Shown: piece after piece, positions 1 to 51,960 of the stretch
Numbering within the stretch: the stretch's first letter is position 1
Layout: each line of letters starts with the position of its first letter
Assembly (NCBI GenBank): GCA_947364595.1
Contig: CANATJ010000002.1
Coordinates: 1 to 51,960 of the forward strand
Source: an uncultured Bacillota bacterium
GTDB taxonomy: Bacteria > Bacillota_I > Bacilli_A > RF39 > UBA660
Direction: 5' to 3'
DNA length: 51,960 nucleotides
Notes under the pieces: model-generated
Told to the model about the DNA's origin: nothing
The model's database searches: none
What the model saw: the letters and a program-made list of their open reading frames with translations, nothing else
Made by a program: the position numbers and the translations under genes

Positions 1-418
1 TCATATTCACAAAAGCATCTACAGTTCCAGCTACAGCTTCAGCAAGTGCGACAACCGCATCATTACCACTTGCAATCGCTACTCCTTTAAATAAATCTTT
101 AACACTCATTTTTTCACCAGTTTCAAGTAAAATTTGACTTCCACCCATACTAGAAGCTTTTTCACTAACTTGAATAACTTGATCCCACTTTATAATGCCT
201 TTTTCTAAAGATTCCATAATAAGAAGCATACTCATCATCTTAGTCATACTAGCAGGTACTAATTTTTCATCCGCATTTTTTTCATATATTATCTTTCCAG
301 TACTAGCTTCTATCAAAATAGCCGATTTAGCATTTTCCGCTAATTTAAGTTCATCAGCTTTAACCTTAGGAACACTTATAAAACAAAATAACATTAATAA
401 TACCAAAAACCTTTTCAT
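1..418 (-). CDS. D-alanyl-D-alanine carboxypeptidase (PBP5-type), N-terminal portion; the rest lies beyond the window edge
   Basis: Absent from the ORF track because it runs off the window. Reverse translation from the ATG at 418-416 gives MKRFLVLLMLFCFISVPKVKADE... (signal peptide). This is followed by the SMTK (SxxK) and ASGND (SxN) motifs of serine DD-peptidases. Confidence 0.8.
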   Translation of the reverse strand, partial: MKRFLVLLMLFCFISVPKVKADELKLAENAKSAILIEASTGKIIYEKNADEKLVPASMTKMMSMLLIMESLEKGIIKWDQVIQVSEKASSMGGSQILLETGEKMSVKDLFKGVAIASGNDAVVALAEAVAGTVDAFVNM

Positions 419-487
419 ATTCCACCTCTAATAAAAAATATGAAAAAAACAAAAAATATATAACAAAAAACGACACCAAAGTATCGT

Positions 488-844
488 TTAACAATCTTCC
501 CTAACAAAATTATATTTATATTTACTTCCACTATAAGTAATATCAACATGACCACATATTTTAGAATTATCCTTAGGATCATATAAATCAGAGCTATCAA
601 TATAATTATCACTTGCAAGCCTATCAAGACTAAGTGAATAAGTCCCATTCATTGGAATTTCATCAGCATTAACAATTGCCCAATTATCAGCAGCTTTTTC
701 AATAGTATCTACTTGAACATCAGAAAGGCCCTCTTTAGATTGATTCATTGAATCTATAACTCTAGGAGCAACTATAAGAGCAATTATACTTAAAATAGCA
801 ATAACCGCAAGTAATTCAACCAACGTAAAACCTCTATTTTTCAT
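488..844 (-). CDS. prepilin-type N-terminal cleavage/methylation domain protein (short type IV pilin/pseudopilin-like, 118 aa)
   Basis: The likely true start is MKNRG|FTLVELLAVIAILSIIALIV, with G-1, F+1 and E+5 in a class III signal. The ATG at 844-842 lies 1 nt after the upstream pilin stop. There are two Cys residues near the C-terminus (ICGH...EDC). Confidence 0.8.
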   Translation of the reverse strand: MKNRGFTLVELLAVIAILSIIALIVAPRVIDSMNQSKEGLSDVQVDTIEKAADNWAIVNADEIPMNGTYSLSLDRLASDNYIDSSDLYDPKDNSKICGHVDITYSGSKYKYNFVREDC

Positions 845-845
845 A

Positions 846-1208
846 TTAGCAATCTCCTTTATACGTATATACAAATTGATTATTAGCATAAGTAATACAA
901 ATTTTAGTAGATAATGAAACATCCTCATTATCAATTAAATTTTTAATACTTTTATCCTCTAAAAAGCCATCATCTTGTAATGTTTTAATATCCACATAAC
1001 TTTTAGAAGGATTATTCCCTTCTAAAGCCACATGTTCAATTCCCCATTGCCTTGCCGCTGATTCAATAATTTCCTTTTGATTATTATTAAGACTATTTTT
1101 AGAATTATTTAAAATACTAGCTACATTAGGAACAGCAATCACTGCCACCAAACCTAATATTACAATAACTGCCAAAAGTTCAACTAAAGTAAATCCTTTA
1201 CTTTTCAT
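846..1208 (-). CDS. prepilin-type N-terminal cleavage/methylation domain protein (short pilin-like, 120 aa), paralog of 488-844
   Basis: Starts MKSKG|FTLVELLAVIVILGLVAVIAV, preceded by RBS taggtgatgat. It shares a C-terminal ...KICITY...YTYKGDC pattern with its neighbour. Confidence 0.8.
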   Translation of the reverse strand: MKSKGFTLVELLAVIVILGLVAVIAVPNVASILNNSKNSLNNNQKEIIESAARQWGIEHVALEGNNPSKSYVDIKTLQDDGFLEDKSIKNLIDNEDVSLSTKICITYANNQFVYTYKGDC

Positions 1209-1268
1209 ATCATCACCTATTATTAAATATATCACAATAACATTTTTAAGTAAATAAAAACATAAATT

Positions 1269-1514
1269 CTAAAAAGAATCTATGTTTATTCTAACTCTGC
1301 GTTCATGATTAATGTATGAACTAGCTTGGACTATAGTTCTAATTGCATTAGCAATTACACCTTTTTTACCAATAACTGCGCCCATATCATCTTCACTAAC
1401 TAAAACCTCAATTGTAATAACGTCTTCCTCATCATCAAATTGTTTTACTGATACCATATCAGGGTTTTTAACTAAACTTTTTACTAAAAATTCTGTTAAA
1501 CTTCCTAAATTCAT
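1269..1514 (-). CDS. KH-domain RNA-binding protein (YlqC/UPF0109-like)
   Basis: 81 aa with a GxxG KH motif (VIGKKGVIANAIRTIV). It lies immediately downstream of rpsP, as in Bacillus. Confidence 0.8.
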   Translation of the reverse strand: MNLGSLTEFLVKSLVKNPDMVSVKQFDDEEDVITIEVLVSEDDMGAVIGKKGVIANAIRTIVQASSYINHERRVRINIDSF

Positions 1515-1516
1515 AA

Positions 1517-1798
1517 TTATTTACTTTCTTTGCTATTTTTTAAATTATGGAATTTTTCATTAATTCCTGCTTTAGAAAATAAACTCTTAACTGTATCAGT
1601 TGGAACAGCACCATTAGAAAGCCATTTTAAAGCAACATCTTCTTTAATATTGATTTCTGCTGGTTCAGTTACTGGATTATAAGTACCAACTAATTCAATA
1701 TATTTTCCATCTCTTTTTGTTCTAGAATCTGCAGCTACAACACGGTAAAAGGGTTTCTTTTTAGCACCCATTCTTAAAAGTCTTAATTTAACTGCCAT
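1517..1798 (-). CDS. rpsP: 30S ribosomal protein S16
   Basis: [35 protein letters not shown]... is a canonical S16 N-terminus. The start was trimmed from the track ORF to this Met. Confidence 0.95.
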
Positions 1799-1870
1799 AG
1801 TATCCCTCCATTTCATAATAAGTTTACCACAAAAAAAAGAAAGTGTCAACAACTTTTGGTTAACACTTAA

Positions 1871-2401
1871 TTATATGTAATTTTCATCTACTTTTTCATC
1901 AATTTCCTTTAAAGTATCTTCATCAACATCATCGACAATTTCATCCCAAGGCTCTTCATCATCTTCAATTGCAATTTTAACTTTAGTTTCACCAACTATT
2001 TCTACTCCTAACTCTTTTTCAATGTTAAAAGTAATAGTCTTTCCGTTTTCAATATTTACACCTGAACATGTTGGTTGTTTCAAAGAACGAACAATAATAT
2101 CTGTATCAGATAAATCAGCTGATTCACGTAATCTTACATTAAATAAATCATTATACGCAATATTTTTATTAATAACTGTAGTCTTACTATCATTATCATA
2201 AGAATACCATATATTTATATCAAATGAGCCATCAACGCCAACTTGATCCCCAGATTTATAACCTTTAAACTTATGATTGATTACCCAACATCCAAGTACT
2301 GTAGTAGGTTCATGTTCTGTTTCTAAAGTATAATTGTTTTTAAAACTTTTTTTACCCTTTCCAACAACTGCCTTAGTTACTATTTCTTTATATGAAGCCA
2401 C
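1871..2401 (-). CDS. cotE: outer spore coat morphogenetic protein CotE
   Basis: The translation (ASYKEIVTKAVVGKGKK...LGCWVINHKF...DINIWYSY.DNDSKT...EIVGETKV..., acidic tail) is collinear with B. subtilis CotE. The probable start is the GTG at 2401, with RBS gaggggtga 6 nt upstream. Confidence 0.85.
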   Translation of the reverse strand: MASYKEIVTKAVVGKGKKSFKNNYTLETEHEPTTVLGCWVINHKFKGYKSGDQVGVDGSFDINIWYSYDNDSKTTVINKNIAYNDLFNVRLRESADLSDTDIIVRSLKQPTCSGVNIENGKTITFNIEKELGVEIVGETKVKIAIEDDEEPWDEIVDDVDEDTLKEIDEKVDENYI

Positions 2402-2419
2402 TAATATCACCCCTCACTT

Positions 2420-2446
2420 TAAGATATGCATCTATTAAAAAAATGT
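2420..2446 (-). promoter_or_regulatory. sigma-K-like mother-cell promoter upstream of cotE (AC-N16-CATATCTTA)
   Basis: The minus strand reads gtgtACatttttttaatagatgCATATCTTA, matching AC-16/17-CATAnnnTA. B. subtilis cotE has a sigma-K promoter. Confidence 0.4.
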
Positions 2447-2473
2447 ACACAAAAAAAGTAGTTTTTAAACTAC

Positions 2474-3142
2474 TTATTTCATTGTTTTAACAAGAGTTTT
2501 ACCTTTTGCTGTTTTTTTAATAGAACCAGTTGTACTTAAAAATTTTTCACCCTTATCAGTAATAGGCATAATCAAAAATCTTCTAAGATTAGCAGATGGT
2601 AATGTATTTTCACTAATTTTACCATCTACATCTGAAACATCTTGTAAAACAACTTCACCATCTTGATATAAATCACCATATCCTTGTTTACGACAAAGAC
2701 TTTCAGACATAGATTCAGAATCATTAATTCTTAAATAAATAAAATCTGTTTGTTGTTTTTTAGCAAGCTCATTTACAGTTTTTACCAAAGTACTACAAAC
2801 ACCATGACCACGGAATTGACTCTTAGTAGCAAGTCCATAAATATAAAGTGGTGTTAAAAACTTAACTCCTTCATGGAAATATGGACTATGTTCATCCTCA
2901 ACTTCATCCATAAGACCAGCATATCCCATAATTTCACCTTCGTTATTATAATAACCTAAAGCAAGACCATGATATACATAACCATTATATTCATCAATTT
3001 TATCAAATAAAGTTAATGGTTCACCATATGGTGGTTCTTTAAATACATCAATAATATCTGAAAAATCATCAAATTTAATAATAGGTTTAATCACCCCATT
3101 TTCCAAAACAATTGGTTTCATTGTATATAACTCATTCATCAT
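2474..3142 (-). CDS. GNAT-family N-acetyltransferase
   Basis: Contains acetyl-CoA motif A (QFRGHGVCSTLV). Its start overlaps the upstream stop (ATGA), suggesting translational coupling with the M20 gene. Confidence 0.65.
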   Translation of the reverse strand: MMNELYTMKPIVLENGVIKPIIKFDDFSDIIDVFKEPPYGEPLTLFDKIDEYNGYVYHGLALGYYNNEGEIMGYAGLMDEVEDEHSPYFHEGVKFLTPLYIYGLATKSQFRGHGVCSTLVKTVNELAKKQQTDFIYLRINDSESMSESLCRKQGYGDLYQDGEVVLQDVSDVDGKISENTLPSANLRRFLIMPITDKGEKFLSTTGSIKKTAKGKTLVKTMK

Positions 3143-4209
3143 TTTATCACTCCTTCTTTTAATATCTTTTTATAAATGTTATATAACTTAAGTAATGAAT
3201 CTTTTTCTACAAACTCGCCTGGGTGGTGAGCATAATCACCAACTGGATTCATCAAAACAGTTGGAATATTTTTAGCTGAAAAATAAATAGCATCAGAAGT
3301 AGACTCAGTCTTTGTAATTTTAGGCTTAAAACCAAGTTCTTTTTCACAAGCCGCCAAATACTCTTTAATATTATGATTATTAATATCAGTAGTAAAAGCA
3401 ATACCACTACCAACAATCTTAATTTCAATGTTTGGATTAATAGACTTAATAAAATTTATTATATTTTCTTTTAAATCACCAACAACATGACGTATATCTA
3501 AATACATTTTTGCATAGTCAGGAACTTGATTTAAAGCATCACCACCAATTAATTTAGAAAGATTAATTGATGTTTTATAATCTGCAGCATTAAGTGGTAA
3601 TGGATACTTTTCCAAAAGTTTTAAATAACAATCATATAAACTAGTTATCGCATTTACCCCATTATATGGTTGTGATGCATGACTAGATTTTGTTTTAATA
3701 GAAAGTTCAAGTTGCAAAAGTCCTTTTTCTTCAGCAATAAGTTCAAAATCTTTACCACCATCTGGAATAATAGCTAATTTAATATTAGGATATTTATCCA
3801 CCAAACATTTAGCACAATTACCAGCAATCTCTTCATCACTTGTAATAAATAAGGCAACCTTTTTATCAGTATCAAGGTTTTTAAATAAATGCAAGCACGC
3901 AGCTACAGCACCCTTCATATCAATAGCTCCACGGCCATATACTCTATCACCTTTTGAAACATATTTATATTCCTCACATGGAACAACATCAATATGTGTG
4001 CAAAAAGCTATATCAAAATCATCTAAAGCATTAGCAATTACTAATGAACCATATCCATCAAAGTCATATTCTTTAATTATTAAATCTTTAGGCATCATTT
4101 TACTAATATCATTTAATAATTTTTTTGATATATCTTTTTGATTAGAAACACTAGGTGTATCCATTAAAACCTTTAAAATTTTTAAAATTTCTTCTAAATC
4201 TTTATTCAT
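3139..4209 (-). CDS. M20-family metallo-deacylase (ArgE/DapE/peptidase-like)
   Basis: Contains the THIDVVP, GRGAIDMKG and SDEEIAG motifs. The ATG at 4209 is preceded by RBS aaaggagtt. Confidence 0.75.
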   Translation of the reverse strand: MNKDLEEILKILKVLMDTPSVSNQKDISKKLLNDISKMMPKDLIIKEYDFDGYGSLVIANALDDFDIAFCTHIDVVPCEEYKYVSKGDRVYGRGAIDMKGAVAACLHLFKNLDTDKKVALFITSDEEIAGNCAKCLVDKYPNIKLAIIPDGGKDFELIAEEKGLLQLELSIKTKSSHASQPYNGVNAITSLYDCYLKLLEKYPLPLNAADYKTSINLSKLIGGDALNQVPDYAKMYLDIRHVVGDLKENIINFIKSINPNIEIKIVGSGIAFTTDINNHNIKEYLAACEKELGFKPKITKTESTSDAIYFSAKNIPTVLMNPVGDYAHHPGEFVEKDSLLKLYNIYKKILKEGVIK

Positions 4210-4224
4210 AAGAACTCCTTTCAA

Positions 4225-4440
4225 ATATAATAAAACCTACGCTTGTATATGCGTAGGTTATTTAACATGAAATTACCAAATCCGCAGATACAAGCATCAC
4301 AAATAGTACTTGTATCCACGATATCATCGTTTAAACAAGTACTTACCTGCAGCGTCTGCGATTGTTGATTTGCAATAATTTCATAATATCAGCCTTTCTT
4401 TGACATTCACTAATATATATTAATTTAATAAACTTGTCAA
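4225..4440 (-). promoter_or_regulatory. sigma-A promoter plus a roughly 180-nt attenuator leader (anti-antiterminator, antiterminator and terminator) upstream of the M20 gene
   Basis: The promoter is TTGACA (4440-4435), a 17-nt spacer, then TATATT (4417-4412). The terminator is CCTACGC/GCGTAGG (4236-4257) followed by a U-run. The segment gCTTGTATcTGCG is nearly the exact complement of the terminator 5' arm plus loop (CGCAtATACAAGc). The long-range helices CGCAGA/TCTGCG and AGTACTTGT/ACAAGTACT would sequester it. Confidence 0.6.
4343..4384 (-). CDS. candidate 13-aa leader peptide MKLLQINNRRRCR
   Basis: RBS gaaagg lies 8 nt upstream of the ATG. Four of the last five codons encode Arg (CGC AGA CGC tgc AGG). 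These codons form one strand of the anti-antiterminator helix. Confidence 0.35.
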   Translation of the reverse strand: MKLLQINNRRRCR

Positions 4441-4465
4441 TACCTTTTAAAAATAAAAAGTAGTT

Positions 4466-5818
4466 TTATAAACTACTCTTATTTAAAATTAACTTTAATA
4501 AAATATCTTTAAAATGAGGATTATTAGATAATTTTGTATAAATAGAAACAATTTCCTCATCAGTTAAAGACTCTTCTGAAGTAAAATTAGTAACATCCAC
4601 TTTTTCAAAAACAGTGGCCTTTGTTTGTTTAACTTTAAAATTTATATTCGCAGTAACCGTTTCTTTTTCGTTTTCAAACTTTTTAATATTTAAAGTAACT
4701 TTTGATTTGTTTTTATTACCATCAATAATAATATTTCCATCATGTTTAACATTTTCCTTTTTATCAAAAATACTAAACATCAAATTCTTCTTACCCAAAT
4801 AGATTAAACTTAAATTATCTAAAGAACTTGAAACTTCAACTTTTAATAACTTATCCATTTTAGAATTTAAAAATAATTTAAACTCTACATTACCAGCTTT
4901 CTTAAATTCTTTCTTAAGAATTGGAAGTCTTCTTTCCAAAGCAGACTTTACATCATTTGCAGGTTTGTCCATAATAGTACTTAACGCTGATACAAACTCA
5001 TCATTTGATTTTATTGTATTAACAAATTCCTCTAAAACCCTATCTCTATTTTTATCATCAATAATACATTTTGCCTCATAGCCTTTAATATCTTCACCAT
5101 TAATATTTTGTGTTTGTTTACTACCAACTATTTTTTCGCTAGATAAAGATTTAGAAATAGCTTGATTTAAACCAGATAAAATTGGTTTAGATTCATATAT
5201 TTTATAAAATTTATTAAATCTAACTTGATTTTCAGTTTTGATATATTTATCAAACAATTGCTTTAAATATAAATATGTTCCCGTTTTATCATTATAAACA
5301 TTTATATCTAAAAAATCTTGACCTTCATATTTAGAAGTAATAAATGCTGAAGAAAGATTATTAGCACTATCATTCATATAATCAATCTTAAAATTCATTT
5401 TACTAAGTTCATTATAAAAATCTTTGTTTTCATCCAAACTTTTTATATCATAATTAATATCAACTTGACCAGACTTTATATCATAAACATCTTCACTAAT
5501 ATTATTAGCCAAAGCCTCAAAAACTGAATCAATAGTTGAAAAAAATATCGTCTTAGGATTACGATTAAAGAACATAAACACAAGTATAATTGAAATAGTT
5601 ATTATCAAAAACAAACAAAATAGCCAAGGTAACTTAGACATTCTAGCCTTATTTGAATTTGTAACAATATCAGTATAATCAATATCAAAATTTTCTTCTT
5701 TAGCATCTGCATCCATCAAGGAATCTTTATATTCTTCAAAACTTTCATTAGTATTTTCTTCAACCTTAGATACAAAATCATTTAACTTTTTACTATCTAA
5801 CTTGTTACTTTTTTCCAT
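4466..5818 (-). CDS. hypothetical single-pass membrane protein (acidic N-terminal tail, one TM, large extracytoplasmic domain)
   Basis: RBS aggagag. The TM segment is LPWLFCLFLIITISIILVFMFF. I recognise no motif. Confidence 0.6.
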   Translation of the reverse strand: MEKSNKLDSKKLNDFVSKVEENTNESFEEYKDSLMDADAKEENFDIDYTDIVTNSNKARMSKLPWLFCLFLIITISIILVFMFFNRNPKTIFFSTIDSVFEALANNISEDVYDIKSGQVDINYDIKSLDENKDFYNELSKMNFKIDYMNDSANNLSSAFITSKYEGQDFLDINVYNDKTGTYLYLKQLFDKYIKTENQVRFNKFYKIYESKPILSGLNQAISKSLSSEKIVGSKQTQNINGEDIKGYEAKCIIDDKNRDRVLEEFVNTIKSNDEFVSALSTIMDKPANDVKSALERRLPILKKEFKKAGNVEFKLFLNSKMDKLLKVEVSSSLDNLSLIYLGKKNLMFSIFDKKENVKHDGNIIIDGNKNKSKVTLNIKKFENEKETVTANINFKVKQTKATVFEKVDVTNFTSEESLTDEEIVSIYTKLSNNPHFKDILLKLILNKSSL

Positions 5819-5863
5819 TAAAACTCTCCTACTTTCACAATAACTATATCAAATTATAAACAT

Positions 5864-7279
5864 TTATTCAACTATTTCACCATCCATACTCCAAGTTTTC
5901 ACTGAAGTAATTTTAACCTTAACAATTTGACCAAGTTTAGAAAAAGGAGCCTTTACATTAACTAATTTCATTGTATCAGTATATCCAGCTAACATATTCT
6001 CTTTTTTCTCGCTAATTTTTTCTAATAATACAAAAACCTCTTGATTTAAATATTTATCATTAGCCTCTTTAGCATATTCATTTATAATTTCATTTAATCT
6101 GTGTAATCTGTCTTCCTTTTCCTTTAATGAAATATCATCTTTCATTTTAGCAGCTGGAGTTCCTATTCTTGGAGAAAAAATAAACGTAAATGCTGAATCA
6201 TATTTACACTTATGAACCACATCTAAAGTTTCATTAAAATCCTCCTCTGTCTCACCAGGAAAACCAACAATAATATCTGTAGTAATCGCTGCAGATGGTA
6301 CCATTTTTTTAATCTTATTATATAAATTCAAATAAGAATCTTTTGTATACCTTCTACCCATAAGTTTTAAAATTCTATCAGATCCTGATTGTAATGGCAA
6401 ATGAATATATGGCATAACATTATCATACTCAGCAATAACCTCAATCATCTCATCCGTAAAATCCCATGGATGAGAAGTTATAAAACGAACCCTTTCAATT
6501 CCTGTTTCTGCCACATCTTTAAGTAAATCACTCATCTCATAATTAATATCTAAATCTTTACCATAAGCATTAACATTTTGCCCAAGTAACGTAACTTCCT
6601 TATATCCATCATGTTTTAACTTTTTAACTTCATTTATAATATCTTCTGGCTTTCTACTACGTTGTTTACCTCTAGTATAAGGAACTATACAATAAGTACA
6701 AAATTTATCGCATCCATACATAATATTAACCCAAGCTTTATACTTACTATCTCTTTTCGCCGGAATATTTTCAATAATATCTCCCTCAATACTATAAACC
6801 TCTAAAGATAAAGATTTATTAGTAATAGAAGATGAAAGTAATTTAGGAAGATCACTTATATTATGCGTACCAAAAACAATATCAAGCCATTTATATTTAT
6901 CTAATATTTCATCAGTAATAGATTCCTCTTGAACCATACAACCGCATAAACCAGCAATAATATTTGGTTTACTTTCTTTTAAATGTTTAATTCTACCAAC
7001 CATACCAAATACCTTATTATGAGCATTCTCTCTAATCGCACAAGTATTTAGTAAAATCAAATCAGCATCTTCCATTTTATCCGTTTCCACAAAAGACATT
7101 TCTTCTAAAATTGCCTTAATATTTTCACTATCATGTTCGTTCATTTGACAGCCGTAAGTTTTAATAAAATATTTTTTACCTTGACCCAAATCTTTATATT
7201 TATCATCTAAAACATAACTAAATGTTTTAGGCATAATTTTTGTTCTTTTTTTAGCTTCCATTAAGTTTGGAGTTTGCAT
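5864..7279 (-). CDS. miaB: tRNA-i6A37 methylthiotransferase MiaB (radical SAM)
   Basis: The UPF0004 domain has YGCQMNEHDSE, and the radical-SAM motif is CDKFCTYC. A TRAM domain sits at the C-terminus. The start was trimmed to MQTPNL. Confidence 0.9.
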   Translation of the reverse strand: MQTPNLMEAKKRTKIMPKTFSYVLDDKYKDLGQGKKYFIKTYGCQMNEHDSENIKAILEEMSFVETDKMEDADLILLNTCAIRENAHNKVFGMVGRIKHLKESKPNIIAGLCGCMVQEESITDEILDKYKWLDIVFGTHNISDLPKLLSSSITNKSLSLEVYSIEGDIIENIPAKRDSKYKAWVNIMYGCDKFCTYCIVPYTRGKQRSRKPEDIINEVKKLKHDGYKEVTLLGQNVNAYGKDLDINYEMSDLLKDVAETGIERVRFITSHPWDFTDEMIEVIAEYDNVMPYIHLPLQSGSDRILKLMGRRYTKDSYLNLYNKIKKMVPSAAITTDIIVGFPGETEEDFNETLDVVHKCKYDSAFTFIFSPRIGTPAAKMKDDISLKEKEDRLHRLNEIINEYAKEANDKYLNQEVFVLLEKISEKKENMLAGYTDTMKLVNVKAPFSKLGQIVKVKITSVKTWSMDGEIVE

Positions 7280-7304
7280 ATTTATCACTTCTTTTCCTTT
7301 ATAG

Positions 7305-7333
7305 ATAATACCATAATTAAACACTTTATTCAA
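7305..7333 (-). promoter_or_regulatory. sigma-A promoter for miaB (TTGAAT-17-TGgTATTAT)
   Basis: -35 at 7333-7328 and an extended -10 at 7310-7305. Confidence 0.5.
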
Positions 7334-7353
7334 GAAAATAGCAAAAAAGAGGC

Positions 7354-9000
7354 CTAAACCTCTCCTATTACAATAAGCACCATTGGCTTACATTCTGTTT
7401 GCTCGTAAAAATATTTTCCAACCTTATCTCTAATACCAGATTTTATCTTTGCAAAATCAACATAATTAGTTTTAACATTCTCTTTAATAACCGCTAACGA
7501 TAACTTTTCAGCTTCTTTAATTAAATCAATATTTTCCTTTACAAAAATAAATCCTCTAGTTAAAACTTCAGGCCCTGCTAAAACTTCTTTTGTTTGTTTA
7601 TCTAAAGTAGCCGTAATAATAACAATACCATTATCACTTAAAAGCTCCCTATCTTTAAGTACAAGTTCACCAACATCGCCTGCTGCTAAACCATCAATTA
7701 AAATATCATCAACAGCTACCTTTTCACCATTATCAACCAAATTACCATCTTCAAAATAAGCAACTTGACCATTTAATCTAAGTAATATATTATCCTCATT
7801 CATGCCAATTTGCTTAGCAACATTAGCATTAGCTACTTGATGACGATATTCACCAATAACCGGCATATAGTATTTTGGTTTCATTAAATCAAGCATTAAC
7901 ATCAAATCTTCAGAAGATGCATGATGTGATAAATACTTTTTCTTAGGCATCTCCACAACATTAGCGCCAATACGAGCTAAAATATCAAACATCTTAGTTG
8001 CTGTTCTTTCCATACCATCATCAATTGGTGAAGCAAATACCACAGTATCTTCACCATTAATTGTAATAAATTTATCATAACCTCTAACAATTCTTTTTAA
8101 ATTAGAAAAAGGCTTTTCTCTCTCATCTGAAACAATAACCACAATTTTTTCATCATTAACATGTTTAATAGAACAAATACGCTTTTTATCAAAATCAATA
8201 TAATTCATATCAATAGCTTTTAAAATAACATTTTCTAAACGCTTTCCTAAAATAACCACATTACGATCAGTAGTTTTTATTTCATTAAAAAGTTCTTGAA
8301 TACGATAAAGTTGGGCTTGATAAATATTAAATAAAATACGCCCTTCATTGCCATTTAAAACTTCTCTCATCGCATCACTCATACGATGATTTGGTGAAGT
8401 ATAGCCTTTCTTATCTGCATATAAAGATTCAGAAAGTAAACATAAAACTCCTTGTTTACCAACATAAGCTAATTTACCAATATCAGTTTTATAATTTCCA
8501 AGCATTGTTGGATCAAACACAAAATTACCTGTATAAAAAATAGCTCCATCTGGGGTATACAAAACATAACCAACAGTATCTGGGACCATATGAGTCAAAG
8601 ATATTGGAAAAATACTATTTTTACCAAAGTCAATTTTCTTATGTGGTTTTATCTCCACTAAATTTTTAGTACTAAGTCCGCTAGATAATAACTCATCTTT
8701 AATAATTTCTAAAGTGAAAGTTGTACCATAAATTTTTACATCACTAAGATCTTTTAAGATATCACTTAAAGCTCCCATATGTTCATCATGTCCATGGGTA
8801 ATAAAAATACCTTTAACTCTTTTAATATTATCTTTTATATAATCATAGTTAGGAATAATATAATCAACACCTAACATTTTATCATCGGCGTATTTTAAGC
8901 CTGCATCAAAAACAAATATATCGTTATTGACTTCGACAATGTACATGTTTTTCCCGTTTTCATTTAATCCGCCGAGTCCAAATATTTTAATTTTACTCAT
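7354..9000 (-). CDS. rnj: ribonuclease J (beta-CASP metallo-beta-lactamase)
   Basis: Starts MSKIKIFGLGGLNENGKNMY and contains the HGHDEHMG motif. Its 548-aa length is typical of RNase J. Confidence 0.9.
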   Translation of the reverse strand: MSKIKIFGLGGLNENGKNMYIVEVNNDIFVFDAGLKYADDKMLGVDYIIPNYDYIKDNIKRVKGIFITHGHDEHMGALSDILKDLSDVKIYGTTFTLEIIKDELLSSGLSTKNLVEIKPHKKIDFGKNSIFPISLTHMVPDTVGYVLYTPDGAIFYTGNFVFDPTMLGNYKTDIGKLAYVGKQGVLCLLSESLYADKKGYTSPNHRMSDAMREVLNGNEGRILFNIYQAQLYRIQELFNEIKTTDRNVVILGKRLENVILKAIDMNYIDFDKKRICSIKHVNDEKIVVIVSDEREKPFSNLKRIVRGYDKFITINGEDTVVFASPIDDGMERTATKMFDILARIGANVVEMPKKKYLSHHASSEDLMLMLDLMKPKYYMPVIGEYRHQVANANVAKQIGMNEDNILLRLNGQVAYFEDGNLVDNGEKVAVDDILIDGLAAGDVGELVLKDRELLSDNGIVIITATLDKQTKEVLAGPEVLTRGFIFVKENIDLIKEAEKLSLAVIKENVKTNYVDFAKIKSGIRDKVGKYFYEQTECKPMVLIVIGEV

Positions 9001-9075
9001 TTTTTCTCCTTTCTTTTTCTTTTAAAAGCCATAGCAATTATATCAAAAATATATTTAAAAAGCAAATAAAGAGCC

Positions 9076-9996
9076 TTAGCCCTTTATAAAAATATTATTA
9101 AGTTCTTTTCTTGGAAGAAGCATATCAACTCCATCAGTCATCTTAATCTCAAATTCTAAACCCTTATCCTTAAGTTTTTCACCATCTATGCACCACTTTT
9201 TATGAGGCTCTTCTCTTAATTTTATCTTTAATTTATCCGTTCTAAAAAAATAAAAACCAGGTACCTTAGTAATATCACTCATCTTAACATAATACAAACT
9301 TTTAATAATATCCTTTTTCGTCGTAATATTTGAAAGTAAAACTTCAAATTTTCCATCATTTAGTTTTACATCTTGAAAAAAATCAATTCCTCCCATACGA
9401 CTAGCATTACAAATTAAAGCAAGCGAATAAAGACCATTATATGTTTCACCATCAACTTCATAGGTCATTTCAAACAAATGTGTTTTACGATTAAATGATT
9501 TAAGTGCATTTAGTAAATAAGCAAAATATCCCAAATTTTTCTTTAAATTTCTTGGAGTATCATAAGCAACATCAGTAAACTTACCAAGTCCCGCCACATA
9601 AACAAATGGTGTATCATTAATCATACATATATCCATTTTTTTAACAGTTCCATCTAAAATCATTCTTAAATTAGCTACTGGGTTTTTACCCATTCCAAAC
9701 ATTGCTCCTAGATCATTAGCTGTTCCAAGTGGGATATGTGAAAGAATCAATTTTTTACTTCTTTTTAAATTACCAGTAACAATTTCATTAAAAGTTCCAT
9801 CTCCACCCAAAGAAACAACTAAATTAACATCATCATCTAAGCTTTCAATTACCTTTTTAGCATGTCCTGAATATTTAGTAAATATTATATTTGCAGTATA
9901 TCCATACTCACTTAAAACCGTTTCAAATTTTTTCGAAATTACCTCTTTATCATTATGACCACTATTTGGATTACATATAATCACGCATTTTTTCAT
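9076..9996 (-). CDS. dagK: diacylglycerol/lipid kinase (DagK/YegS family)
   Basis: Contains NPNSGHN and the GGDGTFNEIV motif. The start is MKKCVIICNP, preceded by RBS ggtgaag. Confidence 0.8.
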   Translation of the reverse strand: MKKCVIICNPNSGHNDKEVISKKFETVLSEYGYTANIIFTKYSGHAKKVIESLDDDVNLVVSLGGDGTFNEIVTGNLKRSKKLILSHIPLGTANDLGAMFGMGKNPVANLRMILDGTVKKMDICMINDTPFVYVAGLGKFTDVAYDTPRNLKKNLGYFAYLLNALKSFNRKTHLFEMTYEVDGETYNGLYSLALICNASRMGGIDFFQDVKLNDGKFEVLLSNITTKKDIIKSLYYVKMSDITKVPGFYFFRTDKLKIKLREEPHKKWCIDGEKLKDKGLEFEIKMTDGVDMLLPRKELNNIFIKG

Positions 9997-10057
9997 TTTC
10001 TTCACCAAATTAATTATATAGCAATTCTCAAAAATATTCAAACTAAAAAAGAAATCA

Positions 10058-11251
10058 CTAAATGATTTCTTCTTTAATATTTGGATTTTGTAAAACTTCT
10101 ATCAACTTATCAATTTCCTCTTTTGAATTATAAAAATATAAACTAATTCTACATGTATTTTTAATTTTTATCTCATCTTTAAGTATTTTAGCACAATGGC
10201 TTCCTGCACGTGTACAAATACCATATTTATCTAAATAAATAGATAAATCTTGTGGAAAAATACCATCATAATTAATTGTTACAATTCCACTTTGACTATT
10301 TTCATTATAAATAATAATATTTGGATTTTCCTTAAGCCTACTTATCAAATATTTTTTAAGTTCTAATTCATAATCATGTATATTATCAAAACCAATATTC
10401 AACAAATATTTAATAACAGCCGCAAAACCAATTACTCCAGCTATATTAGGTGTTCCAGCTTCAAGCAAATCTGGCATCATCTTATAAACTCTTTCACCAT
10501 CATGATTAAAGTCAGCATTCATTCCACCACCAAATATAATTGGTTTAATTTCATTTAATAATTGTTTTTTACCATAAATAACACCAACTCCAGTAGGTCC
10601 ACACATTTTATGAGCTGAAAAAGTTAAAAAATCAACATCTAAATCTTGAACGTCAATTCTTAAATGTGGTATACTTTGCGCGCCATCGACAACCACTAAA
10701 ATATTTTGTTCATGAGCAAGTTTAATAATATCTTTTATCGGTCTTACATCGCCAACAACATTAGTAATATGTGCAATTGAGATAACTTTTGTTTTATCTG
10801 TTATCGCTTTTTTTACATTATCTATAGTCACTTCATGACTATCATTAAGTTCAATATATTTAATATTAAGATCAAGTTCATCAGCTAATTCAAACCAAGG
10901 AAGTAAATTAGAAGCATGCTCACTTTTAGTTAATAAAACCTCATCGCCTTTTTTTAAATGATATCTAAAATAACCAAAAATTATTTTATTAAGAGAATCT
11001 GTAGTTCCACTAGTAAAAGCAATTTCATCGCTTTCTGAAGCATTAATCAAATCTTTTACTAAACTTCTTGTTTCTTCATATTTTTCGCTTGCTTTTAAAC
11101 TCATCGCATAATCTCCTCTATGCGCATTAGAACTATAATTATTATAATAATCACTAACAGTCTCAGCTAAAACTTTAGGTTTTAAAGTAGTAGCCCCATT
11201 ATCAAAATATATAATACCCGTATTTAAAATACCAAAATCTTCTCTATGCAT
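10058..11251 (-). CDS. sufS: cysteine desulfurase SufS (class V aminotransferase)
   Basis: Contains the FSAHKMCGPTGVG PLP-lysine motif and the C-terminal RAGSHCA active-site Cys. It lies downstream of sufC and sufD. Confidence 0.85.
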   Translation of the reverse strand: MHREDFGILNTGIIYFDNGATTLKPKVLAETVSDYYNNYSSNAHRGDYAMSLKASEKYEETRSLVKDLINASESDEIAFTSGTTDSLNKIIFGYFRYHLKKGDEVLLTKSEHASNLLPWFELADELDLNIKYIELNDSHEVTIDNVKKAITDKTKVISIAHITNVVGDVRPIKDIIKLAHEQNILVVVDGAQSIPHLRIDVQDLDVDFLTFSAHKMCGPTGVGVIYGKKQLLNEIKPIIFGGGMNADFNHDGERVYKMMPDLLEAGTPNIAGVIGFAAVIKYLLNIGFDNIHDYELELKKYLISRLKENPNIIIYNENSQSGIVTINYDGIFPQDLSIYLDKYGICTRAGSHCAKILKDEIKIKNTCRISLYFYNSKEEIDKLIEVLQNPNIKEEII

Positions 11252-11255
11252 TTTA

Positions 11256-12050
11256 TCACCTCCAATATTTACTAATAATTTTCTTTAAATCTTCAGCATA
11301 ATAATTTATGTTTTTTAAAAGAAATCCCTTTAAAAGTAAACTTTCTGCTTCTTTTTTTTCAATTCCCCTACTCATTAAATAAAATATATCATCAAAAGAA
11401 AATGTTCCAATAAGTGCACTATGATTAGCAACAACATCATTTTCATCAATAAATAAATTCGGTTTAATCATGCATGTATTATTGGTTAAATTAATAATTC
11501 TATTGTTTTGACTAATATCACAGCCAATAGTTCCTTTAGTAACAAAACTAGACACATTAAATTCAAGCTGCCCATTTAAAATATTTACTCCATTATTTAT
11601 TATGTTACTAACTGTTTTTTTAGCATTATGATAAACCAAAAAATTATACTTTTCAAAATCTTTACTAATTGTTTTTAGGTTATAATTTATCTTAGCATTC
11701 TCTCCATTTAAATTTATAATAGACATTTCCTTATTAGTTTTAACATCAAAAACCTTTTCTACATTTAAAACACTATCTTTTTCCAAATAATATTTATATT
11801 GAAATTTATAATCACCATCTGTTTTAAGTTCATATATATTCGCATGTACACCCTCTAAAACATTAATATAAATATCATATTTGATATCCTCTTCATTTAA
11901 ACAATGAACAACCAAATCCGTATCTTTTAAAATTTTTACTCTTATTTCGTAAACATTTAAAAATTTATTTTCTTTATTAAGACTAATAGATAAACAATCA
12001 TCCTTTTCATCAATCTTAAAATCTTTACCAATAACTATTTTATTCATCAT
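11256..12050 (-). CDS. sufD: short SufD/SufB-family Fe-S assembly protein
   Basis: It sits between sufC and sufS, and its C-terminal ...FYLMSRGI..EA..LL..GF motif is typical of SufB/D. At only about 264 aa, it retains just the beta-helix core. Confidence 0.65.
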   Translation of the reverse strand: MMNKIVIGKDFKIDEKDDCLSISLNKENKFLNVYEIRVKILKDTDLVVHCLNEEDIKYDIYINVLEGVHANIYELKTDGDYKFQYKYYLEKDSVLNVEKVFDVKTNKEMSIINLNGENAKINYNLKTISKDFEKYNFLVYHNAKKTVSNIINNGVNILNGQLEFNVSSFVTKGTIGCDISQNNRIINLTNNTCMIKPNLFIDENDVVANHSALIGTFSFDDIFYLMSRGIEKKEAESLLLKGFLLKNINYYAEDLKKIISKYWR

Positions 12051-12789
12051 TACCATCCTTAAGATTATCATAACCTGTTTTTTCAATTTCTAAAGCTAAA
12101 GATTTATCTCCACTTTTAACAATTTTACCACCATTCATAATGTGAATATAATCAGGAGTAATATAATCAAGTAATCTTTGATAATGAGTTACTAATAAAA
12201 TTGCTGGCTTAGTTTCATTAAAATATTCCATAACACTTTCGCCAACCAAACGTAAGCTGTCAACATCAAGTCCAGAATCAATTTCATCTAATAAAACAAC
12301 ATCTGGTTTTAAAACATTCATTTGTAAAATCTCATTTTTCTTTCTTTCTCCACCAGAAAAACCATCATTAACACTTCTATGTATCATTTCTGGATCCATA
12401 TGTAACTTATCAGTTAATTTATCTAGCTGTTTTATAAAAGAAAGCAACTTAAAATTATCACTGTTTTTAGAACGTAAAGCACTTCTTAAAAAATCTGCAT
12501 TACTAACACCTTCAATTGCCATAGGCATTTGCATACCTAAAAATATACCAAGTCTAGCCCTTTCATCAACTGGCATATCATTAATTAAAGTATCATTAAA
12601 GTAAATTTTACCTTTAACTATTTTATAAGTAGGATCACCCATAATAACTTTAGTTAAAGTAGATTTCCCAGTTCCATTAGGACCCATAATCGCATGAATT
12701 TCTCCAGATTTAATTTCTAAATTAAAATCTTTTAAAATTTCTTTTCCTTCAACAACCACTGTTAAATTTTCTATTTTTAAACTATTCAT
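12040..12789 (-). CDS. sufC: Fe-S cluster assembly ATPase SufC
   Basis: Walker A is GPNGTGKST. It also has FSGGERKK and LLDEIDSGLD. The start was trimmed to MNSLKIENL, 9 nt after gaggtg. Confidence 0.9.
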   Translation of the reverse strand: MNSLKIENLTVVVEGKEILKDFNLEIKSGEIHAIMGPNGTGKSTLTKVIMGDPTYKIVKGKIYFNDTLINDMPVDERARLGIFLGMQMPMAIEGVSNADFLRSALRSKNSDNFKLLSFIKQLDKLTDKLHMDPEMIHRSVNDGFSGGERKKNEILQMNVLKPDVVLLDEIDSGLDVDSLRLVGESVMEYFNETKPAILLVTHYQRLLDYITPDYIHIMNGGKIVKSGDKSLALEIEKTGYDNLKDGNDE

Positions 12790-12880
12790 ATTATTCATCA
12801 CCTCATTATATTTTAACATTTTTTTGATTTTTTTTATATATATTTGAATAAAAACTATAAATTTAACTAATTATATAATA

Positions 12881-12898
12881 GAATATTCGCAGATATTC
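12881..12898. promoter_or_regulatory. inverted repeat GAATAT-N6-ATATTC overlapping the -35 and spacer of the likely suf promoter
   Basis: The minus-strand TATAAT at 12875-12870 has this palindrome 17-18 nt upstream. It is a candidate operator. Confidence 0.25.
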
Positions 12899-12990
12899 AC
12901 AAAAGAAAGAGCAAAAGCTCTTTTTATAATATAATTTCCTAATTAATAATTATCAAATAATGATATAATAATTATTAGGAGGATGATAAT

Positions 12991-13356
12991 ATGGACTGTA
13001 TATTTTGTAAAATAATGGAAGGTGAAATTCCATCATACACTATTTATGAAGATGAATTAGTAAAAGTTTTTTTAGATGTTAACCCAGATGTAAATGGTCA
13101 TGCTTTGATAGTTCCAAAAAAGCACTATAAAGACTTATTTGATATTCCAAATGAAACTTTAATGCATATTTTCGAAATTGCCAGAAAAATGGATCCCTTA
13201 TTTAAAGAAAAATTAAATGCTCAAGGACTAACATTAGTTCAAAACAACGGATTATATCAAGAAGTAAAACACTTTCACTTACATCTAAAACCCCAATATA
13301 AAGAAAAACAAACAATAAAAAGTGTTGAAGAAATATATAATAAATTGACAAAATAA
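12991..13356 (+). CDS. HIT-family nucleotide hydrolase
   Basis: Contains the histidine triad HFHLHLKP, starts MDCIFCKI, and is preceded by RBS aggagg. Confidence 0.85.
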   Translation: MDCIFCKIMEGEIPSYTIYEDELVKVFLDVNPDVNGHALIVPKKHYKDLFDIPNETLMHIFEIARKMDPLFKEKLNAQGLTLVQNNGLYQEVKHFHLHLKPQYKEKQTIKSVEEIYNKLTK

Positions 13357-13449
13357 CCATCAAAAATTTAAATTAATAAATTTATAAACATTTGACATAT
13401 TCATAAGTTTACTTTCCTCATATCATAAACTAGGTAAGGGGGAAAAACA

Positions 13450-13719
13450 ATGTTTGGAAAAAGATTTGGAATGCAAGGATGTTGCCGTATGCAACCAGCA
13501 TGTGGATGCAATGAGCCAATTGTAGAACCAGCTATTAATAATTGTGTAGAAAGAGAATTCTGTCATGAAGTTAAACATGTATGCCCTATTCATACACATG
13601 TAGTTAATAAACACATCTACAATCATACATATACACCACAATATACTTGCTCAGAAGAAAATCAAATTATCAACAACGATCCTGGTTGCTGCAACCAATT
13701 CAATAATAATGGTTTTTAA
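13450..13719 (+). CDS. CotD-like inner spore coat protein (Cys/His-rich)
   Basis: The stretch EPIVEPA...C...CPIHTHVVNKHIYNHTYTPQYT...PGCC parallels B. subtilis CotD (PIVHPTHCC...PHIHPQHTTNVNHQHFQHVHYFPHT...KPCC). It has a strong RBS aaggggg. Confidence 0.65.
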   Translation: MFGKRFGMQGCCRMQPACGCNEPIVEPAINNCVEREFCHEVKHVCPIHTHVVNKHIYNHTYTPQYTCSEENQIINNDPGCCNQFNNNGF

Positions 13720-13733
13720 ACCATTATTTTTTT
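13708..13733 (+). terminator. rho-independent terminator after the cotD-like gene
   Basis: Stem AATGGTTT/AAACCATT followed by ATTTTTTT. Confidence 0.6.
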
Positions 13734-13748
13734 ATTAAAAAATGCCTT

Positions 13749-15056
13749 TTAAAAAGGCATTTTAAAGTTTCCATTTTTCATTTGTTTCATCATAACTTTC
13801 ATTTGATCAAATTGTTTTAAAAGACGATTAACCTCTTCAACACTACGACCACATCCTTTAGCTACTCTACGTTTACGACTAGCCTTAAGTAAATCAGGAT
13901 TTTTTCTTTCCTCTTTAGTCATTGACAAAATTATCGCTTCAATATGAGCCATTTGTTTAGGATCAATACTAACATTATTAAGACCCATTTTTTTAGCTCC
14001 TGGTATCATCTTAAGTAAATTCTCAAGTGGCCCCAACTTCTTAATTTGATTAAGTTGAACTAAAAAGTCTTCTAAATCAAATTTACCCTTTTGCATTTTT
14101 GAAGCTGCTTTTATTGCCTCTTCATCATCAAGCAAACCTTCAGCTTTCTCTATCATTCCCATCAAATCGCCCATATCAAGTATACGATTAGCCATTCTTT
14201 CTGGAGAAAAAGCCTCTAGTCCATCCATTTTTTCACTAACACCTATAAACTTAATTGGAATATTAGTTAAATGTCTAATAGATAATGCCGCTCCACCTTT
14301 TGTATCACCATCAAGTTTAGTCAAAACTGCTCCTGTAAGTGGCAACTTATCATTAAAACCAGTAATAACATTAACCGCATCTTGACCAGTCATACTATCA
14401 ATAACAAGTAATATTTCATTAGGATTAACCACATCATTAATATCTTGAAGTTCTTTCATTAAATCTTCATCAATATGAAGTCTTCCTGCCGTATCGATTA
14501 AAACATAATTATATCCATTTTCCTTAGCATAATCCACAGCATTTTTAGCAATCTGAACTGGATTACCTTTACCCTCACTATAAACTTCAATATTAAGTTC
14601 TTTTCCAAGCTGCTTAAGTTGATCAATTGCCGCTGGCCTATAGACATCACATGCAACCATCAAAGGTTTCAAACCATATTTTTTTCTTAAAAATAATGCA
14701 AGTTTTCCAGTAGTAGTTGTCTTACCACTACCTTGAAGACCTGCCATCATTAAAATAGTCATTGGCTTAACAACAATTAAAGGCTCATCTTCCTTACCAA
14801 GTAAAGAGATAAGTTCATCTTTAACAATTTTAACAAAAACTTCACCTGGTTTTAAACTTTTTTTAACCTCTTCACCTAACGCTTTTTCCTTAACATTGTT
14901 AATAAATTCTTTAACAACCTTATAATTAACATCCGCCTCTAATAAAGCAAGTCTAATCTCACGTGTAACCTCACCAATGTTATCCTCAGTTATCTTACCA
15001 TAACCTTTTATCTTATTTAAAGCAGATTGTAATCTATCTCCTAAACTTTCAAACAT
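13749..15056 (-). CDS. ffh: signal recognition particle protein Ffh
   Basis: Starts MFESLGDRLQ, has the GLQGSGKTTT P-loop and DTAGR, and carries a Met-rich M domain. Confidence 0.95.
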   Translation of the reverse strand: MFESLGDRLQSALNKIKGYGKITEDNIGEVTREIRLALLEADVNYKVVKEFINNVKEKALGEEVKKSLKPGEVFVKIVKDELISLLGKEDEPLIVVKPMTILMMAGLQGSGKTTTTGKLALFLRKKYGLKPLMVACDVYRPAAIDQLKQLGKELNIEVYSEGKGNPVQIAKNAVDYAKENGYNYVLIDTAGRLHIDEDLMKELQDINDVVNPNEILLVIDSMTGQDAVNVITGFNDKLPLTGAVLTKLDGDTKGGAALSIRHLTNIPIKFIGVSEKMDGLEAFSPERMANRILDMGDLMGMIEKAEGLLDDEEAIKAASKMQKGKFDLEDFLVQLNQIKKLGPLENLLKMIPGAKKMGLNNVSIDPKQMAHIEAIILSMTKEERKNPDLLKASRKRRVAKGCGRSVEEVNRLLKQFDQMKVMMKQMKNGNFKMPF

Positions 15057-15104
15057 TTTATCACCATTTCTAATTATACATTAAATTAAATCAAAAAGCT
15101 ATTT

Positions 15105-16142
15105 TTATGATATAAAGCCAAATAATTCTGGAACGTATATTAATAAAAAGGCAATTATAATTATAAAAATCCCACTAATTAAATGCAATTTATTATTTAA
15201 AGAAAATTTATTATTTAATTTTTTTACTATATTAATACCTAAAAATAAAATCAATAAAATACAAGCAAAGAAACTTAATACATATATAACTAAATTTAAA
15301 ACTTTACCCGTAAAACTTACACCTTTAATACATAAGGCTAACTTAAATAAAAATGGATTAGTCATTGAAATTGAAATTAACATCATACCCATAATTATAG
15401 CTAATAAAATATACAAAGGTATCGTAAATTTCAAAAACTTTTTATTAATTATTTGTAAATAACTTTTATCACTTCTCATGAAATAATCTAACATAAGACC
15501 ACCACAAATTATTAAAATAATTGCAATAACAGTTCTAATTATTGTTAAAATATTTAAAGAATAATTAACATCATTAAATATTAAAATGCCATAAAAAACA
15601 CTAAGAGTTAAAGTAAAAATCAAACAAAATTTATTTTTGTTTTTAATAAAAAATGATATTGATAATGCAAAAAATAAAATTAATAAAGTACATGGATTTA
15701 TACTATCCATAATACCCAGTAAAATAGCCGTTAAAGACATATTTGCACTAGAAGCATTAATATTAACGCCATGAAAATTTATCACTTTATTCTTTTTTAT
15801 TTGTGTAGTAACATCCTTTTTAATTGCAAGGCCTATTTTATCACTATATCCAAGAAAATGCTTATCGTTAGTAACAGTATAAGGTACTCCTTGAGAATCA
15901 CTATCTTTTAATTTCAAACGAACATCCGCTAAAAGTTTAGCATTCTCTTTATTATGCCACACCTCATATTTTTTAACCTTTAAATTGTCACCAAATTGTT
16001 TTTCCAACATTTTTAAATATTCAAGTTCATGATGACAATGAGGACACTCATTACCATAAAACAATTCTAAATTAATCTCTTTAGCTGACAAATTCAAAGG
16101 TAACATTAAAAATATAACAATCACAAATAATATTTTTTTCAT
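15105..16142 (-). CDS. thioredoxin-like (CPHC) domain fused to a CcdA/DsbD-type polytopic membrane domain
   Basis: A signal-anchor is followed by ELFYGNECPHCHHE (CxxC). Six or more TM segments follow, the first containing SINPCTL. The start is MKKILFVIV. Confidence 0.65.
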   Translation of the reverse strand: MKKILFVIVIFLMLPLNLSAKEINLELFYGNECPHCHHELEYLKMLEKQFGDNLKVKKYEVWHNKENAKLLADVRLKLKDSDSQGVPYTVTNDKHFLGYSDKIGLAIKKDVTTQIKKNKVINFHGVNINASSANMSLTAILLGIMDSINPCTLLILFFALSISFFIKNKNKFCLIFTLTLSVFYGILIFNDVNYSLNILTIIRTVIAIILIICGGLMLDYFMRSDKSYLQIINKKFLKFTIPLYILLAIIMGMMLISISMTNPFLFKLALCIKGVSFTGKVLNLVIYVLSFFACILLILFLGINIVKKLNNKFSLNNKLHLISGIFIIIIAFLLIYVPELFGFIS

Positions 16143-16146
16143 AATT

Positions 16147-17259
16147 CTACCTACCCATAAGATTTCTATAACTTCTATCAAAAGCTTCCAAAAAGTTTAA
16201 AATTTCTTCCTTAGTAGTTTTCCTAGAAATACTTACCCTAACACTAAAACTAGCACGCTTTTCATCTAAAGTAACCGCCATAACAGCCTTAGAAATTTCA
16301 CCTTTAGCGCATGCACTTTGAGTAGAAATATATACTTCATCTTCTTCTAAACTGTGAAGTAAGGTTTCTGGTTTAATTCCTATAACACTAAAATTCAAAA
16401 TATGAGGAATACTGTTTTCTGTACTATTAATATATACATTTTCATATGATAATAATTTATCTTTTAAAATTTTATTAAATTCCGAAATTCTTTTAATATC
16501 TTCATTCATATGTTCATAAGAAAGTCTAAGTGCTTTGGCCATACTAACAATTAATGGGGCATCTGGCGTTCCACTTCGATAAATAGTCGTACTTTTACCA
16601 CCATGAATTAAAGGAAGTAAATTAACATTTTCCTTCTTAATTAAACAACCAATACCCTTTAATCCAAAAAATTTATGAGCAGAAAAACTAGCAAAATCAA
16701 CATTATCTAAACAAACAGGAATCTTCCCAATCGCTTGCGTTATATCACTATGAAATAAAACCTTTGGATATTTTGATAAAATTTTCCCTATTTTTTCTAT
16801 TGGCTGTCTAATACCAATTTCACTATTTACCATACTTATTGTAACCAAAATAGTTTTATCAGTAATCATTTTTTCTAAAGCTTCTAAATCTACTAAACCA
16901 TTTTTTAATGGAACATAATCAATAACAAAACCTTTAGTTTCTAAATATTTAAGCGGTTCATTTATAGAAGAATGTTCTAATTCAGTTGTAATAATATGAT
17001 TTCCTCTATTTTGATAAATTTCCATACTTTTTAACACTGTATTATTAGACTCACTAGCTCCAGATGTATAAATAATAGACTGTAAAGAAACGCCCAAATA
17101 TTTAGCTATTTGCCTGCCACTAGCTTCAATCAAATGTTTCGCATCTGTTCCTAGCTTGTGCAAAGAATTGGGATTACCAACAAAAGAAGTTGCCTTAACG
17201 AAACTATCAAGGACTTCTTTATCAACAGGTGTTGTCGCACTATAATCTAAATAAGTCAT
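16147..17259 (-). CDS. cysteine desulfurase (NifS/IscS-like class V aminotransferase)
   Basis: Starts MTYLDYSATTP and contains the FSAHKFFGLKGIG PLP-lysine motif and the STQSACA active-site Cys. Confidence 0.85.
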   Translation of the reverse strand: MTYLDYSATTPVDKEVLDSFVKATSFVGNPNSLHKLGTDAKHLIEASGRQIAKYLGVSLQSIIYTSGASESNNTVLKSMEIYQNRGNHIITTELEHSSINEPLKYLETKGFVIDYVPLKNGLVDLEALEKMITDKTILVTISMVNSEIGIRQPIEKIGKILSKYPKVLFHSDITQAIGKIPVCLDNVDFASFSAHKFFGLKGIGCLIKKENVNLLPLIHGGKSTTIYRSGTPDAPLIVSMAKALRLSYEHMNEDIKRISEFNKILKDKLLSYENVYINSTENSIPHILNFSVIGIKPETLLHSLEEDEVYISTQSACAKGEISKAVMAVTLDEKRASFSVRVSISRKTTKEEILNFLEAFDRSYRNLMGR

Positions 17260-17270
17260 AAAAACCTCCT

Positions 17271-19067
17271 TTATTTAATCACATCAAATCCACTACGTTT
17301 AAATAATTTTTCCATATCATAATTAGAATAAAAAATAGTTGTCGGTCTACCATGAGGACAATTAAATGGATTTTTACATTTTCTTAAATCATTTATTAAA
17401 GCTTCCATTTCCTCAAGCGTAATATTCGTATTAGCCTTAATTGCCTTCTTGCAGCTCATTCTCGTTGCTACTTTCTCATTAAATTTCTCAATATCAAAAT
17501 TTTTTTCAGTCGCAATAACAATTTCAATAATTTTCCTAATAGAATCTTCCACAAAATCCTTAGGAAGCCAGGCTGGATGTTCTTTAACAATTACTGAATT
17601 AATACCAAACGGTTCTATCAAAAACTTCATATCTGTTAATATATGCATATTTTCCTTTAAGATAATAAATTCATTATTAGAAAGCTCAATTGTAATTGGA
17701 AAAAGTAATGGTGTACTTACAATATTAGGTTTTCCCATTTCCTCTTTAAATTTTTCATAATTACATCTTTCCTTAGCTGCATGCTGATCAATTATATACA
17801 TACCTTTTTCATTTTGACAAATAATATAAGTTCCGTGTACTAATCCAACCGGGTACATTTGGGGCATAAGTTCTTCTGATTTTTCTTCGTAAATTTCATC
17901 TTCTTTAACTTCATCATAATCTGTTTCATCTTCACTATAAAAATCATTTACCACAATTTCATCTTCTATTTCTGGCTTGAAATTTTCTGAATTTACATTT
18001 TCAAAAGATAAATCATTATTTAAATTTAAAGTAATTTCTTCATATTTTGGCTTTTCTATAGCAACCTCAACCTTTGGAATTAAATTACGATGACTAATAG
18101 ATGAAACAATTAATTCTTTCACCAAATCAAGTAAAGTATCCATTTTACTGAACTTAACATCCATTTTAGTTGGGTGAATATTAACATCGATAACACTAGG
18201 ATCAGTAGTAATAGCTAAAACTGTTATTGGATAACGATTATCAGGCTTATAAGAATGATAAGCATCATTAACTACTCTATTAATTTCTGTATTTCTTACT
18301 ACCCTTCCGTTTACAATAGTAACCATATTGTTTCTACTAGATCTATGAACTTCGGGTAAAGAAATATAACCAGAAATTTCATAATCAGCATTTTCGCCTT
18401 CAATTTTGATCATTTTTCTAGCAACATCACTACCATAAATACTCTTAATAACTTTTAAGACATTGCCAGATCCATCAGTACTAAGTAAAACCCCATCATT
18501 ATTTTTTAAAGTAAATCTAATATCAGGTCTAGATAAAGACAATTTATTTATATAATCAGTTATATTAGCAAGCTCTGTATATAAACTTTTCATATGTTTT
18601 AATCGCGCTGGAGTATTATAAAAAAGCTCACTAACAGTAATAACTGTTCCTTTTCTAGCATCACCTTTTGAAACTTTGCAAATCTTACCACCATTTATAA
18701 CAACATGGGTACCAATATCACCCGCACAAGTTTTTAAATCAATTTTACTAACCGCCGAAATAGATGCTAAAGCTTCACCACGAAATCCTAAAGTTTGTAA
18801 CCTATATAAATCATCCTCATCGTCTATTTTACTAGTTGCATGACGTGAAAAAGCTAAAACCGCATCTGCTTCATCCATTCCTTTACCATTATCAATAACT
18901 TTAATTTCTCTAGTACCTGAATCCTTAAGTTCAACCTTAATTTCTGTACTGCCAGCATCTATACTATTTTCAACCAATTCTTTAACAACAGAAGCACAAC
19001 GTTCAACAACCTCACCTGCTGCTATTTTATTAGCCAAAAGTTCATCCATTACTTTAATTATAGCCAT
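17271..19067 (-). CDS. mutL: DNA mismatch repair protein MutL
   Basis: Starts MAIIKVMDELLANKIAAGEVVERCASVVKELVENSIDAG and has a GHKL ATPase domain. The C-terminal endonuclease motifs are DQHAAKER and CPHGRP. Confidence 0.95.
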   Translation of the reverse strand: MAIIKVMDELLANKIAAGEVVERCASVVKELVENSIDAGSTEIKVELKDSGTREIKVIDNGKGMDEADAVLAFSRHATSKIDDEDDLYRLQTLGFRGEALASISAVSKIDLKTCAGDIGTHVVINGGKICKVSKGDARKGTVITVSELFYNTPARLKHMKSLYTELANITDYINKLSLSRPDIRFTLKNNDGVLLSTDGSGNVLKVIKSIYGSDVARKMIKIEGENADYEISGYISLPEVHRSSRNNMVTIVNGRVVRNTEINRVVNDAYHSYKPDNRYPITVLAITTDPSVIDVNIHPTKMDVKFSKMDTLLDLVKELIVSSISHRNLIPKVEVAIEKPKYEEITLNLNNDLSFENVNSENFKPEIEDEIVVNDFYSEDETDYDEVKEDEIYEEKSEELMPQMYPVGLVHGTYIICQNEKGMYIIDQHAAKERCNYEKFKEEMGKPNIVSTPLLFPITIELSNNEFIILKENMHILTDMKFLIEPFGINSVIVKEHPAWLPKDFVEDSIRKIIEIVIATEKNFDIEKFNEKVATRMSCKKAIKANTNITLEEMEALINDLRKCKNPFNCPHGRPTTIFYSNYDMEKLFKRSGFDVIK

Positions 19068-19158
19068 ATTATCACCTTTAATAATTATACACCAAAATAC
19101 TAAATAAACAAAGCAACCCTCTATTCAAAAAAAGAAAATTAGTATATAATATAAATAT

Positions 19159-19234
19159 GCTGGAGTAGCTCAGTTGGTAGAGCAGCTGTTTCGTAATCAG
19201 CAGGTCGCAGGTTCAAGTCCTGTTTCCAGCACCA
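19159..19234 (+). tRNA. tRNA-Thr (anticodon CGU), with encoded CCA
   Basis: Hand-folded cloverleaf. The acceptor stem is GCTGGAG/TTCCAGC and the D arm is GCTC-AGTTGGTA-GAGC. The anticodon loop is TTCGTAA and the T arm is GCAGG-TTCAAGT-CCTGT. It closely resembles Bacillus tRNA-Thr. Positions 31 and 39 form one U.U mismatch. Confidence 0.85.
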
Positions 19235-19312
19235 TATAAATAAAAACTCGAAACTTGAGTAGCAATAGAAAACGCCCTTGATAAAAGTGCGTTTTTATGT
19301 TATTATGAATAT

Positions 19313-19427
19313 GTCAAGGAAACTTGCATACAATAAAAAAGGGAACATTCAGTTTTGCTATGCTGAATGTCTACCCTAAATAATTAGTGAGACATTTAAT
19401 TCAATATAGAATTAAGTGTCATTTTTT
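19313..19427 (+). ncRNA. candidate roughly 115-nt sRNA, antisense to the 3' part of the small-peptide mRNA
   Basis: The promoter is TTGATA (19278-19283), a 17-nt spacer, then TGtTATTAT (19301-19306). There is an internal hairpin at 19341-19376. The terminator is a 12-bp stem at 19390-19419 followed by T7. Confidence 0.35.
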
Positions 19428-19514
19428 TATTGCTACTATCATAATGATAAGAAGGAATAAAATGATAGTAATGTATCGAAGAACTTTGATCACAAAGTTT
19501 CTTTTATTCATCAT
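19395..19514 (-). CDS. 39-aa hydrophobic peptide MMNKRNFVIKVLRYITIILFLLIIIDSSNKKMTLNSILN (candidate type I toxin)
   Basis: Below the ORF-track cutoff. A strong RBS gagaggagg lies 7 nt upstream. The peptide has a basic N-terminus, one TM helix and a polar tail. The minus-strand terminator is GGGTAGACATTCAG...CTGAATGTTCCC plus T6 (19376-19335). Confidence 0.4.
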
Positions 19515-19719
19515 TATCAAACCTCCTCTCTATAAGAGATTCGGTAGACACTCAGGTGACTGATATTCCCTATAAAAAGCATACTATTAAAATATATATA
19601 AAACAAGCGAACAAGGTAAATTTTGAATAAAAATTTAGTAATTCATGTTGTATTATTATTACCATATAAACAAAAAATTTAAGTAACAATATAAAACGAC
19701 TTAATAAAAGTCGTTTTCA

Positions 19720-20685
19720 TTATAATTTATTATGTAATTTTAAAAGTTCTATTAACATCTTGTCACGATATTCAGCTAATGATTCATCATCATTACCAAT
19801 TTCTTTAGGCCTATTTTTTAAAGCCTCTTCTACACCATCTCTAGCTACTGTTGCAAATTCATCTGGAAAACTTTTAAAGTCAGCCATATCATTAAGCCAT
19901 AAATTAATAGAAGGAGATAAATGTTTAATAAGACCATCAATATGGCCTTGTCCTCCTCCTAGTTCAAACACTAAAGAAGGTCCCATAATTCCCCATCTTA
20001 AACCAGGTCCAAAAGTAACCGCTTTATCAGCATCCTCTATAGAACATACACCACGCATAACTAAATCACAAACTTCGCGATATAAAGCCATTTGCAATCT
20101 ATTACAAATAAATCCTAAAGCTTCTTTTTGTAATACCACTGGTTCTTTACCAATTGATACATAAAAATATTTAGCTAAAGAAACAACATCTTGTGATGTT
20201 TTTTCACCTTTAGTAATTTCCACAAGCGGAATTAAATGTGGTGGATTATATGGGTGTGCCCCAATAAACCTTTCTGGATTTTTAGCATCCTTTGCAATTT
20301 CAGTAATTAAAAGTCCTGAAGTGGATGAAGCAATAATTGTATCCTCACTAGTATAATTTTCAATTTCCTTAACAAGATTCTTTTTAATCTCATAACTTTC
20401 TGGCGCTGATTCAATAATAAATTTAGCATCTTTAACTGCGGTTTGAATATCTTTAGTATAAGTAATTCTATTCATAATTTCTAAATATTCTTCCTCATTG
20501 CAAACATTATTTTTAATTAATTGTTTTAAACTAATGCCAATTCTATCCTTAGCCAAATTTAAAGCTTCATCATTAATATCATAAACAATAACATCTAATT
20601 TTTTTAAAGCCATATATAAAGCCCAACTATATCCAATAACACCTGAGCCTACACATGCAACTTGTTTAATATCTTTAACTTCCAT
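19720..20685 (-). CDS. 3-hydroxyacyl-CoA dehydrogenase family oxidoreductase (L-carnitine/L-gulonate dehydrogenase-like)
   Basis: Contains a Rossmann motif VACVGSGVIGYSWA and a C-terminal GPGLRWGIMGP segment. The start is MEVKDIKQV, preceded by RBS agggagg. Confidence 0.7.
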   Translation of the reverse strand: MEVKDIKQVACVGSGVIGYSWALYMALKKLDVIVYDINDEALNLAKDRIGISLKQLIKNNVCNEEEYLEIMNRITYTKDIQTAVKDAKFIIESAPESYEIKKNLVKEIENYTSEDTIIASSTSGLLITEIAKDAKNPERFIGAHPYNPPHLIPLVEITKGEKTSQDVVSLAKYFYVSIGKEPVVLQKEALGFICNRLQMALYREVCDLVMRGVCSIEDADKAVTFGPGLRWGIMGPSLVFELGGGQGHIDGLIKHLSPSINLWLNDMADFKSFPDEFATVARDGVEEALKNRPKEIGNDDESLAEYRDKMLIELLKLHNKL

Positions 20686-20789
20686 AATATACCTCCCTAT
20701 TATTAGTATAACCCAAATATTATTTAATAACAATTTTAAAAGCTATAAAAATTACAATTAAACACATAAAATGTAAAGAAAAAAATTAA

Positions 20790-21176
20790 CTAATCCTTAG
20801 TTAATTTTCCATCATATTCACTAATACCACCCATATCATAAACTCTTTTAAATCCCATGTTTTGAAGTAACATAGCTGCCACATGACTACGAGCTCCATT
20901 TTGACAATAAACTATTATATCTGATTTTTTATTATAATTAGCTCTAGATTCTATTTGATCATAAGGAATATTAATTGCTCCTTCAATATGACCAGTTTTA
21001 TATTCATCTGCACTTCTTACATCAATAACAATAGTTTCTTTCTTCTTTAAAAGCGCTGTTATATCATCCTTATCAGCATTAATTATTCTAGGTTTACTAA
21101 CACTACTTGTAGAGTTAACCAATATAATAGCTAAAATCAAAATTCCTATAAAAATACCAAACCATTTATTTTCCAT
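20790..21176 (-). CDS. membrane-anchored single-domain rhodanese (sulfurtransferase)
   Basis: An N-terminal TM segment is followed by VIDVRSADEYKTGHIEGAINIP and the active-site loop YCQNGARS. Confidence 0.75.
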   Translation of the reverse strand: MENKWFGIFIGILILAIILVNSTSSVSKPRIINADKDDITALLKKKETIVIDVRSADEYKTGHIEGAINIPYDQIESRANYNKKSDIIVYCQNGARSHVAAMLLQNMGFKRVYDMGGISEYDGKLTKD

Positions 21177-21284
21177 GTATATCACCCTAATTTAAGATTA
21201 ACAAAATAAAAAGTATTAGTCAACTTATAAAATATTTCTCTTTGTAAATATTAAAACTCAAACTTTAAAAAGTTTGAGCTTTAA

Positions 21285-22322
21285 TTATTTTAATAATCTT
21301 AATATATCATTATAAGTAATTAAAATCATAAGAGCCATAAGCAAAAATAAACCAATAGAATGAATCGTATTTTCAATTCTTGGATCAACTGGATGACCCT
21401 TAATCTTTTCAATCAATAAAAATAATATACGTCCACCATCAAATGCTGGTAAAGGAAGCAAATTAATAAATCCTACATTAATACTAATAAAAGCAGTTAA
21501 ACTGATTAATGACCAAAAGCCACTAGCCGCAGCATCACCAACCACACCAAAAATACCTACAGGTCCAGAAAGTGATCCTACACTTAACTTACCAGTTATC
21601 AAATAAAAAATAATTAATACCATTTGATGTAATAAACTAATTGTTTTAGAAAAGGCATACTTTAACGAAGCAAAAAATCCATGATTTACTTCATCATTAA
21701 TTGTAAAACCATATTTATAAACTTCATTACCATCTATTTTTACCTTTTTAGGTGATAGAGAAAATTCTTTTTCTTGACCATTTCTATCAACTAAAATTTT
21801 AATAGTTTTACCAGAATTAACTTGTAACTGTAAAGCTAAAGTATCACTATTAGAAGCTGATTTATTATTTACCTTTAAAATTCTATCGCCCGTTTTAAGC
21901 CCAGAATTATAAGCTGGATAATTAGAATCAATTTTACCCACATAACTTTTATTAGCTGGCGCCCCATTAAAAAGTGCGATAAAAAACAAAAGCACAATAG
22001 CCAAAATGAAATTATTCATAATACCAGCTATTACAGCCATAAACTTTTGTCCAAAAGTTTTACTACCAAATTTTTTATCTTTAGGAATACTCTTATCATC
22101 CTCTATCTCTTCGCCGGCCATTTGAACAAAACCACCGATAGGAATTAATCTAATTGAGTATTCAGTTTCATCATTTTTTCTTGTCCATTTAAATAATCTT
22201 GGCCCCATACCAATTGAAAATTCATAAACATATATACCAGCTTTCTTAGCAAATATAAAATGACCAAACTCATGAATTAAAACAATCGTACCTAAAACAA
22301 GTACAAAATATACTAATGTCAT
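21285..22322 (-). CDS. rseP: RIP site-2 metalloprotease RseP/RasP (M50, PDZ domain)
   Basis: Contains the HEFGHF motif at the N-terminus, a central PDZ domain and NLLPLPAFDGG. Confidence 0.9.
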   Translation of the reverse strand: MTLVYFVLVLGTIVLIHEFGHFIFAKKAGIYVYEFSIGMGPRLFKWTRKNDETEYSIRLIPIGGFVQMAGEEIEDDKSIPKDKKFGSKTFGQKFMAVIAGIMNNFILAIVLLFFIALFNGAPANKSYVGKIDSNYPAYNSGLKTGDRILKVNNKSASNSDTLALQLQVNSGKTIKILVDRNGQEKEFSLSPKKVKIDGNEVYKYGFTINDEVNHGFFASLKYAFSKTISLLHQMVLIIFYLITGKLSVGSLSGPVGIFGVVGDAAASGFWSLISLTAFISINVGFINLLPLPAFDGGRILFLLIEKIKGHPVDPRIENTIHSIGLFLLMALMILITYNDILRLLK

Positions 22323-22331
22323 ATTTCCTCC

Positions 22332-23132
22332 TTAAAATAATGATATAAAAAACATAAAACCTAAAACAACAAATATAATACTATCTAATCTGTCTAAAAT
22401 TCCACCGTGTCCTGGCATAATATTAGAAAAATCCTTTTTACCAAAATAACGTTTAATTGCTGAAAAAGTTAAATCACCAAATTGTCCTAAAATAGATAAA
22501 AAAGTACATACAGCTAAAAGTGTAATTTTAGAAAAATTTGGATCTATAACTGTATGATGAAACATAGCAGCCACAAATACTCCCATAATTGTTCCACCAA
22601 TCATACCTTCCCATGTTTTCTTAGGTGATATTTCTACAAGTAATTTATGCTTACCAATTAACAAACCTGTTACATAAGCAAAAATATCTGTCATCGTTGT
22701 AATTAATAGTAAGAATACTAAGTATTCAACACCCATATTTCTTACAATAATTAATAATGTCATTGAAATACTTAAAAACAATAAGCCACCTATAACATAA
22801 AAAGCATCATTAATACTATATTTCTTTGGATCATGATATAACACAGTTGGCAACAAAAATGCCATAAATAATGCTGCTAAAATTCGATAATCAAGTGCAA
22901 AAATCATCGAAGTTGTTTTAACATCAACTAAAACAATAAGTGTCATAAACACATAAGCCATAAATTGAATTAAAATTGGTAATTGCTTCTTAGTAGATTT
23001 AATATCCAAAAATTCCTTAAGCCCAAGTATTGCAATTACATAAACGCCTATATTAAAAGCCATCCCACCAGCCATAATAAGTGGTACCACAATTAATAAA
23101 GCCACAATTGCACTAATAATTCTAGTTTTCAT
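22332..23132 (-). CDS. cdsA: phosphatidate cytidylyltransferase
   Basis: Polytopic, with the C-terminal signature SAIKRYFGKKDFSNIMPGHGGILDRLDS. Confidence 0.9.
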   Translation of the reverse strand: MKTRIISAIVALLIVVPLIMAGGMAFNIGVYVIAILGLKEFLDIKSTKKQLPILIQFMAYVFMTLIVLVDVKTTSMIFALDYRILAALFMAFLLPTVLYHDPKKYSINDAFYVIGGLLFLSISMTLLIIVRNMGVEYLVFLLLITTMTDIFAYVTGLLIGKHKLLVEISPKKTWEGMIGGTIMGVFVAAMFHHTVIDPNFSKITLLAVCTFLSILGQFGDLTFSAIKRYFGKKDFSNIMPGHGGILDRLDSIIFVVLGFMFFISLF

Positions 23133-23309
23133 TTTTTCCCTCCAAATATACTATAATTAGAAATATATCCTATTTCTCTATATAACATTATAATATAATT
23201 TTAAACTTAAAACAATGTTAAAAGTGGTTAAATGTCATATATAACGTCCTTTCAGTATTATAATTTACACTTTTTTTTAAATAAAACAAAAAAGTATCCG
23301 TTTGGATAC

Positions 23310-24182
23310 TTAATTATTCATTTGTTTAGCTACTTCTTCAGCAAAGTTTTCTTCTCTTTTTTGCATACCTTCGCCAACTTCAAAACGATACATACCTTTA
23401 ATTACTCCACCGTTATTTTTAACGAAAGTTTTAACATCTACATCACTGTCTTTAACAAATGGTTGTTCTTCAAGACAAATTTCTTTAAAGAATTTTTTAA
23501 TTCTACCTTGAACCATTTTTTCAGCGATTTCTGCAGGTTTACCTTCATTCATAGCTTGTTCTTTTAAAACATTTTGTTCTTTTGCAACTACATCTTCTGG
23601 AACATCTACTACACTTACATATGTAGGTTTCATAGCTGCTGCATGCATAGCAACATCCTTAGCAACTGCTTGATCAGCATTTTCTACTACTATTAATACA
23701 GCAATTTTACCACCCATATGAATATATTCACCAAATGTTTCATTATCAGCTTTAACTACTCTTGAAAATCTTCTTAAACTTAATTTTTCACCAATTGTAG
23801 CTGTTTTAGCAACGATTAAATCATTAACTGTTCCTTCACCGCATGGTAATGCTAAAGCTTCTTCTAAAGTATTAACATCACTTTTAATAATAGCGTCTAA
23901 TACACATTTTACTAAATTTTGGAATTCCTCATTTTTTGCAACAAAATCAGTTTCTGAATTCATTTCTAAAATAACTGCATTATTTCCTTCAGTTAAAATA
24001 GCAGCAACACCTTCAGCAGCTATTCTATCAGCTTTTTTAGCAGCTTTAGAAATTCCTTTTTCTCTTAACCAATCAATTGATGCATCAATATTTCCATCAT
24101 TAGCTTCCAAAGCCTTCTTGCAATCAAGCATTCCAGCTCCAGTTTTTTCTCTTAGCTCTTTTACTAAACTAGCACTAATCAT
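23310..24182 (-). CDS. tsf: translation elongation factor Ts
   Basis: The N-terminus ISASLVKELREKTGAGMLDCKKAL is canonical. Confidence 0.95.
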   Translation of the reverse strand: MISASLVKELREKTGAGMLDCKKALEANDGNIDASIDWLREKGISKAAKKADRIAAEGVAAILTEGNNAVILEMNSETDFVAKNEEFQNLVKCVLDAIIKSDVNTLEEALALPCGEGTVNDLIVAKTATIGEKLSLRRFSRVVKADNETFGEYIHMGGKIAVLIVVENADQAVAKDVAMHAAAMKPTYVSVVDVPEDVVAKEQNVLKEQAMNEGKPAEIAEKMVQGRIKKFFKEICLEEQPFVKDSDVDVKTFVKNNGGVIKGMYRFEVGEGMQKREENFAEEVAKQMNN

Positions 24183-24245
24183 AATATTTTCCTCCTTATT
24201 TTATAATTTATTAAAAAAGATGATTATAAATAATCATCTTAATAA

Positions 24246-25256
24246 TTAACTTAAAGCTTCTATAAGTTCACTTTTTTTCATTGTAGAATATCCTTTGATT
24301 TCTTTAGATTTAGCTAATTCACGAAGTTCTGCAACAGTTTTTGTAGATAAATCTACAGTTTCGGCTTTTTTAGTTTCCGCTACTTTAACTTCTTTAGTTT
24401 GTCTAACTTCTTTTTTGGCTTCTACTTTTTCAGATGATTTATTATAAGGTTTTCTATCTCTACGATCGAATCTAGGTCTTCTGTCTTCTTTTCTCTTAAC
24501 AGTTTCTAAGGCTTTTTTCATAATTTCTTCGCCTTTTTCATCTTTACGATTGTCACTAACATAATCAACAACTTTTCCACCATTAGCTTCAACTACTGCA
24601 TTAGCCATAACTCCTACAATTAGTTTTACAGCTCTAATAGCATCATCGTTACCTGGGATTACATAGTCAACCGCATCTGGATCACAATTAGTATCAACAA
24701 TTCCAAATACAGGAATATTTAGTTTTCTTGCTTCTCTAATAGCGATTTCTTCTTTAGATGGATCTACAATAAACATTGCAGAAGGTAATTTGTACATATC
24801 TCTAATACCACATAATAATTTATTTAATTTGTCGTATTCTTTCTTAATATGAACAACTTCTTTTTTAGGTAATTTTTCAAAAGTACCATCTTTTTCCATC
24901 TTTTCGATTTGTTCTAATCTTTTAACTCTTCTTCTAATTGTTTTAAAGTTAGTTAAAGTTCCACCTAACCATCTTTCGTTTACATAAAATGAATCAGATC
25001 TCAAAGCTTCTTCTCTAATAGCTTCTGAAGCTTGTTTTCTAGTTCCAACAAATAAAACCTTTCCACCATTTGCAGCTATTTCCTTTAAAGCAGCATAAGC
25101 TTCTTCAATTTTCTTAGCTGATTTTTGTAAATCAATAATATAAATACCATCTCTTGCTGTAAAGATGTATTCCTTCATTTTAGGATTCCATCTTTTTGTT
25201 TGATGTCCAAAATGAACACCAGCTTCTAATAAATAACTCATTGACACAACTGCCAT
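24246..25256 (-). CDS. rpsB: 30S ribosomal protein S2 with a roughly 108-aa basic C-terminal extension ending in a Rho_N/SAP-like motif
   Basis: The core begins [27 protein letters not shown]. The tail contains ...[19 protein letters not shown]... and ends [30 protein letters not shown]. The start is the second ATG, 8 nt after aggagg. Confidence 0.9.
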
Positions 25257-25424
25257 TTTCATTCCTCCTTTTGTTTTATCCTCTGAATACTTTAAAAATC
25301 ACACCACCCTTTGGCACTAGATGTGAAAATCCATATTCATGTGTTTTAAAAAAGCCAATAATATTATAACATAATTATATGTTATTGCAAGCAAATTTAT
25401 CCTCAAAAAGAAAAAAAGATAAGA

Positions 25425-26087
25425 TTATTTTACCTTATCTTTAGATTTATTATCTTTAACTATTACATAAAGTGTAGTTGCTGCAATAGCTACTACTCCT
25501 ACACCAACTGAAATAAATATTAATGAAGCTTCAGCTGCAGTTGCTGGTACCTTTACTACTTGTGGAGTTTCTTTCTTTGGTGCTGGAGTTGGTTTAGGTT
25601 TCTCAGGTGTTTTAGGTTCTTCAGGTGTTGGTTTAGGCTCTTCCACCTCAACTTTGTCTGTACCCTTACCACATTCTACTACTACGAAATGTCCGCCTTC
25701 TTGTTGAATTTGGAAACATGCATCGATATTATTAATTACGTCTTTTAACTCTGGTAAATCATACACTACTGTTACTGTTAAACAAGCACCTGGATCTACA
25801 TATCTTCCATCACCTAAATCATTAGCTAAATCTCCCAAACTACTTTTTAACATATCATCAAATAAATATAATCTTTGATCAGTATTATTAGTAAATTTAT
25901 ACTTATATGTGATTTGACCATATTTCCCTTTTGTTTTATCGTACGTTGAAATAATTTCAACTTTTACTCTTCCATTATAATAAGATGTATTATCAAATGG
26001 TTCTTCCGCCTTTACAGTTCCAAGACCAAATAAACAAACCAATAAAGTAGCTAAACATAATATAAACTTTTTACCTTTTTTCATCAT
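25425..26087 (-). CDS. secreted surface protein: signal peptide, roughly 120-aa beta-rich domain, Pro/Thr/Lys linker and a C-terminal sorting-signal-like anchor
   Basis: The signal peptide is MMKKGKKFILCLATLLVCLFGLGTVKA. The linker is EEPKPTPEEPKTPEKPKPTPAPKK. The anchor is VPATA followed by a hydrophobic helix and KDNKSKDKVK. Confidence 0.6.
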   Translation of the reverse strand: MMKKGKKFILCLATLLVCLFGLGTVKAEEPFDNTSYYNGRVKVEIISTYDKTKGKYGQITYKYKFTNNTDQRLYLFDDMLKSSLGDLANDLGDGRYVDPGACLTVTVVYDLPELKDVINNIDACFQIQQEGGHFVVVECGKGTDKVEVEEPKPTPEEPKTPEKPKPTPAPKKETPQVVKVPATAAEASLIFISVGVGVVAIAATTLYVIVKDNKSKDKVK

Positions 26088-26226
26088 TACACCCTCCTAT
26101 AATAAAATTATAACACAAAATGTTTAGAAAACAATAATTAACTATTTTACTTTACATAAATTTAACCTACTTTTATTTTAAACAAAAGTAAATAATTTTA
26201 TACAAAAACCTTTCTAAATAGAAAGG

Positions 26227-26664
26227 TTAATTTAATTTTTCTTTAATAGTTTTACTAACATATCCCATATCAGCTTTACCTTTAACCAAAGGAGTAACCA
26301 CTTTCATAATTTTTCCCATATCTTTTGGTGAAGTAGGATTTACTTCTTCAAAGGCTTTATCGATAATAACATTAATCTCATCTTCAGTTAATTGTTTTGG
26401 CATATATCCCATTAAAATTTCAATTTCACTATTTGTCATATCAATTAAATCTTGACGATTACCCTTTTCAAATTCCTTAATTGATTCTTTTCTAGTTTTA
26501 ATTTGTTTAGAAATAACATCAATTACCTCTTCATCAGTAAGTGGATGCTTTTTATTTAATTCCTCCATTTGCATAGCTCCTTTTACCATGCGAATAACTG
26601 TAAGAGTTTTTTTATCTTGAGCTTTCATCGCCATTTTTAAATCATCAAGTATTTTATCACGCAT
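26227..26664 (-). CDS. yqeY: GatB/YqeY domain protein
   Basis: 145 aa with the typical LKxAMKAxDK...RKESI..F pattern. It lies downstream of rpsU, as in Bacillus. Confidence 0.8.
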   Translation of the reverse strand: MRDKILDDLKMAMKAQDKKTLTVIRMVKGAMQMEELNKKHPLTDEEVIDVISKQIKTRKESIKEFEKGNRQDLIDMTNSEIEILMGYMPKQLTEDEINVIIDKAFEEVNPTSPKDMGKIMKVVTPLVKGKADMGYVSKTIKEKLN

Positions 26665-26706
26665 AAATTTTCTCCTCTTTCCAAAAGAAAGCCTATAAAA
26701 GGCTTT

Positions 26707-26907
26707 CTAATAATTATCTCTGAATTCTCTACGATTTCTTCTTCTTGTATTTTTAATGCCTTCTTTTTTAGCATTTCTTCTTTTAACTCCAGGTTTTAAA
26801 TAACCTTGAGTTCTTTCTTTTAACTTTGCACGGGAGCCATCTTTATCAACTTTTAAATTTCTAAGAGCACCTTCAACATTACCATTTCGAACTATTACCT
26901 TTGTCAT
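26707..26907 (-). CDS. rpsU: 30S ribosomal protein S21
   Basis: The translation is MTKVIVRNGNVEGALRNLK...KPGVKRRNAKKEGIKNTRRR. RBS gggaggg precedes the ATG at 26907. Confidence 0.9.
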   Translation of the reverse strand: MTKVIVRNGNVEGALRNLKVDKDGSRAKLKERTQGYLKPGVKRRNAKKEGIKNTRRRNRREFRDNY

Positions 26908-26980
26908 AAAAATCCCTCCCTTCTCAGCTAAAAACATTATAACACCAAAAGCATTGTTTTTCAACAAAAATTTACAAAAT

Positions 26981-27004
26981 AAAAAAAGCGGGTAAAAACC
27001 CACC
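26981..27004 (-). terminator. rho-independent terminator closing the bacteriocin-like operon
   Basis: The minus-strand RNA has stem GUGGGU-UUUU-ACCCGC followed by U7. Confidence 0.65.
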
Positions 27005-27017
27005 TTTTAAATAATGA

Positions 27018-27179
27018 TTAAAAGTCACATTGACGGTTAGAAGTAATTCTCCTAATAGCTGATCCAAGCATTCTACCAATATCAATTATTACAGATAATC
27101 CTTTAATAAATTCACCAACTAAAGAAGCCGTAATTGAACCTCCAGTTATTTTACATAAATCTTTATCCTCTAGTATCAT
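27018..27179 (-). CDS. double-glycine-leader peptide, 53 aa: MILEDKDLCKITGG|SITASLVGEFIKGLSVIIDIGRMLGSAIRRITSNRQCDF
   Basis: Below the ORF-track cutoff. The leader matches the PCAT consensus (L-7, I-4, GG). The mature part is amphipathic and cationic and contains GRMLG (GxxxG). Its ATG overlaps the upstream stop (ATGA). Confidence 0.7.
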   Translation of the reverse strand: MILEDKDLCKITGGSITASLVGEFIKGLSVIIDIGRMLGSAIRRITSNRQCDF

Positions 27180-27310
27180 TTTTTACACCCAGATGGATTT
27201 ACAAAACCATCAATAATACTTATTAAAAAAGCAATCGCCGAACCAATACCAATAAAAAGCCCATGACCTGACGCTTTAACCATCTTTAATTCATTAGTAG
27301 TTAACTCCAT
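27176..27310 (-). CDS. small hydrophobic peptide, 44 aa: MELTTNELKMVKASGHGLFIGIGSAIAFLISIIDGFVNPSGCKK (second bacteriocin peptide or immunity peptide)
   Basis: Below the ORF-track cutoff. RBS aaggagg lies 4 nt after the transporter stop. The leader-like NELKMVKASG has small residues in place of GG. It contains GxxxG-type motifs (GLFIG, GIGSA). Confidence 0.6.
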   Translation of the reverse strand: MELTTNELKMVKASGHGLFIGIGSAIAFLISIIDGFVNPSGCKK

Positions 27311-27321
27311 CTTACCTCCTT

Positions 27322-29328
27322 CTAGTTATTACGCATTTCATCTAAAACAACCTTTCCGTCTTCTATTTTCAATAACCTATCAAACAAATCTAAATTACCC
27401 ATACGATGTGAAATAACAATAATAGTTTTATCCTTATATTCTTTAAATAAATTCTTAAGTATAACTCTTTCCATATCTTCACTAACTTGGTTAAGTCCTT
27501 CGTCAATAATTAGAACATTAAAATCATAAAGCGCTCTTGCTAAAACAATTCTTTGTTTTTGCCCAGAAGAAAGATTAAAACCATCTTCTTGAATTATTAA
27601 TTTAAAATCATCTGTTATATCATCAAGCTCACAAATATTATCAGAAACAAAGCCTCTAAAAGTCAAATTATCCTCCAAAGTACCACTAAATAAAATTTCT
27701 TTTGAAGATACATAAATAACATTTTCAAATATATAATTTTTTCCCTCCAAATTATCAATCATAACATTTCCAACGTAATTATCATAATATCCCTTTAAAA
27801 TTTTAAATAAAGTACTTTTACCACTACCAGATGGGCCTGTTACCATTATCTTTGTTCCTTTATCGATTTTTAAATTAATATTTTTCAAAACCTTATTTTT
27901 AAAACTATATTCTAAATTTTTAATTAAGATATTTCCAAATACTCGTTTTCTGATCTTATTTTTATTTTTTAAAACTAGTAACTGACTTATATTTCTAATA
28001 GAAGTAATTACATTTTTAAATTCAAAATCAAAATCTAAAACTTCCCTAAATGATGATAATAATAAAGACGAAGTCATAAAATAAGTAATTACATTATTTG
28101 GATTGTTTAAAACAACATAAATCATAATTAAACCTAAACCCAAATAGTAAATAACTTCTTTAATTAAAAATTGATTATTATATAAATAATTAATTTTTTT
28201 ATTAGTAATTAAATATTCATCATACCTACTTTTAAAATCGTTTTCCACCTTACTTTCACAATTTAAATTTTTAACCGTTTCAAATCCACTAATAACTTCA
28301 GTCATATAAGAATTCATTAATGCTCGCTTTAATATAGCCTGATTAACAAAAAACAAATTTTTATTTTTATAAAACAAATAAACAAAAAAATAACCAATAC
28401 AGATAATAAAATTAAAAACGCATATTTTATAGTTAAATATTAATAGAAAGAAAAATAAAATAGTTATAATAGGAATGTTAATAAAAATAATAATAGAAAT
28501 ATGACCAATAGCATCACGGATTAAAGACAAATCATTAAAATAGCTAGTTATCTCACCAGTTGTTTTATCTCGGTAATAACGATAAGGGAGGTTTATAATT
28601 TGTTTAAAAATATCCAAAGATAATTTTCTATCTAATCTTTTATTTAGTTTAGTTAATAAAATATTTCTAACAAAATCAAATAAAATTCTAAGAATAATCA
28701 TTAATAAAAACAAGAATATAATAGGAAGCAAAGAATTTAATGGGCCATTCAAACTATCAAATAATTTTTGAATAAACAAAGAATTAGCAATTGATAAAAT
28801 TCCTGATATCAAAGAAAAAAATCCCACAAAAATAATCAAAAAATAATTATTACGAATTAAATTTAAAATAAATAATAAAATATTAGGTTCTTTTTCCTTC
28901 ATAATTTTTCTAACAGGCTGCATCTCAACAATAATACCTGTTGATATATTTAAAAATTCATCAAAACTCATTTTTTTAAGTCCTAAGGATGGATCGGCAA
29001 CTAAAATTTTTTCTCTTTTATAGTCTATTTTATATAAAACCATGTAGTGTTTGTAGGAGTGATCAATAATAACATGTGCAATACACGGCAATTGCATATC
29101 AGTTAAATTATTAAATCTAATACCACGGCTTTTAAAACCTAGACTATCTAAAACCTGAACAATATTAAATGCCGATATCCCACTTTTAGAAGTATTTAAT
29201 AGTTCATCTAATCTATCAAGGCTTACATATCCATTATAATATTTTAAAATCATTTCTACGCAAGCTGACCCACAATCATTTATTCCTCGCTGTTTTACAA
29301 ACGGATATCTTTTAACATTTTCACCTCC
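27322..29328 (-). CDS. peptidase-C39-containing ABC exporter (PCAT; bacteriocin/pheromone processing-export). The start is ambiguous and may be frameshifted
   Basis: The C39 motif QRGINDCGSAC (Cys codon at 29274-29272) is encoded in frame upstream of the first in-frame ATG (29253). The protein has six TM segments. Walker A is GPSGSGKST, the signature is LSSGQKQR and Walker B is LIIDEG. Confidence 0.8.
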   Translation of the reverse strand, partial: GGENVKRYPFVKQRGINDCGSACVEMILKYYNGYVSLDRLDELLNTSKSGISAFNIVQVLDSLGFKSRGIRFNNLTDMQLPCIAHVIIDHSYKHYMVLYKIDYKREKILVADPSLGLKKMSFDEFLNISTGIIVEMQPVRKIMKEKEPNILLFILNLIRNNYFLIIFVGFFSLISGILSIANSLFIQKLFDSLNGPLNSLLPIIFLFLLMIILRILFDFVRNILLTKLNKRLDRKLSLDIFKQIINLPYRYYRDKTTGEITSYFNDLSLIRDAIGHISIIIFINIPIITILFFFLLIFNYKICVFNFIICIGYFFVYLFYKNKNLFFVNQAILKRALMNSYMTEVISGFETVKNLNCESKVENDFKSRYDEYLITNKKINYLYNNQFLIKEVIYYLGLGLIMIYVVLNNPNNVITYFMTSSLLLSSFREVLDFDFEFKNVITSIRNISQLLVLKNKNKIRKRVFGNILIKNLEYSFKNKVLKNINLKIDKGTKIMVTGPSGSGKSTLFKILKGYYDNYVGNVMIDNLEGKNYIFENVIYVSSKEILFSGTLEDNLTFRGFVSDNICELDDITDDFKLIIQEDGFNLSSGQKQRIVLARALYDFNVLIIDEGLNQVSEDMERVILKNLFKEYKDKTIIVISHRMGNLDLFDRLLKIEDGKVVLDEMRNN

Positions 29329-29392
29329 CTATAGAAAAGATACTGTAAAACTTTTAAATTTCCTTTAAAAAACACAAAAAAAGTATAAAAAT

Positions 29393-29920
29393 TTAATTAT
29401 TATACTTTAAAACATCAATTTTACAATTTCCATATTGCTTGCTTTTTATAATTTCTAAATTAGTAATTATATTTTGAGACTCATACTCACATATAACAAT
29501 ACCACCATCATTTAATAACTTTCTTTCCTCAATAATTTTCAAAGCTTTATTTAATAAACCAGCTCTATATGGTGGATCTAATAAAATAATATCAAATTTA
29601 TCATCAGTACTTTTTAAAAACTTTTTATAATCACAATTTAATACTACAATATCATCATCAAAGTTTTTAATATTCTCTTTAATAGTATTAATAGAAACAG
29701 GATTATTATCAATTAAAAAGCATTTTTTAGCACCATTACTAATAGCCTCTAGACCTAAAGCTCCACTTCCAGCAAATAAATCCAAAACAGTTGAATTTGG
29801 AATATAACCTCTAATCATCGAAAACAAAGATTCCTTAATTCTATCCATAGTTGGTCTAGTTCCATCGATATCAAATCCTTTTAATTTTTTACCACGATAT
29901 TTTCCACTAATTATTCGCAT
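29393..29920 (-). CDS. rsmD: 16S rRNA (guanine966-N2)-methyltransferase RsmD
   Basis: Starts MRIISGKYRGKKL, contains DLFAGSGALGLEA, and has the DPPY motif. Confidence 0.9.
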   Translation of the reverse strand: MRIISGKYRGKKLKGFDIDGTRPTMDRIKESLFSMIRGYIPNSTVLDLFAGSGALGLEAISNGAKKCFLIDNNPVSINTIKENIKNFDDDIVVLNCDYKKFLKSTDDKFDIILLDPPYRAGLLNKALKIIEERKLLNDGGIVICEYESQNIITNLEIIKSKQYGNCKIDVLKYNN

Positions 29921-29949
29921 ATCCTTCACCTATAAATATTTTAACACAT

Positions 29950-30171
29950 TTATTTTAAAGATGATAAAATTTTTTCTAACATTTCAAAAGTATCTACCGC
30001 CCTTGCTACCTTATCAGCTCGTGTTAACTTATAATAACGACGAACTTCATCTTCAAAATCCCTAAACATCCAAGGTGCTCTATTAAGCGTTTTGTACCAA
30101 TAAGAATTCTCTCTTAAATATCTAAGATAATAATTATTCTCTTTTATCTTAAACTGTAATTCTAAACTCAT
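29950..30171 (-). CDS. YlbE-like small protein
   Basis: 73 aa, with the LRENSYWYKTLNRAP pattern. It lies between a ylbD-like gene and rsmD (ylbH), as in B. subtilis. Confidence 0.5.
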   Translation of the reverse strand: MSLELQFKIKENNYYLRYLRENSYWYKTLNRAPWMFRDFEDEVRRYYKLTRADKVARAVDTFEMLEKILSSLK

Positions 30172-30542
30172 TAATCCTCAAAATGTTTATAAAGAGGTCT
30201 AGGTTTATAAGTTTCCTTATTAGTATTAGAAGAATTATTACCTAAAGACATATCTTGAAGCAAACCTAAAACCCTTTGCATACTACTAACCCCATTTTGA
30301 ATACTATCCAAATCTAAATTTTTAATAAAATTCACTAAATCAAAACTACTAGCCGCTGATGCAGATGCAGCTGCCACCTTACCTGCATCTTCATTTAAAT
30401 ATTCTTTCCAAACCTCATTATCTTCACCATACATATCATACATTTCATAAAACTTTTGCCATGTCATACTTTCATTTTTAACATGTTTTAAAAGTATAGG
30501 ATTATTTTTCACAAAATCTTTAAATTTTTCTTTTGTTTCCAT
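30171..30542 (-). CDS. YlbD-like putative spore coat protein
   Basis: KFKDFVKNNPILLKHVKNESMTWQKFYEMYDMYGEDNEVWKEY parallels the B. subtilis YlbD N-terminus. Confidence 0.65.
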   Translation of the reverse strand: METKEKFKDFVKNNPILLKHVKNESMTWQKFYEMYDMYGEDNEVWKEYLNEDAGKVAAASASAASSFDLVNFIKNLDLDSIQNGVSSMQRVLGLLQDMSLGNNSSNTNKETYKPRPLYKHFED

Positions 30543-30596
30543 AATATCACCTATTTTAATATATTCAAAATATATAAAAAAAGCACAAAAAAAGTA

Positions 30597-31247
30597 CTAA
30601 TCATTAGTACTCTTTTCACTCATAGAAGCAACATCAATTCTTTTATCATTATGAATCAATTTTAAAGTTCCACTAGTTTGATAACCTAAATCTTCTTTAT
30701 ATTCAATTTCAAAATTCAACTCATAAGCTTTATCATCAGTATTATTACCATATTTAAATGTAGTATTTTCTAAATCACCAATACTTACTTTAGTAATAGA
30801 AGGTAATTGTTGTTTTCTATTATTATAGACATTGCTTTCCACCGTTTTATACATTGTATCCATAGCATATTTTTCAAAATCGTTTTGATAATTTTTAAAC
30901 ACAAACTGCTTTCCACCAACATCATTTTTACTAATCTTATTATCTAAATTAAAGAAATCATAAACAAACATTTGACCAACAAGTTTTGCATATTTTTCTT
31001 CATTAATATTATCAGCTTCTAATACAGTTTTAAGCTCTTTAAATAACCCTTTATAATACTTAGTTGCATTTTCCTTAAGAGTATAATCATAACCTTCAAT
31101 AGTATCAATATTTTTTACAACCTTTTTATTAGAAGAAGATTCCTTAGACTTATTAAAAGCTAAAAAGCAAACAACAACTAAAATAGCAATTATCAAAACC
31201 AAAAGAACAATTCTTTTAACATTTAACTTTCTTTTTCGACGTTTCAT
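30597..31247 (-). CDS. hypothetical membrane-anchored protein, translationally coupled to ltaS
   Basis: Basic N-terminus plus one TM segment (IVLLVLIIAILVVVCFLAF). Its start overlaps the ltaS stop (ATGA). Confidence 0.55.
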   Translation of the reverse strand: MKRRKRKLNVKRIVLLVLIIAILVVVCFLAFNKSKESSSNKKVVKNIDTIEGYDYTLKENATKYYKGLFKELKTVLEADNINEEKYAKLVGQMFVYDFFNLDNKISKNDVGGKQFVFKNYQNDFEKYAMDTMYKTVESNVYNNRKQQLPSITKVSIGDLENTTFKYGNNTDDKAYELNFEIEYKEDLGYQTSGTLKLIHNDKRIDVASMSEKSTND

Positions 31248-33292
31248 TTTTGCCCTCCTTTTATTACTTTATCAGATTCTTGAGTTTTCTTAATTAAATC
31301 ATGAACAATAATATCATTAGAAACCGCTACTTCCTTTTCAGCTCTTTCAGTCCATTTATTAATATAATCAGCACTTATCACCGCATTATTATCAAAAACA
31401 GTAGCTTGTCCATTTTGATTATCATAATACATAATATCTGTCATCCAGTTACCATTAGGAAATACAACAAAATGTTCATCAGTACTAAATACATCATGTC
31501 CCATCGCATAAGGATTATTTATTCCAAGCATATTACCAAGTGTTGGTAATACATCATACATACCAGTAACTGTTTTAATTTCTTTATTAATTTTCTTTTT
31601 AAGATCCTTATCCTTCGTCCAAATAATTAAAGGAACCTTACGATTTAATTCGTAGTCATATTTTGAAAATTCCTTATATTCTGGATCAGTATTACTTCTT
31701 TTACTGTCAGTTTCTGGATCATAATTATAGTAATAATCATACTCACCACGTTTTATTTTAGCATCATGGTCACCATAAATAACTAAAACTGTATCTTCAA
31801 GTAAGCCTTCTTTATCTAAATCATCAACTAACTGACCAATTGCCTCATCAGCATAATGCGCAGTTGTAAAATAATTACCTAAATTTCTTCCCTTCAAATA
31901 ATTATTTTCCACAGTTTCCTCTTGCTTTGTTTGTTCATTAACTCTAGTATATTTATAAGTTAAATCAATATCTGTATTATCCGCAAAGCCTTCAAATGGT
32001 GTATGATTAGTAAGCATAATTAAAGTTCCATAAAATTTATCATGATCATTAGAAATCTTTTTAAGCTTTTCTACTGATTGTCTAAAGAATGATTTATCAG
32101 TAAGACCTAATCCTACCATATCATCAAGTTTATAATCTTTATCATAATAATAGAAATGATCATATCCTAATTGCTTATGCATAACTTCTCTATTCCAGAA
32201 ATTACCCTTATTTGCATGCATACTAAACACATAGTAATCTTCTTCTTTTAAAAATTTTTGAATAGATGGATATTCCCTATCCCAATAACTAACAAAAACG
32301 GTTCCACTACTTGCAGGCAAAAGTGAAGTACTATAAGTAAACTCTGTATCACTACTAGTTCCTACACTTTCTTGTGAATAAAAATTAGAAAAGTACATAC
32401 CTTCACTAGCTAATTTCTTTAAATTAGGTGCAATTTCCACTCCGTTAATTTTAGTATCAAGTAAAAATGTTTGCATACTTTCAGCATGAATAGCGATCAC
32501 ATTTTTCCCCTTAAAAATATCAGAGTATTTATTTTTTTCACTCTTATTATTATTTTTTTCATAATATTCTCTAAATTCCTTAGCTGCTGCATCATATCCA
32601 AATAATGGACTTATTTGAGGTTTTAAACTAGCAATCAAATCATTACCTTGATATGTATAAATACCAAATTTCATAACAACATATTCACGATTCCATTGCT
32701 TATATAAACGACTAATATCCGTTGGAGTTAAAGTTGAAACAAAAAATCCAAGGACAATCACTGTTGCCACTAAAGATTTTAAAACAGCCACTTTTCTTTT
32801 TCCTTTAGTTCTAACTTTTGTATAATAGCCCTTTTTCTTTAATTTAAAATGAACAAAAAGTAAAGTTATTGGCGCCCATATATAACAAAAATCTTTTATT
32901 TCCATAATAGTTTGTAATGCATCACTTACCCCAACAATTTGAAGACTAGTTGCAAGTAACGAAAATGAAGTAAATGATACATAGTTAGTATAATAAACCG
33001 AATTTATTAAACAAGCCAAAGTCAAAATTATCGACCAAGTCAAATAATACTTAATACGGTTTTTAGGTTTAAAAAAATAACCAAATGATCCTACACATAA
33101 AACAAATGCTAAATCTGCTAAAATAGGACTTACTGCTGTAAAATTCTTAACAGTTACAAATCTAAGTAAACTAGCATTAATTAATGATGTTACAATAAAT
33201 GTTGTAAATAAAATATTATTTTTAAAAAAGTAAATAGTATTATCTTTCGCCTTTTCTAATACTTCTAACAATTTTTGACCAAAGTTTTTCAT
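31244..33292 (-). CDS. ltaS: lipoteichoic acid synthase family protein (LtaS; 5 TM plus sulfatase-like domain)
   Basis: The N-terminal polytopic region is followed by an extracellular domain with ...ESMQ.F..., SVGTSSDTEF and LTNHTPF patterns. Confidence 0.8.
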   Translation of the reverse strand: MKNFGQKLLEVLEKAKDNTIYFFKNNILFTTFIVTSLINASLLRFVTVKNFTAVSPILADLAFVLCVGSFGYFFKPKNRIKYYLTWSIILTLACLINSVYYTNYVSFTSFSLLATSLQIVGVSDALQTIMEIKDFCYIWAPITLLFVHFKLKKKGYYTKVRTKGKRKVAVLKSLVATVIVLGFFVSTLTPTDISRLYKQWNREYVVMKFGIYTYQGNDLIASLKPQISPLFGYDAAAKEFREYYEKNNNKSEKNKYSDIFKGKNVIAIHAESMQTFLLDTKINGVEIAPNLKKLASEGMYFSNFYSQESVGTSSDTEFTYSTSLLPASSGTVFVSYWDREYPSIQKFLKEEDYYVFSMHANKGNFWNREVMHKQLGYDHFYYYDKDYKLDDMVGLGLTDKSFFRQSVEKLKKISNDHDKFYGTLIMLTNHTPFEGFADNTDIDLTYKYTRVNEQTKQEETVENNYLKGRNLGNYFTTAHYADEAIGQLVDDLDKEGLLEDTVLVIYGDHDAKIKRGEYDYYYNYDPETDSKRSNTDPEYKEFSKYDYELNRKVPLIIWTKDKDLKKKINKEIKTVTGMYDVLPTLGNMLGINNPYAMGHDVFSTDEHFVVFPNGNWMTDIMYYDNQNGQATVFDNNAVISADYINKWTERAEKEVAVSNDIIVHDLIKKTQESDKVIKGGQK

Positions 33293-33480
33293 AATTCACC
33301 TCTATACACTTTATCATTATAACACTTTTAAGCAAATAAAAAAAGTGGCTTTAAACCACTTTACTATTAAATAGCCCATTAAAGGAGATTATTACCTTTT
33401 AATACTAATTAGATTCACAGTAAAATCATTAAGTACTAGTAGTCTGAGCTTAAGCACATACTAGGTAAAATATGTGCCCA

Positions 33481-34329
33481 CTAATTATTATATTTCTTTT
33501 CTTTTGAATTATACTTTTTTAAACTAGCAGTATAAACTTCCGCATTAATTGCAATTCCCATTACCAATATAAATGATAAAATATAAACCCATGTCATCAT
33601 AACAACGATTCCTGAAATACTTCCATAAAACATTGTGTAATTAGCAAAATTAGAAACATAATATGAATAAGCAGCTGTAGTAATCATCCAACCAACAGTA
33701 GTAAATAAAGCTCCCTTATTCATAAATTTACTAGATATTTGCTTATCAGGTGCAATCGCATACAAAAGTTTAACAATTATAAATATAAATATAAATGCAA
33801 TTGGCCATTTAAGTAAAACAAAGAAATGATATATTTTTTCGCTAAAATCGGCAAATGCCTTTAAATGAATAATTTTATTTACAATAATATTTCCATATGC
33901 TAAAACAAGAAACATAAACACAACTAGAACCATCAAAATAACAATCATAAAAAGTGCTTTTATTCTTCTTTTAACATAATCATCATGCTTTATTTCATAA
34001 AGTTCATTAGATGTAACAATAATTGAATGAGTTCCATTAGAAATCAAAACAAATGCTACAATCATAAAAAACATGACACTTCCAGTAATATGACTTTCAG
34101 TAATAAAAGGAAGCCATATTTCTAAAATATTTTTAGGAAATATTTCTTTAAACGCTCCAATCATTGAAGTAGATACGAGAGAAATTTTAGAGCCAACATA
34201 TCCAAATAAAGTAAGCATAGGAAATATTGCTAAAACAATAAAGAATGCCAATTGTCCAGGAAGAATCTTCATTTCTGGGCGCATTATAATATGATATATT
34301 CGACTATAATATCTCTTCAATCGTTCCAT
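33481..34329 (-). CDS. YihY/BrkB-family membrane protein
   Basis: Six TM segments. It contains LAFFIVLAIFPML and the C-terminal YGSISGIVVMMTWVY pattern typical of the family. Confidence 0.7.
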   Translation of the reverse strand: MERLKRYYSRIYHIIMRPEMKILPGQLAFFIVLAIFPMLTLFGYVGSKISLVSTSMIGAFKEIFPKNILEIWLPFITESHITGSVMFFMIVAFVLISNGTHSIIVTSNELYEIKHDDYVKRRIKALFMIVILMVLVVFMFLVLAYGNIIVNKIIHLKAFADFSEKIYHFFVLLKWPIAFIFIFIIVKLLYAIAPDKQISSKFMNKGALFTTVGWMITTAAYSYYVSNFANYTMFYGSISGIVVMMTWVYILSFILVMGIAINAEVYTASLKKYNSKEKKYNN

Positions 34330-34355
34330 AAATACCTCTTTCTATAAAGAAGAAA

Positions 34356-36419
34356 TTAATCTCCATTAATTCCTTCTTTATTATTTCTCATATCAAGTGT
34401 AGCTTCATTCACTGCATCATCAATAGTTTTAATTTCATCATGAATCATACTATAACCAATTGCCGCTCCAAAGCCATGTGATAATTCCTTTAATTCTTTA
34501 TTAAGTTTTCTAATATAAGTAAGTGTAGCCTTTTCATCATGACCAACCATAAAAATCAAAAATTCATTACCATTAGTTCTCAAAATTTCACTACCACTAA
34601 GTTGATTATTAATTAAAATCCCGGCTGCCTCAACAATAACCTTATCTCCCTCAACATGACCAAAATTATCATTAATATAAGCAATATTATTTAAATCTAT
34701 AACAATAATAGATTGTGGATAAACCTCACTATTATCCCATTTAATAATATTATCATTTAAATAATTACGATTTTTAAGTGATGTTAAAGTATCAATATAA
34801 CGTAGTTTATCAGCTTTAGAAAGTTTACTATTATAATCTTTCTTACGATTTACAAATTTTCTTGTGAAAATAAGTGCAATTATCAATAAAATAATTATCG
34901 CACTACTTAAAATAATTTGTAATGCTTGATTACTATTATTGTAATGTAAAAGTTTACTATAACTATTATTCATAATTAATCCACTGTTTACAAATGATAA
35001 ATAATAGCTTAAAAGTCCATTGAATACCCTATTACTAGAAGTATCTCTAGAAACAAATCCATAATTATTAGTTAAATCAATAGTTTGAATCTTTTTTAGT
35101 TCTTTCATATTAAGGTGTAAATAATAATCATAAGTATATTCATCAATAGCAGCAACATCTTTTTTACCTAAATGATTAACAAGTTCCTTAGAATTATTAT
35201 ATCCTTTAGTCTTAACACCATTATCTTTTAAATATTTATCAATTTTACTATCTTTAATAGTTAAAACATTATAATCTGTAAGTGAATTTACATTATTAAC
35301 AACTAAATCCGTTTTTTCATTTGCAACCACAGCAATTTTACTATCATAAATAGTAGCTGTATTATAAACATCCATATCATAATTATCATTACCATGATAA
35401 TCAAACACAAAGTCTAATTTATTCGCATTGAAATCTGCAAGTAACTTTTCAATAGATGGATAACTTTTATAATCAATCTCTATATTAGCAGCCTTAGCAA
35501 ACTCACTAATAAATGAATAGTTAAATCCTTTAAGTCCACCTTTAATCGTAACATCATAAGGAGCATTAAAAACAAATCCATAAGTATAACGATCGCTTCT
35601 AAATTTAGCTTGAGCTTTTTCATCTATTTTTCTATATTTGAAATAACTAGTAGTTAAATACTTATTTAAACTTTCCTTATATGTTTCCCTATTCCATTTT
35701 TTAAAATACTTATTAAGTATCTTATTAAGTCTTTCATTATCACCTAAAGTAAGTACATAATCACTAGTATATTCAGTAATATTATAAGCAATATTTAAAG
35801 TTTTATCAGTTAAAATATTTTCTAAATATTCAATCTTTGGAAGAGCTATTGCATCAACTAAACCATTAGATAAAGACGTAAACATTTCATCAGCGCTTAA
35901 ATAAGGTTTAAAAGTTACATTACTACTTCCAGTTAAATATTTACTAATTTTTGTTAAATCATTTTGTAAAGTTCCAATAGTTAAATCTTTAATTTCAGAA
36001 ACACTATTAAAGTATGTATCTTTTTTAACAATTAAAGCATAATTATCACGATATAACAAAATATCTTTATCATTTTTATGTTCAACATTTTTAAGTGCAT
36101 AATCACTTATAGTTTCTTTGTTACCCAAATTCTTATTATAAGGTAATTTATTAAATTCAAGTTTAGTATCTTCCTCTAAATCATTTAAAAAATCGAATAA
36201 AATACCATTACCATTATCATTAATTATTGGCACATTACTTAAAACAGATAAATCAATTAACTTATTTTTATTATTTTCAATCCATTGTTTTTCAGCAGCT
36301 GTTAAAGTAGTTACCTTATCCTCACTAACAAAAAACTGTACTATACCAAAAATCCCTAAAGTTAAAATAACTACTAGGGAAATAATTCCTATCTTCTTAT
36401 TCACTACTTCCACCCGCAT
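34356..36419 (-). CDS. membrane sensor: tandem periplasmic solute-binding-like domains, one TM segment and a degenerate GGDEF domain (NGNEF)
   Basis: The GGDEF-fold motifs are DTLTSLKNRNYL, VIDLNNIAYINDNFGHVEGD and RTNGNEFLIF (34574-34560). The start is uncertain: ATG at 36419 or GTG at 36404. Confidence 0.7.
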   Translation of the reverse strand: MRVEVVNKKIGIISLVVILTLGIFGIVQFFVSEDKVTTLTAAEKQWIENNKNKLIDLSVLSNVPIINDNGNGILFDFLNDLEEDTKLEFNKLPYNKNLGNKETISDYALKNVEHKNDKDILLYRDNYALIVKKDTYFNSVSEIKDLTIGTLQNDLTKISKYLTGSSNVTFKPYLSADEMFTSLSNGLVDAIALPKIEYLENILTDKTLNIAYNITEYTSDYVLTLGDNERLNKILNKYFKKWNRETYKESLNKYLTTSYFKYRKIDEKAQAKFRSDRYTYGFVFNAPYDVTIKGGLKGFNYSFISEFAKAANIEIDYKSYPSIEKLLADFNANKLDFVFDYHGNDNYDMDVYNTATIYDSKIAVVANEKTDLVVNNVNSLTDYNVLTIKDSKIDKYLKDNGVKTKGYNNSKELVNHLGKKDVAAIDEYTYDYYLHLNMKELKKIQTIDLTNNYGFVSRDTSSNRVFNGLLSYYLSFVNSGLIMNNSYSKLLHYNNSNQALQIILSSAIIILLIIALIFTRKFVNRKKDYNSKLSKADKLRYIDTLTSLKNRNYLNDNIIKWDNSEVYPQSIIVIDLNNIAYINDNFGHVEGDKVIVEAAGILINNQLSGSEILRTNGNEFLIFMVGHDEKATLTYIRKLNKELKELSHGFGAAIGYSMIHDEIKTIDDAVNEATLDMRNNKEGINGD

Positions 36420-36864
36420 TTCCATAAGTAATATCATCACTATTCTTACTCTTATAACCAATTACTGGATAAACATCACTATCATCTTTTGTATCAATAA
36501 GAACTTGAACATCATAATATTTAGCATTTTTCTTTCCAATACCATCTAAGATAATATCACCACATGTTTTAGCATCATCCAATTTCATACCATTATCAAC
36601 AGTAATCGTAAAATTCAAAATTCTTCCTTCTTGATGATATACAACTTTTTCTACTCCGTCTTTACCACTTATTCTATCTTTAATATCATCAATAGTTGAA
36701 CCAGAAATCTTATGTTTATCAATATCATCTAACCTATCTCCGTATTTATTATTGCCAATTGAAGATAAAAGGAATAATTTAACAAACAAAAATAATAAAA
36801 TTATTATAAAAACTATTCCAGCAATAATAACTCCCTTTTTATTTTTTCTAATAAAATTTTTCAT
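36397..36864 (-). CDS. hypothetical signal-anchored small protein
   Basis: Contains MKNFIRKNKKGVIIAGIVFIIILLFLFVKLFLL and lies between the pilin-fusion gene and the GGDEF gene. Confidence 0.5.
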   Translation of the reverse strand: MKNFIRKNKKGVIIAGIVFIIILLFLFVKLFLLSSIGNNKYGDRLDDIDKHKISGSTIDDIKDRISGKDGVEKVVYHQEGRILNFTITVDNGMKLDDAKTCGDIILDGIGKKNAKYYDVQVLIDTKDDSDVYPVIGYKSKNSDDITYGNAGGSSE

Positions 36865-36910
36865 AAAATCACCTCAAACATTATACTATATTTAATCATA
36901 TTTTTCAAAC

Positions 36911-37921
36911 CTATCTAATCTCATAAGGATTGTCTATACTACCATTCCCAGCTGTTACCTTTGCATTAGAACCTATTGTAATAACTGGTCTAACATTTAA
37001 TAAAGAAGTAGAATTAAAATTAATGCCATCTAATTTACCATTACTAATAACAAATACTTTATTATTTATAGTAGTAAGTGTATATTCTGGTCCGTTTGTT
37101 AAAGAATAAGTAGCTAAATAATTACTGCTAACACACTCTTGCTCAACACCGGTTACACATTTTAAATTATCAGAAGCATTAATAAAATCATTTGCGCTTA
37201 ATAATGACACCTTAGTAACTAAATTACTATCACAATCATCTTGAAATTTCAAGCAATATTTATTAGAAACAATTAAAGATGAATTAGATAAATTACTATA
37301 AAAATCATTATTTAAATAATTATTTATACTTGATTTTTCAAAATTAAAACCACCATTTGTATCAAAAGGTAAACTAGCTATTTTATTATCACTAACGATT
37401 TTAATAGTTCCATCATCATTAACACTAATAATTCTCCATATCATATCATTAAACTTCAAATAATTATTAACATCTTTACCTTTATATATTCCATTTTGTA
37501 AATTTAAAATACTACTTTTTCTAGATTTTGAAATTATTGACTTACTTAAACTTTTTGCCTTACTACTTTCCTTATAAACATAAGTATATTGATTAGATTC
37601 ATATTTTATTTCCACATATCCAGACAAATTCTTTTTCTTGTTTCTTGGATCAATAATATCATCACTAGAAATATATCCTTCTGTAGTAAGAACACTTAAT
37701 TCTAAATTAAAAGGTTGCTCACCTTCATTAGGTAGTTCATTTACATGTTCAACGCCCCAAGCTTTTGCCGCCTTAATAATAATTTCTACCTGAGAGTTAT
37801 AAGCCTTATCTCTTGTAGACCTGATAATCGAACTAACCGCTGGCATTACAATTGAGGCGATTAATCCTAAAATTGCCACTACAGCTATTAATTCTATTAG
37901 CGTAAAGGCTTTTTTATTCAT
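36911..37921 (-). CDS. prepilin-type N-terminal domain fused to a roughly 200-aa C-terminal domain (336 aa)
   Basis: Starts MNKKA|FTLIELIAVVAILGLIASIV. The first roughly 130 aa are paralogous to the pilins at 488-1208. The C-terminal part (MIWRII..DGTIKIV...INNYLNNDFY...VSLLSANDF...VRPVITI) resembles the WRVL/LLS/VRPA-type DUF6273-like fold. Confidence 0.75.
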   Translation of the reverse strand: MNKKAFTLIELIAVVAILGLIASIVMPAVSSIIRSTRDKAYNSQVEIIIKAAKAWGVEHVNELPNEGEQPFNLELSVLTTEGYISSDDIIDPRNKKKNLSGYVEIKYESNQYTYVYKESSKAKSLSKSIISKSRKSSILNLQNGIYKGKDVNNYLKFNDMIWRIISVNDDGTIKIVSDNKIASLPFDTNGGFNFEKSSINNYLNNDFYSNLSNSSLIVSNKYCLKFQDDCDSNLVTKVSLLSANDFINASDNLKCVTGVEQECVSSNYLATYSLTNGPEYTLTTINNKVFVISNGKLDGINFNSTSLLNVRPVITIGSNAKVTAGNGSIDNPYEIR

Positions 37922-37945
37922 TATCTTCACCCCTATTCTATTTAA

Positions 37946-37974
37946 ATTATAAATTATTTGACATGTAAAGTCAA
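37946..37974 (-). promoter_or_regulatory. sigma-A promoter for the pilin-fusion operon (TTGACT-17-TATAAT)
   Basis: -35 at 37974-37969 and -10 at 37951-37946. Confidence 0.55.
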
Positions 37975-38053
37975 TGCACCAAACTAACATCACACATTTT
38001 TATCAAAAAAGAAAACATGATATAATACCCTTGTAAGTTTAAAGGAGTATAAT

Positions 38054-40174
38054 ATGAAAAAAACTGAATTACTTAGTCCAGCTGGCAACATGGAAACCTT
38101 ACTAGCAGCTATTCACAATGGAGCTGACGCTGTTTATATTGGCGGAAAATTTTTTGGAGCAAGAGCTTTCGCCCCTAATTTCTATAATGAAGATTTAAAA
38201 AAAGCTGTTTATTACGCCCATCTTTATAATGTCAAATTATATGTAACCGCCAATACAGTTATCTTTGAAGATGAAATCGAAGAATTTTTAGAATATATGA
38301 AATTTTTATACGAAATAAATGTTGATGCCGTTATTATGCAAGATATTGGAATGATATCCTTAGTTAGAAAACTTATTCCTAATTTAGAAATTCATGCTTC
38401 CACTCAAATAAACGCGCATAATGATGAAACCTTAAAATTACTTAAATCTATTGGTGTCAAAAGAGTTGTCTTAGCTAGAGAAATGACTATCAATGAAATT
38501 AAAAATCTAAAAACAGATATCGAATTAGAAATATTTATTCACGGTGCTTTATGTGTTTCCTATAGTGGCAATTGCCTTTTTAGTAGTCTAAATGGTGGTA
38601 GAAGTGGAAATAGAGGTAAATGTGTTGGATCATGTAGACTTCCATATACCCTACTTCAAAATAATAAAGAAATAAAAAACGAATATCTTTTAAGCACTAA
38701 AGAACTATGTCAAGTAAATAATATAAAAGAAATACTAGACTGTAATATAGAAAGCTTAAAAATAGAAGGCCGTATGAAAAGCCCAGAATATGTAGGATAT
38801 GTTACTAAAATATATAGAAAACTAATTGATCAATATTATCAAAATCAAGATCCAAAAATTACAGAAGAAGAACTTATAAATCTAACAAAACTATTTAATA
38901 GAAAATTTACTGATGGATACCTATTTGAAGATAACATTTATAATACAAAATCCCCTAATCATCTAGGTTATCCTCTAGGACAAATAATCAAGCTAACAAA
39001 CAAAAAAATATACATAAAACTATCTGATAACTTATATCAAGAAGATGGAATAAGATTTGTAAACAATCACAAAGGAATGATTGTAAATAAACTTTATAAC
39101 GAAAAAGGATTACTAGTAAATCATATTAAAAAAGGAAATATTGCTGTCATTGATAACAAAATAGATATTAAAACAAAAGATGATGTTAGTAAAACAATTG
39201 ACACTAAATTAATCAAAGAAATATCAAATTATCAGAAAAAGAAAATACCTATTTCATTTATTGTAAAAGCAAAGCTAGGTAAACCATTAACCGTTACTAT
39301 TAAAGATAACACAAATACCATTACCAAAACTTCAGTTTCCCTAGAAAAAGCTATAAACAAGCCAACAACTAAAGAAGAAATAATTCAAAAATTAAATAAA
39401 TTAGGTAATACTCCATTTACCATAGAAAATATAGATATCGACTTAGATCAAGTGTTTATTCCCATAAAATATTTAAACGATTTAAGAAGAAACCTTTGTG
39501 ATGAACTAATAAAACAAAAAACTAAAAGTAAAAATAAAATAGAATTTCACTATCAGAAAAAAGAAATCAACGCAAAAGAAAAAAACAGTATAAATATATT
39601 AGTAAGAAATGAAAATCAACTAAAAACAGCTTTAAAATATGCGGACAAAATATATACTGAAGACTTTGAACTATATAAAAAATATAAAAGTAAAAATGTT
39701 TACTATAAATTACCAAGAATAATTCAAAACTATAAACACTTTGAAAACGAAAATTTATTAGTTAGTGAACTTGGAAGTGTATATAAACATAGTAAAAACA
39801 ATAATGTAATAACCGACTATCCATTAAATATTACAAATAGTGAAACTGTAAAATTTTTAAAATCATTAAATGTTAAAACAGTAACCTTATCCGTAGAAAT
39901 TAAAGATTACGACTTAATAAAAAAATACGCAAAAGACACAGAAATAATAACATACGGGAAATTAGATCTTATGATTTTAAAAGACTTCCATTTTAAAGGC
40001 GACAACTTAAGTTTAAAAGATCGCTTTGGAAATGTATTTCCTATTATAAATGGAAAATATACTACTATTTTACATTGCAATAACCTTGTTAAAAATAACG
40101 TAAAAGGAAATTCAAGGATAATATTATTTAATGAAAATGAAAAACAAATAAAAACTCTAATCAATCAAGATTAG
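38054..40174 (+). CDS. peptidase U32 family protein (long, two-module form)
   Basis: Starts ELLSPAGN..LLAAIHNGADAVYIGG and contains the U32 signature E.FIHGALCVSYSGNCLFS. RBS aaggag. Confidence 0.8.
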   Translation: MKKTELLSPAGNMETLLAAIHNGADAVYIGGKFFGARAFAPNFYNEDLKKAVYYAHLYNVKLYVTANTVIFEDEIEEFLEYMKFLYEINVDAVIMQDIGMISLVRKLIPNLEIHASTQINAHNDETLKLLKSIGVKRVVLAREMTINEIKNLKTDIELEIFIHGALCVSYSGNCLFSSLNGGRSGNRGKCVGSCRLPYTLLQNNKEIKNEYLLSTKELCQVNNIKEILDCNIESLKIEGRMKSPEYVGYVTKIYRKLIDQYYQNQDPKITEEELINLTKLFNRKFTDGYLFEDNIYNTKSPNHLGYPLGQIIKLTNKKIYIKLSDNLYQEDGIRFVNNHKGMIVNKLYNEKGLLVNHIKKGNIAVIDNKIDIKTKDDVSKTIDTKLIKEISNYQKKKIPISFIVKAKLGKPLTVTIKDNTNTITKTSVSLEKAINKPTTKEEIIQKLNKLGNTPFTIENIDIDLDQVFIPIKYLNDLRRNLCDELIKQKTKSKNKIEFHYQKKEINAKEKNSINILVRNENQLKTALKYADKIYTEDFELYKKYKSKNVYYKLPRIIQNYKHFENENLLVSELGSVYKHSKNNNVITDYPLNITNSETVKFLKSLNVKTVTLSVEIKDYDLIKKYAKDTEIITYGKLDLMILKDFHFKGDNLSLKDRFGNVFPIINGKYTTILHCNNLVKNNVKGNSRIILFNENEKQIKTLINQD

Positions 40175-40184
40175 AGTTTTTAAT

Positions 40185-41285
40185 TTAATCTATTACATTT
40201 TTAGTAATATGACCAAAGTCAGAATCTTTTAAAGTGAACTTATATGCTGTCTTATCATTTAAAACAAGGAATATACATTCAAAATTATCTATAACTTCAT
40301 AACAAACAATTGGTGAATGTAACTCTTCTTCAACATCAACTAAATCGCTAAAGCTTTTAACATTAATAACATCATATTTACTCAAATTTGGAAGATTATG
40401 AGTTTCAGCAATAACATCCCCATACTCTTTTAATATCTTATTAAGTGCTAATACATACTCAGATTTTTTAGTAATCTTAATCAAGCTCTTAAATAAATTT
40501 ATAAATATAATCAAAGATAGACCTAATAAGCAAAGACCAAATACAAATAATGGAACATTAATAGAAGATTCGCTAACAGTTTGCTTATAAATAGTATTTC
40601 CCCCACTATTAACATAATCTGGTTTTATTTCAAAAGTTTGTTGTAATAAAGGAACATTAAGTGCTATATTATTAGTTTCCTTTAAATTCTTATCGGGTTT
40701 ACCCTTTAAGCCACCATTTACATTAACTTTTAACGCTAAATTTACACGTGCATCAACAGAAAGTCCAAACTGATTTCTAAAATCAGTCATAATAGCATTA
40801 TAAGCATTATAATCTAACTTAATAGTTTTATTAATATTAAATGTTTTACCACTTCCAGTTATATGTTGTAGATTTTCAACTGGGTAAGTTTTTGACCAAA
40901 CCTCAATTTCCTTACCTTCTGCATTTTCATATAAACCACTAGTAGTTGCCACAATCTCATAACTACAATCATAGTCTAAATCTTCAGTACTTTGAAAATT
41001 ATATTTTGCATCAACTTCAATATAATCAATTATAGATGCAATGTATTGTTTATTCATACCTAAATATGGAACCGTAAAAAATTTATTATTCTTTAAATAA
41101 ACACGGTAATCCATTTTTGTATTATAATTGTATGAATATAATACTGGGTTATCACTTTGTTGTGGATTTAAACTTTTATAAACAGAAAAAAGTGATACAC
41201 CAAAAGCGGCAATAGTTAAAATTATTAAAACCACCCTAAACCATTGCTTTAAAATAATTACATTCTCATTCTTCTTTTGCATCAT
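40185..41285 (-). CDS. bitopic membrane protein downstream of sipW (possibly DUF5305-like)
   Basis: The N-terminal TM segment is VVLIILTIAAFGVSLFSV. A roughly 200-aa external domain follows, then a second TM segment (LFVFGLCLLGLSLIIFINLF) and a roughly 100-aa cytoplasmic tail. RBS aaggag. The family name is from memory only. Confidence 0.5.
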   Translation of the reverse strand: MMQKKNENVIILKQWFRVVLIILTIAAFGVSLFSVYKSLNPQQSDNPVLYSYNYNTKMDYRVYLKNNKFFTVPYLGMNKQYIASIIDYIEVDAKYNFQSTEDLDYDCSYEIVATTSGLYENAEGKEIEVWSKTYPVENLQHITGSGKTFNINKTIKLDYNAYNAIMTDFRNQFGLSVDARVNLALKVNVNGGLKGKPDKNLKETNNIALNVPLLQQTFEIKPDYVNSGGNTIYKQTVSESSINVPLFVFGLCLLGLSLIIFINLFKSLIKITKKSEYVLALNKILKEYGDVIAETHNLPNLSKYDVINVKSFSDLVDVEEELHSPIVCYEVIDNFECIFLVLNDKTAYKFTLKDSDFGHITKNVID

Positions 41286-41302
41286 TATCGCTCCTTTTTA
41301 TC

Positions 41303-42442
41303 CTACAACGCACCACTAAGCCATACTGATGGATATCCAATCCATGGTACAACAAATGATACCTTTCCAATAATATTCTCCAAAGTAACACTTCCAACAT
41401 CATTAGCATTATTATGATCACCTTTAGTAATAAACACCTTATTACCATAAACATCATTATCAACATCCACAATACGGTGAACAACATATTTAGTGCCACT
41501 TATAAATTGAATAATATCTCCTTTTTTAAGTTCATTCTTTTCTTTTTTAGTCAGTTTATTTATTACAACTGCATCACCCCTATTAAAGGTTGGTGACATA
41601 CTACCTGACATTACAGCAATTGGTTGATATTTAAATAACCCCATTACAAATCCTGCCATCATAGCAATTAATATAAAAACCGGAATATAAACAACTGGAT
41701 TATACTTTTTTATATCTCTTTTTGATAATCTTTCAGATTTATTAACATGTACATAATTTAAATAAATATATACAGCAAGGGGTAATACAACGCCAACAAC
41801 CGCTGTTACAAACCAATCAAAACTAGGAATAATTGGTACAACAAATGGTGGAATAATTATAAATAATCTATATACAATTGAAAATCTAGGTCCACCAATA
41901 TAAACCAAATAAGTCATTAAAGCACTTTCTAACAAAGTAGGAATTAACGTTGTAGAAGTATAAATAAATATTTCCTTTAAATCAGTAAAATGTTCTGTAA
42001 TAGTTGAAAAATTTAAATTAATTATCATAAACAATAAAATAATTAATATAAAATTAAATTTTGATTTATGTTCATTTTTAACAAGAATATATCTAATATA
42101 CTCTTGAAAAAAGATAATACTCGCAAAAGACCATAAATTTCTAAATACACTTAAAATATCTTTAGAATATGGGGTTCTTTCAAATCCAAATAACAACCCT
42201 AGTAAAAAATATAAAATTATATATACAATAAGTGTAATAAGTAAACTTTGCTGTTTATCTTGTTGACCTTTAATTCTTAAATTAGAATCTTTACCTAACA
42301 TAAATGCAACAAAACACATTATAATCCATATAATAGGATTAATGATTTCATTATAAAGTGGTAGATTCATTGGGACTAATAAAATATCATTAATCACCAA
42401 ATACATAATCAAAAGGCCATATATAGCTATGTTCCTTTTCAT
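41303..42442 (-). CDS. SipW-type (S26B, archaeal/ER-like) signal peptidase I fused to a roughly 260-aa N-terminal polytopic membrane domain
   Basis: The C-terminal roughly 115 aa (SGSMSPTFNRGD...GDIIQF...VVHRIV...TKGDHNNANDV) are collinear with B. subtilis SipW. The N-terminal part has about 8-9 hydrophobic helices. Confidence 0.8.
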   Translation of the reverse strand: MKRNIAIYGLLIMYLVINDILLVPMNLPLYNEIINPIIWIIMCFVAFMLGKDSNLRIKGQQDKQQSLLITLIVYIILYFLLGLLFGFERTPYSKDILSVFRNLWSFASIIFFQEYIRYILVKNEHKSKFNFILIILLFMIINLNFSTITEHFTDLKEIFIYTSTTLIPTLLESALMTYLVYIGGPRFSIVYRLFIIIPPFVVPIIPSFDWFVTAVVGVVLPLAVYIYLNYVHVNKSERLSKRDIKKYNPVVYIPVFILIAMMAGFVMGLFKYQPIAVMSGSMSPTFNRGDAVVINKLTKKEKNELKKGDIIQFISGTKYVVHRIVDVDNDVYGNKVFITKGDHNNANDVGSVTLENIIGKVSFVVPWIGYPSVWLSGAL

Positions 42443-42488
42443 AGTAATTTCCCCTTTTTATATATACCCCAGTATCGCTACTATAAGA

Positions 42489-42517
42489 ATTATAACATAC
42501 TTAAACTACTTTTACAA
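42489..42517 (-). promoter_or_regulatory. sigma-A promoter for the sipW-fusion operon (TTGTAA-17-TGtTATAAT)
   Basis: -35 at 42517-42512 and an extended -10 at 42494-42489. It lies downstream of two hairpins that follow the upstream gene. Confidence 0.5.
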
Positions 42518-42580
42518 GAAAAAAGTCAAAATAAATTTTGACTACCACCTTATAAACGAAAAAAGACTTAAAAGTCTTTT

Positions 42581-43090
42581 TTACGCTTGAACATAATTCA
42601 AAACCATTGTAACATCTTTTTTAAGTTGTGCTTCTGTTGGTTGAGTTTCTACATTAGCGTTATAAGTAACTGTAACAGTAAATGTAGTTGACTCACCAGC
42701 ATTTAAAACATCATTTTCAGCAATGCCAGTATAACTATAAAGAATTGGATCTGTTGAACTAGTATCACTAAATGTTAAAGTACTTAATTTAGCATCTAAG
42801 TCACCACCATTTTTAACTGTAACTGTGTAAGTTAATGAATCAGTTGGTTGTTTTAAAGTAGTGGCAAATGTAGCAGATGTTTTATCTGTACCAACTTCAG
42901 CTTTAGTACTTGCTGCATCTCCAACAGGAGTACCAGCTGTAATAGTTTCGATATGTACATCCCAATTAGATGAGATAGTTGCACTACCATTGATAGTTAA
43001 TTGTTGTGCAAATGCTGCATAACCTACTGCCATTACAAATACAACAGCTAATAAAGCTCCAATTAAGGCATTTTTGTGTTTTGATTCCAT
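42581..43090 (-). CDS. secreted Thr/Ala-rich beta protein with a SipW-cognate-type signal peptide (TasA/BsaA-like candidate fibre subunit)
   Basis: MESKHKNALIGALLAVVFVMAVGYAAFAQQ can be compared with TasA ...GGGTWAAFND. It has a strong RBS aggagg and its own promoter. Its GC content is noticeably higher than the surroundings. Confidence 0.65.
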   Translation of the reverse strand: MESKHKNALIGALLAVVFVMAVGYAAFAQQLTINGSATISSNWDVHIETITAGTPVGDAASTKAEVGTDKTSATFATTLKQPTDSLTYTVTVKNGGDLDAKLSTLTFSDTSSTDPILYSYTGIAENDVLNAGESTTFTVTVTYNANVETQPTEAQLKKDVTMVLNYVQA

Positions 43091-43138
43091 TTTCTTCCTC
43101 CTATACAATTTACTAAGTAGCTTTCCTACTCTACATAC

Positions 43139-43167
43139 ACTATATCATATTTTAATTTTCTCTGCAA
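43139..43167 (-). promoter_or_regulatory. sigma-A promoter for the TasA-like gene (TTGCAG-17-TGaTATAGT)
   Basis: -35 at 43167-43162 and -10 at 43144-43139. Confidence 0.5.
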
Positions 43168-43231
43168 GGAAAATTTAAATTTTTTTGTTAAAAAGTGCAA
43201 AATGTTATTTTGCACTTTAAAAACAATATAT

Positions 43232-44902
43232 TTACATTGCTTTAGGAATGTGAATACCTAAAAGTTCTAATAAAATTTTTAAAATTTTATTATTTAAACT
43301 TAAAACAGTTTCATAATCACTTTTAGTTTGTTCATCTAAATCATTTAATCTATTAGCTTGATAAAAATTATTAGCAACCACAGATAGCTCATATAAATAA
43401 TTAGCTATATAATGAGGTCTTCTTTCTAAAGCCGCTTGATCAATAACATTTCCAACTTCCAACAATTTAACTCTTAATGCTCTATCAGCTTCATTATAAA
43501 TTGTATCAGAAAGTTTTAAAGAATTTTGACTAAGCAATTTATTAATACGTAAATATGTATATAAAATATATGGACCAGTCTTACCGGCAACTTCACTAAA
43601 CTTCTTAATATCAAAAATATAATTTCTTGTTAAATCATTTTGCAAATCAGCAAATTTGATAATTGCATTAACAATCTTATCTAAATCCTCTTCAGCCATA
43701 GATTTATTTTCTTCTCTCAAGTTTATAAATTCCTCTTTAACTTGTTTAATTAAATCCTCAAGTTTTAAAGAACCTCCACTACGAGTTTTAAAAGGTTTAT
43801 TGTCAGCACCATTAACAGTTCCAAATCCATGATGTTCTAATTTGCCATGATAAATATTAGACTTATTAGCAGCCCTAAACACTTGAACAAAATATAAACT
43901 TTGTCTTCCATCAACAACATAGATAATATCATCAGGATTAAAGTCCTTAACCCTTTGCCATATAGTACCTAAATCAGAAGTTGCATACAAATAAGCTCCA
44001 TCACTTTTTTGAATCATACAAGGAGGAAGTTCGAATTTATCATCATCTTGCTTAACATCAATAACTTTAGCACCATCATCTTCACGAATAATATTTTGTT
44101 TTTCAATAAAAGGAAACATTTCATCAAATTGTGCATATGCATGACTTTCACCATACCATAAATCAAAATGAACATCTAAATAATCATAAATTCTTTTAAT
44201 ATCTCCTACAGATAAATCCCAAATTTTCTTCCATAAAATTCTATATATAGGGTCTCCATCTTGAAGATCTTTAGTAATTTTAGCACATTTAACTCTAACT
44301 TCTTCATCTTCTTTACATAAAGCGCTAATTTTTGGATAAGTTTCATTTAAATAATCTAAAGTAATTACAACATCCTCTGGTTTAGTATCAGGAAAATCAG
44401 TTAAAATTCCATAAATAACTTGTCCCATTTGTGTACCAATATCACCCAAATGAACGTCCCCAATCATTCTATTTCCCTTAAACTTTAAAATATTGTAAAT
44501 AGCTTGTCCAATAATAGCTGGTCTTAAATGTCCAACATGTAAAGGTTTAGCCACATTAGGTCCACCATAATCTACCACAATAGTTTCATTTTCCTTAGTA
44601 GCTCCAAGCATATCATCATCAATTAATTTTCTTAAATTATCACAAATATACTTATCACTTACTTTAATGTTAATAAACCCTGGTTTAGCTACACTAACTT
44701 CCTTAAAATATTCATCAAAAGAAGATTCCTCTTTTAACTTAGCAACCACTTCGTCTGCAATCATAAATGGGGCCTTGTGTGCCTCTTTTGCTAATTTAAA
44801 ACACTCATCACATTGAAAATCAGCATCCTTATTCGATTTAATAATTTTTGGCTTTATATCATAGCCTAATTCGTTAAATACTTTTTCAAATAACTCTTCC
44901 AT
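43232..44902 (-). CDS. argS: arginine--tRNA ligase
   Basis: Class I HIGH motif (PNVAKPLHVGHLR), a typical ArgRS anticodon-binding C-terminus, and 556 aa in length. Confidence 0.95.
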   Translation of the reverse strand: MEELFEKVFNELGYDIKPKIIKSNKDADFQCDECFKLAKEAHKAPFMIADEVVAKLKEESSFDEYFKEVSVAKPGFINIKVSDKYICDNLRKLIDDDMLGATKENETIVVDYGGPNVAKPLHVGHLRPAIIGQAIYNILKFKGNRMIGDVHLGDIGTQMGQVIYGILTDFPDTKPEDVVITLDYLNETYPKISALCKEDEEVRVKCAKITKDLQDGDPIYRILWKKIWDLSVGDIKRIYDYLDVHFDLWYGESHAYAQFDEMFPFIEKQNIIREDDGAKVIDVKQDDDKFELPPCMIQKSDGAYLYATSDLGTIWQRVKDFNPDDIIYVVDGRQSLYFVQVFRAANKSNIYHGKLEHHGFGTVNGADNKPFKTRSGGSLKLEDLIKQVKEEFINLREENKSMAEEDLDKIVNAIIKFADLQNDLTRNYIFDIKKFSEVAGKTGPYILYTYLRINKLLSQNSLKLSDTIYNEADRALRVKLLEVGNVIDQAALERRPHYIANYLYELSVVANNFYQANRLNDLDEQTKSDYETVLSLNNKILKILLELLGIHIPKAM

Positions 44903-45154
44903 AATTTCCTCCTTTAAATTTTAAAAAAATTCTATGAATGTAAGGACGAATAATCGCGTTGCCACCTTACTTCATAGAATTTCTATGCACTTAATTATCC
45001 TTAATGCAGATATACAAACAGCTCCAAGGTGCGTTCATAAAAATTTGCTTACCTAGTTTCCACTATCCTAGGCTCACTTTAAACAATTTACTTTTATTAC
45101 TATTCCTTTTCAATGCCTTGTGCTAATTATATAAAATTATATTCAAAAAGTCAA
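44903..45154 (-). promoter_or_regulatory. promoter plus T-box riboswitch leader with Arg (CGC) specifier, controlling argS
   Basis: The promoter is TTGACT (45154-45149), a 17-nt spacer, then TATAAT (45131-45126). Stem I carries the AGTGA bulge and a GTGGAAA distal loop. The specifier context is GAA-CGC-A (CGC at 45033-45031). The T-box sequence is AAGGTGGCAACGCG (44968-44955). The terminator is 44979-44930 plus U7. Confidence 0.85.
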
Positions 45155-45173
45155 ACAAAGTAAAAGAAAAAAG

Positions 45174-46130
45174 TTAAATTTTTAAGTTTAACTTTTTCAC
45201 CTGCTTAGCAATTACATTAATGCCTTCTTCCAAATTAATTTCATATTTATCAAAAATATCTTCAAGTCGCAAGTTACCCATCAATACCTGATTAATACTT
45301 TTATCTATTTCCTCTTTGCCATTTAAAGAAGAATTTTCATAAACATCAAACAAAGATGCAGACATCAAAGAAGAAATAATATACATCTTATCAATAATAT
45401 TATCCCCTTCTAAAAGCATTGTAATTATATTTTTTCTTAAACTCAAAAGTCTTTGATAATTTACAAAGAAAAGTAAATCATCCGCATTATCTAAATCTAA
45501 GGCTGCCGCCTTTTCCATAAAAATTGGTAAAACTTCACCATGCATAAAATTTAAAATATTGCCTTTATTTTTATTTAATAAAGCATGAGTCATTTCATGG
45601 GCATAAATAGTTTTAGCCATATCATCACTTGGGCCAAAAATAAATATTCCTGTAGCACATATAGGAATTTTTTCAAAAAAAGACTCATCCAAATCAGCAT
45701 TCTCATAAAAACTATAATTTACAACATAACCATTTCTTTTCGCTTTGTTTATTATTGTTAAAGGTATATCTGTCACCTTTACTAATTCAGACTTTTCTTT
45801 TATATACTCTATAACTTGGTCATACATTGCCAAAGGAAAATCAAACCCAAAACGAGCAAACAATTCCATTGACAAATCATCATCATTAAATATGCAAGGA
45901 ACAGTTAAATCAATATTCTTCATATGTTTTTTAATTATATATTCACCACATTTTAAAATTTCTTCCTCATTACAATCATCAAATTTAATTTCATTAACAT
46001 TTGCACTAAAATCACAAAACATAATATCAACTAATTTTTCGTAATTTGAAGATTCAAAAAAAGCCGTTTGAAAACTTTCATATTTAAACAAAGCCATCGC
46101 CTTTTTTAATTCACTTTCGTAACAATCCAT
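45174..46130 (-). CDS. cytoplasmic HExxH (HEMTH) protein, paralog B; family not recognised
   Basis: It has no signal peptide and contains AKTIYAHEMTHALLNKNKGN...GEVLPIFMEKAAALDLD. It is collinear with its neighbour over the full length. Confidence 0.6.
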   Translation of the reverse strand: MDCYESELKKAMALFKYESFQTAFFESSNYEKLVDIMFCDFSANVNEIKFDDCNEEEILKCGEYIIKKHMKNIDLTVPCIFNDDDLSMELFARFGFDFPLAMYDQVIEYIKEKSELVKVTDIPLTIINKAKRNGYVVNYSFYENADLDESFFEKIPICATGIFIFGPSDDMAKTIYAHEMTHALLNKNKGNILNFMHGEVLPIFMEKAAALDLDNADDLLFFVNYQRLLSLRKNIITMLLEGDNIIDKMYIISSLMSASLFDVYENSSLNGKEEIDKSINQVLMGNLRLEDIFDKYEINLEEGINVIAKQVKKLNLKI

Positions 46131-46160
46131 AATTAATCACCTTTATTATTAAGAAAAAAA

Positions 46161-47144
46161 CTAAAATTTACTTAGTTTTTTTACTTGCTTGCTCATTATT
46201 TTTGCCCCATTTTCTAAACTAGCTTCATAATGATCAAACACATCCTCTAAAACAGCATCTCCCATAAGAACATCATTAACATGATTATTAATTTCTTTCT
46301 TTAAAGATAATGAACCCTTTTCATAAGTTTCAAATAAAGCAGTTGCCAATAAAGAAGATACAATATATGTTTCATCAACAATAGTATCAAAAGCACTTTC
46401 CTCATTATAATCTTGATTAATTTTATCAATAATATCCTGTTTTATATTTAAAATTCTTCTTAACTTAGTTAGTAAAAGTAATTCTCCAGAATCATCCAAA
46501 TCCAAAGCTGCCACTCTTTCCATAAAAATCGGCAAAGCTTCACTATATAACAAGTTTAAAACATTTCCTTTATGTCTATTTATTAACGCATGAGTCATTT
46601 CATGAACATAAATAGTTTTAGCCATATCATCACATGATCCAAAAACAGATATTTCATTTGTACAAACAGGCATATTTTCAAAAAAAGCATCTTTTAAATT
46701 CTTTGATCCATAAAACCAAGTAGATAGTACATGTCCATTTTTACTTTTGTCAACATCTATGTTAAGTGGAATATCCGTAACATTCCTTAACTCAACATGA
46801 TTTTTTACATAATCAATTACTTGGTTATATTGTTCCTCTTTAATATAAGGTCCAAAACGAGCCATTAACTGCGTTGACAAATCATCACCATTAGTATATG
46901 GAATTCTTAAATCTATATCATCCATATGCTTTTCTATTACATATTTACCCGCACTTAATAATTCGTTCTTATCACAAAATAAATATTTAAGGCGCTTATC
47001 TTTTTTGGTTAGTAAATTACTTAACATAACTTCCCTTAACTTTTGATATTCCAATGTTTCAAAAAACGCCGTTTGAAAACTCTCATATTTATAAAAAAGC
47101 ATCTTTATTTTTAATCTATGTTTTTCGTTAGCAGTAAGCTCCAT
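46161..47144 (-). CDS. cytoplasmic HExxH (HEMTH) protein, paralog A
   Basis: Contains AKTIYVHEMTHALINRHKGN...SEALPIFMERVAALDLD. RBS aaggaggg. Its own promoter is TTGACA (47195-47190), a 16-nt spacer, then TATAAT (47173-47168). Confidence 0.6.
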   Translation of the reverse strand: MELTANEKHRLKIKMLFYKYESFQTAFFETLEYQKLREVMLSNLLTKKDKRLKYLFCDKNELLSAGKYVIEKHMDDIDLRIPYTNGDDLSTQLMARFGPYIKEEQYNQVIDYVKNHVELRNVTDIPLNIDVDKSKNGHVLSTWFYGSKNLKDAFFENMPVCTNEISVFGSCDDMAKTIYVHEMTHALINRHKGNVLNLLYSEALPIFMERVAALDLDDSGELLLLTKLRRILNIKQDIIDKINQDYNEESAFDTIVDETYIVSSLLATALFETYEKGSLSLKKEINNHVNDVLMGDAVLEDVFDHYEASLENGAKIMSKQVKKLSKF

Positions 47145-47231
47145 AAAGACCCTCCTTTTAAAGGAATATTATAACCATTTTCAAAATTATGTCAAGAAAA
47201 AAGCCTAATATATAGGCTTTAATATAAATAA

Positions 47232-47672
47232 TCAGTTAGCTTTTTTACACTCAAAATCTTTACTACGCATTTTATTAAAAAACTTAATAGAATTTTTTCT
47301 TAGTTCGAATTCTTTTAATATATCTTCATCAGTATTTTGAACATCTATATAATATTTAAGCTCATATTCTTTTTCACTATCTTTAGATACCGTTATTTTA
47401 ATACTTTCATTACCAGCATATTTTTTATTGTATTCTAAAGCACTTTCTTTAATATCTAAAATTGTTTTTATACCTTCTTCATCTAATGCTTTATATGTTT
47501 TTATATAAACTACATTAAGTAATTTATCTTCGTTATTATAAGTAGTATCAATTGTAGTGTTATCAGAAATATGAAAAGTCTTTATGCTAGTTTTACATGT
47601 TCTATTAAAATCTTCATTTTTAAAACAACCAGTTAAACACAAAATCAAAAACAAAAGTAAAATTTTTTTCAT
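47232..47672 (-). CDS. small lipoprotein
   Basis: The signal is MKKILLLFLILCLTGC (lipobox LTGC). Its start overlaps the tex stop (ATGA). A terminator at 47196-47220 follows. Confidence 0.7.
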   Translation of the reverse strand: MKKILLLFLILCLTGCFKNEDFNRTCKTSIKTFHISDNTTIDTTYNNEDKLLNVVYIKTYKALDEEGIKTILDIKESALEYNKKYAGNESIKITVSKDSEKEYELKYYIDVQNTDEDILKEFELRKNSIKFFNKMRSKDFECKKAN

Positions 47673-49825
47673 GATTTTACCACCTTTGGCTCTAACAAAG
47701 ATAATGAAACCTTTTCCTTATCATACAAAATATCATCAACATAACAATCAACAATGTCACCAACACTTACAACTTCATTAGGATGTTTAATAAATCTATC
47801 TGTAAGTTTTGATATATGAGCCATACCATCATTATGTAAACCAATATCAATAAATACCCCAAACGGTGCTACATTACGAACAGTCCCTTGTAATTTCATT
47901 CCTATTTTTAAATCCTTAATATCTAAAATATCACTTTTTAAAATAGGTTGTGGCATTGTATCCCTAGGATCTCTATTTGGTTTTTTTAAAGAGTCTATAA
48001 CATCTTTTAAAGTATACTTGTCAGTGTTTAAAATACTAGCATACTTATTAACATCAATTTCATCTAACTTAGAAGAAAGATCCCCAGTTCCTATCTTAGA
48101 TAAATCCATATTTATTTCATTTAATAAGTTTAAAGCAACATCATAACTTTCAGGGTGTATTGCTGTTGCATCTAAAACATTTTCACCTTCACTAATTCTT
48201 AAAAAACCAATAGCTTGCTGATAAACCTTATCACTAAGTAATTTAGCTTTTTTAATCTCACTTCTAGAATTAATTTTTCCATTATCTTCACGATATTTAA
48301 TTATTTTATCAATATTTCTTTTACTCATACCAGAAACATATTTTAAAAGTGAAAAAGAAGCAGTATTAACATTAACTCCAACACTATTAACAGCTTTAGT
48401 AACCACAAAATCTAAAGATTGTGATAAATCCTTACTAGGTACATCATGCTGATAAGAACCAACCCCCATACCTTCTGGTGGAATCTTAACAAGTTCAGAA
48501 AGTGGATCTTGAAGTCTTCTTCCAATACTAACCGCACTTCTTTCATTAGGTGATAAATCAGGAAATTCATCACTAGCCACCTTTTCAGTTGAATATATAG
48601 ATGCGCCAGCTTCTGAAACTATAACGTACTTACAATTTAAATTATATTCCTTAATCATTTCAGCACAAAACTTTTCACTTTCTCTACTAGCAGTACCATT
48701 ACCAATTGAAATAATATCAACATTATATTTTTTAATTAGTGAAGCAACCTTTTCTTTACATTTTTTCAAAGCACCTTCATTGTTTTTTAAAAACGGTTTA
48801 ATTACTAATGATTCTAAATATTTACCATTTTTATCAATAATAGCCAATTTACAACCATTTACATATCCTGGATCAAAACCTAAAACTACATTATCCTTCA
48901 TTGGTGGTTGCATAAGTAAATTTTCCAAATTAAGTCCAAAATTATTAATTGCATCTTGGCATGCCTTATCAGTAAGTTCACTTCTAATTTCTCTTTCTAT
49001 AGATGGAAAAATCAACCTTTTATAACTATCGTTAATAGCATCATTAATCACATAATTAAAAGGTCCTTCTTTTTTTATACACTTTTCCTGTAAAAAAGAA
49101 ATAATTCTTTCTTTATCTACATCAATACTTACAGTAATTACCTTTTCTTTTTCTGCTCTATTAATAGCCATAATTCTATATTCTTTAGCATATTTTATCT
49201 TTTCGCTAAAATCATAATACATTTCATAAAGATTATTATCTATATTTTTCTTCTTCTTAGTAACAAAAGAGCCTGTATTATAAACAAAATTTCTAATCCA
49301 TTTACGATAAAAAGCATTATCACTTATCCACTCAGCAATAATATAACTAGCGCCCAACAAAGCCTCTTCATTAGATTTAACATTTTCATTTAAATATGGT
49401 TTTACCAAATCATCCAAAGATTTAGTAGTATAACTCATAATTTGTTTAGCAAGTGGTTCCAAACCATTTTTAATAGCCTCAGTAGCTTTAGTCTTTTTCT
49501 TTTCCTTAAATGGGCGATATAAATCCTCTACTTCAACTAATTTAGAGGCTTTCATAATTTGATCTTTAAGTTCTAAAGTAAGTAAACCCTTTTCATCAAT
49601 TAATCTAATAACATCTTCTTTCCTTTTTAATAGATTTACTTCATACATATAAACATCATTTATAGATTTAATTTGTTCCTCATCCAAATTTCCAGTAACA
49701 TCCTTACGATATCTTGCAATAAAAGGAATGGTATTACCTTCTTCTAGTAAAGATAAAGTTTTATAAATTTGCTCCTCTTTAACATTTAAATTATTACTAA
49801 TTTCTTTAATAATATTATCATTCAT
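47669..49825 (-). CDS. Tex-like transcription accessory protein (YqgF/RuvX-like, HhH and C-terminal S1 domains)
   Basis: Contains TIPFIARYRKD.TG, the YqgF-like region GFDPGYVNGCK, and the S1 domain GTVRNVAPFGVFIDIG. Confidence 0.9.
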   Translation of the reverse strand: MNDNIIKEISNNLNVKEEQIYKTLSLLEEGNTIPFIARYRKDVTGNLDEEQIKSINDVYMYEVNLLKRKEDVIRLIDEKGLLTLELKDQIMKASKLVEVEDLYRPFKEKKKTKATEAIKNGLEPLAKQIMSYTTKSLDDLVKPYLNENVKSNEEALLGASYIIAEWISDNAFYRKWIRNFVYNTGSFVTKKKKNIDNNLYEMYYDFSEKIKYAKEYRIMAINRAEKEKVITVSIDVDKERIISFLQEKCIKKEGPFNYVINDAINDSYKRLIFPSIEREIRSELTDKACQDAINNFGLNLENLLMQPPMKDNVVLGFDPGYVNGCKLAIIDKNGKYLESLVIKPFLKNNEGALKKCKEKVASLIKKYNVDIISIGNGTASRESEKFCAEMIKEYNLNCKYVIVSEAGASIYSTEKVASDEFPDLSPNERSAVSIGRRLQDPLSELVKIPPEGMGVGSYQHDVPSKDLSQSLDFVVTKAVNSVGVNVNTASFSLLKYVSGMSKRNIDKIIKYREDNGKINSRSEIKKAKLLSDKVYQQAIGFLRISEGENVLDATAIHPESYDVALNLLNEINMDLSKIGTGDLSSKLDEIDVNKYASILNTDKYTLKDVIDSLKKPNRDPRDTMPQPILKSDILDIKDLKIGMKLQGTVRNVAPFGVFIDIGLHNDGMAHISKLTDRFIKHPNEVVSVGDIVDCYVDDILYDKEKVSLSLLEPKVVKS

Positions 49826-49880
49826 ATTATCCCTTACTTTCTTATATAATTATACATTTTTTAAAATAAAAAGGAAAGAA

Positions 49881-51095
49881 TTATTTATTCAAATATTTCT
49901 TTCCCACCTTATTTTTAATAAGTGAAGCTTTCTTAATAACTGTAAATCCATACTTTTCCTTCAAATTATCAACAGTTTTTTCAAGATTTTTATTTTCCTC
50001 AATAATATTTAAACTTTCAAATAAAGATACCTGATGATTTGAACTATCCACCAAATTATCAAGTCTAATACCAATCAATCTAATTCCTTCACTAGTATCC
50101 ATTTCATCTAATATTCTTTTAGAAATTTCATATACTTCACTACTTAAATTAGTCGCATTAACAAGTTTCTTTTGATGACTAGTTCGTCTAAAAGTTTTAT
50201 CTTTTAAAGTAACTACTACAACATAAGCATATTTATTTTGCTTCCTAAGCCTTAATGTTACATTTTCCGATAACGCCAGCAAATAGGAATAAAGTTCCTC
50301 TTTATCAAAAATGTTATGATTTAAAGTCGTTTCATTCCCAATTCCTTTAGGATCATCTGATTCACTTTTAATAATATCGCTACTAATTCCATTAGCCCAA
50401 TTAATCATTTCAATAGCTTGATTTTTAAAATACTTATATAATTTATCTTTATCAGCTTTCGCTAAATCTTCAATTTTATCAATACCCAAACTATGAAGCT
50501 TTAAAGCTGTTTTTTTACCAACACCAAATAAATCATCAACTATAAGAGGCCACATTTTATCATGAACCTCATAATCAAACAAAGTATGAACTTTATAAGG
50601 TTTTGAAAAATCAGAAGCCATTTTCGCACATAACCTGTTATTAGCAATACCAACATTAACAGTAAAACCCAAAGTATCATAAATCTCTTTTTGCAATTTA
50701 TAAGCAAATTTTATTTCATCACCATATAAATGTTTAACTGGTGTATAATCCAAAAAACATTCATCAATACTCATCCTTTCAATATCAGGACTGTATTTAC
50801 TAATAAGTTTAAATAATTTATCACTCATGGTTTTATACCAATTATAATTAGGTGGATAAACTCTTAATGCCGGGCATAATTTTTTAGCTTGATAAATAGT
50901 TTGTGCAGTCACAACCCCCATCTTTTTAGCAGGTGTTGATTTAGCAAGAACAATGCCACTTCTATTTTTTTCATCCCCACCAATTATAGCGTAAGAATTT
51001 CTAATATCATATTTATATCCTTCTTTTAAAAGCAACACAGCTGTCCAGGAAAGAAAAGCATTATTAACATCAATATGCATAATAATTCGTTTCAT
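49881..51095 (-). CDS. Y-family DNA polymerase (DinB/Pol IV-like)
   Basis: Contains MHIDVNNAFLSW, SIDECFLD and GIANNRLCAKMASD, plus the little-finger region. No LexA box was seen upstream. Confidence 0.8.
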   Translation of the reverse strand: MKRIIMHIDVNNAFLSWTAVLLLKEGYKYDIRNSYAIIGGDEKNRSGIVLAKSTPAKKMGVVTAQTIYQAKKLCPALRVYPPNYNWYKTMSDKLFKLISKYSPDIERMSIDECFLDYTPVKHLYGDEIKFAYKLQKEIYDTLGFTVNVGIANNRLCAKMASDFSKPYKVHTLFDYEVHDKMWPLIVDDLFGVGKKTALKLHSLGIDKIEDLAKADKDKLYKYFKNQAIEMINWANGISSDIIKSESDDPKGIGNETTLNHNIFDKEELYSYLLALSENVTLRLRKQNKYAYVVVVTLKDKTFRRTSHQKKLVNATNLSSEVYEISKRILDEMDTSEGIRLIGIRLDNLVDSSNHQVSLFESLNIIEENKNLEKTVDNLKEKYGFTVIKKASLIKNKVGKKYLNK

Positions 51096-51315
51096 ATTAC
51101 CACCTCGTGCTGTATACCACTTTCATAGTATAACTATTATCAGTATAACATTTATTAATTTTAAAATCACCATGTTTTAATGATTTTTTAGATTTAAAAA
51201 TGACAATATTAAGTATCTGAACATTTTATTACCTAAAATATAAAATTTATATATAAATAATTTATCTAACTTTCTTTTTTTTAAATAAAAATTAATTTAG
51301 TTTTATTTAAAAATA

Positions 51316-51342
51316 ACGTCTTTTATAATCGTTCATAATTTA
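51316..51342 (+). promoter_or_regulatory. sigma-K-like promoter upstream of the collagen-like gene (AC-N16-CATAATTTA)
   Basis: AC at 51316-17, a 16-nt spacer, then CATAATTTA at 51334-42. This is about 32 nt before the ATG. Confidence 0.35.
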
Positions 51343-51374
51343 ATTTCTTCATACCTTATATTGGGAGGTGTAAT

Positions 51375-51740
51375 ATGAGTTGTAATAACGACATTTACGA
51401 ACGTGCCCTTAGAAAAATAAAATGCGATGAGCATTGTAAACCAACGTGTTGTCAAGGCCCAATTGGACCTACTGGACCAACTGGACCTGCTGGTCCTGGT
51501 GGTGGAAGTCAAGGTCCTACTGGTCCTACTGGCCCTCAAGGTGTTCAAGGAATCCAAGGCCCTACTGGTCCTACTGGCCCTCAAGGTGTTCAAGGAATCC
51601 AAGGCCCTACTGGTCCTACTGGCCCTCAAGGTGTTCAAGGTGAGATTGGACCTGCTGGTACAGTCCCTACCGTTTCAATAGGAACCGTTACTACTGGAGC
51701 CCCTGGCTCAAATGCTATTGTAACTATAACAAAATCATAA
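51375..51740 (+). CDS. short collagen-like (G-X-Y) protein with a Cys-rich N-terminal module (BclA-like spore-surface candidate)
   Basis: [27 protein letters not shown] is followed by about 23 uninterrupted GXY triplets ([15 protein letters not shown] x3). A 26-aa beta-like tail closes the protein. RBS gggaggtg. Confidence 0.8.
51511..51638 (+). repeat. 45-bp tandem repeat, about 2.8 copies, inside the collagen-like gene
   Basis: The unit ggYcctactggtcctactggccctcaaggtgttcaaggaatccaa repeats at 51511, 51556 and 51601. It is essentially identical at the nucleotide level. Confidence 0.9.
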
Positions 51741-51775
51741 ACAATTAAAAATAAATAAAGAAAGGAGGCAAAAAA

Positions 51776-51960
51776 ATGGATAAAGATATTACAAGTTATA
51801 AATTAAACTTTGTAATTCCTGAAGGTCAACCAGGTACTCCTGGTGCTGAGGGTCCAACTGGACCTGCTGGTGTTCAAGGTGATGTTGGTCCTACTGGACC
51901 TGCTGGAGCTATAGGACCTCAAGGTATTCAAGGTGAAGTTGGTCCTACTGGGCCTGCTGG
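51776..51960 (+). CDS. second collagen-like protein, 5' part (continues beyond the window)
   Basis: RBS aaaggagg. The translation is [62 protein letters not shown]... Confidence 0.8.

Follow-up and report, generated by a model that had tools for sequence, protein, structure and literature searches.

Introduction

The enterobacterial leaders trpL, hisL, leuL, thrL and pheL (His_leader, RF00514, and others) combine a translated short open reading frame (ORF), rich in consecutive codons for one amino acid, with mutually exclusive anti-antiterminator, antiterminator and terminator structures; stalling of the ribosome leads to read-through, and lack of translation leads to termination. Leader-peptide attenuation is rare in Firmicutes, as the first-pass annotation of the DNA analysed here had stated, but precedents exist. 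Predicted His leader-peptide attenuators have been reported for hisS*/hisZ in bacilli (PMC2965389) and for his operons in the Bacillus cereus group, Peptostreptococcaceae and Erysipelotrichales (PMC9413887), and the ribosome-mediated Listeria ilv leader peptide attenuator (Rli60), which serves an amino-acid operon in a Firmicute, has been studied experimentally (PMC5864092). Consecutive Arg codons in the Salmonella speF leader ORF, orf34/SpeFL, tie arginine availability to the downstream gene, reportedly by means of alternative mRNA conformations that act on polyamine-gene control at several levels (PMC6386406). Arg-specifier T-boxes (RF00230) sense the charging of tRNA-Arg through a choice between terminator and antiterminator, binding the tRNA directly and needing no translation. 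To our knowledge, arginine is not among the amino acids for which classical leader-peptide attenuators are listed, and no arginine attenuator was found in the literature searched.

The window, that is, the whole stretch of 51,960 nucleotides analysed in the present study, comes from an uncultured Bacillota bacterium and contains a leader upstream of an operon encoding an M20-family deacylase and a GNAT acetyltransferase. The computational evidence makes it probable that this leader is an arginine-specific, ribosome-mediated (leader-peptide) transcription attenuator, a five-segment RNA switch following trp/his logic. Attenuation at Arg codons had been suggested in the first-pass annotation, and the conserved ORF and codon run, covariation, ribosome modelling, a T-box in series and a His-codon twin all argue for it.

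Although the window leader resembles the enterobacterial attenuators in its short ORF, its codon run and its mutually exclusive structures, and would respond to a stalled or absent ribosome as they do, it has no sequence or covariance-model similarity to them and would sense arginine. Furthermore, it adds a layer consisting of helix P2 and a B:C pairing that would be released once the ribosome passes the run, its whole ORF, including the start codon, is buried in the default hairpin, its host is a gut bacterium of low G+C content within the Bacilli, and its target is an uncharacterised deacylase-acetyltransferase pair. The Firmicute His attenuators (PMC2965389, PMC9413887) share the phylum and the principle with the window leader but have His codons and aminoacyl-tRNA synthetase or his targets instead of Arg codons, a comparison made by principle and not by alignment. 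The Listeria ilv leader is unrelated in sequence and relies on codons for branched-chain amino acids, and orf34/SpeFL is gammaproteobacterial and has no scaffold in common with the window leader. In contrast to T-boxes, the window leader has no T-box features, and the scan of positions 4150-4500 gave no match to RF00230 when E-values of up to 10 were admitted. An arginine attenuator would fill a gap in a phylum with few, mostly predicted, attenuators of this kind, and a compact switch of about 180 nt might serve as a programmable amino-acid sensor.

Promoter, leader ORF and terminator

The leader, its parts and its operon lie on the minus strand. The consensus sigma-A promoter reported in the first-pass annotation was recovered as the top-scoring site of the region in the promoter scan (4412..4440), with TTGACA (4440-4435), a 17-nt spacer and TATATT (4417-4412) giving 11 of 12 matches, and TTGACA is kept at the same position in orthologous leaders. 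Upstream of it, a hairpin read from the sequence (AGTAGTT..AACTACT followed by a T run, 4448..4478) is a probable terminator of the upstream gene and probably sets that gene apart from the leader's own promoter. The A+T content of this hairpin is too high for the terminator scanner. Among public RNA runs, the species label of most of which seems to be that of the host, one contains the locus, in contigs of low depth whose span includes the promoter.

The 13-codon ORF with a ribosome-binding site that had been annotated is present as MKLLQINNRRRCR plus a stop codon, from ATG at 4384 to TAA at 4343 (4343..4384), with the Shine-Dalgarno sequence GAAAGG (4393..4398) located 8 nt 5' of the ATG. Codon conservation across leaders identifies CGC AGA CGC (Arg-Arg-Arg, 4352..4360) as the regulatory codons, and a fourth Arg codon, AGG, follows at 4348-4346.

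An intrinsic terminator had been placed shortly before the M20 gene, and the terminator scan found it at 4224..4259, with a 9-bp stem containing five G-C pairs (4259-4251 with 4242-4234), an 8-nt loop (4250-4243), a U tract (4233-4224) and a folding energy of -13.3 kcal/mol. The distance from the end of this stem to the M20 start codon (ATG, 4209) is 24 nt. Two terminator-like sites were found, compared with 0.2 in shuffled sequences.

Alternative pairings of the leader RNA

The leader has a folding energy of -59.9 kcal/mol (z = -5.3), which none of 200 shuffled sequences equalled. Segment C, the antiterminator GCUUGUAUCUGCG (4283..4295), was supported by sequence, covariation and folding. Read from 4295 to 4283, the antiterminator GCTTGTATCTGCG matches, at 12 of 13 positions, its target CGCATATACAAGC (4253-4241), which comprises the 5' arm and loop of the terminator, and this C:D pairing (4283-4295 with 4253-4241) has a folding energy of -17.9 kcal/mol. 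The complementarity described in the first-pass annotation thus holds, although its antiterminator coordinates were off by about 7 nt.

The predicted locking of the antiterminator by the CGCAGA strand was likewise recovered. In this helix, P1, the anti-antiterminator, the strand CGCAGA containing Arg codons 1-2 (4355..4360) pairs with UCUGCG (4288-4283), as indicated by folding and covariation. It is joined by P0, in which the start codon and first codons of the ORF (4367..4384) pair by folding with 4283-4267; folding and partner comparison identify the P0 3' strand as GGAUUUGGUAAUUUCAU (4267..4283). Between these strands lies the P2/P3 hairpin (4306..4342), which is supported by covariation, has a folding energy of -14.7 kcal/mol and is formed by P2, GUACUUG (4342-4336) with CAAGUAC (4312-4306), and P3, ACGAU (4330-4326) with AUCGU (4322-4318). 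Segment B (GAUACAAG, 4309..4316) overlaps the P2 3' strand and, according to covariation and masked folding, has segment C (4294-4287) as its alternative partner. This B:C pairing, which would re-sequester the antiterminator after passage of the ribosome beyond the Arg run, is a layer missed in the first-pass annotation, whose described pairings otherwise stand.

Conservation and covariation among relatives

Of 52 loci encoding M20 orthologues, about 46 have the same leader, with protein identities reaching as low as about 45%; the relatives compared are metagenome-assembled genomes throughout. The alignment and codon counts comprise 47 leaders, across which a GAAAGG or GGAG motif is kept. Arg runs of three to five codons are present in 46 of the 47, with five synonymous codons drawn from two codon boxes (AGA used 77 times, CGC 39, CGT 35, CGA 10 and CGG once), and the middle G is the sole invariant nucleotide per codon in the alignment. 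Indels in the leader ORF, which is 11-24 codons long, are in frame, and Lys was not found in or beside the Arg run in any of the 47 leaders despite a genome G+C content of 27%. What is conserved in the Arg run is its coding for Arg and not its nucleotide sequence. The first-pass annotation had proposed conservation of the Arg codons and covariation of the helices in orthologous leaders as checks, and the run was indeed kept in about 46 orthologous loci with synonymous turnover.

Covariation was seen in four helices, among them the terminator, antiterminator and anti-antiterminator pairings, which exclude one another. The terminator was 99.3% paired with compensatory changes at 9/9 pairs, P2 96.7% with 5/7, and P3 85.6% with 5/5; B:C was 96.8% paired with 4/8 pairs changed on both sides, and the antiterminator 72-86% with 8/12 pairs changed on both sides, compared with 22-57% pairing in slid controls. 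Covariation thus extends to the terminator, antiterminator and sequestering helices, as the proposed check had asked. P0 pairing is retained with differing sequences in relatives, and P0/P1 folded at -14.4 kcal/mol with its own partner versus -7.0 kcal/mol with partners from other leaders. The register of P1 varies by lineage, its helix always lying at or right after the Arg run. The idea that the Arg codons are kept merely for P1 pairing was rejected, since RRR persists in several lineages in which P1 lies downstream.

Spacing is also constrained. A longest-helix search misplaced P2 or P1 in many leaders, and the geometry was taken from alignment-anchored measurements, in which the distance from the end of the Arg run to P2 is 8-9 nt in 34/47 leaders and the stop codon of the leader ORF lies at most 7 nt upstream of P2 in all leaders measured.

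These data bear on whether the RNA could instead be a riboswitch or a protein-binding leader in which the small ORF is incidental. Strongly conserved internal-loop nucleotides (GAUACAAGU..UUU..GCUUGUAUC) and the long structured hairpin with its z of -5.3 are what such an RNA would show. However, three overlapping, mutually exclusive pairings account for the conserved blocks, and the ORF, Shine-Dalgarno sequence, frame and Arg run survive synonymous changes and in-frame indels. Moreover, a codon swap lets the same RNA serve another amino acid, as described below, and Rfam gave no match. In agreement with the earlier statement that no known riboswitch motif is present, the Rfam scan of the leader region returned nothing at gathering scores and only noise at permissive thresholds, the best match being frnS with 23 bits, where 60 is the gathering score. 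A riboswitch or protein-binding leader is thus extremely unlikely, and attenuation by a translated leader peptide is the preferred reading.

Modelling of the ribosome-dependent switch

Ribosome-mask folding was performed on transcripts cut before the terminator 3' arm. In the window leader, P2/P3 and the antiterminator formed with AGA in the A site; with UAA in the A site, the B:C hairpin formed and the terminator arm was free, as it also was without a ribosome. Across the family, the median probability of terminator-arm capture was 0.80 with the ribosome at the first Arg codon, compared with 0.44 once it had passed the run and 0.50 when it was absent. The family-wide mask effect was significant, with P values that ignore phylogeny, and was clear (difference > 0.2) in 24/47 leaders. 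The operon is most likely switched on when charged arginine tRNA is short.

When the full-length leader was folded at equilibrium, the terminator formed under every ribosome mask, so the switch would have to be kinetic. In Bacillus-type Firmicutes, coupling between transcription and translation is poor, and a pause of the polymerase would therefore be needed, for which the conserved U-rich stretch that follows P2 is a candidate site. We infer a kinetic order of events, with RNA polymerase pausing and a response to arginine limitation in vivo, and propose three states.

Transcription would begin at the leader's own sigma-A promoter. With no ribosome on the transcript, the mini-ORF may pair through P0 and P1 with the antiterminator-C strand, leaving terminator arm D free; the terminator would form, and transcription would halt 24 nt before M20. 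A ribosome translating MKLLQINNRRRCR would open P0 and P1 and, if charged tRNA-Arg is scarce, would stall on CGC AGA CGC. Its front edge would touch P2 without melting it, so that segment B stays locked in P2 and the free segment C may pair with the emerging D, blocking the terminator and allowing transcription of the M20-GNAT operon. With plentiful Arg-tRNA, the ribosome would instead continue to the stop codon, which lies at the base of P2, and melt this helix; the released B would then pair with the neighbouring C, and D, again free, would form the terminator.

A His-codon twin of the leader

In a scaffold scan, the same arrangement preceded a HisRS-like gene at 26 loci, where the codons are HHH, and M20 at 13, where they are RRR. 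The His version lies ahead of HisRS-like genes (hisS) in Clostridium species and uncultured Bacilli, and had no Rfam match. The Arg and His versions share P2 with ..ACTTG.., GATACAAGT, TTT and GCTTGTATC, and a codon run that ends 6-9 nt short of P2. Sharing of the B and C blocks is built into the scan, which does not apply to the ORF, the placement of the run, the 5' strand of P2 or the terminator. The window leader fits the core of the His scaffold (P2 / GATRCAAGT / TTT / GCTTGTATC, with codon run and downstream terminator), and with its Arg codons and M20-GNAT target it is a sister, not a member, of the His version. The two versions constitute a natural experiment in which the codons in one RNA scaffold, Arg or His, depend on the gene under its control.

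An RRR leader also precedes a second operon, which encodes two nearly Arg-free proteins with no Pfam match. A shortage of charged tRNA-Arg would be the signal attached to these two further proteins as well as to the M20-GNAT operon, which makes their function testable. Tandem copies of the scaffold were also seen, as was the scaffold in tandem with a T-box.

There is roughly an even chance that a single sequence-conserved, five-segment chassis present in Clostridia and gut Bacilli has been retargeted by swapping the codon run, and that its Arg version defines a hitherto unrecognised arginine-starvation regulon. If so, HHH ahead of hisS would have become RRR ahead of the M20-GNAT operon, and the M20-GNAT pair would be a new route of arginine/ornithine acquisition in organisms with reduced genomes.

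The M20-GNAT operon and its ties to arginine

The first gene of the operon (3139..4209, Shine-Dalgarno sequence AAGGAG at 4220-4215) encodes an M20A family metallo-deacylase that is ArgE/DapE-like according to profile matches below their cut-offs. The second (2474..3142), which overlaps the M20 stop by 4 nt, encodes a GNAT N-acetyltransferase of 222 aa with a generic GNAT fold. Neither protein had an NCBIfam match reaching its cut-off. The association of the M20 protein with ArgE in the first-pass annotation is upheld as far as ArgE/DapE likeness, and the protein is at most a putative ArgE, its matches falling below every curated cut-off. Sequence searches of the PDB gave weak scores to an unnamed M20 peptidase and E. 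coli ArgE for the M20 protein and no match for the GNAT protein. The AlphaFold model of the latter (pLDDT 86) matched many GNATs equally (TM about 0.6), among them arylalkylamine, polyamine and agmatine acetyltransferases, RimI and Nat enzymes, so a substrate call is not possible. The two enzymes may have a role in arginine supply, to which the serial Arg T-box and the low Arg content of the M20 protein point indirectly.

Three features of the locus and its relatives are independent ties of this operon to arginine: a T-box in series with the leader, the rarity of CGC and the Arg-poor M20 protein. In two species (leaders L025 and L044), an Rfam T-box scoring 117 bits, with its own terminator, lies directly upstream of the leader, and its specifier position is CGC (Arg), as in the T-box of argS in the window (T-box, 115.9 bits; argS, TIGR00456, 350 bits). 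Rare Arg codons had been noted in the leader ORF, and among the 36 long ORFs of the window CGC and AGG indeed make up 1.3% and 11.3% of Arg codons, respectively, and RRR occurs once in 14,106 residues. Three of the 356 residues of the M20 protein are Arg, a smaller fraction than in any other of these 36 ORFs, and the orthologues of this protein contain only 2-6 Arg each.

These ties also weigh on two other readings of the translated peptide. The nascent peptide could sense free arginine or a related metabolite, in the manner of the fungal arginine attenuator peptide, TnaC or SpeFL, so that excess induces the operon; the peptide is short and conserved, its NNRRR-like core is fixed among the closest relatives, and the enzymes might equally be catabolic or detoxifying. 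However, the peptide is poorly conserved beyond the Arg run, its length and C-terminus vary, and the M20 protein spares arginine. Furthermore, the serial T-box responds to uncharged tRNA-Arg, contradicting switch-on at high arginine, and the HHH twin lies ahead of an aminoacyl-tRNA synthetase gene. We thus regard metabolite sensing as highly unlikely.

An antibiotic sensor of the erm, msr, vmlR or bmrCD type, in which a macrolide-bound ribosome arrests at RRR and induces a drug-modifying GNAT/M20 pair, was likewise considered. RRR matches the R/K-X-R/K (+X+) motif of macrolide-dependent arrest, PMC8632094 mentions an Arg-Leu-Arg motif in antibiotic-resistance leader peptides, GNATs are common among resistance enzymes, with weak sub-threshold matches to AAC(3)-I and ArsN1 obtained here, and the switch architecture would serve antibiotic sensing equally. 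Yet a +X+ motif would accept Lys, which replaces Arg in 0/47 leaders despite the 27% G+C; the twin scaffold has HHH, which is not an arrest motif, before hisS; in two species the leader is preceded in series by an Arg-specifier T-box; and no resistance family was matched at cut-off. Antibiotic sensing is thus very unlikely, and starvation for charged tRNA-Arg remains the preferred signal. The M20-GNAT operon is, moreover, chromosomal and vertically conserved, which also speaks against a resistance function, and in loci where the gene order is GNAT-M20 the leader stays at the start of the operon.

Structure of the leader and of the operon that it precedes

The M20 metallopeptidase-family gene (3139–4209, minus strand) is overlapped by a GNAT acetyltransferase gene, and the sigma-A promoter, the leader ORF with a ribosome-binding site and the terminator that the first-pass annotation had placed before M20 are each present at 4440–4234 on the same strand, which carries all of the leader elements. 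Starting 3' of a probable terminator of the upstream gene, the leader comprises a near-consensus promoter (TTGACA, 4440–4435; 17-nt spacer; TATATT, 4417–4412; 11/12 matches), the Shine–Dalgarno sequence GAAAGG (4398–4393), a 13-codon ORF encoding MKLLQINNRRRCR (4384–4343), and an intrinsic terminator consisting of a stem-loop (4259–4234) and a U tract after it, with 24 nt between the end of the terminator stem and the M20 ATG (4209). Two terminator-like sites were found in the leader region versus 0.2 expected from shuffles, and the folding energy of the leader was −59.9 kcal/mol (z = −5.3 against dinucleotide shuffles), the predicted fold being a single long hairpin with the whole mini-ORF as its 5' strand. 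The 3' strand of this hairpin contains the proposed antiterminator GCUUGUAUCUGCG, complementary to the terminator 5' arm and loop (4253–4241) at 12 of 13 positions, though it lies at 4295–4283, 7 nt from its originally assigned location. Consistent with the initial reading, Rfam scanning gave no match within the leader at gathering or permissive thresholds.

The M20 protein groups with the ArgE/DapE deacylases, yet falls below every curated cut-off, and its best solved-structure matches, an unnamed M20 peptidase and Escherichia coli acetylornithine deacetylase, both had weak scores. The GNAT protein had no named relatives, and its structural model, though good (pLDDT 86), matched many GNATs about equally. 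It is a reasonable guess that M20 and GNAT form an ArgA/ArgE-like acetylation–deacetylation pair; another is that M20 is a deacylase that salvages arginine or ornithine from N-acylated or peptide-bound forms. Immediately downstream of GNAT and M20 is a gene for the spore-coat protein CotE (1871–2410, minus strand), which marks the organism as a spore-former, though close relatives carry the public label 'Tenericutes'.

Distribution of the leader among M20 orthologues

Searches with the M20 protein and a profile of M20 gave 52 orthologous loci from species-representative genomes of uncultured gut Bacilli, some of them labelled Tenericutes, Candidatus Coprovivens or Clostridium sp. CAG:1193. The same leader, with promoter, Shine–Dalgarno sequence, short ORF with an Arg run, hairpins and terminator, was found in about 46 of the 52, i.e., in all those at roughly ≥45% M20 identity, and the mini-ORF and Arg codons noted at first in the window recur there with synonymous codons interchanged. 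It was absent at more distant M20 genes (≤46% identity; loci L048 and L057–L061). In four species the gene order is GNAT–M20 and the leader stands upstream of GNAT, and it thus tracks the start of the operon, not the M20 gene; in these operons (loci L028, L035, L038 and L043) the leader is followed not by a single terminator-like hairpin but by a series of two or three. Locus L046 (about 2300–2500) holds a degenerate copy, with CGA AGA AGA in frame with no ATG and a mutated antiterminator block, which could reflect either decay of the attenuator or an error in assembly. The most distant relatives still bearing the leader (loci L045, L047 and L050) have a second small ORF, e.g., MNNLVRYNLRFFILRYFV or MINFNKLLVILLNTH, between the terminator and the M20 start. 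In five loci (L023, 2112–2483; L026, 2166–2500; L032, 2097–2473; L120, 4760–5150; L132, 1500–1900) a single M20 gene is preceded by two complete Arg attenuators in tandem, both having an ORF, a switch and a terminator, an arrangement resembling tandem riboswitches.

Conservation of the Arg run as codons

Forty-seven leaders were extracted and aligned for codon, helix and geometry counts. The first Arg run comprised three codons in 26 leaders, four in 18, five in two and two in one, and was written with AGA (77), CGC (39), CGT (35), CGA (10) and CGG (1). The middle G is the sole base common to all Arg codons, and the only invariant positions of the run in the alignment were the middle G of two Arg codons. 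Differences in leader length were in frame (e.g., a two-codon insertion in locus L013), the ORFs ranged from 11 to 24 codons with variable residues outside the run, and Arg-Arg-Arg was retained even where P1, which sequesters the antiterminator, uses nucleotides downstream of the run (e.g., loci L031 and L039–L042). As judged from the aligned sequences, the Arg run is conserved as codons, with which a riboswitch accompanied by an incidental ORF, a very unlikely reading, is at odds. No Lys occurred in or beside the run in the 47 leaders, despite a genome of 27.3% G+C rich in Lys codons. If the run were a +X+ motif for macrolide-type ribosome arrest, Lys would be acceptable in it; we regard this reading as very unlikely. 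The rarity of CGC proposed earlier was borne out: Arg accounts for 2.8% of codons in the window's genome, CGC for 1.3% of Arg codons (5/389), and Arg-Arg-Arg occurs once in 14,106 residues, so that CGC AGA CGC in the leader is far from chance composition.

Mutually exclusive helices and ribosome position

Pairing was counted on the 47-sequence alignment, with partners slid by one to three columns as a control, in which 22–57% of cells paired. The helices covaried: paired cells and pairs changed on both sides amounted to 99.3% and 9/9 for the terminator, 96.7% and 5/7 for P2 and 85.6% and 5/5 for P3 (the hairpin after the ORF), 96.8% and 4/8 for the hairpin of the P2 3' strand segment (B) with the antiterminator (C), and 86% and 72% (its two halves) and 8/12 for C with the terminator 5' arm and loop (D). 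B pairs in either P2 or B:C, C in either B:C or C:D, and D in either C:D or the terminator, and these blocks are strongly conserved in sequence because each serves two exclusive pairings. P0/P1, joining the 5' half of the ORF to the strand after C, was preserved with differing sequences between leaders, with a mean energy of −14.4 kcal/mol for a leader's own partner versus −7.0 for the partners of others, and for 30 leaders the own partner was one of the three best among 47.

In 34 of the 47 leaders the Arg run stops 8–9 nt short of the base at which P2 pairing starts (range 4–15 nt); relative to the same base, stop codons range in position from 7 nt upstream, at the most, to 19 nt downstream. 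While holding the last Arg codon in its A site, a ribosome would thus reach the foot of P2 without melting it, whereas one continuing to the stop codon must open P2. The window leader was folded as a transcript cut before the terminator 3' arm: the ribosome-free transcript adopts the long hairpin and leaves the terminator arm free; placing AGA in the A site yields P2/P3 together with the antiterminator; and placing UAA there yields B:C, with the arm again free. Helix energies in this leader were −13.3 (terminator), −17.9 (antiterminator), −11.7 (B:C), −14.7 (P2/P3) and −40.8 kcal/mol (long hairpin). Taking all 47 leaders together, upstream capture of the terminator arm had a median probability of 0.50 with no ribosome, 0.80 with the ribosome at the first Arg codon and 0.44 at ≥2 codons past the run (Wilcoxon P ~1e-8, a statistic that ignores relatedness), and differences above 0.2 took the expected direction in 24 leaders and the opposite in one or two. 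Equilibrium folds of the complete leader always gave the terminator; the choice must therefore fall during transcription, as in classical attenuators. A conserved U-rich stretch with one invariant T lies directly 3' of P2 (4301–4305; alignment columns ~134–140), and it is pure speculation that this is a polymerase pause site synchronising ribosome and RNA polymerase.

Links to arginine

In loci L025 and L044 the Arg leader and M20 are immediately preceded by a bona fide T-box (Rfam, 117 bits; 2116–2295 and 2122–2301, respectively), which has a separate promoter, a separate terminator with a U tract, and CGC at the specifier position. As a control for this reading, the window's own T-box (44939–45122, minus strand; 115.9 bits), upstream of argS (44902–43232, minus strand; equivalog TIGR00456, 350 bits, cut-off 262), has CGC at the same aligned position. 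The L025 and L044 operons are thus also under a sensor of uncharged tRNA-Arg, which macrolide-type arrest leaves unexplained; P0 is almost lost in these two leaders (−3 kcal/mol). A nascent-peptide sensor of abundant arginine would run counter to what these T-boxes sense and to the weak conservation of peptide residues beyond the run; that reading is likewise very unlikely. The Arg leader contains both CGN and AGA codons, and we infer from this mix that it samples both tRNA-Arg isoacceptors. M20 itself has three Arg in 356 residues (0.84%), the lowest fraction among the 36 long ORFs of the window, and its orthologues have two to six, with R93 and R240 invariant, which fits a protein needed when arginine is scarce.

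A His-type leader on the same scaffold

Scanning genomes for the B..C core (GATRCAAGT, 9–15 nt, GCTTGTATC) yielded Arg leaders, ~70 evidently chance matches and ~30 loci of a third, His-type kind. The latter occurred in Clostridium neonatale, C. sardiniense, C. nigeriense, C. nitritogenes, C. puniceum, Paraclostridium ghonii and others (loci L103, L107, L111, L114, L116, L119, L122, L124, L140, L143, L146, L153, L159, L170, L171, L182, L183, L185, L197 and L200) and in uncultured Bacilli (loci L150, L157 and L188); the 30-nt core found in gut Bacilli is nearly that of the window, with just a few positions changed. Each has a Shine–Dalgarno sequence, a short ORF encoding His-His-His(-His), e.g., MRTLNSIKQNRIHHHY, whose CAT CAT CAT run ends 6–9 nt before the P2 helix (..ACTTG..), a terminator downstream, and then a HisRS-like gene (Pfam tRNA-synt_His). 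Among the scan matches, His-His-His accompanied a HisRS-like gene 26 times and Arg-Arg-Arg accompanied M20 13 times, and neither run stood before the other's gene; scan design makes blocks B and C common to both types, unlike the ORF, run position, P2 and terminator. No Rfam match was obtained for the His-type leaders, which may represent an undescribed hisS attenuator in cultured Clostridium species. The codon run switches with the amino acid of the downstream gene, as predicted for a ribosome-mediated, amino-acid-specific attenuator; such a codon-swapped scaffold is hard to reconcile with a ligand- or protein-binding RNA, and macrolide-type arrest offers no explanation for it.

Considering codon conservation, covariation, fold modelling, the T-boxes and the His-type twin, the trp/his-type mechanism proposed at the outset is the best-supported reading, and it is likely that the leader is a ribosome-mediated transcription attenuator specific for arginine. 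The kinetic steps and the arginine response are predicted parts of this reading; the evidence is computational throughout and mostly drawn from metagenome-assembled genomes. His leader peptides have been predicted in Firmicutes (PMC2965389; PMC9413887), the ilv leader of Listeria has been studied by experiment (PMC5864092), and the speF leader of Salmonella contains a leader ORF with Arg codons (PMC6386406). In the literature searched, whose coverage is incomplete, we found neither an arginine leader-peptide terminator/antiterminator attenuator, of which an earlier description is possible, nor a leader-peptide attenuator ahead of an M20–GNAT operon. Going by the sequences compared, what is new in the Arg leader is its putative specificity for arginine, together with one additional anti-antiterminator layer and the use of a scaffold common to the predicted His attenuator.

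Genomes carrying the M20 leader also contain a second operon with an almost identical Arg leader (MKIFMTTIIRRRRLRRHLRTR; locus L136, about 2650–2950 on the minus strand of the locus, and loci L152 and L189). It encodes two paralogous proteins of ~290 aa, neither with a Pfam match, and the first has one Arg in 294 residues.

What the first reader, a model, noticed from the sequence alone, without database searches (positions are those of the whole stretch)
27018..29331. Two-peptide double-glycine bacteriocin-like module plus PCAT wedged between rsmD and rpsU
Two small ORFs below the ORF-track cutoff follow a C39-peptidase ABC exporter.
- They have strong RBSs and an overlapping stop/start (ATGA), which implies equimolar, coupled synthesis.
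- Peptide 2 has a textbook leader (MILEDKDLCKITGG) and a cationic amphipathic 39-aa core.
- Peptide 1 is a 44-aa hydrophobic GxxxG-rich peptide with a degenerate leader (..ELKMVKASG).
- Each carries exactly one Cys, 3-4 residues from its C-terminus (PSGCKK and RQCDF). This hints at an intermolecular disulfide, which would be unusual for class IIb peptides.
- The operon has its own terminator (26981-27004). I see no accessory (ComB/LcnD-like), immunity, or two-component genes.
- It interrupts an otherwise conserved core neighbourhood.

I do not recognise either core sequence as a known bacteriocin family.
Basis: partly seen in the sequence, partly recalled or inferred. Interest (0 to 1): 0.75.

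Follow-up and report, generated by a model that had tools for sequence, protein, structure and literature searches.

The report
Conserved two-peptide export module beside rpsU
Two real small genes for double-glycine-type secreted peptides sit behind a peptide-cleaving ABC exporter, but this is an old, vertically inherited module of an uncultured gut lineage (RF39-type Bacilli) rather than a recent insertion, and here the exporter has lost its normal start codon.

Summary
The two small ORFs, their ATGA overlap, the GG leader, the terminator and the C39 ABC exporter are all present on the minus strand. Both peptide genes are under purifying selection (dN/dS 0.09-0.14 against a sister lineage), so they are real genes.

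1. The module is not wedged into a core neighbourhood. PCAT-pep1-pep2-rpsU-yqeY is syntenic in relatives with PCAT identity down to 37-40%, and it diverges together with rpsU.
2. Both peptides belong to large metagenomic families (979 and at least 1509 clusters). 89 of 100 pep1 relatives match NCBIfam TIGR03949 (lactobin A/cerein 7B, class IIb). The pep2 family is unnamed.
3. One C-terminal Cys is invariant in each family. This fits an interchain disulfide but does not prove one.
4. In this lineage the PCAT's ancestral GTG start is GTT. The only SD-served ATG is out of frame (MLKDIRL*), and the catalytic Cys codon lies upstream of the first in-frame ATG. Pep1's GG is AS.

More distant relatives also carry an accessory ORF and a pep2-like third ORF (candidate immunity). 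Both are absent here.

Verdict: a class IIb-like two-peptide secretion module, a new variant of a known kind. Its activity is untested.

The parts
29399..29426 (-). Promoter-like site (TTGTAA-16-TATAAT) inside the 3' end of rsmD. It is a possible own promoter for the module.
   Evidence: 10 of 12 consensus matches. This is a consensus match only. Co-transcription with rsmD is not excluded.
29322..29329 (-). Shine-Dalgarno sequence GGGAGGTG of the exporter gene.
   Evidence: Read directly from the sequence. It is identical in relatives L106 and L108, where it serves a GTG or ATG start 7 nt downstream.
29295..29318 (-). Seven-codon ORF MLKDIRL* that starts at the only SD-served ATG. It is out of frame with the exporter.
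   Evidence: The same arrangement is present in 14 window-type and 4 sister-lineage loci from several sequencing projects.
29309..29315 (-). UUA_AAA_G, the only place where a -1 slip of tRNA-Lys could join the ATG frame to the exporter frame. The product would begin MLKRYPFVKQ.
   Evidence: Inferred from the sequence. The SD ends 10 nt upstream. No downstream RNA structure was found (z = -0.03). A_AA.A tetramers are weak shift sites in E. coli (PMC4066793).
29254..29316 (-). N-terminal 21 codons of the C39 peptidase domain (VKRYPFVKQRGINDCGSACVE), with no start codon in frame. GTT at 29316..29314 replaces the ancestral GTG/ATG start. The catalytic Cys codon is at 29274..29272.
   Evidence: The segment aligns with MKKYPFVKQxGIKDCxxACVQ of intact relatives. 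Against the sister lineage it shows 2 synonymous and 1 conservative change.
27322..29253 (-). Peptidase-containing ABC transporter (PCAT) ORF as callable from the first in-frame ATG (643 aa). It holds the rest of the C39 domain, six-helix ABC_membrane and ABC_tran.
   Evidence: Pfam on the reconstructed 665-aa protein gives Peptidase_C39 2.4e-30, ABC_membrane 7.8e-29 and ABC_tran 9.7e-18. dN/dS is 0.137 overall and 0.13 for the C39 part.
27176..27310 (-). pep1, a 44-aa precursor MELTTNELKMVKAS|GHGLFIGIGSAIAFLISIIDGFVNPSGCKK. The core is hydrophobic with one Cys.
   Evidence: invariant L8 F28 D34 G35 P39 C42. dN/dS is 0.136. AF2 gives a core helix at 16-37 and a non-helical Cys tail.
27018..27179 (-). 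pep2, a 53-aa precursor MILEDKDLCKITGG|SITASLVGEFIKGLSVIIDIGRMLGSAIRRITSNRQCDF. The core is amphipathic with net charge +2, an invariant GxxxG and one Cys.
   Evidence: invariant G13 G14 G35 G39 R44 C51. dN/dS is 0.088. AF2 gives a helix to residue 47 and a non-helical Cys tail.
26983..27008 (-). Intrinsic terminator hairpin plus T-run that closes the module before the rpsU promoter.
   Evidence: The hairpin is kept in the sister lineage through changes on both arms, and analogous hairpins occur in relatives.
26707..26964 (-). rpsU with its own promoter (TTGAAA-17-TGnTATAAT). This is the conserved downstream neighbour of the module.
   Evidence: rpsU-yqeY follows pep2 in all 12 other lineages that have downstream sequence.
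29393..29929 (-). rsmD-type methyltransferase (Cons_hypoth95), the upstream neighbour.
   Evidence: rsmD is the upstream neighbour in most, but not all, relatives.

Best explanation
This is a vertically inherited, stripped-down class IIb-like two-peptide secretion module of an RF39-type (uncultured gut Bacilli) chromosome.

Proposed mechanism:
1. The exporter gene, pep1 and pep2 form one transcription unit. It ends at the hairpin before rpsU.
2. pep1 has a strong SD, and pep2 is translationally coupled to it through the ATGA overlap.
3. Both precursors carry double-glycine-type leaders. These are recognised by the N-terminal C39 domain of the ABC exporter, which cleaves after GG (pep2) and after the variant AS (pep1) while exporting them.
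4. The products are a 30-aa hydrophobic helix and a 39-aa amphipathic, weakly cationic helix. Each ends in a flexible tail with one invariant Cys.
5. I infer that the two helices pair in a membrane through their GxxxG-type faces, in parallel, and that the two tail cysteines can lock the pair as a disulfide-linked heterodimer.
6. The most likely activity is membrane permeabilisation of competing close relatives, that is, a bacteriocin.

In this lineage the exporter's start codon has decayed from GTG to GTT. A catalytically complete exporter can then only arise from a rare non-standard event, most plausibly a -1 slip at UUA_AAA_G three codons after the out-of-frame ATG. The exporter should therefore be made at a low level.

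Shown here: the gene reality, homology, synteny, conservation and domain content. Inferred: cleavage, export, pairing, the disulfide, the killing activity and the frameshift.
For: Genes are real and constrained:
- dN/dS against a sister lineage with about 94% flank identity is 0.137 (PCAT), 0.136 (pep1) and 0.088 (pep2).
- The C39 part of the exporter is as constrained as the membrane and ATPase parts (0.13 against 0.16 and 0.115).

Domains and leaders:
- The exporter has C39 + ABC_membrane + ABC_tran. The catalytic His91 and Asp109 and the near-invariant Gln10 and Cys16 are kept.
- GG leaders occur in 95% of pep2 relatives and 89% of pep1 relatives. AG occurs in about 9% of pep1 relatives, so Ala at -2 is tolerated.
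- 89 of 100 pep1 relatives hit TIGR03949, the class IIb lactobin A/cerein 7B family. NCBI and JGI name some of them so.

Core features:
- A GxxxG is invariant in pep2 (G35, G39), and pep1 keeps an invariant D34-G35.
- All 164 pep2 and 120 pep1 cluster representatives have a core Cys 0-4 residues from the C-terminus (one pep1 outlier, with a C-terminal extension, has 14), and 92-95% have exactly one.
- AF2 predicts confident core helices with non-helical Cys tails at the same end of both peptides.

Inheritance:
- The same gene order occurs in lineages with PCAT identity of 89%, 51%, 47-50% and 37-41%.
- PCAT and RpsU identities correlate (Spearman 0.62).
- All 10 contigs shown that encode an identical RpsU carry the module.
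- No pep2 relative occurs on known plasmids or phages.

Operon boundaries: terminator and promoters.
Against: - No immunity gene is present. The class IIb review states that one is always in the peptide operon (PMC2850506).
- The accessory ORF and the pep2-like third ORF of more distant relatives are missing here.
- Order-wide fixation at one chromosomal site under purifying selection is unusual for bacteriocin loci, which in my experience tend to be accessory. This fits a non-weapon role equally well.
- The exporter's catalytic Cys is not in frame with any canonical start.
- The candidate slip motif A_AA.A is weak in E. coli and has no downstream structure. The peptidase may therefore simply be absent.
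- pep1's AS site is not a documented double-glycine variant.
- The organism is presumably a gut anaerobe (its relatives come from gut samples), so extracellular disulfide formation may be disfavoured.
- The window's own peptides hit no curated family.
Confidence: 0.55

Rival explanations
1. The peptide pair is exported but is not a weapon. It serves a lineage-wide physiological role in these small-genome gut bacteria, such as a cell-cell signal, a cell-envelope or membrane factor, or a host-directed peptide. That role would explain why the module is fixed next to rpsU and needs no immunity gene.
For: - Synteny and co-divergence hold across a deep clade.
- The module is fixed in all sampled contigs of the species.
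- Purifying selection acts on all three genes.
- The window has no immunity gene and no regulators.
- Relatives' contigs of 1.37-1.54 Mb suggest genomes of about that size, where dispensable genes tend to be lost.
Against: - No sensor kinase or receptor gene is nearby.
- The cores (a transmembrane-like helix plus an amphipathic helix with GxxxG) look like pore-forming class IIb peptides, not typical pheromones.
- pep1 relatives match a bacteriocin model.
- More distant relatives keep a candidate immunity ORF.
- The peptide genes are the most divergent 300 nt in 14 kb between sister lineages, as expected for a weapon or a specificity locus.
Confidence: 0.25
2. In this lineage the module is a decaying or functionally altered remnant. 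The exporter is translated only from Met23 (29253) and lacks the catalytic Cys, so leaders are not removed. The peptides are then not exported, exported uncleaved, or inactive.
For: - The ancestral start GTG is now GTT, and the SD-served ATG is out of frame.
- The pep1 GG is now AS.
- The accessory and third ORFs are lost.
- Gene callers and NCBI record only the 643-aa product.
- There is no frameshift-stimulating structure, and the tetramer is weak.
Against: - All three ORFs are intact in every contig of two lineages that differ at about 28% of PCAT synonymous sites.
- dN/dS is about 0.1, and the C39 remainder (0.13) is as constrained as the transporter core.
- The pep2 leader keeps every invariant leader position.
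- The out-of-frame N-terminal segment has no stop codon and shows only 2 synonymous and 1 conservative change.
Confidence: 0.12
3. This is a one-peptide system. pep2 is the only secreted product, and pep1 stays in the producer membrane with its leader uncleaved because of AS, acting as an immunity or docking partner.
For: - pep1 is essentially a single transmembrane helix (GRAVY 0.96).
- Its cleavage motif is degenerate here.
- No separate immunity gene exists in the window.
Against: - 89% of pep1 relatives have canonical GG leaders, and 89 of 100 match a class IIb bacteriocin model.
- The pep1 leader positions L3, L8 and V11 are kept here.
- Relatives have a different, leaderless candidate immunity ORF.
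Confidence: 0.08

Closest known systems
Class IIb (two-peptide) bacteriocins such as lactococcin G and plantaricins EF/JK (review PMC2850506)
   Same: - Two different small peptides are encoded by adjacent genes in one operon.
- The leaders are of the double-glycine type and 14 residues long.
- A dedicated C39 ABC transporter sits in the same operon, as for lactococcin G.
- The cores are helical with GxxxG motifs, one more hydrophobic and one amphipathic and cationic.
   Different: - No immunity gene and no accessory gene are present in this clade.
- The module is fixed and syntenic next to rpsU across a deep lineage instead of being strain-variable.
- One invariant C-terminal Cys occurs in each core. 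The class IIb review describes no interpeptide disulfide.
- The pep1 cleavage site is AS.
- The activity is untested.
NCBIfam TIGR03949, class IIb bacteriocin, lactobin A/cerein 7B family
   Same: 89 of 100 pep1 relatives hit this model (best E 5.1e-8). NCBI and JGI name several relatives this way, including the L023 orthologue P0255.
   Different: - The window's pep1 itself gives no hit at E<=1.
- The match in relatives covers the leader plus the Gly-rich start of the core.
- The conserved IDG(Y/F)xxPxxC tail is specific to this family.
- pep2 has no curated family.
Peptidase-containing ABC transporters (PCATs: ComA, LagD, PCAT1; Pfam PF03412+PF00664+PF00005; NCBIfam TIGR01193)
   Same: The domain order is the same and the catalytic Gln/Cys/His/Asp positions are kept. 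Walker A, the LSSGQ signature and the H-loop are present.
   Different: - It scores 286.9 bits against the TIGR01193 cut-off of 523.85, so it is a divergent branch.
Mycoplasmopsis Mbov_0121-family PCAT (NF045998) with MAG1140-family small protein (NF045999)
   Same: The window PCAT hits NF045998 at 5.6e-62. The ~150-aa accessory ORF of more distant relatives gives weak NF045999 hits (E 0.02-0.14). This hints at a related cassette in Mollicutes.
   Different: Both hits are far below the curated cut-offs. I could not inspect Mycoplasmopsis loci, so this is only a lead.
SD-stimulated -1 ribosomal frameshifting (dnaX, IS911/IS3 type)
   Same: There is a lysine-codon slip site (A_AAA) with a Shine-Dalgarno sequence ending 10 nt upstream. 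From my own knowledge, that is the spacing reported for dnaX.
   Different: - The site is a tetramer, not a heptamer.
- It has no downstream hairpin.
- It lies only three codons into the ORF.
- Nothing shows that the shift happens.

Membership tests
Class IIb two-peptide bacteriocin (criteria from PMC2850506) | Two different peptides are encoded by adjacent genes in the same operon. | tested here: met
   pep1 (27310..27176) and pep2 (27179..27018) overlap by ATGA. One terminator follows them. Their cores are unrelated; only the leaders align.
Class IIb two-peptide bacteriocin (criteria from PMC2850506) | [quoted passage not shown] | tested here: inconclusive
   The pep2 leader is canonical in motif (..LCKITGG) but is 14 residues long, one short of the stated range. 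pep1 has the conserved leader hydrophobics, also over 14 residues, but AS instead of GG at -2/-1. AG occurs in about 9% of relatives, and AS occurs only in this lineage and its sister.
Class IIb two-peptide bacteriocin (criteria from PMC2850506) | An immunity gene lies in the same operon as the two peptide genes. | tested here: not met
   Only 110 nt of terminator and promoter separate pep2 from rpsU. No pep2-like or pep1-like extra ORF occurs anywhere in the window. A candidate ORF exists only in more distant relatives.
Class IIb two-peptide bacteriocin (criteria from PMC2850506) | GxxxG or GxxxG-like motifs occur in the mature peptides. | tested here: met
   pep2 has GRMLG, with both Gly invariant in 100 relatives. 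pep1 has GLFIG, GIGSA and SIIDG.
Class IIb two-peptide bacteriocin (criteria from PMC2850506) | [quoted passage not shown] | not testable with these tools
   This needs synthetic or expressed peptides and indicator strains.
NCBIfam TIGR03949 (lactobin A/cerein 7B family), tested for pep1 | The score against the model reaches the curated cut-off of 21.5 bits. | tested here: not met
   The window pep1 gives no hit at E<=1. Its relatives do hit (89 of 100 at E<=0.01). The window peptide joins them at 85 bits (E 1.2e-18) in the family profile search, though it was itself one of the nine sequences in that profile. It is therefore homologous but falls outside the curated model.
Peptidase-containing ABC transporter (PCAT) | An N-terminal C39 domain is followed by an ABC transmembrane domain and an ATPase in one polypeptide. 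| tested here: met
   Pfam gives PF03412 2.4e-30, PF00664 7.8e-29 and PF00005 9.7e-18 on the reconstructed protein. The 643-aa ORF alone also carries the precomputed C39, ABC_membrane and ABC_tran hits.
Peptidase-containing ABC transporter (PCAT) | The catalytic Cys of the C39 domain is present in the translated product. | tested here: inconclusive
   The Cys codon (29274..29272) is intact and in the exporter frame. It lies upstream of the first in-frame ATG/GTG/TTG, and the SD-served ATG is in another frame. Translation was not tested.
NCBIfam TIGR01193 (bacteriocin_ABC subfamily) | The score reaches the curated cut-off of 523.85 bits. | tested here: not met
   The score is 286.9 bits, E 3.6e-85. 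TIGR01193 is the best-matching family, but the hit is below cut-off.
Programmed -1 ribosomal frameshift site | A slippery motif allows cognate re-pairing in the -1 frame. | tested here: met
   In UUA_AAA_G, tRNA-Lys can move from AAA to AAA one base back. This is an A_AA.A tetramer in the sense of PMC4066793.
Programmed -1 ribosomal frameshift site | A stimulatory element is present, and there is evidence that the shifted product is made. | tested here: inconclusive
   The initiation SD ends 10 nt upstream. No downstream structure was found. The arrangement is conserved in two lineages, and the -1 frame N-terminal segment shows 2 synonymous and 1 conservative change, which is too few to decide. 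There are no expression data.

The most novel reading that the evidence does not exclude
The pair is a covalent, disulfide-linked heterodimeric peptide. To my knowledge, interchain disulfides are not described for unmodified two-peptide bacteriocins. On this reading the whole RF39-type lineage has kept it at one chromosomal site for a core ecological or physiological role. In this particular lineage the exporter would be expressed only through a -1 ribosomal frameshift three codons after initiation, with the initiation SD itself acting as the stimulator.
Probability: 0.12. Interest if true: 0.8.

Novelty: new variant of a known kind. Interest (0 to 1): 0.5.

Why it matters
RF39-type Bacilli are common, uncultured gut bacteria, apparently with small genomes, and very little is known about how they interact with neighbours or hosts. 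This module is a secreted two-peptide system that the whole lineage keeps at one fixed locus, so it is a concrete, synthesizable handle on that biology.

- The two cores are 30 and 39 residues and can be made chemically. They can be tested with and without oxidation.
- The invariant single Cys in each peptide makes a clear prediction: a heterodimer mass, and loss of function in Cys-to-Ser variants.
- The contrast between full cassettes and the stripped version in this clade is a natural experiment on whether such peptides can persist without immunity. Full cassettes carry PCAT, an accessory ORF, pep1, pep2 and a pep2-like third ORF.
- The decayed start codon of a still-constrained exporter is a small, testable case of possible translational recoding or of a catalytically silent peptidase domain.

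Tried and rejected
- **Sequencing or assembly error at the exporter start.** Rejected. The junction is identical in 14 window-type and 4 sister-lineage contigs from several projects.
- **Indel frameshift.** Rejected. The region has the same length as in intact relatives, and the change is a GTG-to-GTT substitution.
- **Alternative genetic code (TGA = Trp).** Rejected. Long ORFs read through with table 11, and TGA ends 4 of 33 long ORFs.
- **Recent horizontal insertion.** Rejected on synteny, co-divergence, absence from plasmids and phages, and no sharp composition break. The PCAT is somewhat AT-richer, as membrane proteins are in a genome with 27% GC.
- **RNA element.** Rfam gave only a sub-threshold L20-leader hit on the terminator. 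No significant fold was found after the slip site.
- **Solved structures.** There were no PDB relatives for either peptide profile.
- **pep1 and pep2 as paralogues.** Only the 14-residue leaders align.
- **Literature.** No paper holds the family motifs, and nothing was found on RF39 plus PCAT or bacteriocin. The Mbov_0121 papers were not informative.
- **Collection scans.** A systematic presence/absence census across RF39 genomes was therefore not possible.
- **Neutral-rate test on the 63-nt out-of-frame segment.** Abandoned as undecidable. The neighbouring AT-rich intergenic DNA is just as conserved.


Full report
**What is in the window**

All features are on the minus strand.
- A 643-aa ORF (29253..27322) is followed 11 nt after its TAG by a 44-aa ORF, pep1 (27310..27176), which sits behind AAGGAGGT.
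- A 53-aa ORF, pep2 (27179..27018), has a start that overlaps the pep1 stop as ATGA.
- A hairpin plus T-run at 27008..26983 ends the unit. A near-consensus promoter (TTGAAA-17-TGnTATAAT) then serves rpsU.
- A promoter-like site lies in the 3' end of rsmD at 29426..29399.
- pep2 is the only ORF in the 52-kb window with a strict double-glycine leader pattern.
- The rest of the window is housekeeping: MutL, RNase J, Ffh, MiaB, ArgRS, Tex, DinB, LtaS, BrkB and a GGDEF protein. The ORFs I scanned include no second PCAT, two-component system or HlyD/ComB-type gene.
- GC content is 27.3%, and the genetic code is the standard bacterial one.

**The exporter**

With its upstream in-frame codons added, the protein has Peptidase_C39 (2.4e-30), ABC_membrane (7.8e-29) and ABC_tran (9.7e-18). 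Its best NCBIfam match is TIGR01193, the peptide cleavage/export ABC transporter family. The score is 286.9 bits against a cut-off of 523.85, so it is a divergent PCAT.

- The segment that encodes RYPFVKQRGINDCGSACVE, including the catalytic Cys (codon 29274..29272), lies upstream of the first in-frame ATG (29253).
- No ATG, GTG or TTG occurs in that frame after the TAG at 29331..29329.
- The ATG that the SD GGGAGGTG serves (29318) is in another frame and reads MLKDIRL*.
- This is not an assembly error. The junction is identical in 14 contigs of the window type and 4 of a sister lineage, from several independent projects.
- It is not an indel either. Relatives with intact 669-672-aa proteins start MKKYPFVKQ. 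L106 reads GGAGGTGAAAAT-GTG-AAA-AAG-TAT-CCG where the window reads GGAGGTGAAAAT-GTT-AAA-AGA-TAT-CCG.
- One G-to-T change therefore destroyed the GTG start. It also destroyed the TGA that closed an overlapping ATG-TGA.

**Is the exporter still used?**

I compared the window with the sister lineage (L019 type). Flank identity is about 94-96%.
- dN/dS for the PCAT is 0.137.
- The remaining C39 part (0.13) is as constrained as the membrane domain (0.16) and the ATPase (0.115).
- The out-of-frame N-terminal segment has no stop codon and differs by two synonymous changes and one conservative change.
- That is too few changes to be decisive, because the neighbouring intergenic DNA is just as conserved.

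A full-length enzyme could arise by a -1 slip of tRNA-Lys at UUA_AAA_G (29315..29309), which would give MLKRYPFVKQ. The SD ends 10 nt upstream. However, there is no downstream structure (z = -0.03). A_AA.A tetramers are weak shift sites in E. coli: about 0.15% without a stimulator, and the lowest of the six active tetramers with one (PMC4066793). I therefore leave three options open: low-level recoding, a Cys-less exporter that starts at Met23, or decay.

**The peptides are real genes**

- dN/dS is 0.136 for pep1 and 0.088 for pep2, with 22 and 31 substitutions respectively.
- The two peptide genes are nevertheless the most divergent 300 nt in a 14-kb comparison. They are 81-82% identical, against about 94% on average and 97-99% for the adjacent terminator and rpsU.
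- Their dS values are 0.68 and 1.06, against 0.05-0.35 in the flanks.
- This pattern is consistent with old alleles or imported alleles at a specificity locus, but it was not followed up.

**Not an insertion**

The order brkB-ltaS-...-ylbD-ylbE-rsmD-PCAT-pep1-pep2-rpsU-yqeY recurs in several sets of relatives.
- It recurs in the sister lineage, where the PCAT is 89% identical.
- It recurs in three further lineages with PCATs 47-51% identical.
- One protein of the 46%-identity cluster group (P0062) is named Candidatus Coprosoma intestinipullorum. That genus is GTDB CAG-822, order RF39.
- In uncultured Bacilli, Bacillales and 'Mollicutes' MAGs with PCATs 37-41% identical (L026-L031) and in two further lineages (L120, L121), the cassette still sits directly upstream of rpsU-yqeY. 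In L121 an inserted RtcB gene separates them.
- Among the five such MAG loci compared (L026, L028-L031), YqeY is 56-66% identical to the window's protein.
- PCAT identity tracks RpsU identity over 45 lineage pairs (Spearman 0.62).
- All ten contigs shown that encode an identical RpsU carry the module.
- tblastn finds no pep2 relative on PLSDB plasmids or INPHARED phages.
- There is no sharp composition break.

The module is a conserved part of this neighbourhood. It does not interrupt it.

**Peptide families**

- A profile of nine pep2 sequences finds at least 1509 clusters at 90% identity. None is named and none has a Pfam domain.
- A single-sequence search of the 50%-identity library finds 46 matches, all but one (a spurious 5513-aa protein) 51-75 aa long.
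- A pep1 profile finds 979 clusters. NCBI or JGI name a few of them 'class IIb bacteriocin, lactobin A/cerein 7B family'.
- 89 of 100 pep1 relatives hit TIGR03949, with a best E of 5.1e-8. The window's pep1 gives no hit.
- pep2 relatives hit nothing beyond occasional leader matches.
- The two cores are unrelated to each other and to anything in the PDB.
- No paper in the library contains the family motifs.

**Conserved anatomy**

- In 100-sequence alignments, pep2 has invariant G13, G14 (the GG), G35 and G39 (a GxxxG), R44 and C51.
- pep1 has invariant L8, F28, D34, G35, P39 and C42.
- Every one of 164 pep2 and 120 pep1 cluster representatives has a core Cys 0-4 residues from the C-terminus, apart from one pep1 representative with a C-terminal extension (14 residues). 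92-95% have exactly one.
- AF2 predicts a confident helix in each core (block-mean pLDDT 87-96 over the best-predicted core residues) followed by a non-helical tail that carries the Cys.
- The pep1 core is hydrophobic (GRAVY 0.96, net +1). The pep2 core is amphipathic (muH up to 0.87, net +2).
- A lone, invariant Cys at the same end of two helices that are made together fits an interchain disulfide. It is equally compatible with a free thiol or an unknown modification.
- The class IIb review describes no interpeptide disulfide.

**Lineage-specific reduction**

- By family register, the window's pep1 is cleaved after A13-S14 (..MVKAS|GHGLF), where relatives have GG or, in about 9%, AG.
- Relatives L026-L031 and L120/L121 carry an extra ORF of about 150 aa with a transmembrane segment after the PCAT. 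It has no Pfam family and gives only weak NF045999 MAG1140 hits.
- L026-L031 and L122 also carry a third ORF of 45-58 aa that overlaps the pep2 stop. It has a Lys-rich N-terminus and a transmembrane helix.
- The C-terminal 25 residues of that third ORF align with the C-terminal 25 residues of pep2, including the GxxxG, the Arg and the Cys (hhalign probability 87%, E 3.9e-6). It is a plausible immunity protein or decoy.
- Neither extra ORF exists in the window's clade or elsewhere in the window.

**Interpretation**

The module works like a class IIb two-peptide bacteriocin system with its exporter in the same operon. I do not file it as a member of that class, for three reasons.
- A defining feature, the immunity gene in the operon (PMC2850506), was tested and is not met.
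- The leader criterion is only half met.
- The activity is untested.

Deep vertical conservation, fixation within the species and the lack of immunity leave real room for a non-killing role. The decayed start codon and the AS site leave some room for loss or change of function in this lineage, although purifying selection argues against simple decay.

Overall this is a new variant of a known kind. It is of moderate interest, mainly because it is order-wide, easy to test chemically, and carries an unusual invariant-Cys signature.

Noticed in passing
window 29254-29331 (minus strand): The exporter's ancestral GTG start is GTT. The SD-served ATG (29318) is out of frame and gives a 7-codon ORF, and the catalytic Cys codon lies upstream of the first in-frame ATG. 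The same arrangement is fixed in two lineages. A third lineage (L023) also has GTT, but with an in-frame ATA just before it.
   Followed up: partly
window 27005-27305, compared with L019: The two peptide genes are the most divergent 300 nt in a 14-kb comparison of sister lineages (81-82% identity against about 94%). They are sharply bounded by 97-99% identity at the terminator and rpsU. Synonymous divergence is about 3-fold higher than in the flanks, yet dN/dS is about 0.1.
   Followed up: partly
L026 6847-7032, L027 6740-6910, L028 6817-6990, L029 3440-3604, L030 6706-6870, L031 6791-6961, L122 3650-3808: More distant relatives have a third small ORF of 45-58 aa that overlaps the pep2 stop. 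It has a Lys-rich N-terminus, a transmembrane helix and a C-terminal 25 aa resembling the pep2 C-terminus, including the Cys. It is a candidate immunity or decoy protein and is absent from the window's clade.
   Followed up: partly
L026 6087-6545, L028 6082-6525, L031 6063-6497, L120 2189-2647, L121 2888-3346: An ORF of about 145-152 aa with a transmembrane segment lies between the PCAT and pep1 in more distant relatives. It has no Pfam family and gives only weak hits to the NCBIfam MAG1140 family. The PCAT itself hits the Mycoplasmopsis Mbov_0121 PCAT family weakly. Together these hint at a related cassette in Mollicutes.
   Followed up: no
L120 2790-3473; L121 3846-5039; L122 2870-3484: Some lineages have insertions within the cassette. 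L120 has a 227-aa methyltransferase between pep1 and pep2. L121 has RtcB on the opposite strand between pep2 and rpsU. L122 has a 204-aa unannotated (no Pfam hit) ORF directly upstream of pep2 and no PCAT within 3.5 kb.
   Followed up: no
L106 4995-5010: In an intact relative, the GTG start of the PCAT overlaps a minimal ATG-TGA start-stop ORF (AAAATGTGAAAAAG). This might already damp exporter translation in the ancestor.
   Followed up: no
window 25425-26087 (minus strand): This 220-aa protein has a signal peptide, a Pro/Lys-rich linker and a C-terminal transmembrane anchor. It has no Pfam hit. It is syntenic in close relatives but relatively divergent between sister lineages (85-90% nucleotide identity).
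   Followed up: no
window 26974-27060 (minus strand): A sub-threshold Rfam L20_leader hit (22.2 bits against a gathering score of 58.7, E 0.33) overlaps the module terminator. I take it to be a chance match.
   Followed up: yes

Follow-up and report, generated by a model that had tools for sequence, protein, structure and literature searches.

The locus described here raises the question of what a signal peptidase that carries a large polytopic membrane domain would do between a small exported protein and a protein with two transmembrane (TM) segments. It lies in a window of 51,960 nucleotides (the whole stretch of DNA that was analyzed) from a small-genome gut Firmicute of a gut Bacilli lineage, and it consists of three genes on the minus strand, here termed A, B, and C, which encode 169, 379, and 366 amino acids, respectively, with the ATG of gene A at position 43090. 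The original prediction had placed a dedicated peptidase between a TasA/BsaA-like substrate and a bitopic partner and had considered a platform for secretion and polymerization. This composition was recovered, with a TasA-superfamily substrate upstream (recognized by profile homology) and a two-TM DUF5305 partner downstream, and a role in fiber secretion and polymerization is the best reading in view of the homology to AbpX, the conserved cleavage junction, and synteny. The locus probably encodes an AbpX-type (TasA-superfamily) extracellular fiber system with a dedicated polytopic signal peptidase and a DUF5305 helper. Fibers of the TasA superfamily constitute a cross-domain route to biofilm matrices; to our knowledge, the mechanism by which a subunit is handed over from the membrane to the growing fiber without chaperone or usher is not known.

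The open reading frames and their sizes had been predicted correctly, and every checkable detail was borne out, including the GC content of gene A (33.3%), which exceeds that of its neighbors (26%) and of the window (27.3%). The three-gene arrangement is seen again in independent assemblies, and relatives of gene B occur in at least 520 species genomes, as counted in a scan that used a closer alignment and not the most diverse one. A homologue search with a diverse profile led mainly to the same close clade again. Synteny was assessed on 78 fetched species-level loci. The DUF5305 gene is found in all 78 and follows the peptidase gene immediately on its 3′ side in 77, while relatives of gene A are present in 71, often as two to eight tandem copies that are divergent paralogues; four of the seven loci lacking such a relative have less than 750 bp of upstream sequence. 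Co-occurrence of the three genes, which had been named beforehand as a test, is thus tight, and the arrangement is far beyond chance. Within the window, neither a further gene A paralogue or second pilin nor an anchor or tip protein was found. Downstream, the locus is bounded by a bidirectional terminator hairpin (40149..40182, no strand assigned) common to a convergent U32 peptidase gene. A genuine pilin-like gene with a PF07963 match is located at 36911-37921, 3 kb off, and a diguanylate cyclase gene is also found near the locus.

Gene B (41303-42442, minus strand) belongs to the ER/archaeal-type signal peptidase I enzymes (TIGR02228; MEROPS S26B-like). Its residues 249-379 (41303..41698, minus strand) comprise a TM anchor and the catalytic domain; the archaeal-type model TIGR02228 matches residues 248-374 with 96.8 bits (cutoff 51.85; E = 1.1e-27), and Pfam Peptidase_S26 matches at 4.4e-10. 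The catalytic pattern is that of Ser and His (not Lys) plus a conserved Asp, with Ser281, His322, Asp342, and Asp348 invariant in 73 diverse relatives. In a Foldseek search, human SEC11A/C (7p2p and 7p2q) were retrieved at E = 8e-5 with target-normalized TM-scores of 0.61-0.63, the full fusion matching PDB entries by its catalytic domain only. The term "SipW-type", which had been applied to this peptidase, holds in the broad sense of a dedicated ER/archaeal-type enzyme, but not in the sense of a SipW orthologue, which was rejected on the basis of a score of 74.1 bits against NF046067 (cutoff 190). SipW is a protein of about 190 amino acids with two TM helices, one N-terminal and one C-terminal; its layout is excluded for gene B, which has 379 amino acids and eight extra N-terminal TM helices.

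These eight helices make up the N-terminal polytopic domain (amino acids 1-248; 41699..42442, minus strand), as seen in the hydropathy scan and in the AlphaFold model (pLDDT 83, pTM 0.76). The peptidase anchor adds a ninth helix, and a short C-terminal one comes after it, giving a total of nine to ten. The large polytopic domain fused to a catalytic module at residues ~249-379, as originally proposed, is therefore real, and it is the norm of the family and no artefact: an exhaustive search returned 992 protein clusters, mostly of 375-400 amino acids, and the domain was never clearly found without the peptidase. The earlier proviso that it might prove to be a common, already characterized family applies in half, since the domain is common and has already been noted, but it is not characterized. 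The absence of a matching motif, which had been remarked on, was upheld by HMM searches of 73 members. A CPBP assignment (EExxxR/FxxxH/HxxxN) was rejected for want of an HMM match, only E114-x-x-R117 being conserved. Exosortases and archaeosortases likewise gave no HMM match, and no conserved Cys or His is available for their Cys-Arg-His triad.

Instead of being a docking module, the domain could nonetheless have an enzymatic or transport activity of its own, for instance as a protease acting within the membrane, as a subunit-modifying transferase, or as a conduit for export. Near-invariant positions are Y74, G82, N102, E114, R117, Y178, P203, P206, and W210, among them polar residues in or near the membrane (N102, E114-x-x-R117, Y74, Y178); the external loops GFE(K/R)TPYSK and PxxPxxDWF are conserved, and the size of the domain equals that of many membrane enzymes. 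Yet no consistent Pfam or NCBIfam family covers the domain in gene B or in its 73 diverse relatives, Foldseek gave no PDB fold match, the relatives share no conserved His or Cys as needed for CPBP or exosortase chemistry, and, again, the domain does not clearly occur apart from the peptidase. An independent catalytic or transport function is considered quite unlikely, and docking of the substrate is the preferred reading.

Gene C (40185..41285, minus strand) starts 17 nt past the stop codon of gene B, with an AAGGAG of its own. DUF5305 had been suggested for the 366-amino acid product, and PF17231 indeed matches over the full model (1-217) with 73.9 bits (gathering score 29; E = 1.7e-20). The two TM segments foreseen were located at residues 18-36 and 244-262, with an external domain between them and a cytoplasmic domain behind the second. 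In the literature, DUF5305 is assigned to SPase I accessory proteins (10.64898/2026.01.04.697558; PMC11821415, PMC12337348).

Gene A (42581..43090, minus strand) would encode the precursor of an AbpX-like (TasA-superfamily) fiber subunit, as judged from the ORF, more than 600 homologues, and profile homology. The signal peptide (amino acids 1-25; 43016..43090, minus strand) ends with LIGALLAVVFVMAVGYA, and cleavage is predicted after G-Y-A, leaving a mature form of 144 amino acids with a pI of 4.2 (4.22), 11.1% D+E, and no Cys. The signal peptide is unusually conserved, with a majority-residue frequency of 0.85 for amino acids 9-25, compared to 0.60 for the core. At the junction of the family, Gly is found at -3 in 114 and Ala at -1 in 117 of 133 sequences; mature position +2 is aromatic (F, W, or Y) in all 133 members with the motif, being F2 here, and position 4 is Gln in gene A and Q (52), T (49), V (12), S (9), or E (8) in the family. 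Amino acids 26-44 (AFAQQLTINGSATISSNWD; 42959..43015, minus strand) are predicted to serve as an N-terminal donor strand. This segment is also more conserved (0.78) than the core, has alternating hydrophobics (F2, L6, I8, A12, I14, W18), aligns with the donor strand of AbpX, and is unstructured and unpaired in the monomer model. The remainder (amino acids 45-169; 42584..42958, minus strand) is modeled as a β-sandwich core of eight strands with a pLDDT above 90. The signal had been thought to resemble the SipW-cognate class of TasA; this did not find support, because neither a SipW-cognate signal model nor the TasA (Peptidase_M73) model of Pfam and NCBIfam matched gene A at E ≤ 1.

The overall model of gene A (pLDDT 88) shows a long N-terminal helix plus the β-sandwich. 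Foldseek against the PDB gave no match at E ≤ 1e-3 and returned generic Ig-like sandwiches; AbpX (9sj2, 9rhp) and TasA were absent from the top 50, and the family profile had no match among PDB sequences. The best structural match, the AAP type IV pilus subunit of S. acidocaldarius (E = 0.015), would suggest a type IV pilin-like protein whose N-terminal hydrophobic helix is kept as filament core, a reading with which the shape of the model and the pilin-like gene 3 kb away would agree. This match was rejected because the superposition is poor (rmsd 17 Å) and the N-methylation/prepilin motif (PF07963) is not found in gene A. In addition, the conserved neighbor is an S26 signal peptidase that would cut after the helix and not a prepilin peptidase, and in AbpX, with which gene A shares homology, the helix is cleaved off, so that a pilin of this type is very improbable.

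AbpX of Pyrodictium abyssi (PDB 9sj2, 9rhp) is a fiber subunit of the TasA superfamily and polymerizes into fibrils through donor-strand complementation; its donor strand is W2-I12, and its features are an acidic, Ca-coordinating residue at mature position 4, an aromatic residue at position 2, a pI of ~4, and ~15% Asp/Glu (10.64898/2026.01.04.697558). Demonstrating a relation to gene A required a diverse, locus-derived profile, because direct pairwise comparison of the gene A clade with AbpX was not significant on its own (BLASTP E = 0.24; hhalign probability 19%). AbpX matches the upstream A-family ORFs of the loci L076, L074, L077, and L060 at 2e-11 to 5e-7. The A-family profile scores 37.9 bits against full AbpX, 23.7 against its mature form, and 17.5 for the core, with shuffle maxima of 12.2 and 10.4, the core-only profile exceeding all shuffles. 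The profile of the clade in the window reaches 25-42 bits with core-only regions of the intermediates; mature AbpX, at 5.0 bits, was not reached by this profile alone. The two proteins have the cleavage/donor-strand junction in common, the signal end of gene A aligning with the ...GLTYA/QWSE junction of AbpX (slash, cleavage position): GYA/AF..L.I.G.A.I in gene A corresponds to TYA/QWSETLSLSATI in AbpX. Judged by profiles and intermediates, the homology of the gene A family to AbpX is remote but demonstrable; at the level of sequence, AbpX is its closest characterized relative, rather than TasA or BsaA.

Gene A might also be a secreted or surface Ig-like protein that does not polymerize, for instance a coat protein, adhesin, or variable antigen, with the peptidase serving only its release and no fiber being formed. 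Direct domain matches are limited to weak hits to CARDB, DUF11, and choice-of-anchor-D in Pfam and NCBIfam, the Foldseek hits are generic, the two to eight divergent tandem paralogues of relatives would suit surface variation, and the Ca-binding acid of AbpX at +4 is missing. Against this, the segment behind the cleavage site outconserves the core and matches the donor strand of AbpX in alternation and register, it is unpaired in the monomer model, and the homology to AbpX runs through the core of gene A. Mere release is therefore unlikely, and a polymerizing subunit is the preferred reading.

The strong ribosome binding site claimed for gene A is present as a Shine-Dalgarno sequence, AGGAGG, 6 nt 5′ of the ATG (43097..43102, minus strand; read from sequence), and so are the two hairpins behind the gene (42512..42586, minus strand), which are arranged in tandem, both stable, and each followed by a U-run. 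On folding, ΔG is -24.7 kcal/mol (z = -6.72), with none of 200 shuffles being equally stable. They likely represent an intrinsic terminator or attenuator, which would yield subunit mRNA in excess of peptidase mRNA. A promoter-like sequence ahead of gene B in the A-B spacer, TTGTAA-17-TGnTATAAT with extended -10 (42489..42517, minus strand), is a consensus match at chance frequency; the promoter scan is uninformative because the DNA is AT-rich and sigma-70-like matches in the region are as frequent as by chance (27 found, 26 expected).

According to the proposed mechanism, the abundant 169-amino acid precursor would be exported via Sec and stay anchored in the membrane through its conserved signal peptide. 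The polytopic peptidase (Ser281/His322/Asp), together with the co-translated DUF5305 accessory protein, would cut after Gly-Tyr-Ala and expose the new N-terminus A-F-x-x-x-L-x-I-x-G-x-A-x-I as an amphipathic strand. The freed strand would insert into the incomplete β-sandwich of a neighboring subunit by donor-strand complementation, and a cell-surface fibril would result. Most likely, the substrate would dock with its signal-peptide helix on the 8-TM domain, as DUF5305 possibly would too; such docking would confer specificity on the enzyme and place cleavage where assembly occurs. More tentatively, the domain may be an intramembrane receptor and assembly platform that binds the unusually conserved signal-peptide helix and in which cleavage is coupled directly to strand insertion with DUF5305, and the fibers of this clade of gut Bacilli may be Ca-free, given Gln/Thr at +4. 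If so, this would be a machine by which Gram-positive bacteria and archaea assemble fibers without chaperone or usher, and relatives would construct theirs from arrays of as many as eight subunit paralogues.

The fusion architecture and the three-gene composition had been set apart from the TasA and BsaA systems. They are not new: according to a January 2026 preprint, AbpX loci of bacteria and archaea contain a ten-TM signal peptidase I plus a DUF5305 "SPase I accessory" protein (10.64898/2026.01.04.697558). Because it is reported there, the architecture counts as known, and the present locus extends this kind of system without adding a new one. The AbpX-type module of subunit, polytopic peptidase, and DUF5305 protein is now placed in abundant uncultured small-genome gut Bacilli, and it is widespread, as seen from the species genomes and N-terminal domain clusters counted above. 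The minimal three-gene version would be a handy test case for the job of the 8-TM domain and for whether Ca coordination is dispensable for assembly.

Comparing the locus with known systems, the ER signal peptidase complex (SEC11A/C, SPCS1-3; 7p2p, 7p2q) offers the closest structural match of the catalytic domain and likewise has extra TM helices around the catalytic subunit as well as an accessory bitopic or two-TM subunit. In gene B, however, the extra helices are fused in cis, without similarity to either SPCS1 or SPCS2 being detectable, and the enzyme serves a single substrate family, whereas the ER enzyme is general. The TasA-SipW-TapA system of Bacillus subtilis and the BsaA-SipW system of Clostridium perfringens also have a dedicated ER/archaeal-type signal peptidase adjoining the gene of the fiber subunit. 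The junction of TasA (GGTWA/AFND) is similar to that of gene A (GYA/AFAQ), and the A-family profile matches TasA weakly, at 21 bits. The differences lie in gene B, with its nine to ten TM helices and the SipW equivalog model not reached, in the lack of a Peptidase_M73/TasA Pfam match, and in a DUF5305 protein being present where TapA is absent. Haloarchaeal tafi, or Tat-dependent bundling pili (TafA/TafE), share a dedicated signal peptidase, DUF5305, and donor-strand subunits with the present locus; the signal peptidase TafD is needed for processing of the tafi subunits, and TafG is a DUF5305 protein (PMC11821415, PMC12337348). TafD has four TM helices and an extra C-terminal domain, in contrast to the N-terminal 8-TM domain of gene B, the tafi subunits are exported by Tat, and the loci are larger, with seven genes.

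Closest are the AbpX loci, with which the locus shares a small acidic subunit, neighboring genes for a signal peptidase I of ~ten TM helices and for the DUF5305 accessory protein, the signal/donor-strand junction with an aromatic residue at mature +2, occurrence in Bacillota and Chloroflexota, and a diguanylate cyclase nearby. Unlike AbpX, with its Ca-coordinating acid, the subunit has Gln/Thr at mature position 4; it has 11% D+E versus ~15% and no Cys pair, and its similarity is visible only via profiles and intermediates, AbpX not having been retrieved by Foldseek. The locus has only one pilin gene and lacks genes for a minor subunit, a tip, or an anchor, which makes it a minimal version, and its host is of a small-genome gut Bacilli lineage. 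Among the AbpX-type systems, it would stand for a diverged clade of pilins from gut Bacilli.

The locus, for which an AbpX-type fibre module is the best-supported reading, comprises three genes on the minus strand: gene A (42581-43090, 169 aa), the predicted fibre subunit; gene B (41303-42442, 379 aa), a polytopic N-terminal domain fused to a signal peptidase I; and gene C (40185-41285, 366 aa), a DUF5305 protein. Gene order and sizes are identical in two independent assemblies (runs SRR14836527 and SRR14836529), and the long fused ORF of gene B is therefore real and no assembly artefact. The expression signals originally noted around gene A were confirmed, i.e., an AGGAGG ribosome binding site (read from the sequence) with the ATG 6 nt downstream, a GC content of 33.3% versus 26% in genes B and C, and, 3' of the gene, two hairpins with U-runs (dG -24.7 kcal/mol, z = -6.7). 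Because of the strong ribosome binding site and these terminator or attenuator hairpins, the subunit would be made in excess over the enzyme. The stop of gene B lies 17 nt from the start of gene C, which has an AAGGAG of its own. Promoter-like matches around the locus were at chance level (27 seen, 26 expected); one extended -10 site falls into the A-B spacer.

More than 600 proteins of similar length make up the family of gene A; the sources annotate them as hypothetical or DUF11-containing. Conservation is highest in the N-terminal region, with a majority-residue frequency of 0.85 over the h-region and cleavage site, 0.78 over the next 19 residues, and 0.60 in the core. In the structure model (pLDDT 88), a transmembrane helix (2-26) and an unstructured stretch (27-44) precede an eight-strand sandwich; if cut after G-Y-A, the predicted mature product would have 144 aa, a pI of 4.2, and 11% Asp+Glu. 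Foldseek returned no match to this model at E <= 1e-3, and AbpX (9sj2 and 9rhp, present in the PDB library) and TasA were absent from its top 50, a small beta-sandwich with a detached helix being a hard case for this method. An archaeal type IV pilin ranked first (E 0.015), and generic Ig-like sandwiches came next. This ranking would point to a subunit resembling type IV pilins, a reading that is disfavoured; the superposition with the archaeal pilin has an rmsd of 17 A, and sequence comparison leads to AbpX, the fibre subunit of Pyrodictium abyssi.

The AbpX sequence was taken from the supplement of preprint 10.64898/2026.01.04.697558. Direct comparison with the gene A protein was not significant, either by BLASTP (E 0.24) or by hhalign (P 1.3e-3, probability 19%; a collinear alignment of 132 columns). 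As a query, AbpX matched family members at four of the fetched loci, L076, L074, L077, and L060, with E values of 2e-11 to 5e-7, and the matched ORFs sit upstream of fused peptidases. A profile grown from the gene A protein over the loci scored 37.9 bits against AbpX, 23.7 bits after removal of the signal peptide (maximum of 500 shuffles, 12.2), and 17.5 bits with the core alone (shuffle maximum, 10.4); TasA was matched more weakly than AbpX, with 21 bits. Against the intermediates trimmed to their cores, a narrow profile of the clade of gene A scored 25-42 bits (shuffle maxima, 6-13). Since profiles beat their shuffles and the intermediates match, homology of the family to AbpX is considered established at the sequence level, through intermediates. 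The predicted junctions form a graded series from AbpX (GLTYA/QWSETLSLSATISTGSLDVDI) through L077 (GAGYA/WWSESVQVNTTVATGYLDVDA), L076 (GAGYA/AWSENIPVHGTVNTGELDW), L060 (AVGYA/AFSANLTISGTATASGTWDVKF), and gene A (AVGYA/AFAQQLTINGSATISSNWDVHI) to TasA (GGTWA/AFNDIKSKDATFASGTLDL). Among 133 members with the junction motif, position -3 is Gly in 114, position -1 Ala in 117, and position +2 aromatic in all 133. At position +4, where AbpX has its Ca-coordinating acid, most members carry Q, T, V, or S, and just eight of the 133 have Glu. The replaced acid might speak for a non-polymerising surface protein, a reading that is disfavoured next to the AbpX homology and the conserved junction.

The peptidase had been predicted to be of the SipW type. 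Over residues about 249-379, gene B scores 96.8 bits against TIGR02228, the model of archaeal/ER-type signal peptidase I (cutoff 51.85), whereas its 74 bits against the Bacillus SipW equivalog model fall well short of the cutoff of 190; the signal peptidase assignment thus stands in its archaeal/ER-type form. Ser281, His322, Asp342, and Asp348 are invariant across 73 diverse relatives. The large polytopic domain was recovered in the AlphaFold model (pLDDT 83, pTM 0.76) as eight transmembrane helices (2-25, 30-50, 60-85, 96-123, 128-151, 155-183, 185-201, and 210-236), followed by a ninth, anchoring helix (249-267), the catalytic domain, which is rich in beta-strands, and a short helix at the C-terminus. 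The positive-inside rule places the N-terminus in the cytoplasm and the catalytic domain outside the cell. Only the catalytic domain found Foldseek matches, i.e., human SEC11A/C (7p2p and 7p2q; E 8e-5) and S. pyogenes SipA. In keeping with the original prediction, the 8-TM domain gave no Foldseek match and no Pfam or NCBIfam family, either in gene B or in the 73 relatives. Its near-invariant residues (Y74, G82, N102, E114, R117, Y178, P203, P206, and W210) would be compatible with an enzymatic role, which is disfavoured; the lack of any conserved His or Cys in this domain among the relatives speaks against a chemistry of the CPBP or exosortase kind.

Residues 1-250 of gene B, used alone as the query of an exhaustive search, retrieved 992 representative clusters at E <= 1e-3; nearly all full-length matches have 375-400 aa with the domain N-terminal, and 72 of 73 sampled relatives carry Peptidase_S26. 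Relatives are encoded by at least 520 species-representative genomes, mostly gut MAGs with small genomes (1.25-1.55 Mb) that carry the labels Bacilli, Tenericutes, or Candidatus Coprosoma, besides Christensenellaceae, further Clostridia, and Heliobacteriaceae; one distant relative stems from Anaerolineales. The expected co-occurrence of the three genes was confirmed: DUF5305 is present in all 78 fetched loci (in 77 as the next gene after the peptidase and in the same orientation), and gene A relatives are found in 71, four of the remaining seven having less than 750 bp of upstream sequence. Gene A copy number ranges from one to eight in tandem; arrays of seven or eight divergent copies 5' of the peptidase (L003, 882-5789; L035, 3-5395; L047, 763-5848) suggest that these gut Bacilli either build heteropolymeric fibres or vary their surface. 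At four loci, a 620-790-aa protein with the A domain and the same N-terminal signal/donor-strand region is encoded downstream of DUF5305 (L070, 8152-10023; L071, 7809-9890; L072, 8571-10571; L078, 7141-9519), which probably serves as an anchor subunit or as an adhesin at the tip. No such protein is encoded in the window, which has a single A gene and thus represents a minimal form of the module. L060 also encodes a second, canonically sized S26 signal peptidase (8877-9446, 189 aa), just 3' of the polytopic peptidase/DUF5305 pair and after another A-like gene.

In an AbpX-type module, Sec would export the gene A precursor, whose conserved signal helix would hold it back in the membrane; the dedicated peptidase, together with DUF5305, would cut after G-Y-A, and the freed amphipathic N-terminal strand would drive donor-strand polymerisation. 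The unusually conserved signal helix and the cis-fused 8-TM domain suggest that the substrate may be recognized within the membrane.

Further genes of note lie nearby. About 2.3 kb downstream of gene C, past the convergent U32 peptidase gene (38054-40174), a 336-aa protein (36911-37921, minus strand) has the N-terminal methylation motif of type IV pilins (KKAFTLIELIAVV; PF07963) and, at its C-terminus, a DUF6273 domain, so that besides gene A the region holds a surface-filament subunit of another, unrelated kind; the adjoining 155-aa ORF (36397-36864, minus strand) has no Pfam match. A 701-aa protein (34356-36461, minus strand), encoded at a distance of about 4 kb from the fibre genes, carries an extracellular solute-binding domain (SBP_bac_3) and a GGDEF diguanylate cyclase domain. 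Tandem paralogous ORFs of 318 and 327 aa (45174-46130 and 46161-47144, both minus strand), kept beside argS in the related contigs L079 and L080, have no Pfam match; since both contain the zinc-metalloprotease-like motif HEMTHAL (HExxH), they may represent an uncharacterised peptidase family. GC skew is strongly negative over the entire window (1-51960), and only four of 46 ORFs of at least 120 aa are on the plus strand, the U32 gene being the sole large one; the window, from a genome of about 27% GC, appears to lie wholly inside a single replichore.

A literature search on DUF5305 led to the AbpX preprint and two papers on haloarchaeal tafi pili (PMC11821415 and PMC12337348). In the latter system, processing of the subunit was shown by experiment to need the peptidase TafD, and the DUF5305 protein is TafG. 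According to the preprint (10.64898/2026.01.04.697558), AbpX is a TasA-superfamily protein polymerising by Ca-dependent donor-strand complementation, its associated signal peptidase I has ten transmembrane helices in bacteria and archaea, the DUF5305 protein putatively acts as an accessory subunit of the peptidase, and in bacteria enzymes of c-di-GMP metabolism are often encoded near abpX loci. Since both the set of genes and the polytopic peptidase have thus been described there for AbpX loci, the claim of an undescribed architecture fails. Compared with the accessible part of the preprint, what is added here is the 8-TM domain with neither assigned family nor fold match, the large size of the family, the arrays of tandem subunit genes among relatives, and a divergent clade of gut-Bacilli pilins that is missed by direct BLAST with AbpX and in most members of which, in contrast to AbpX, the Ca-coordinating acid is replaced.
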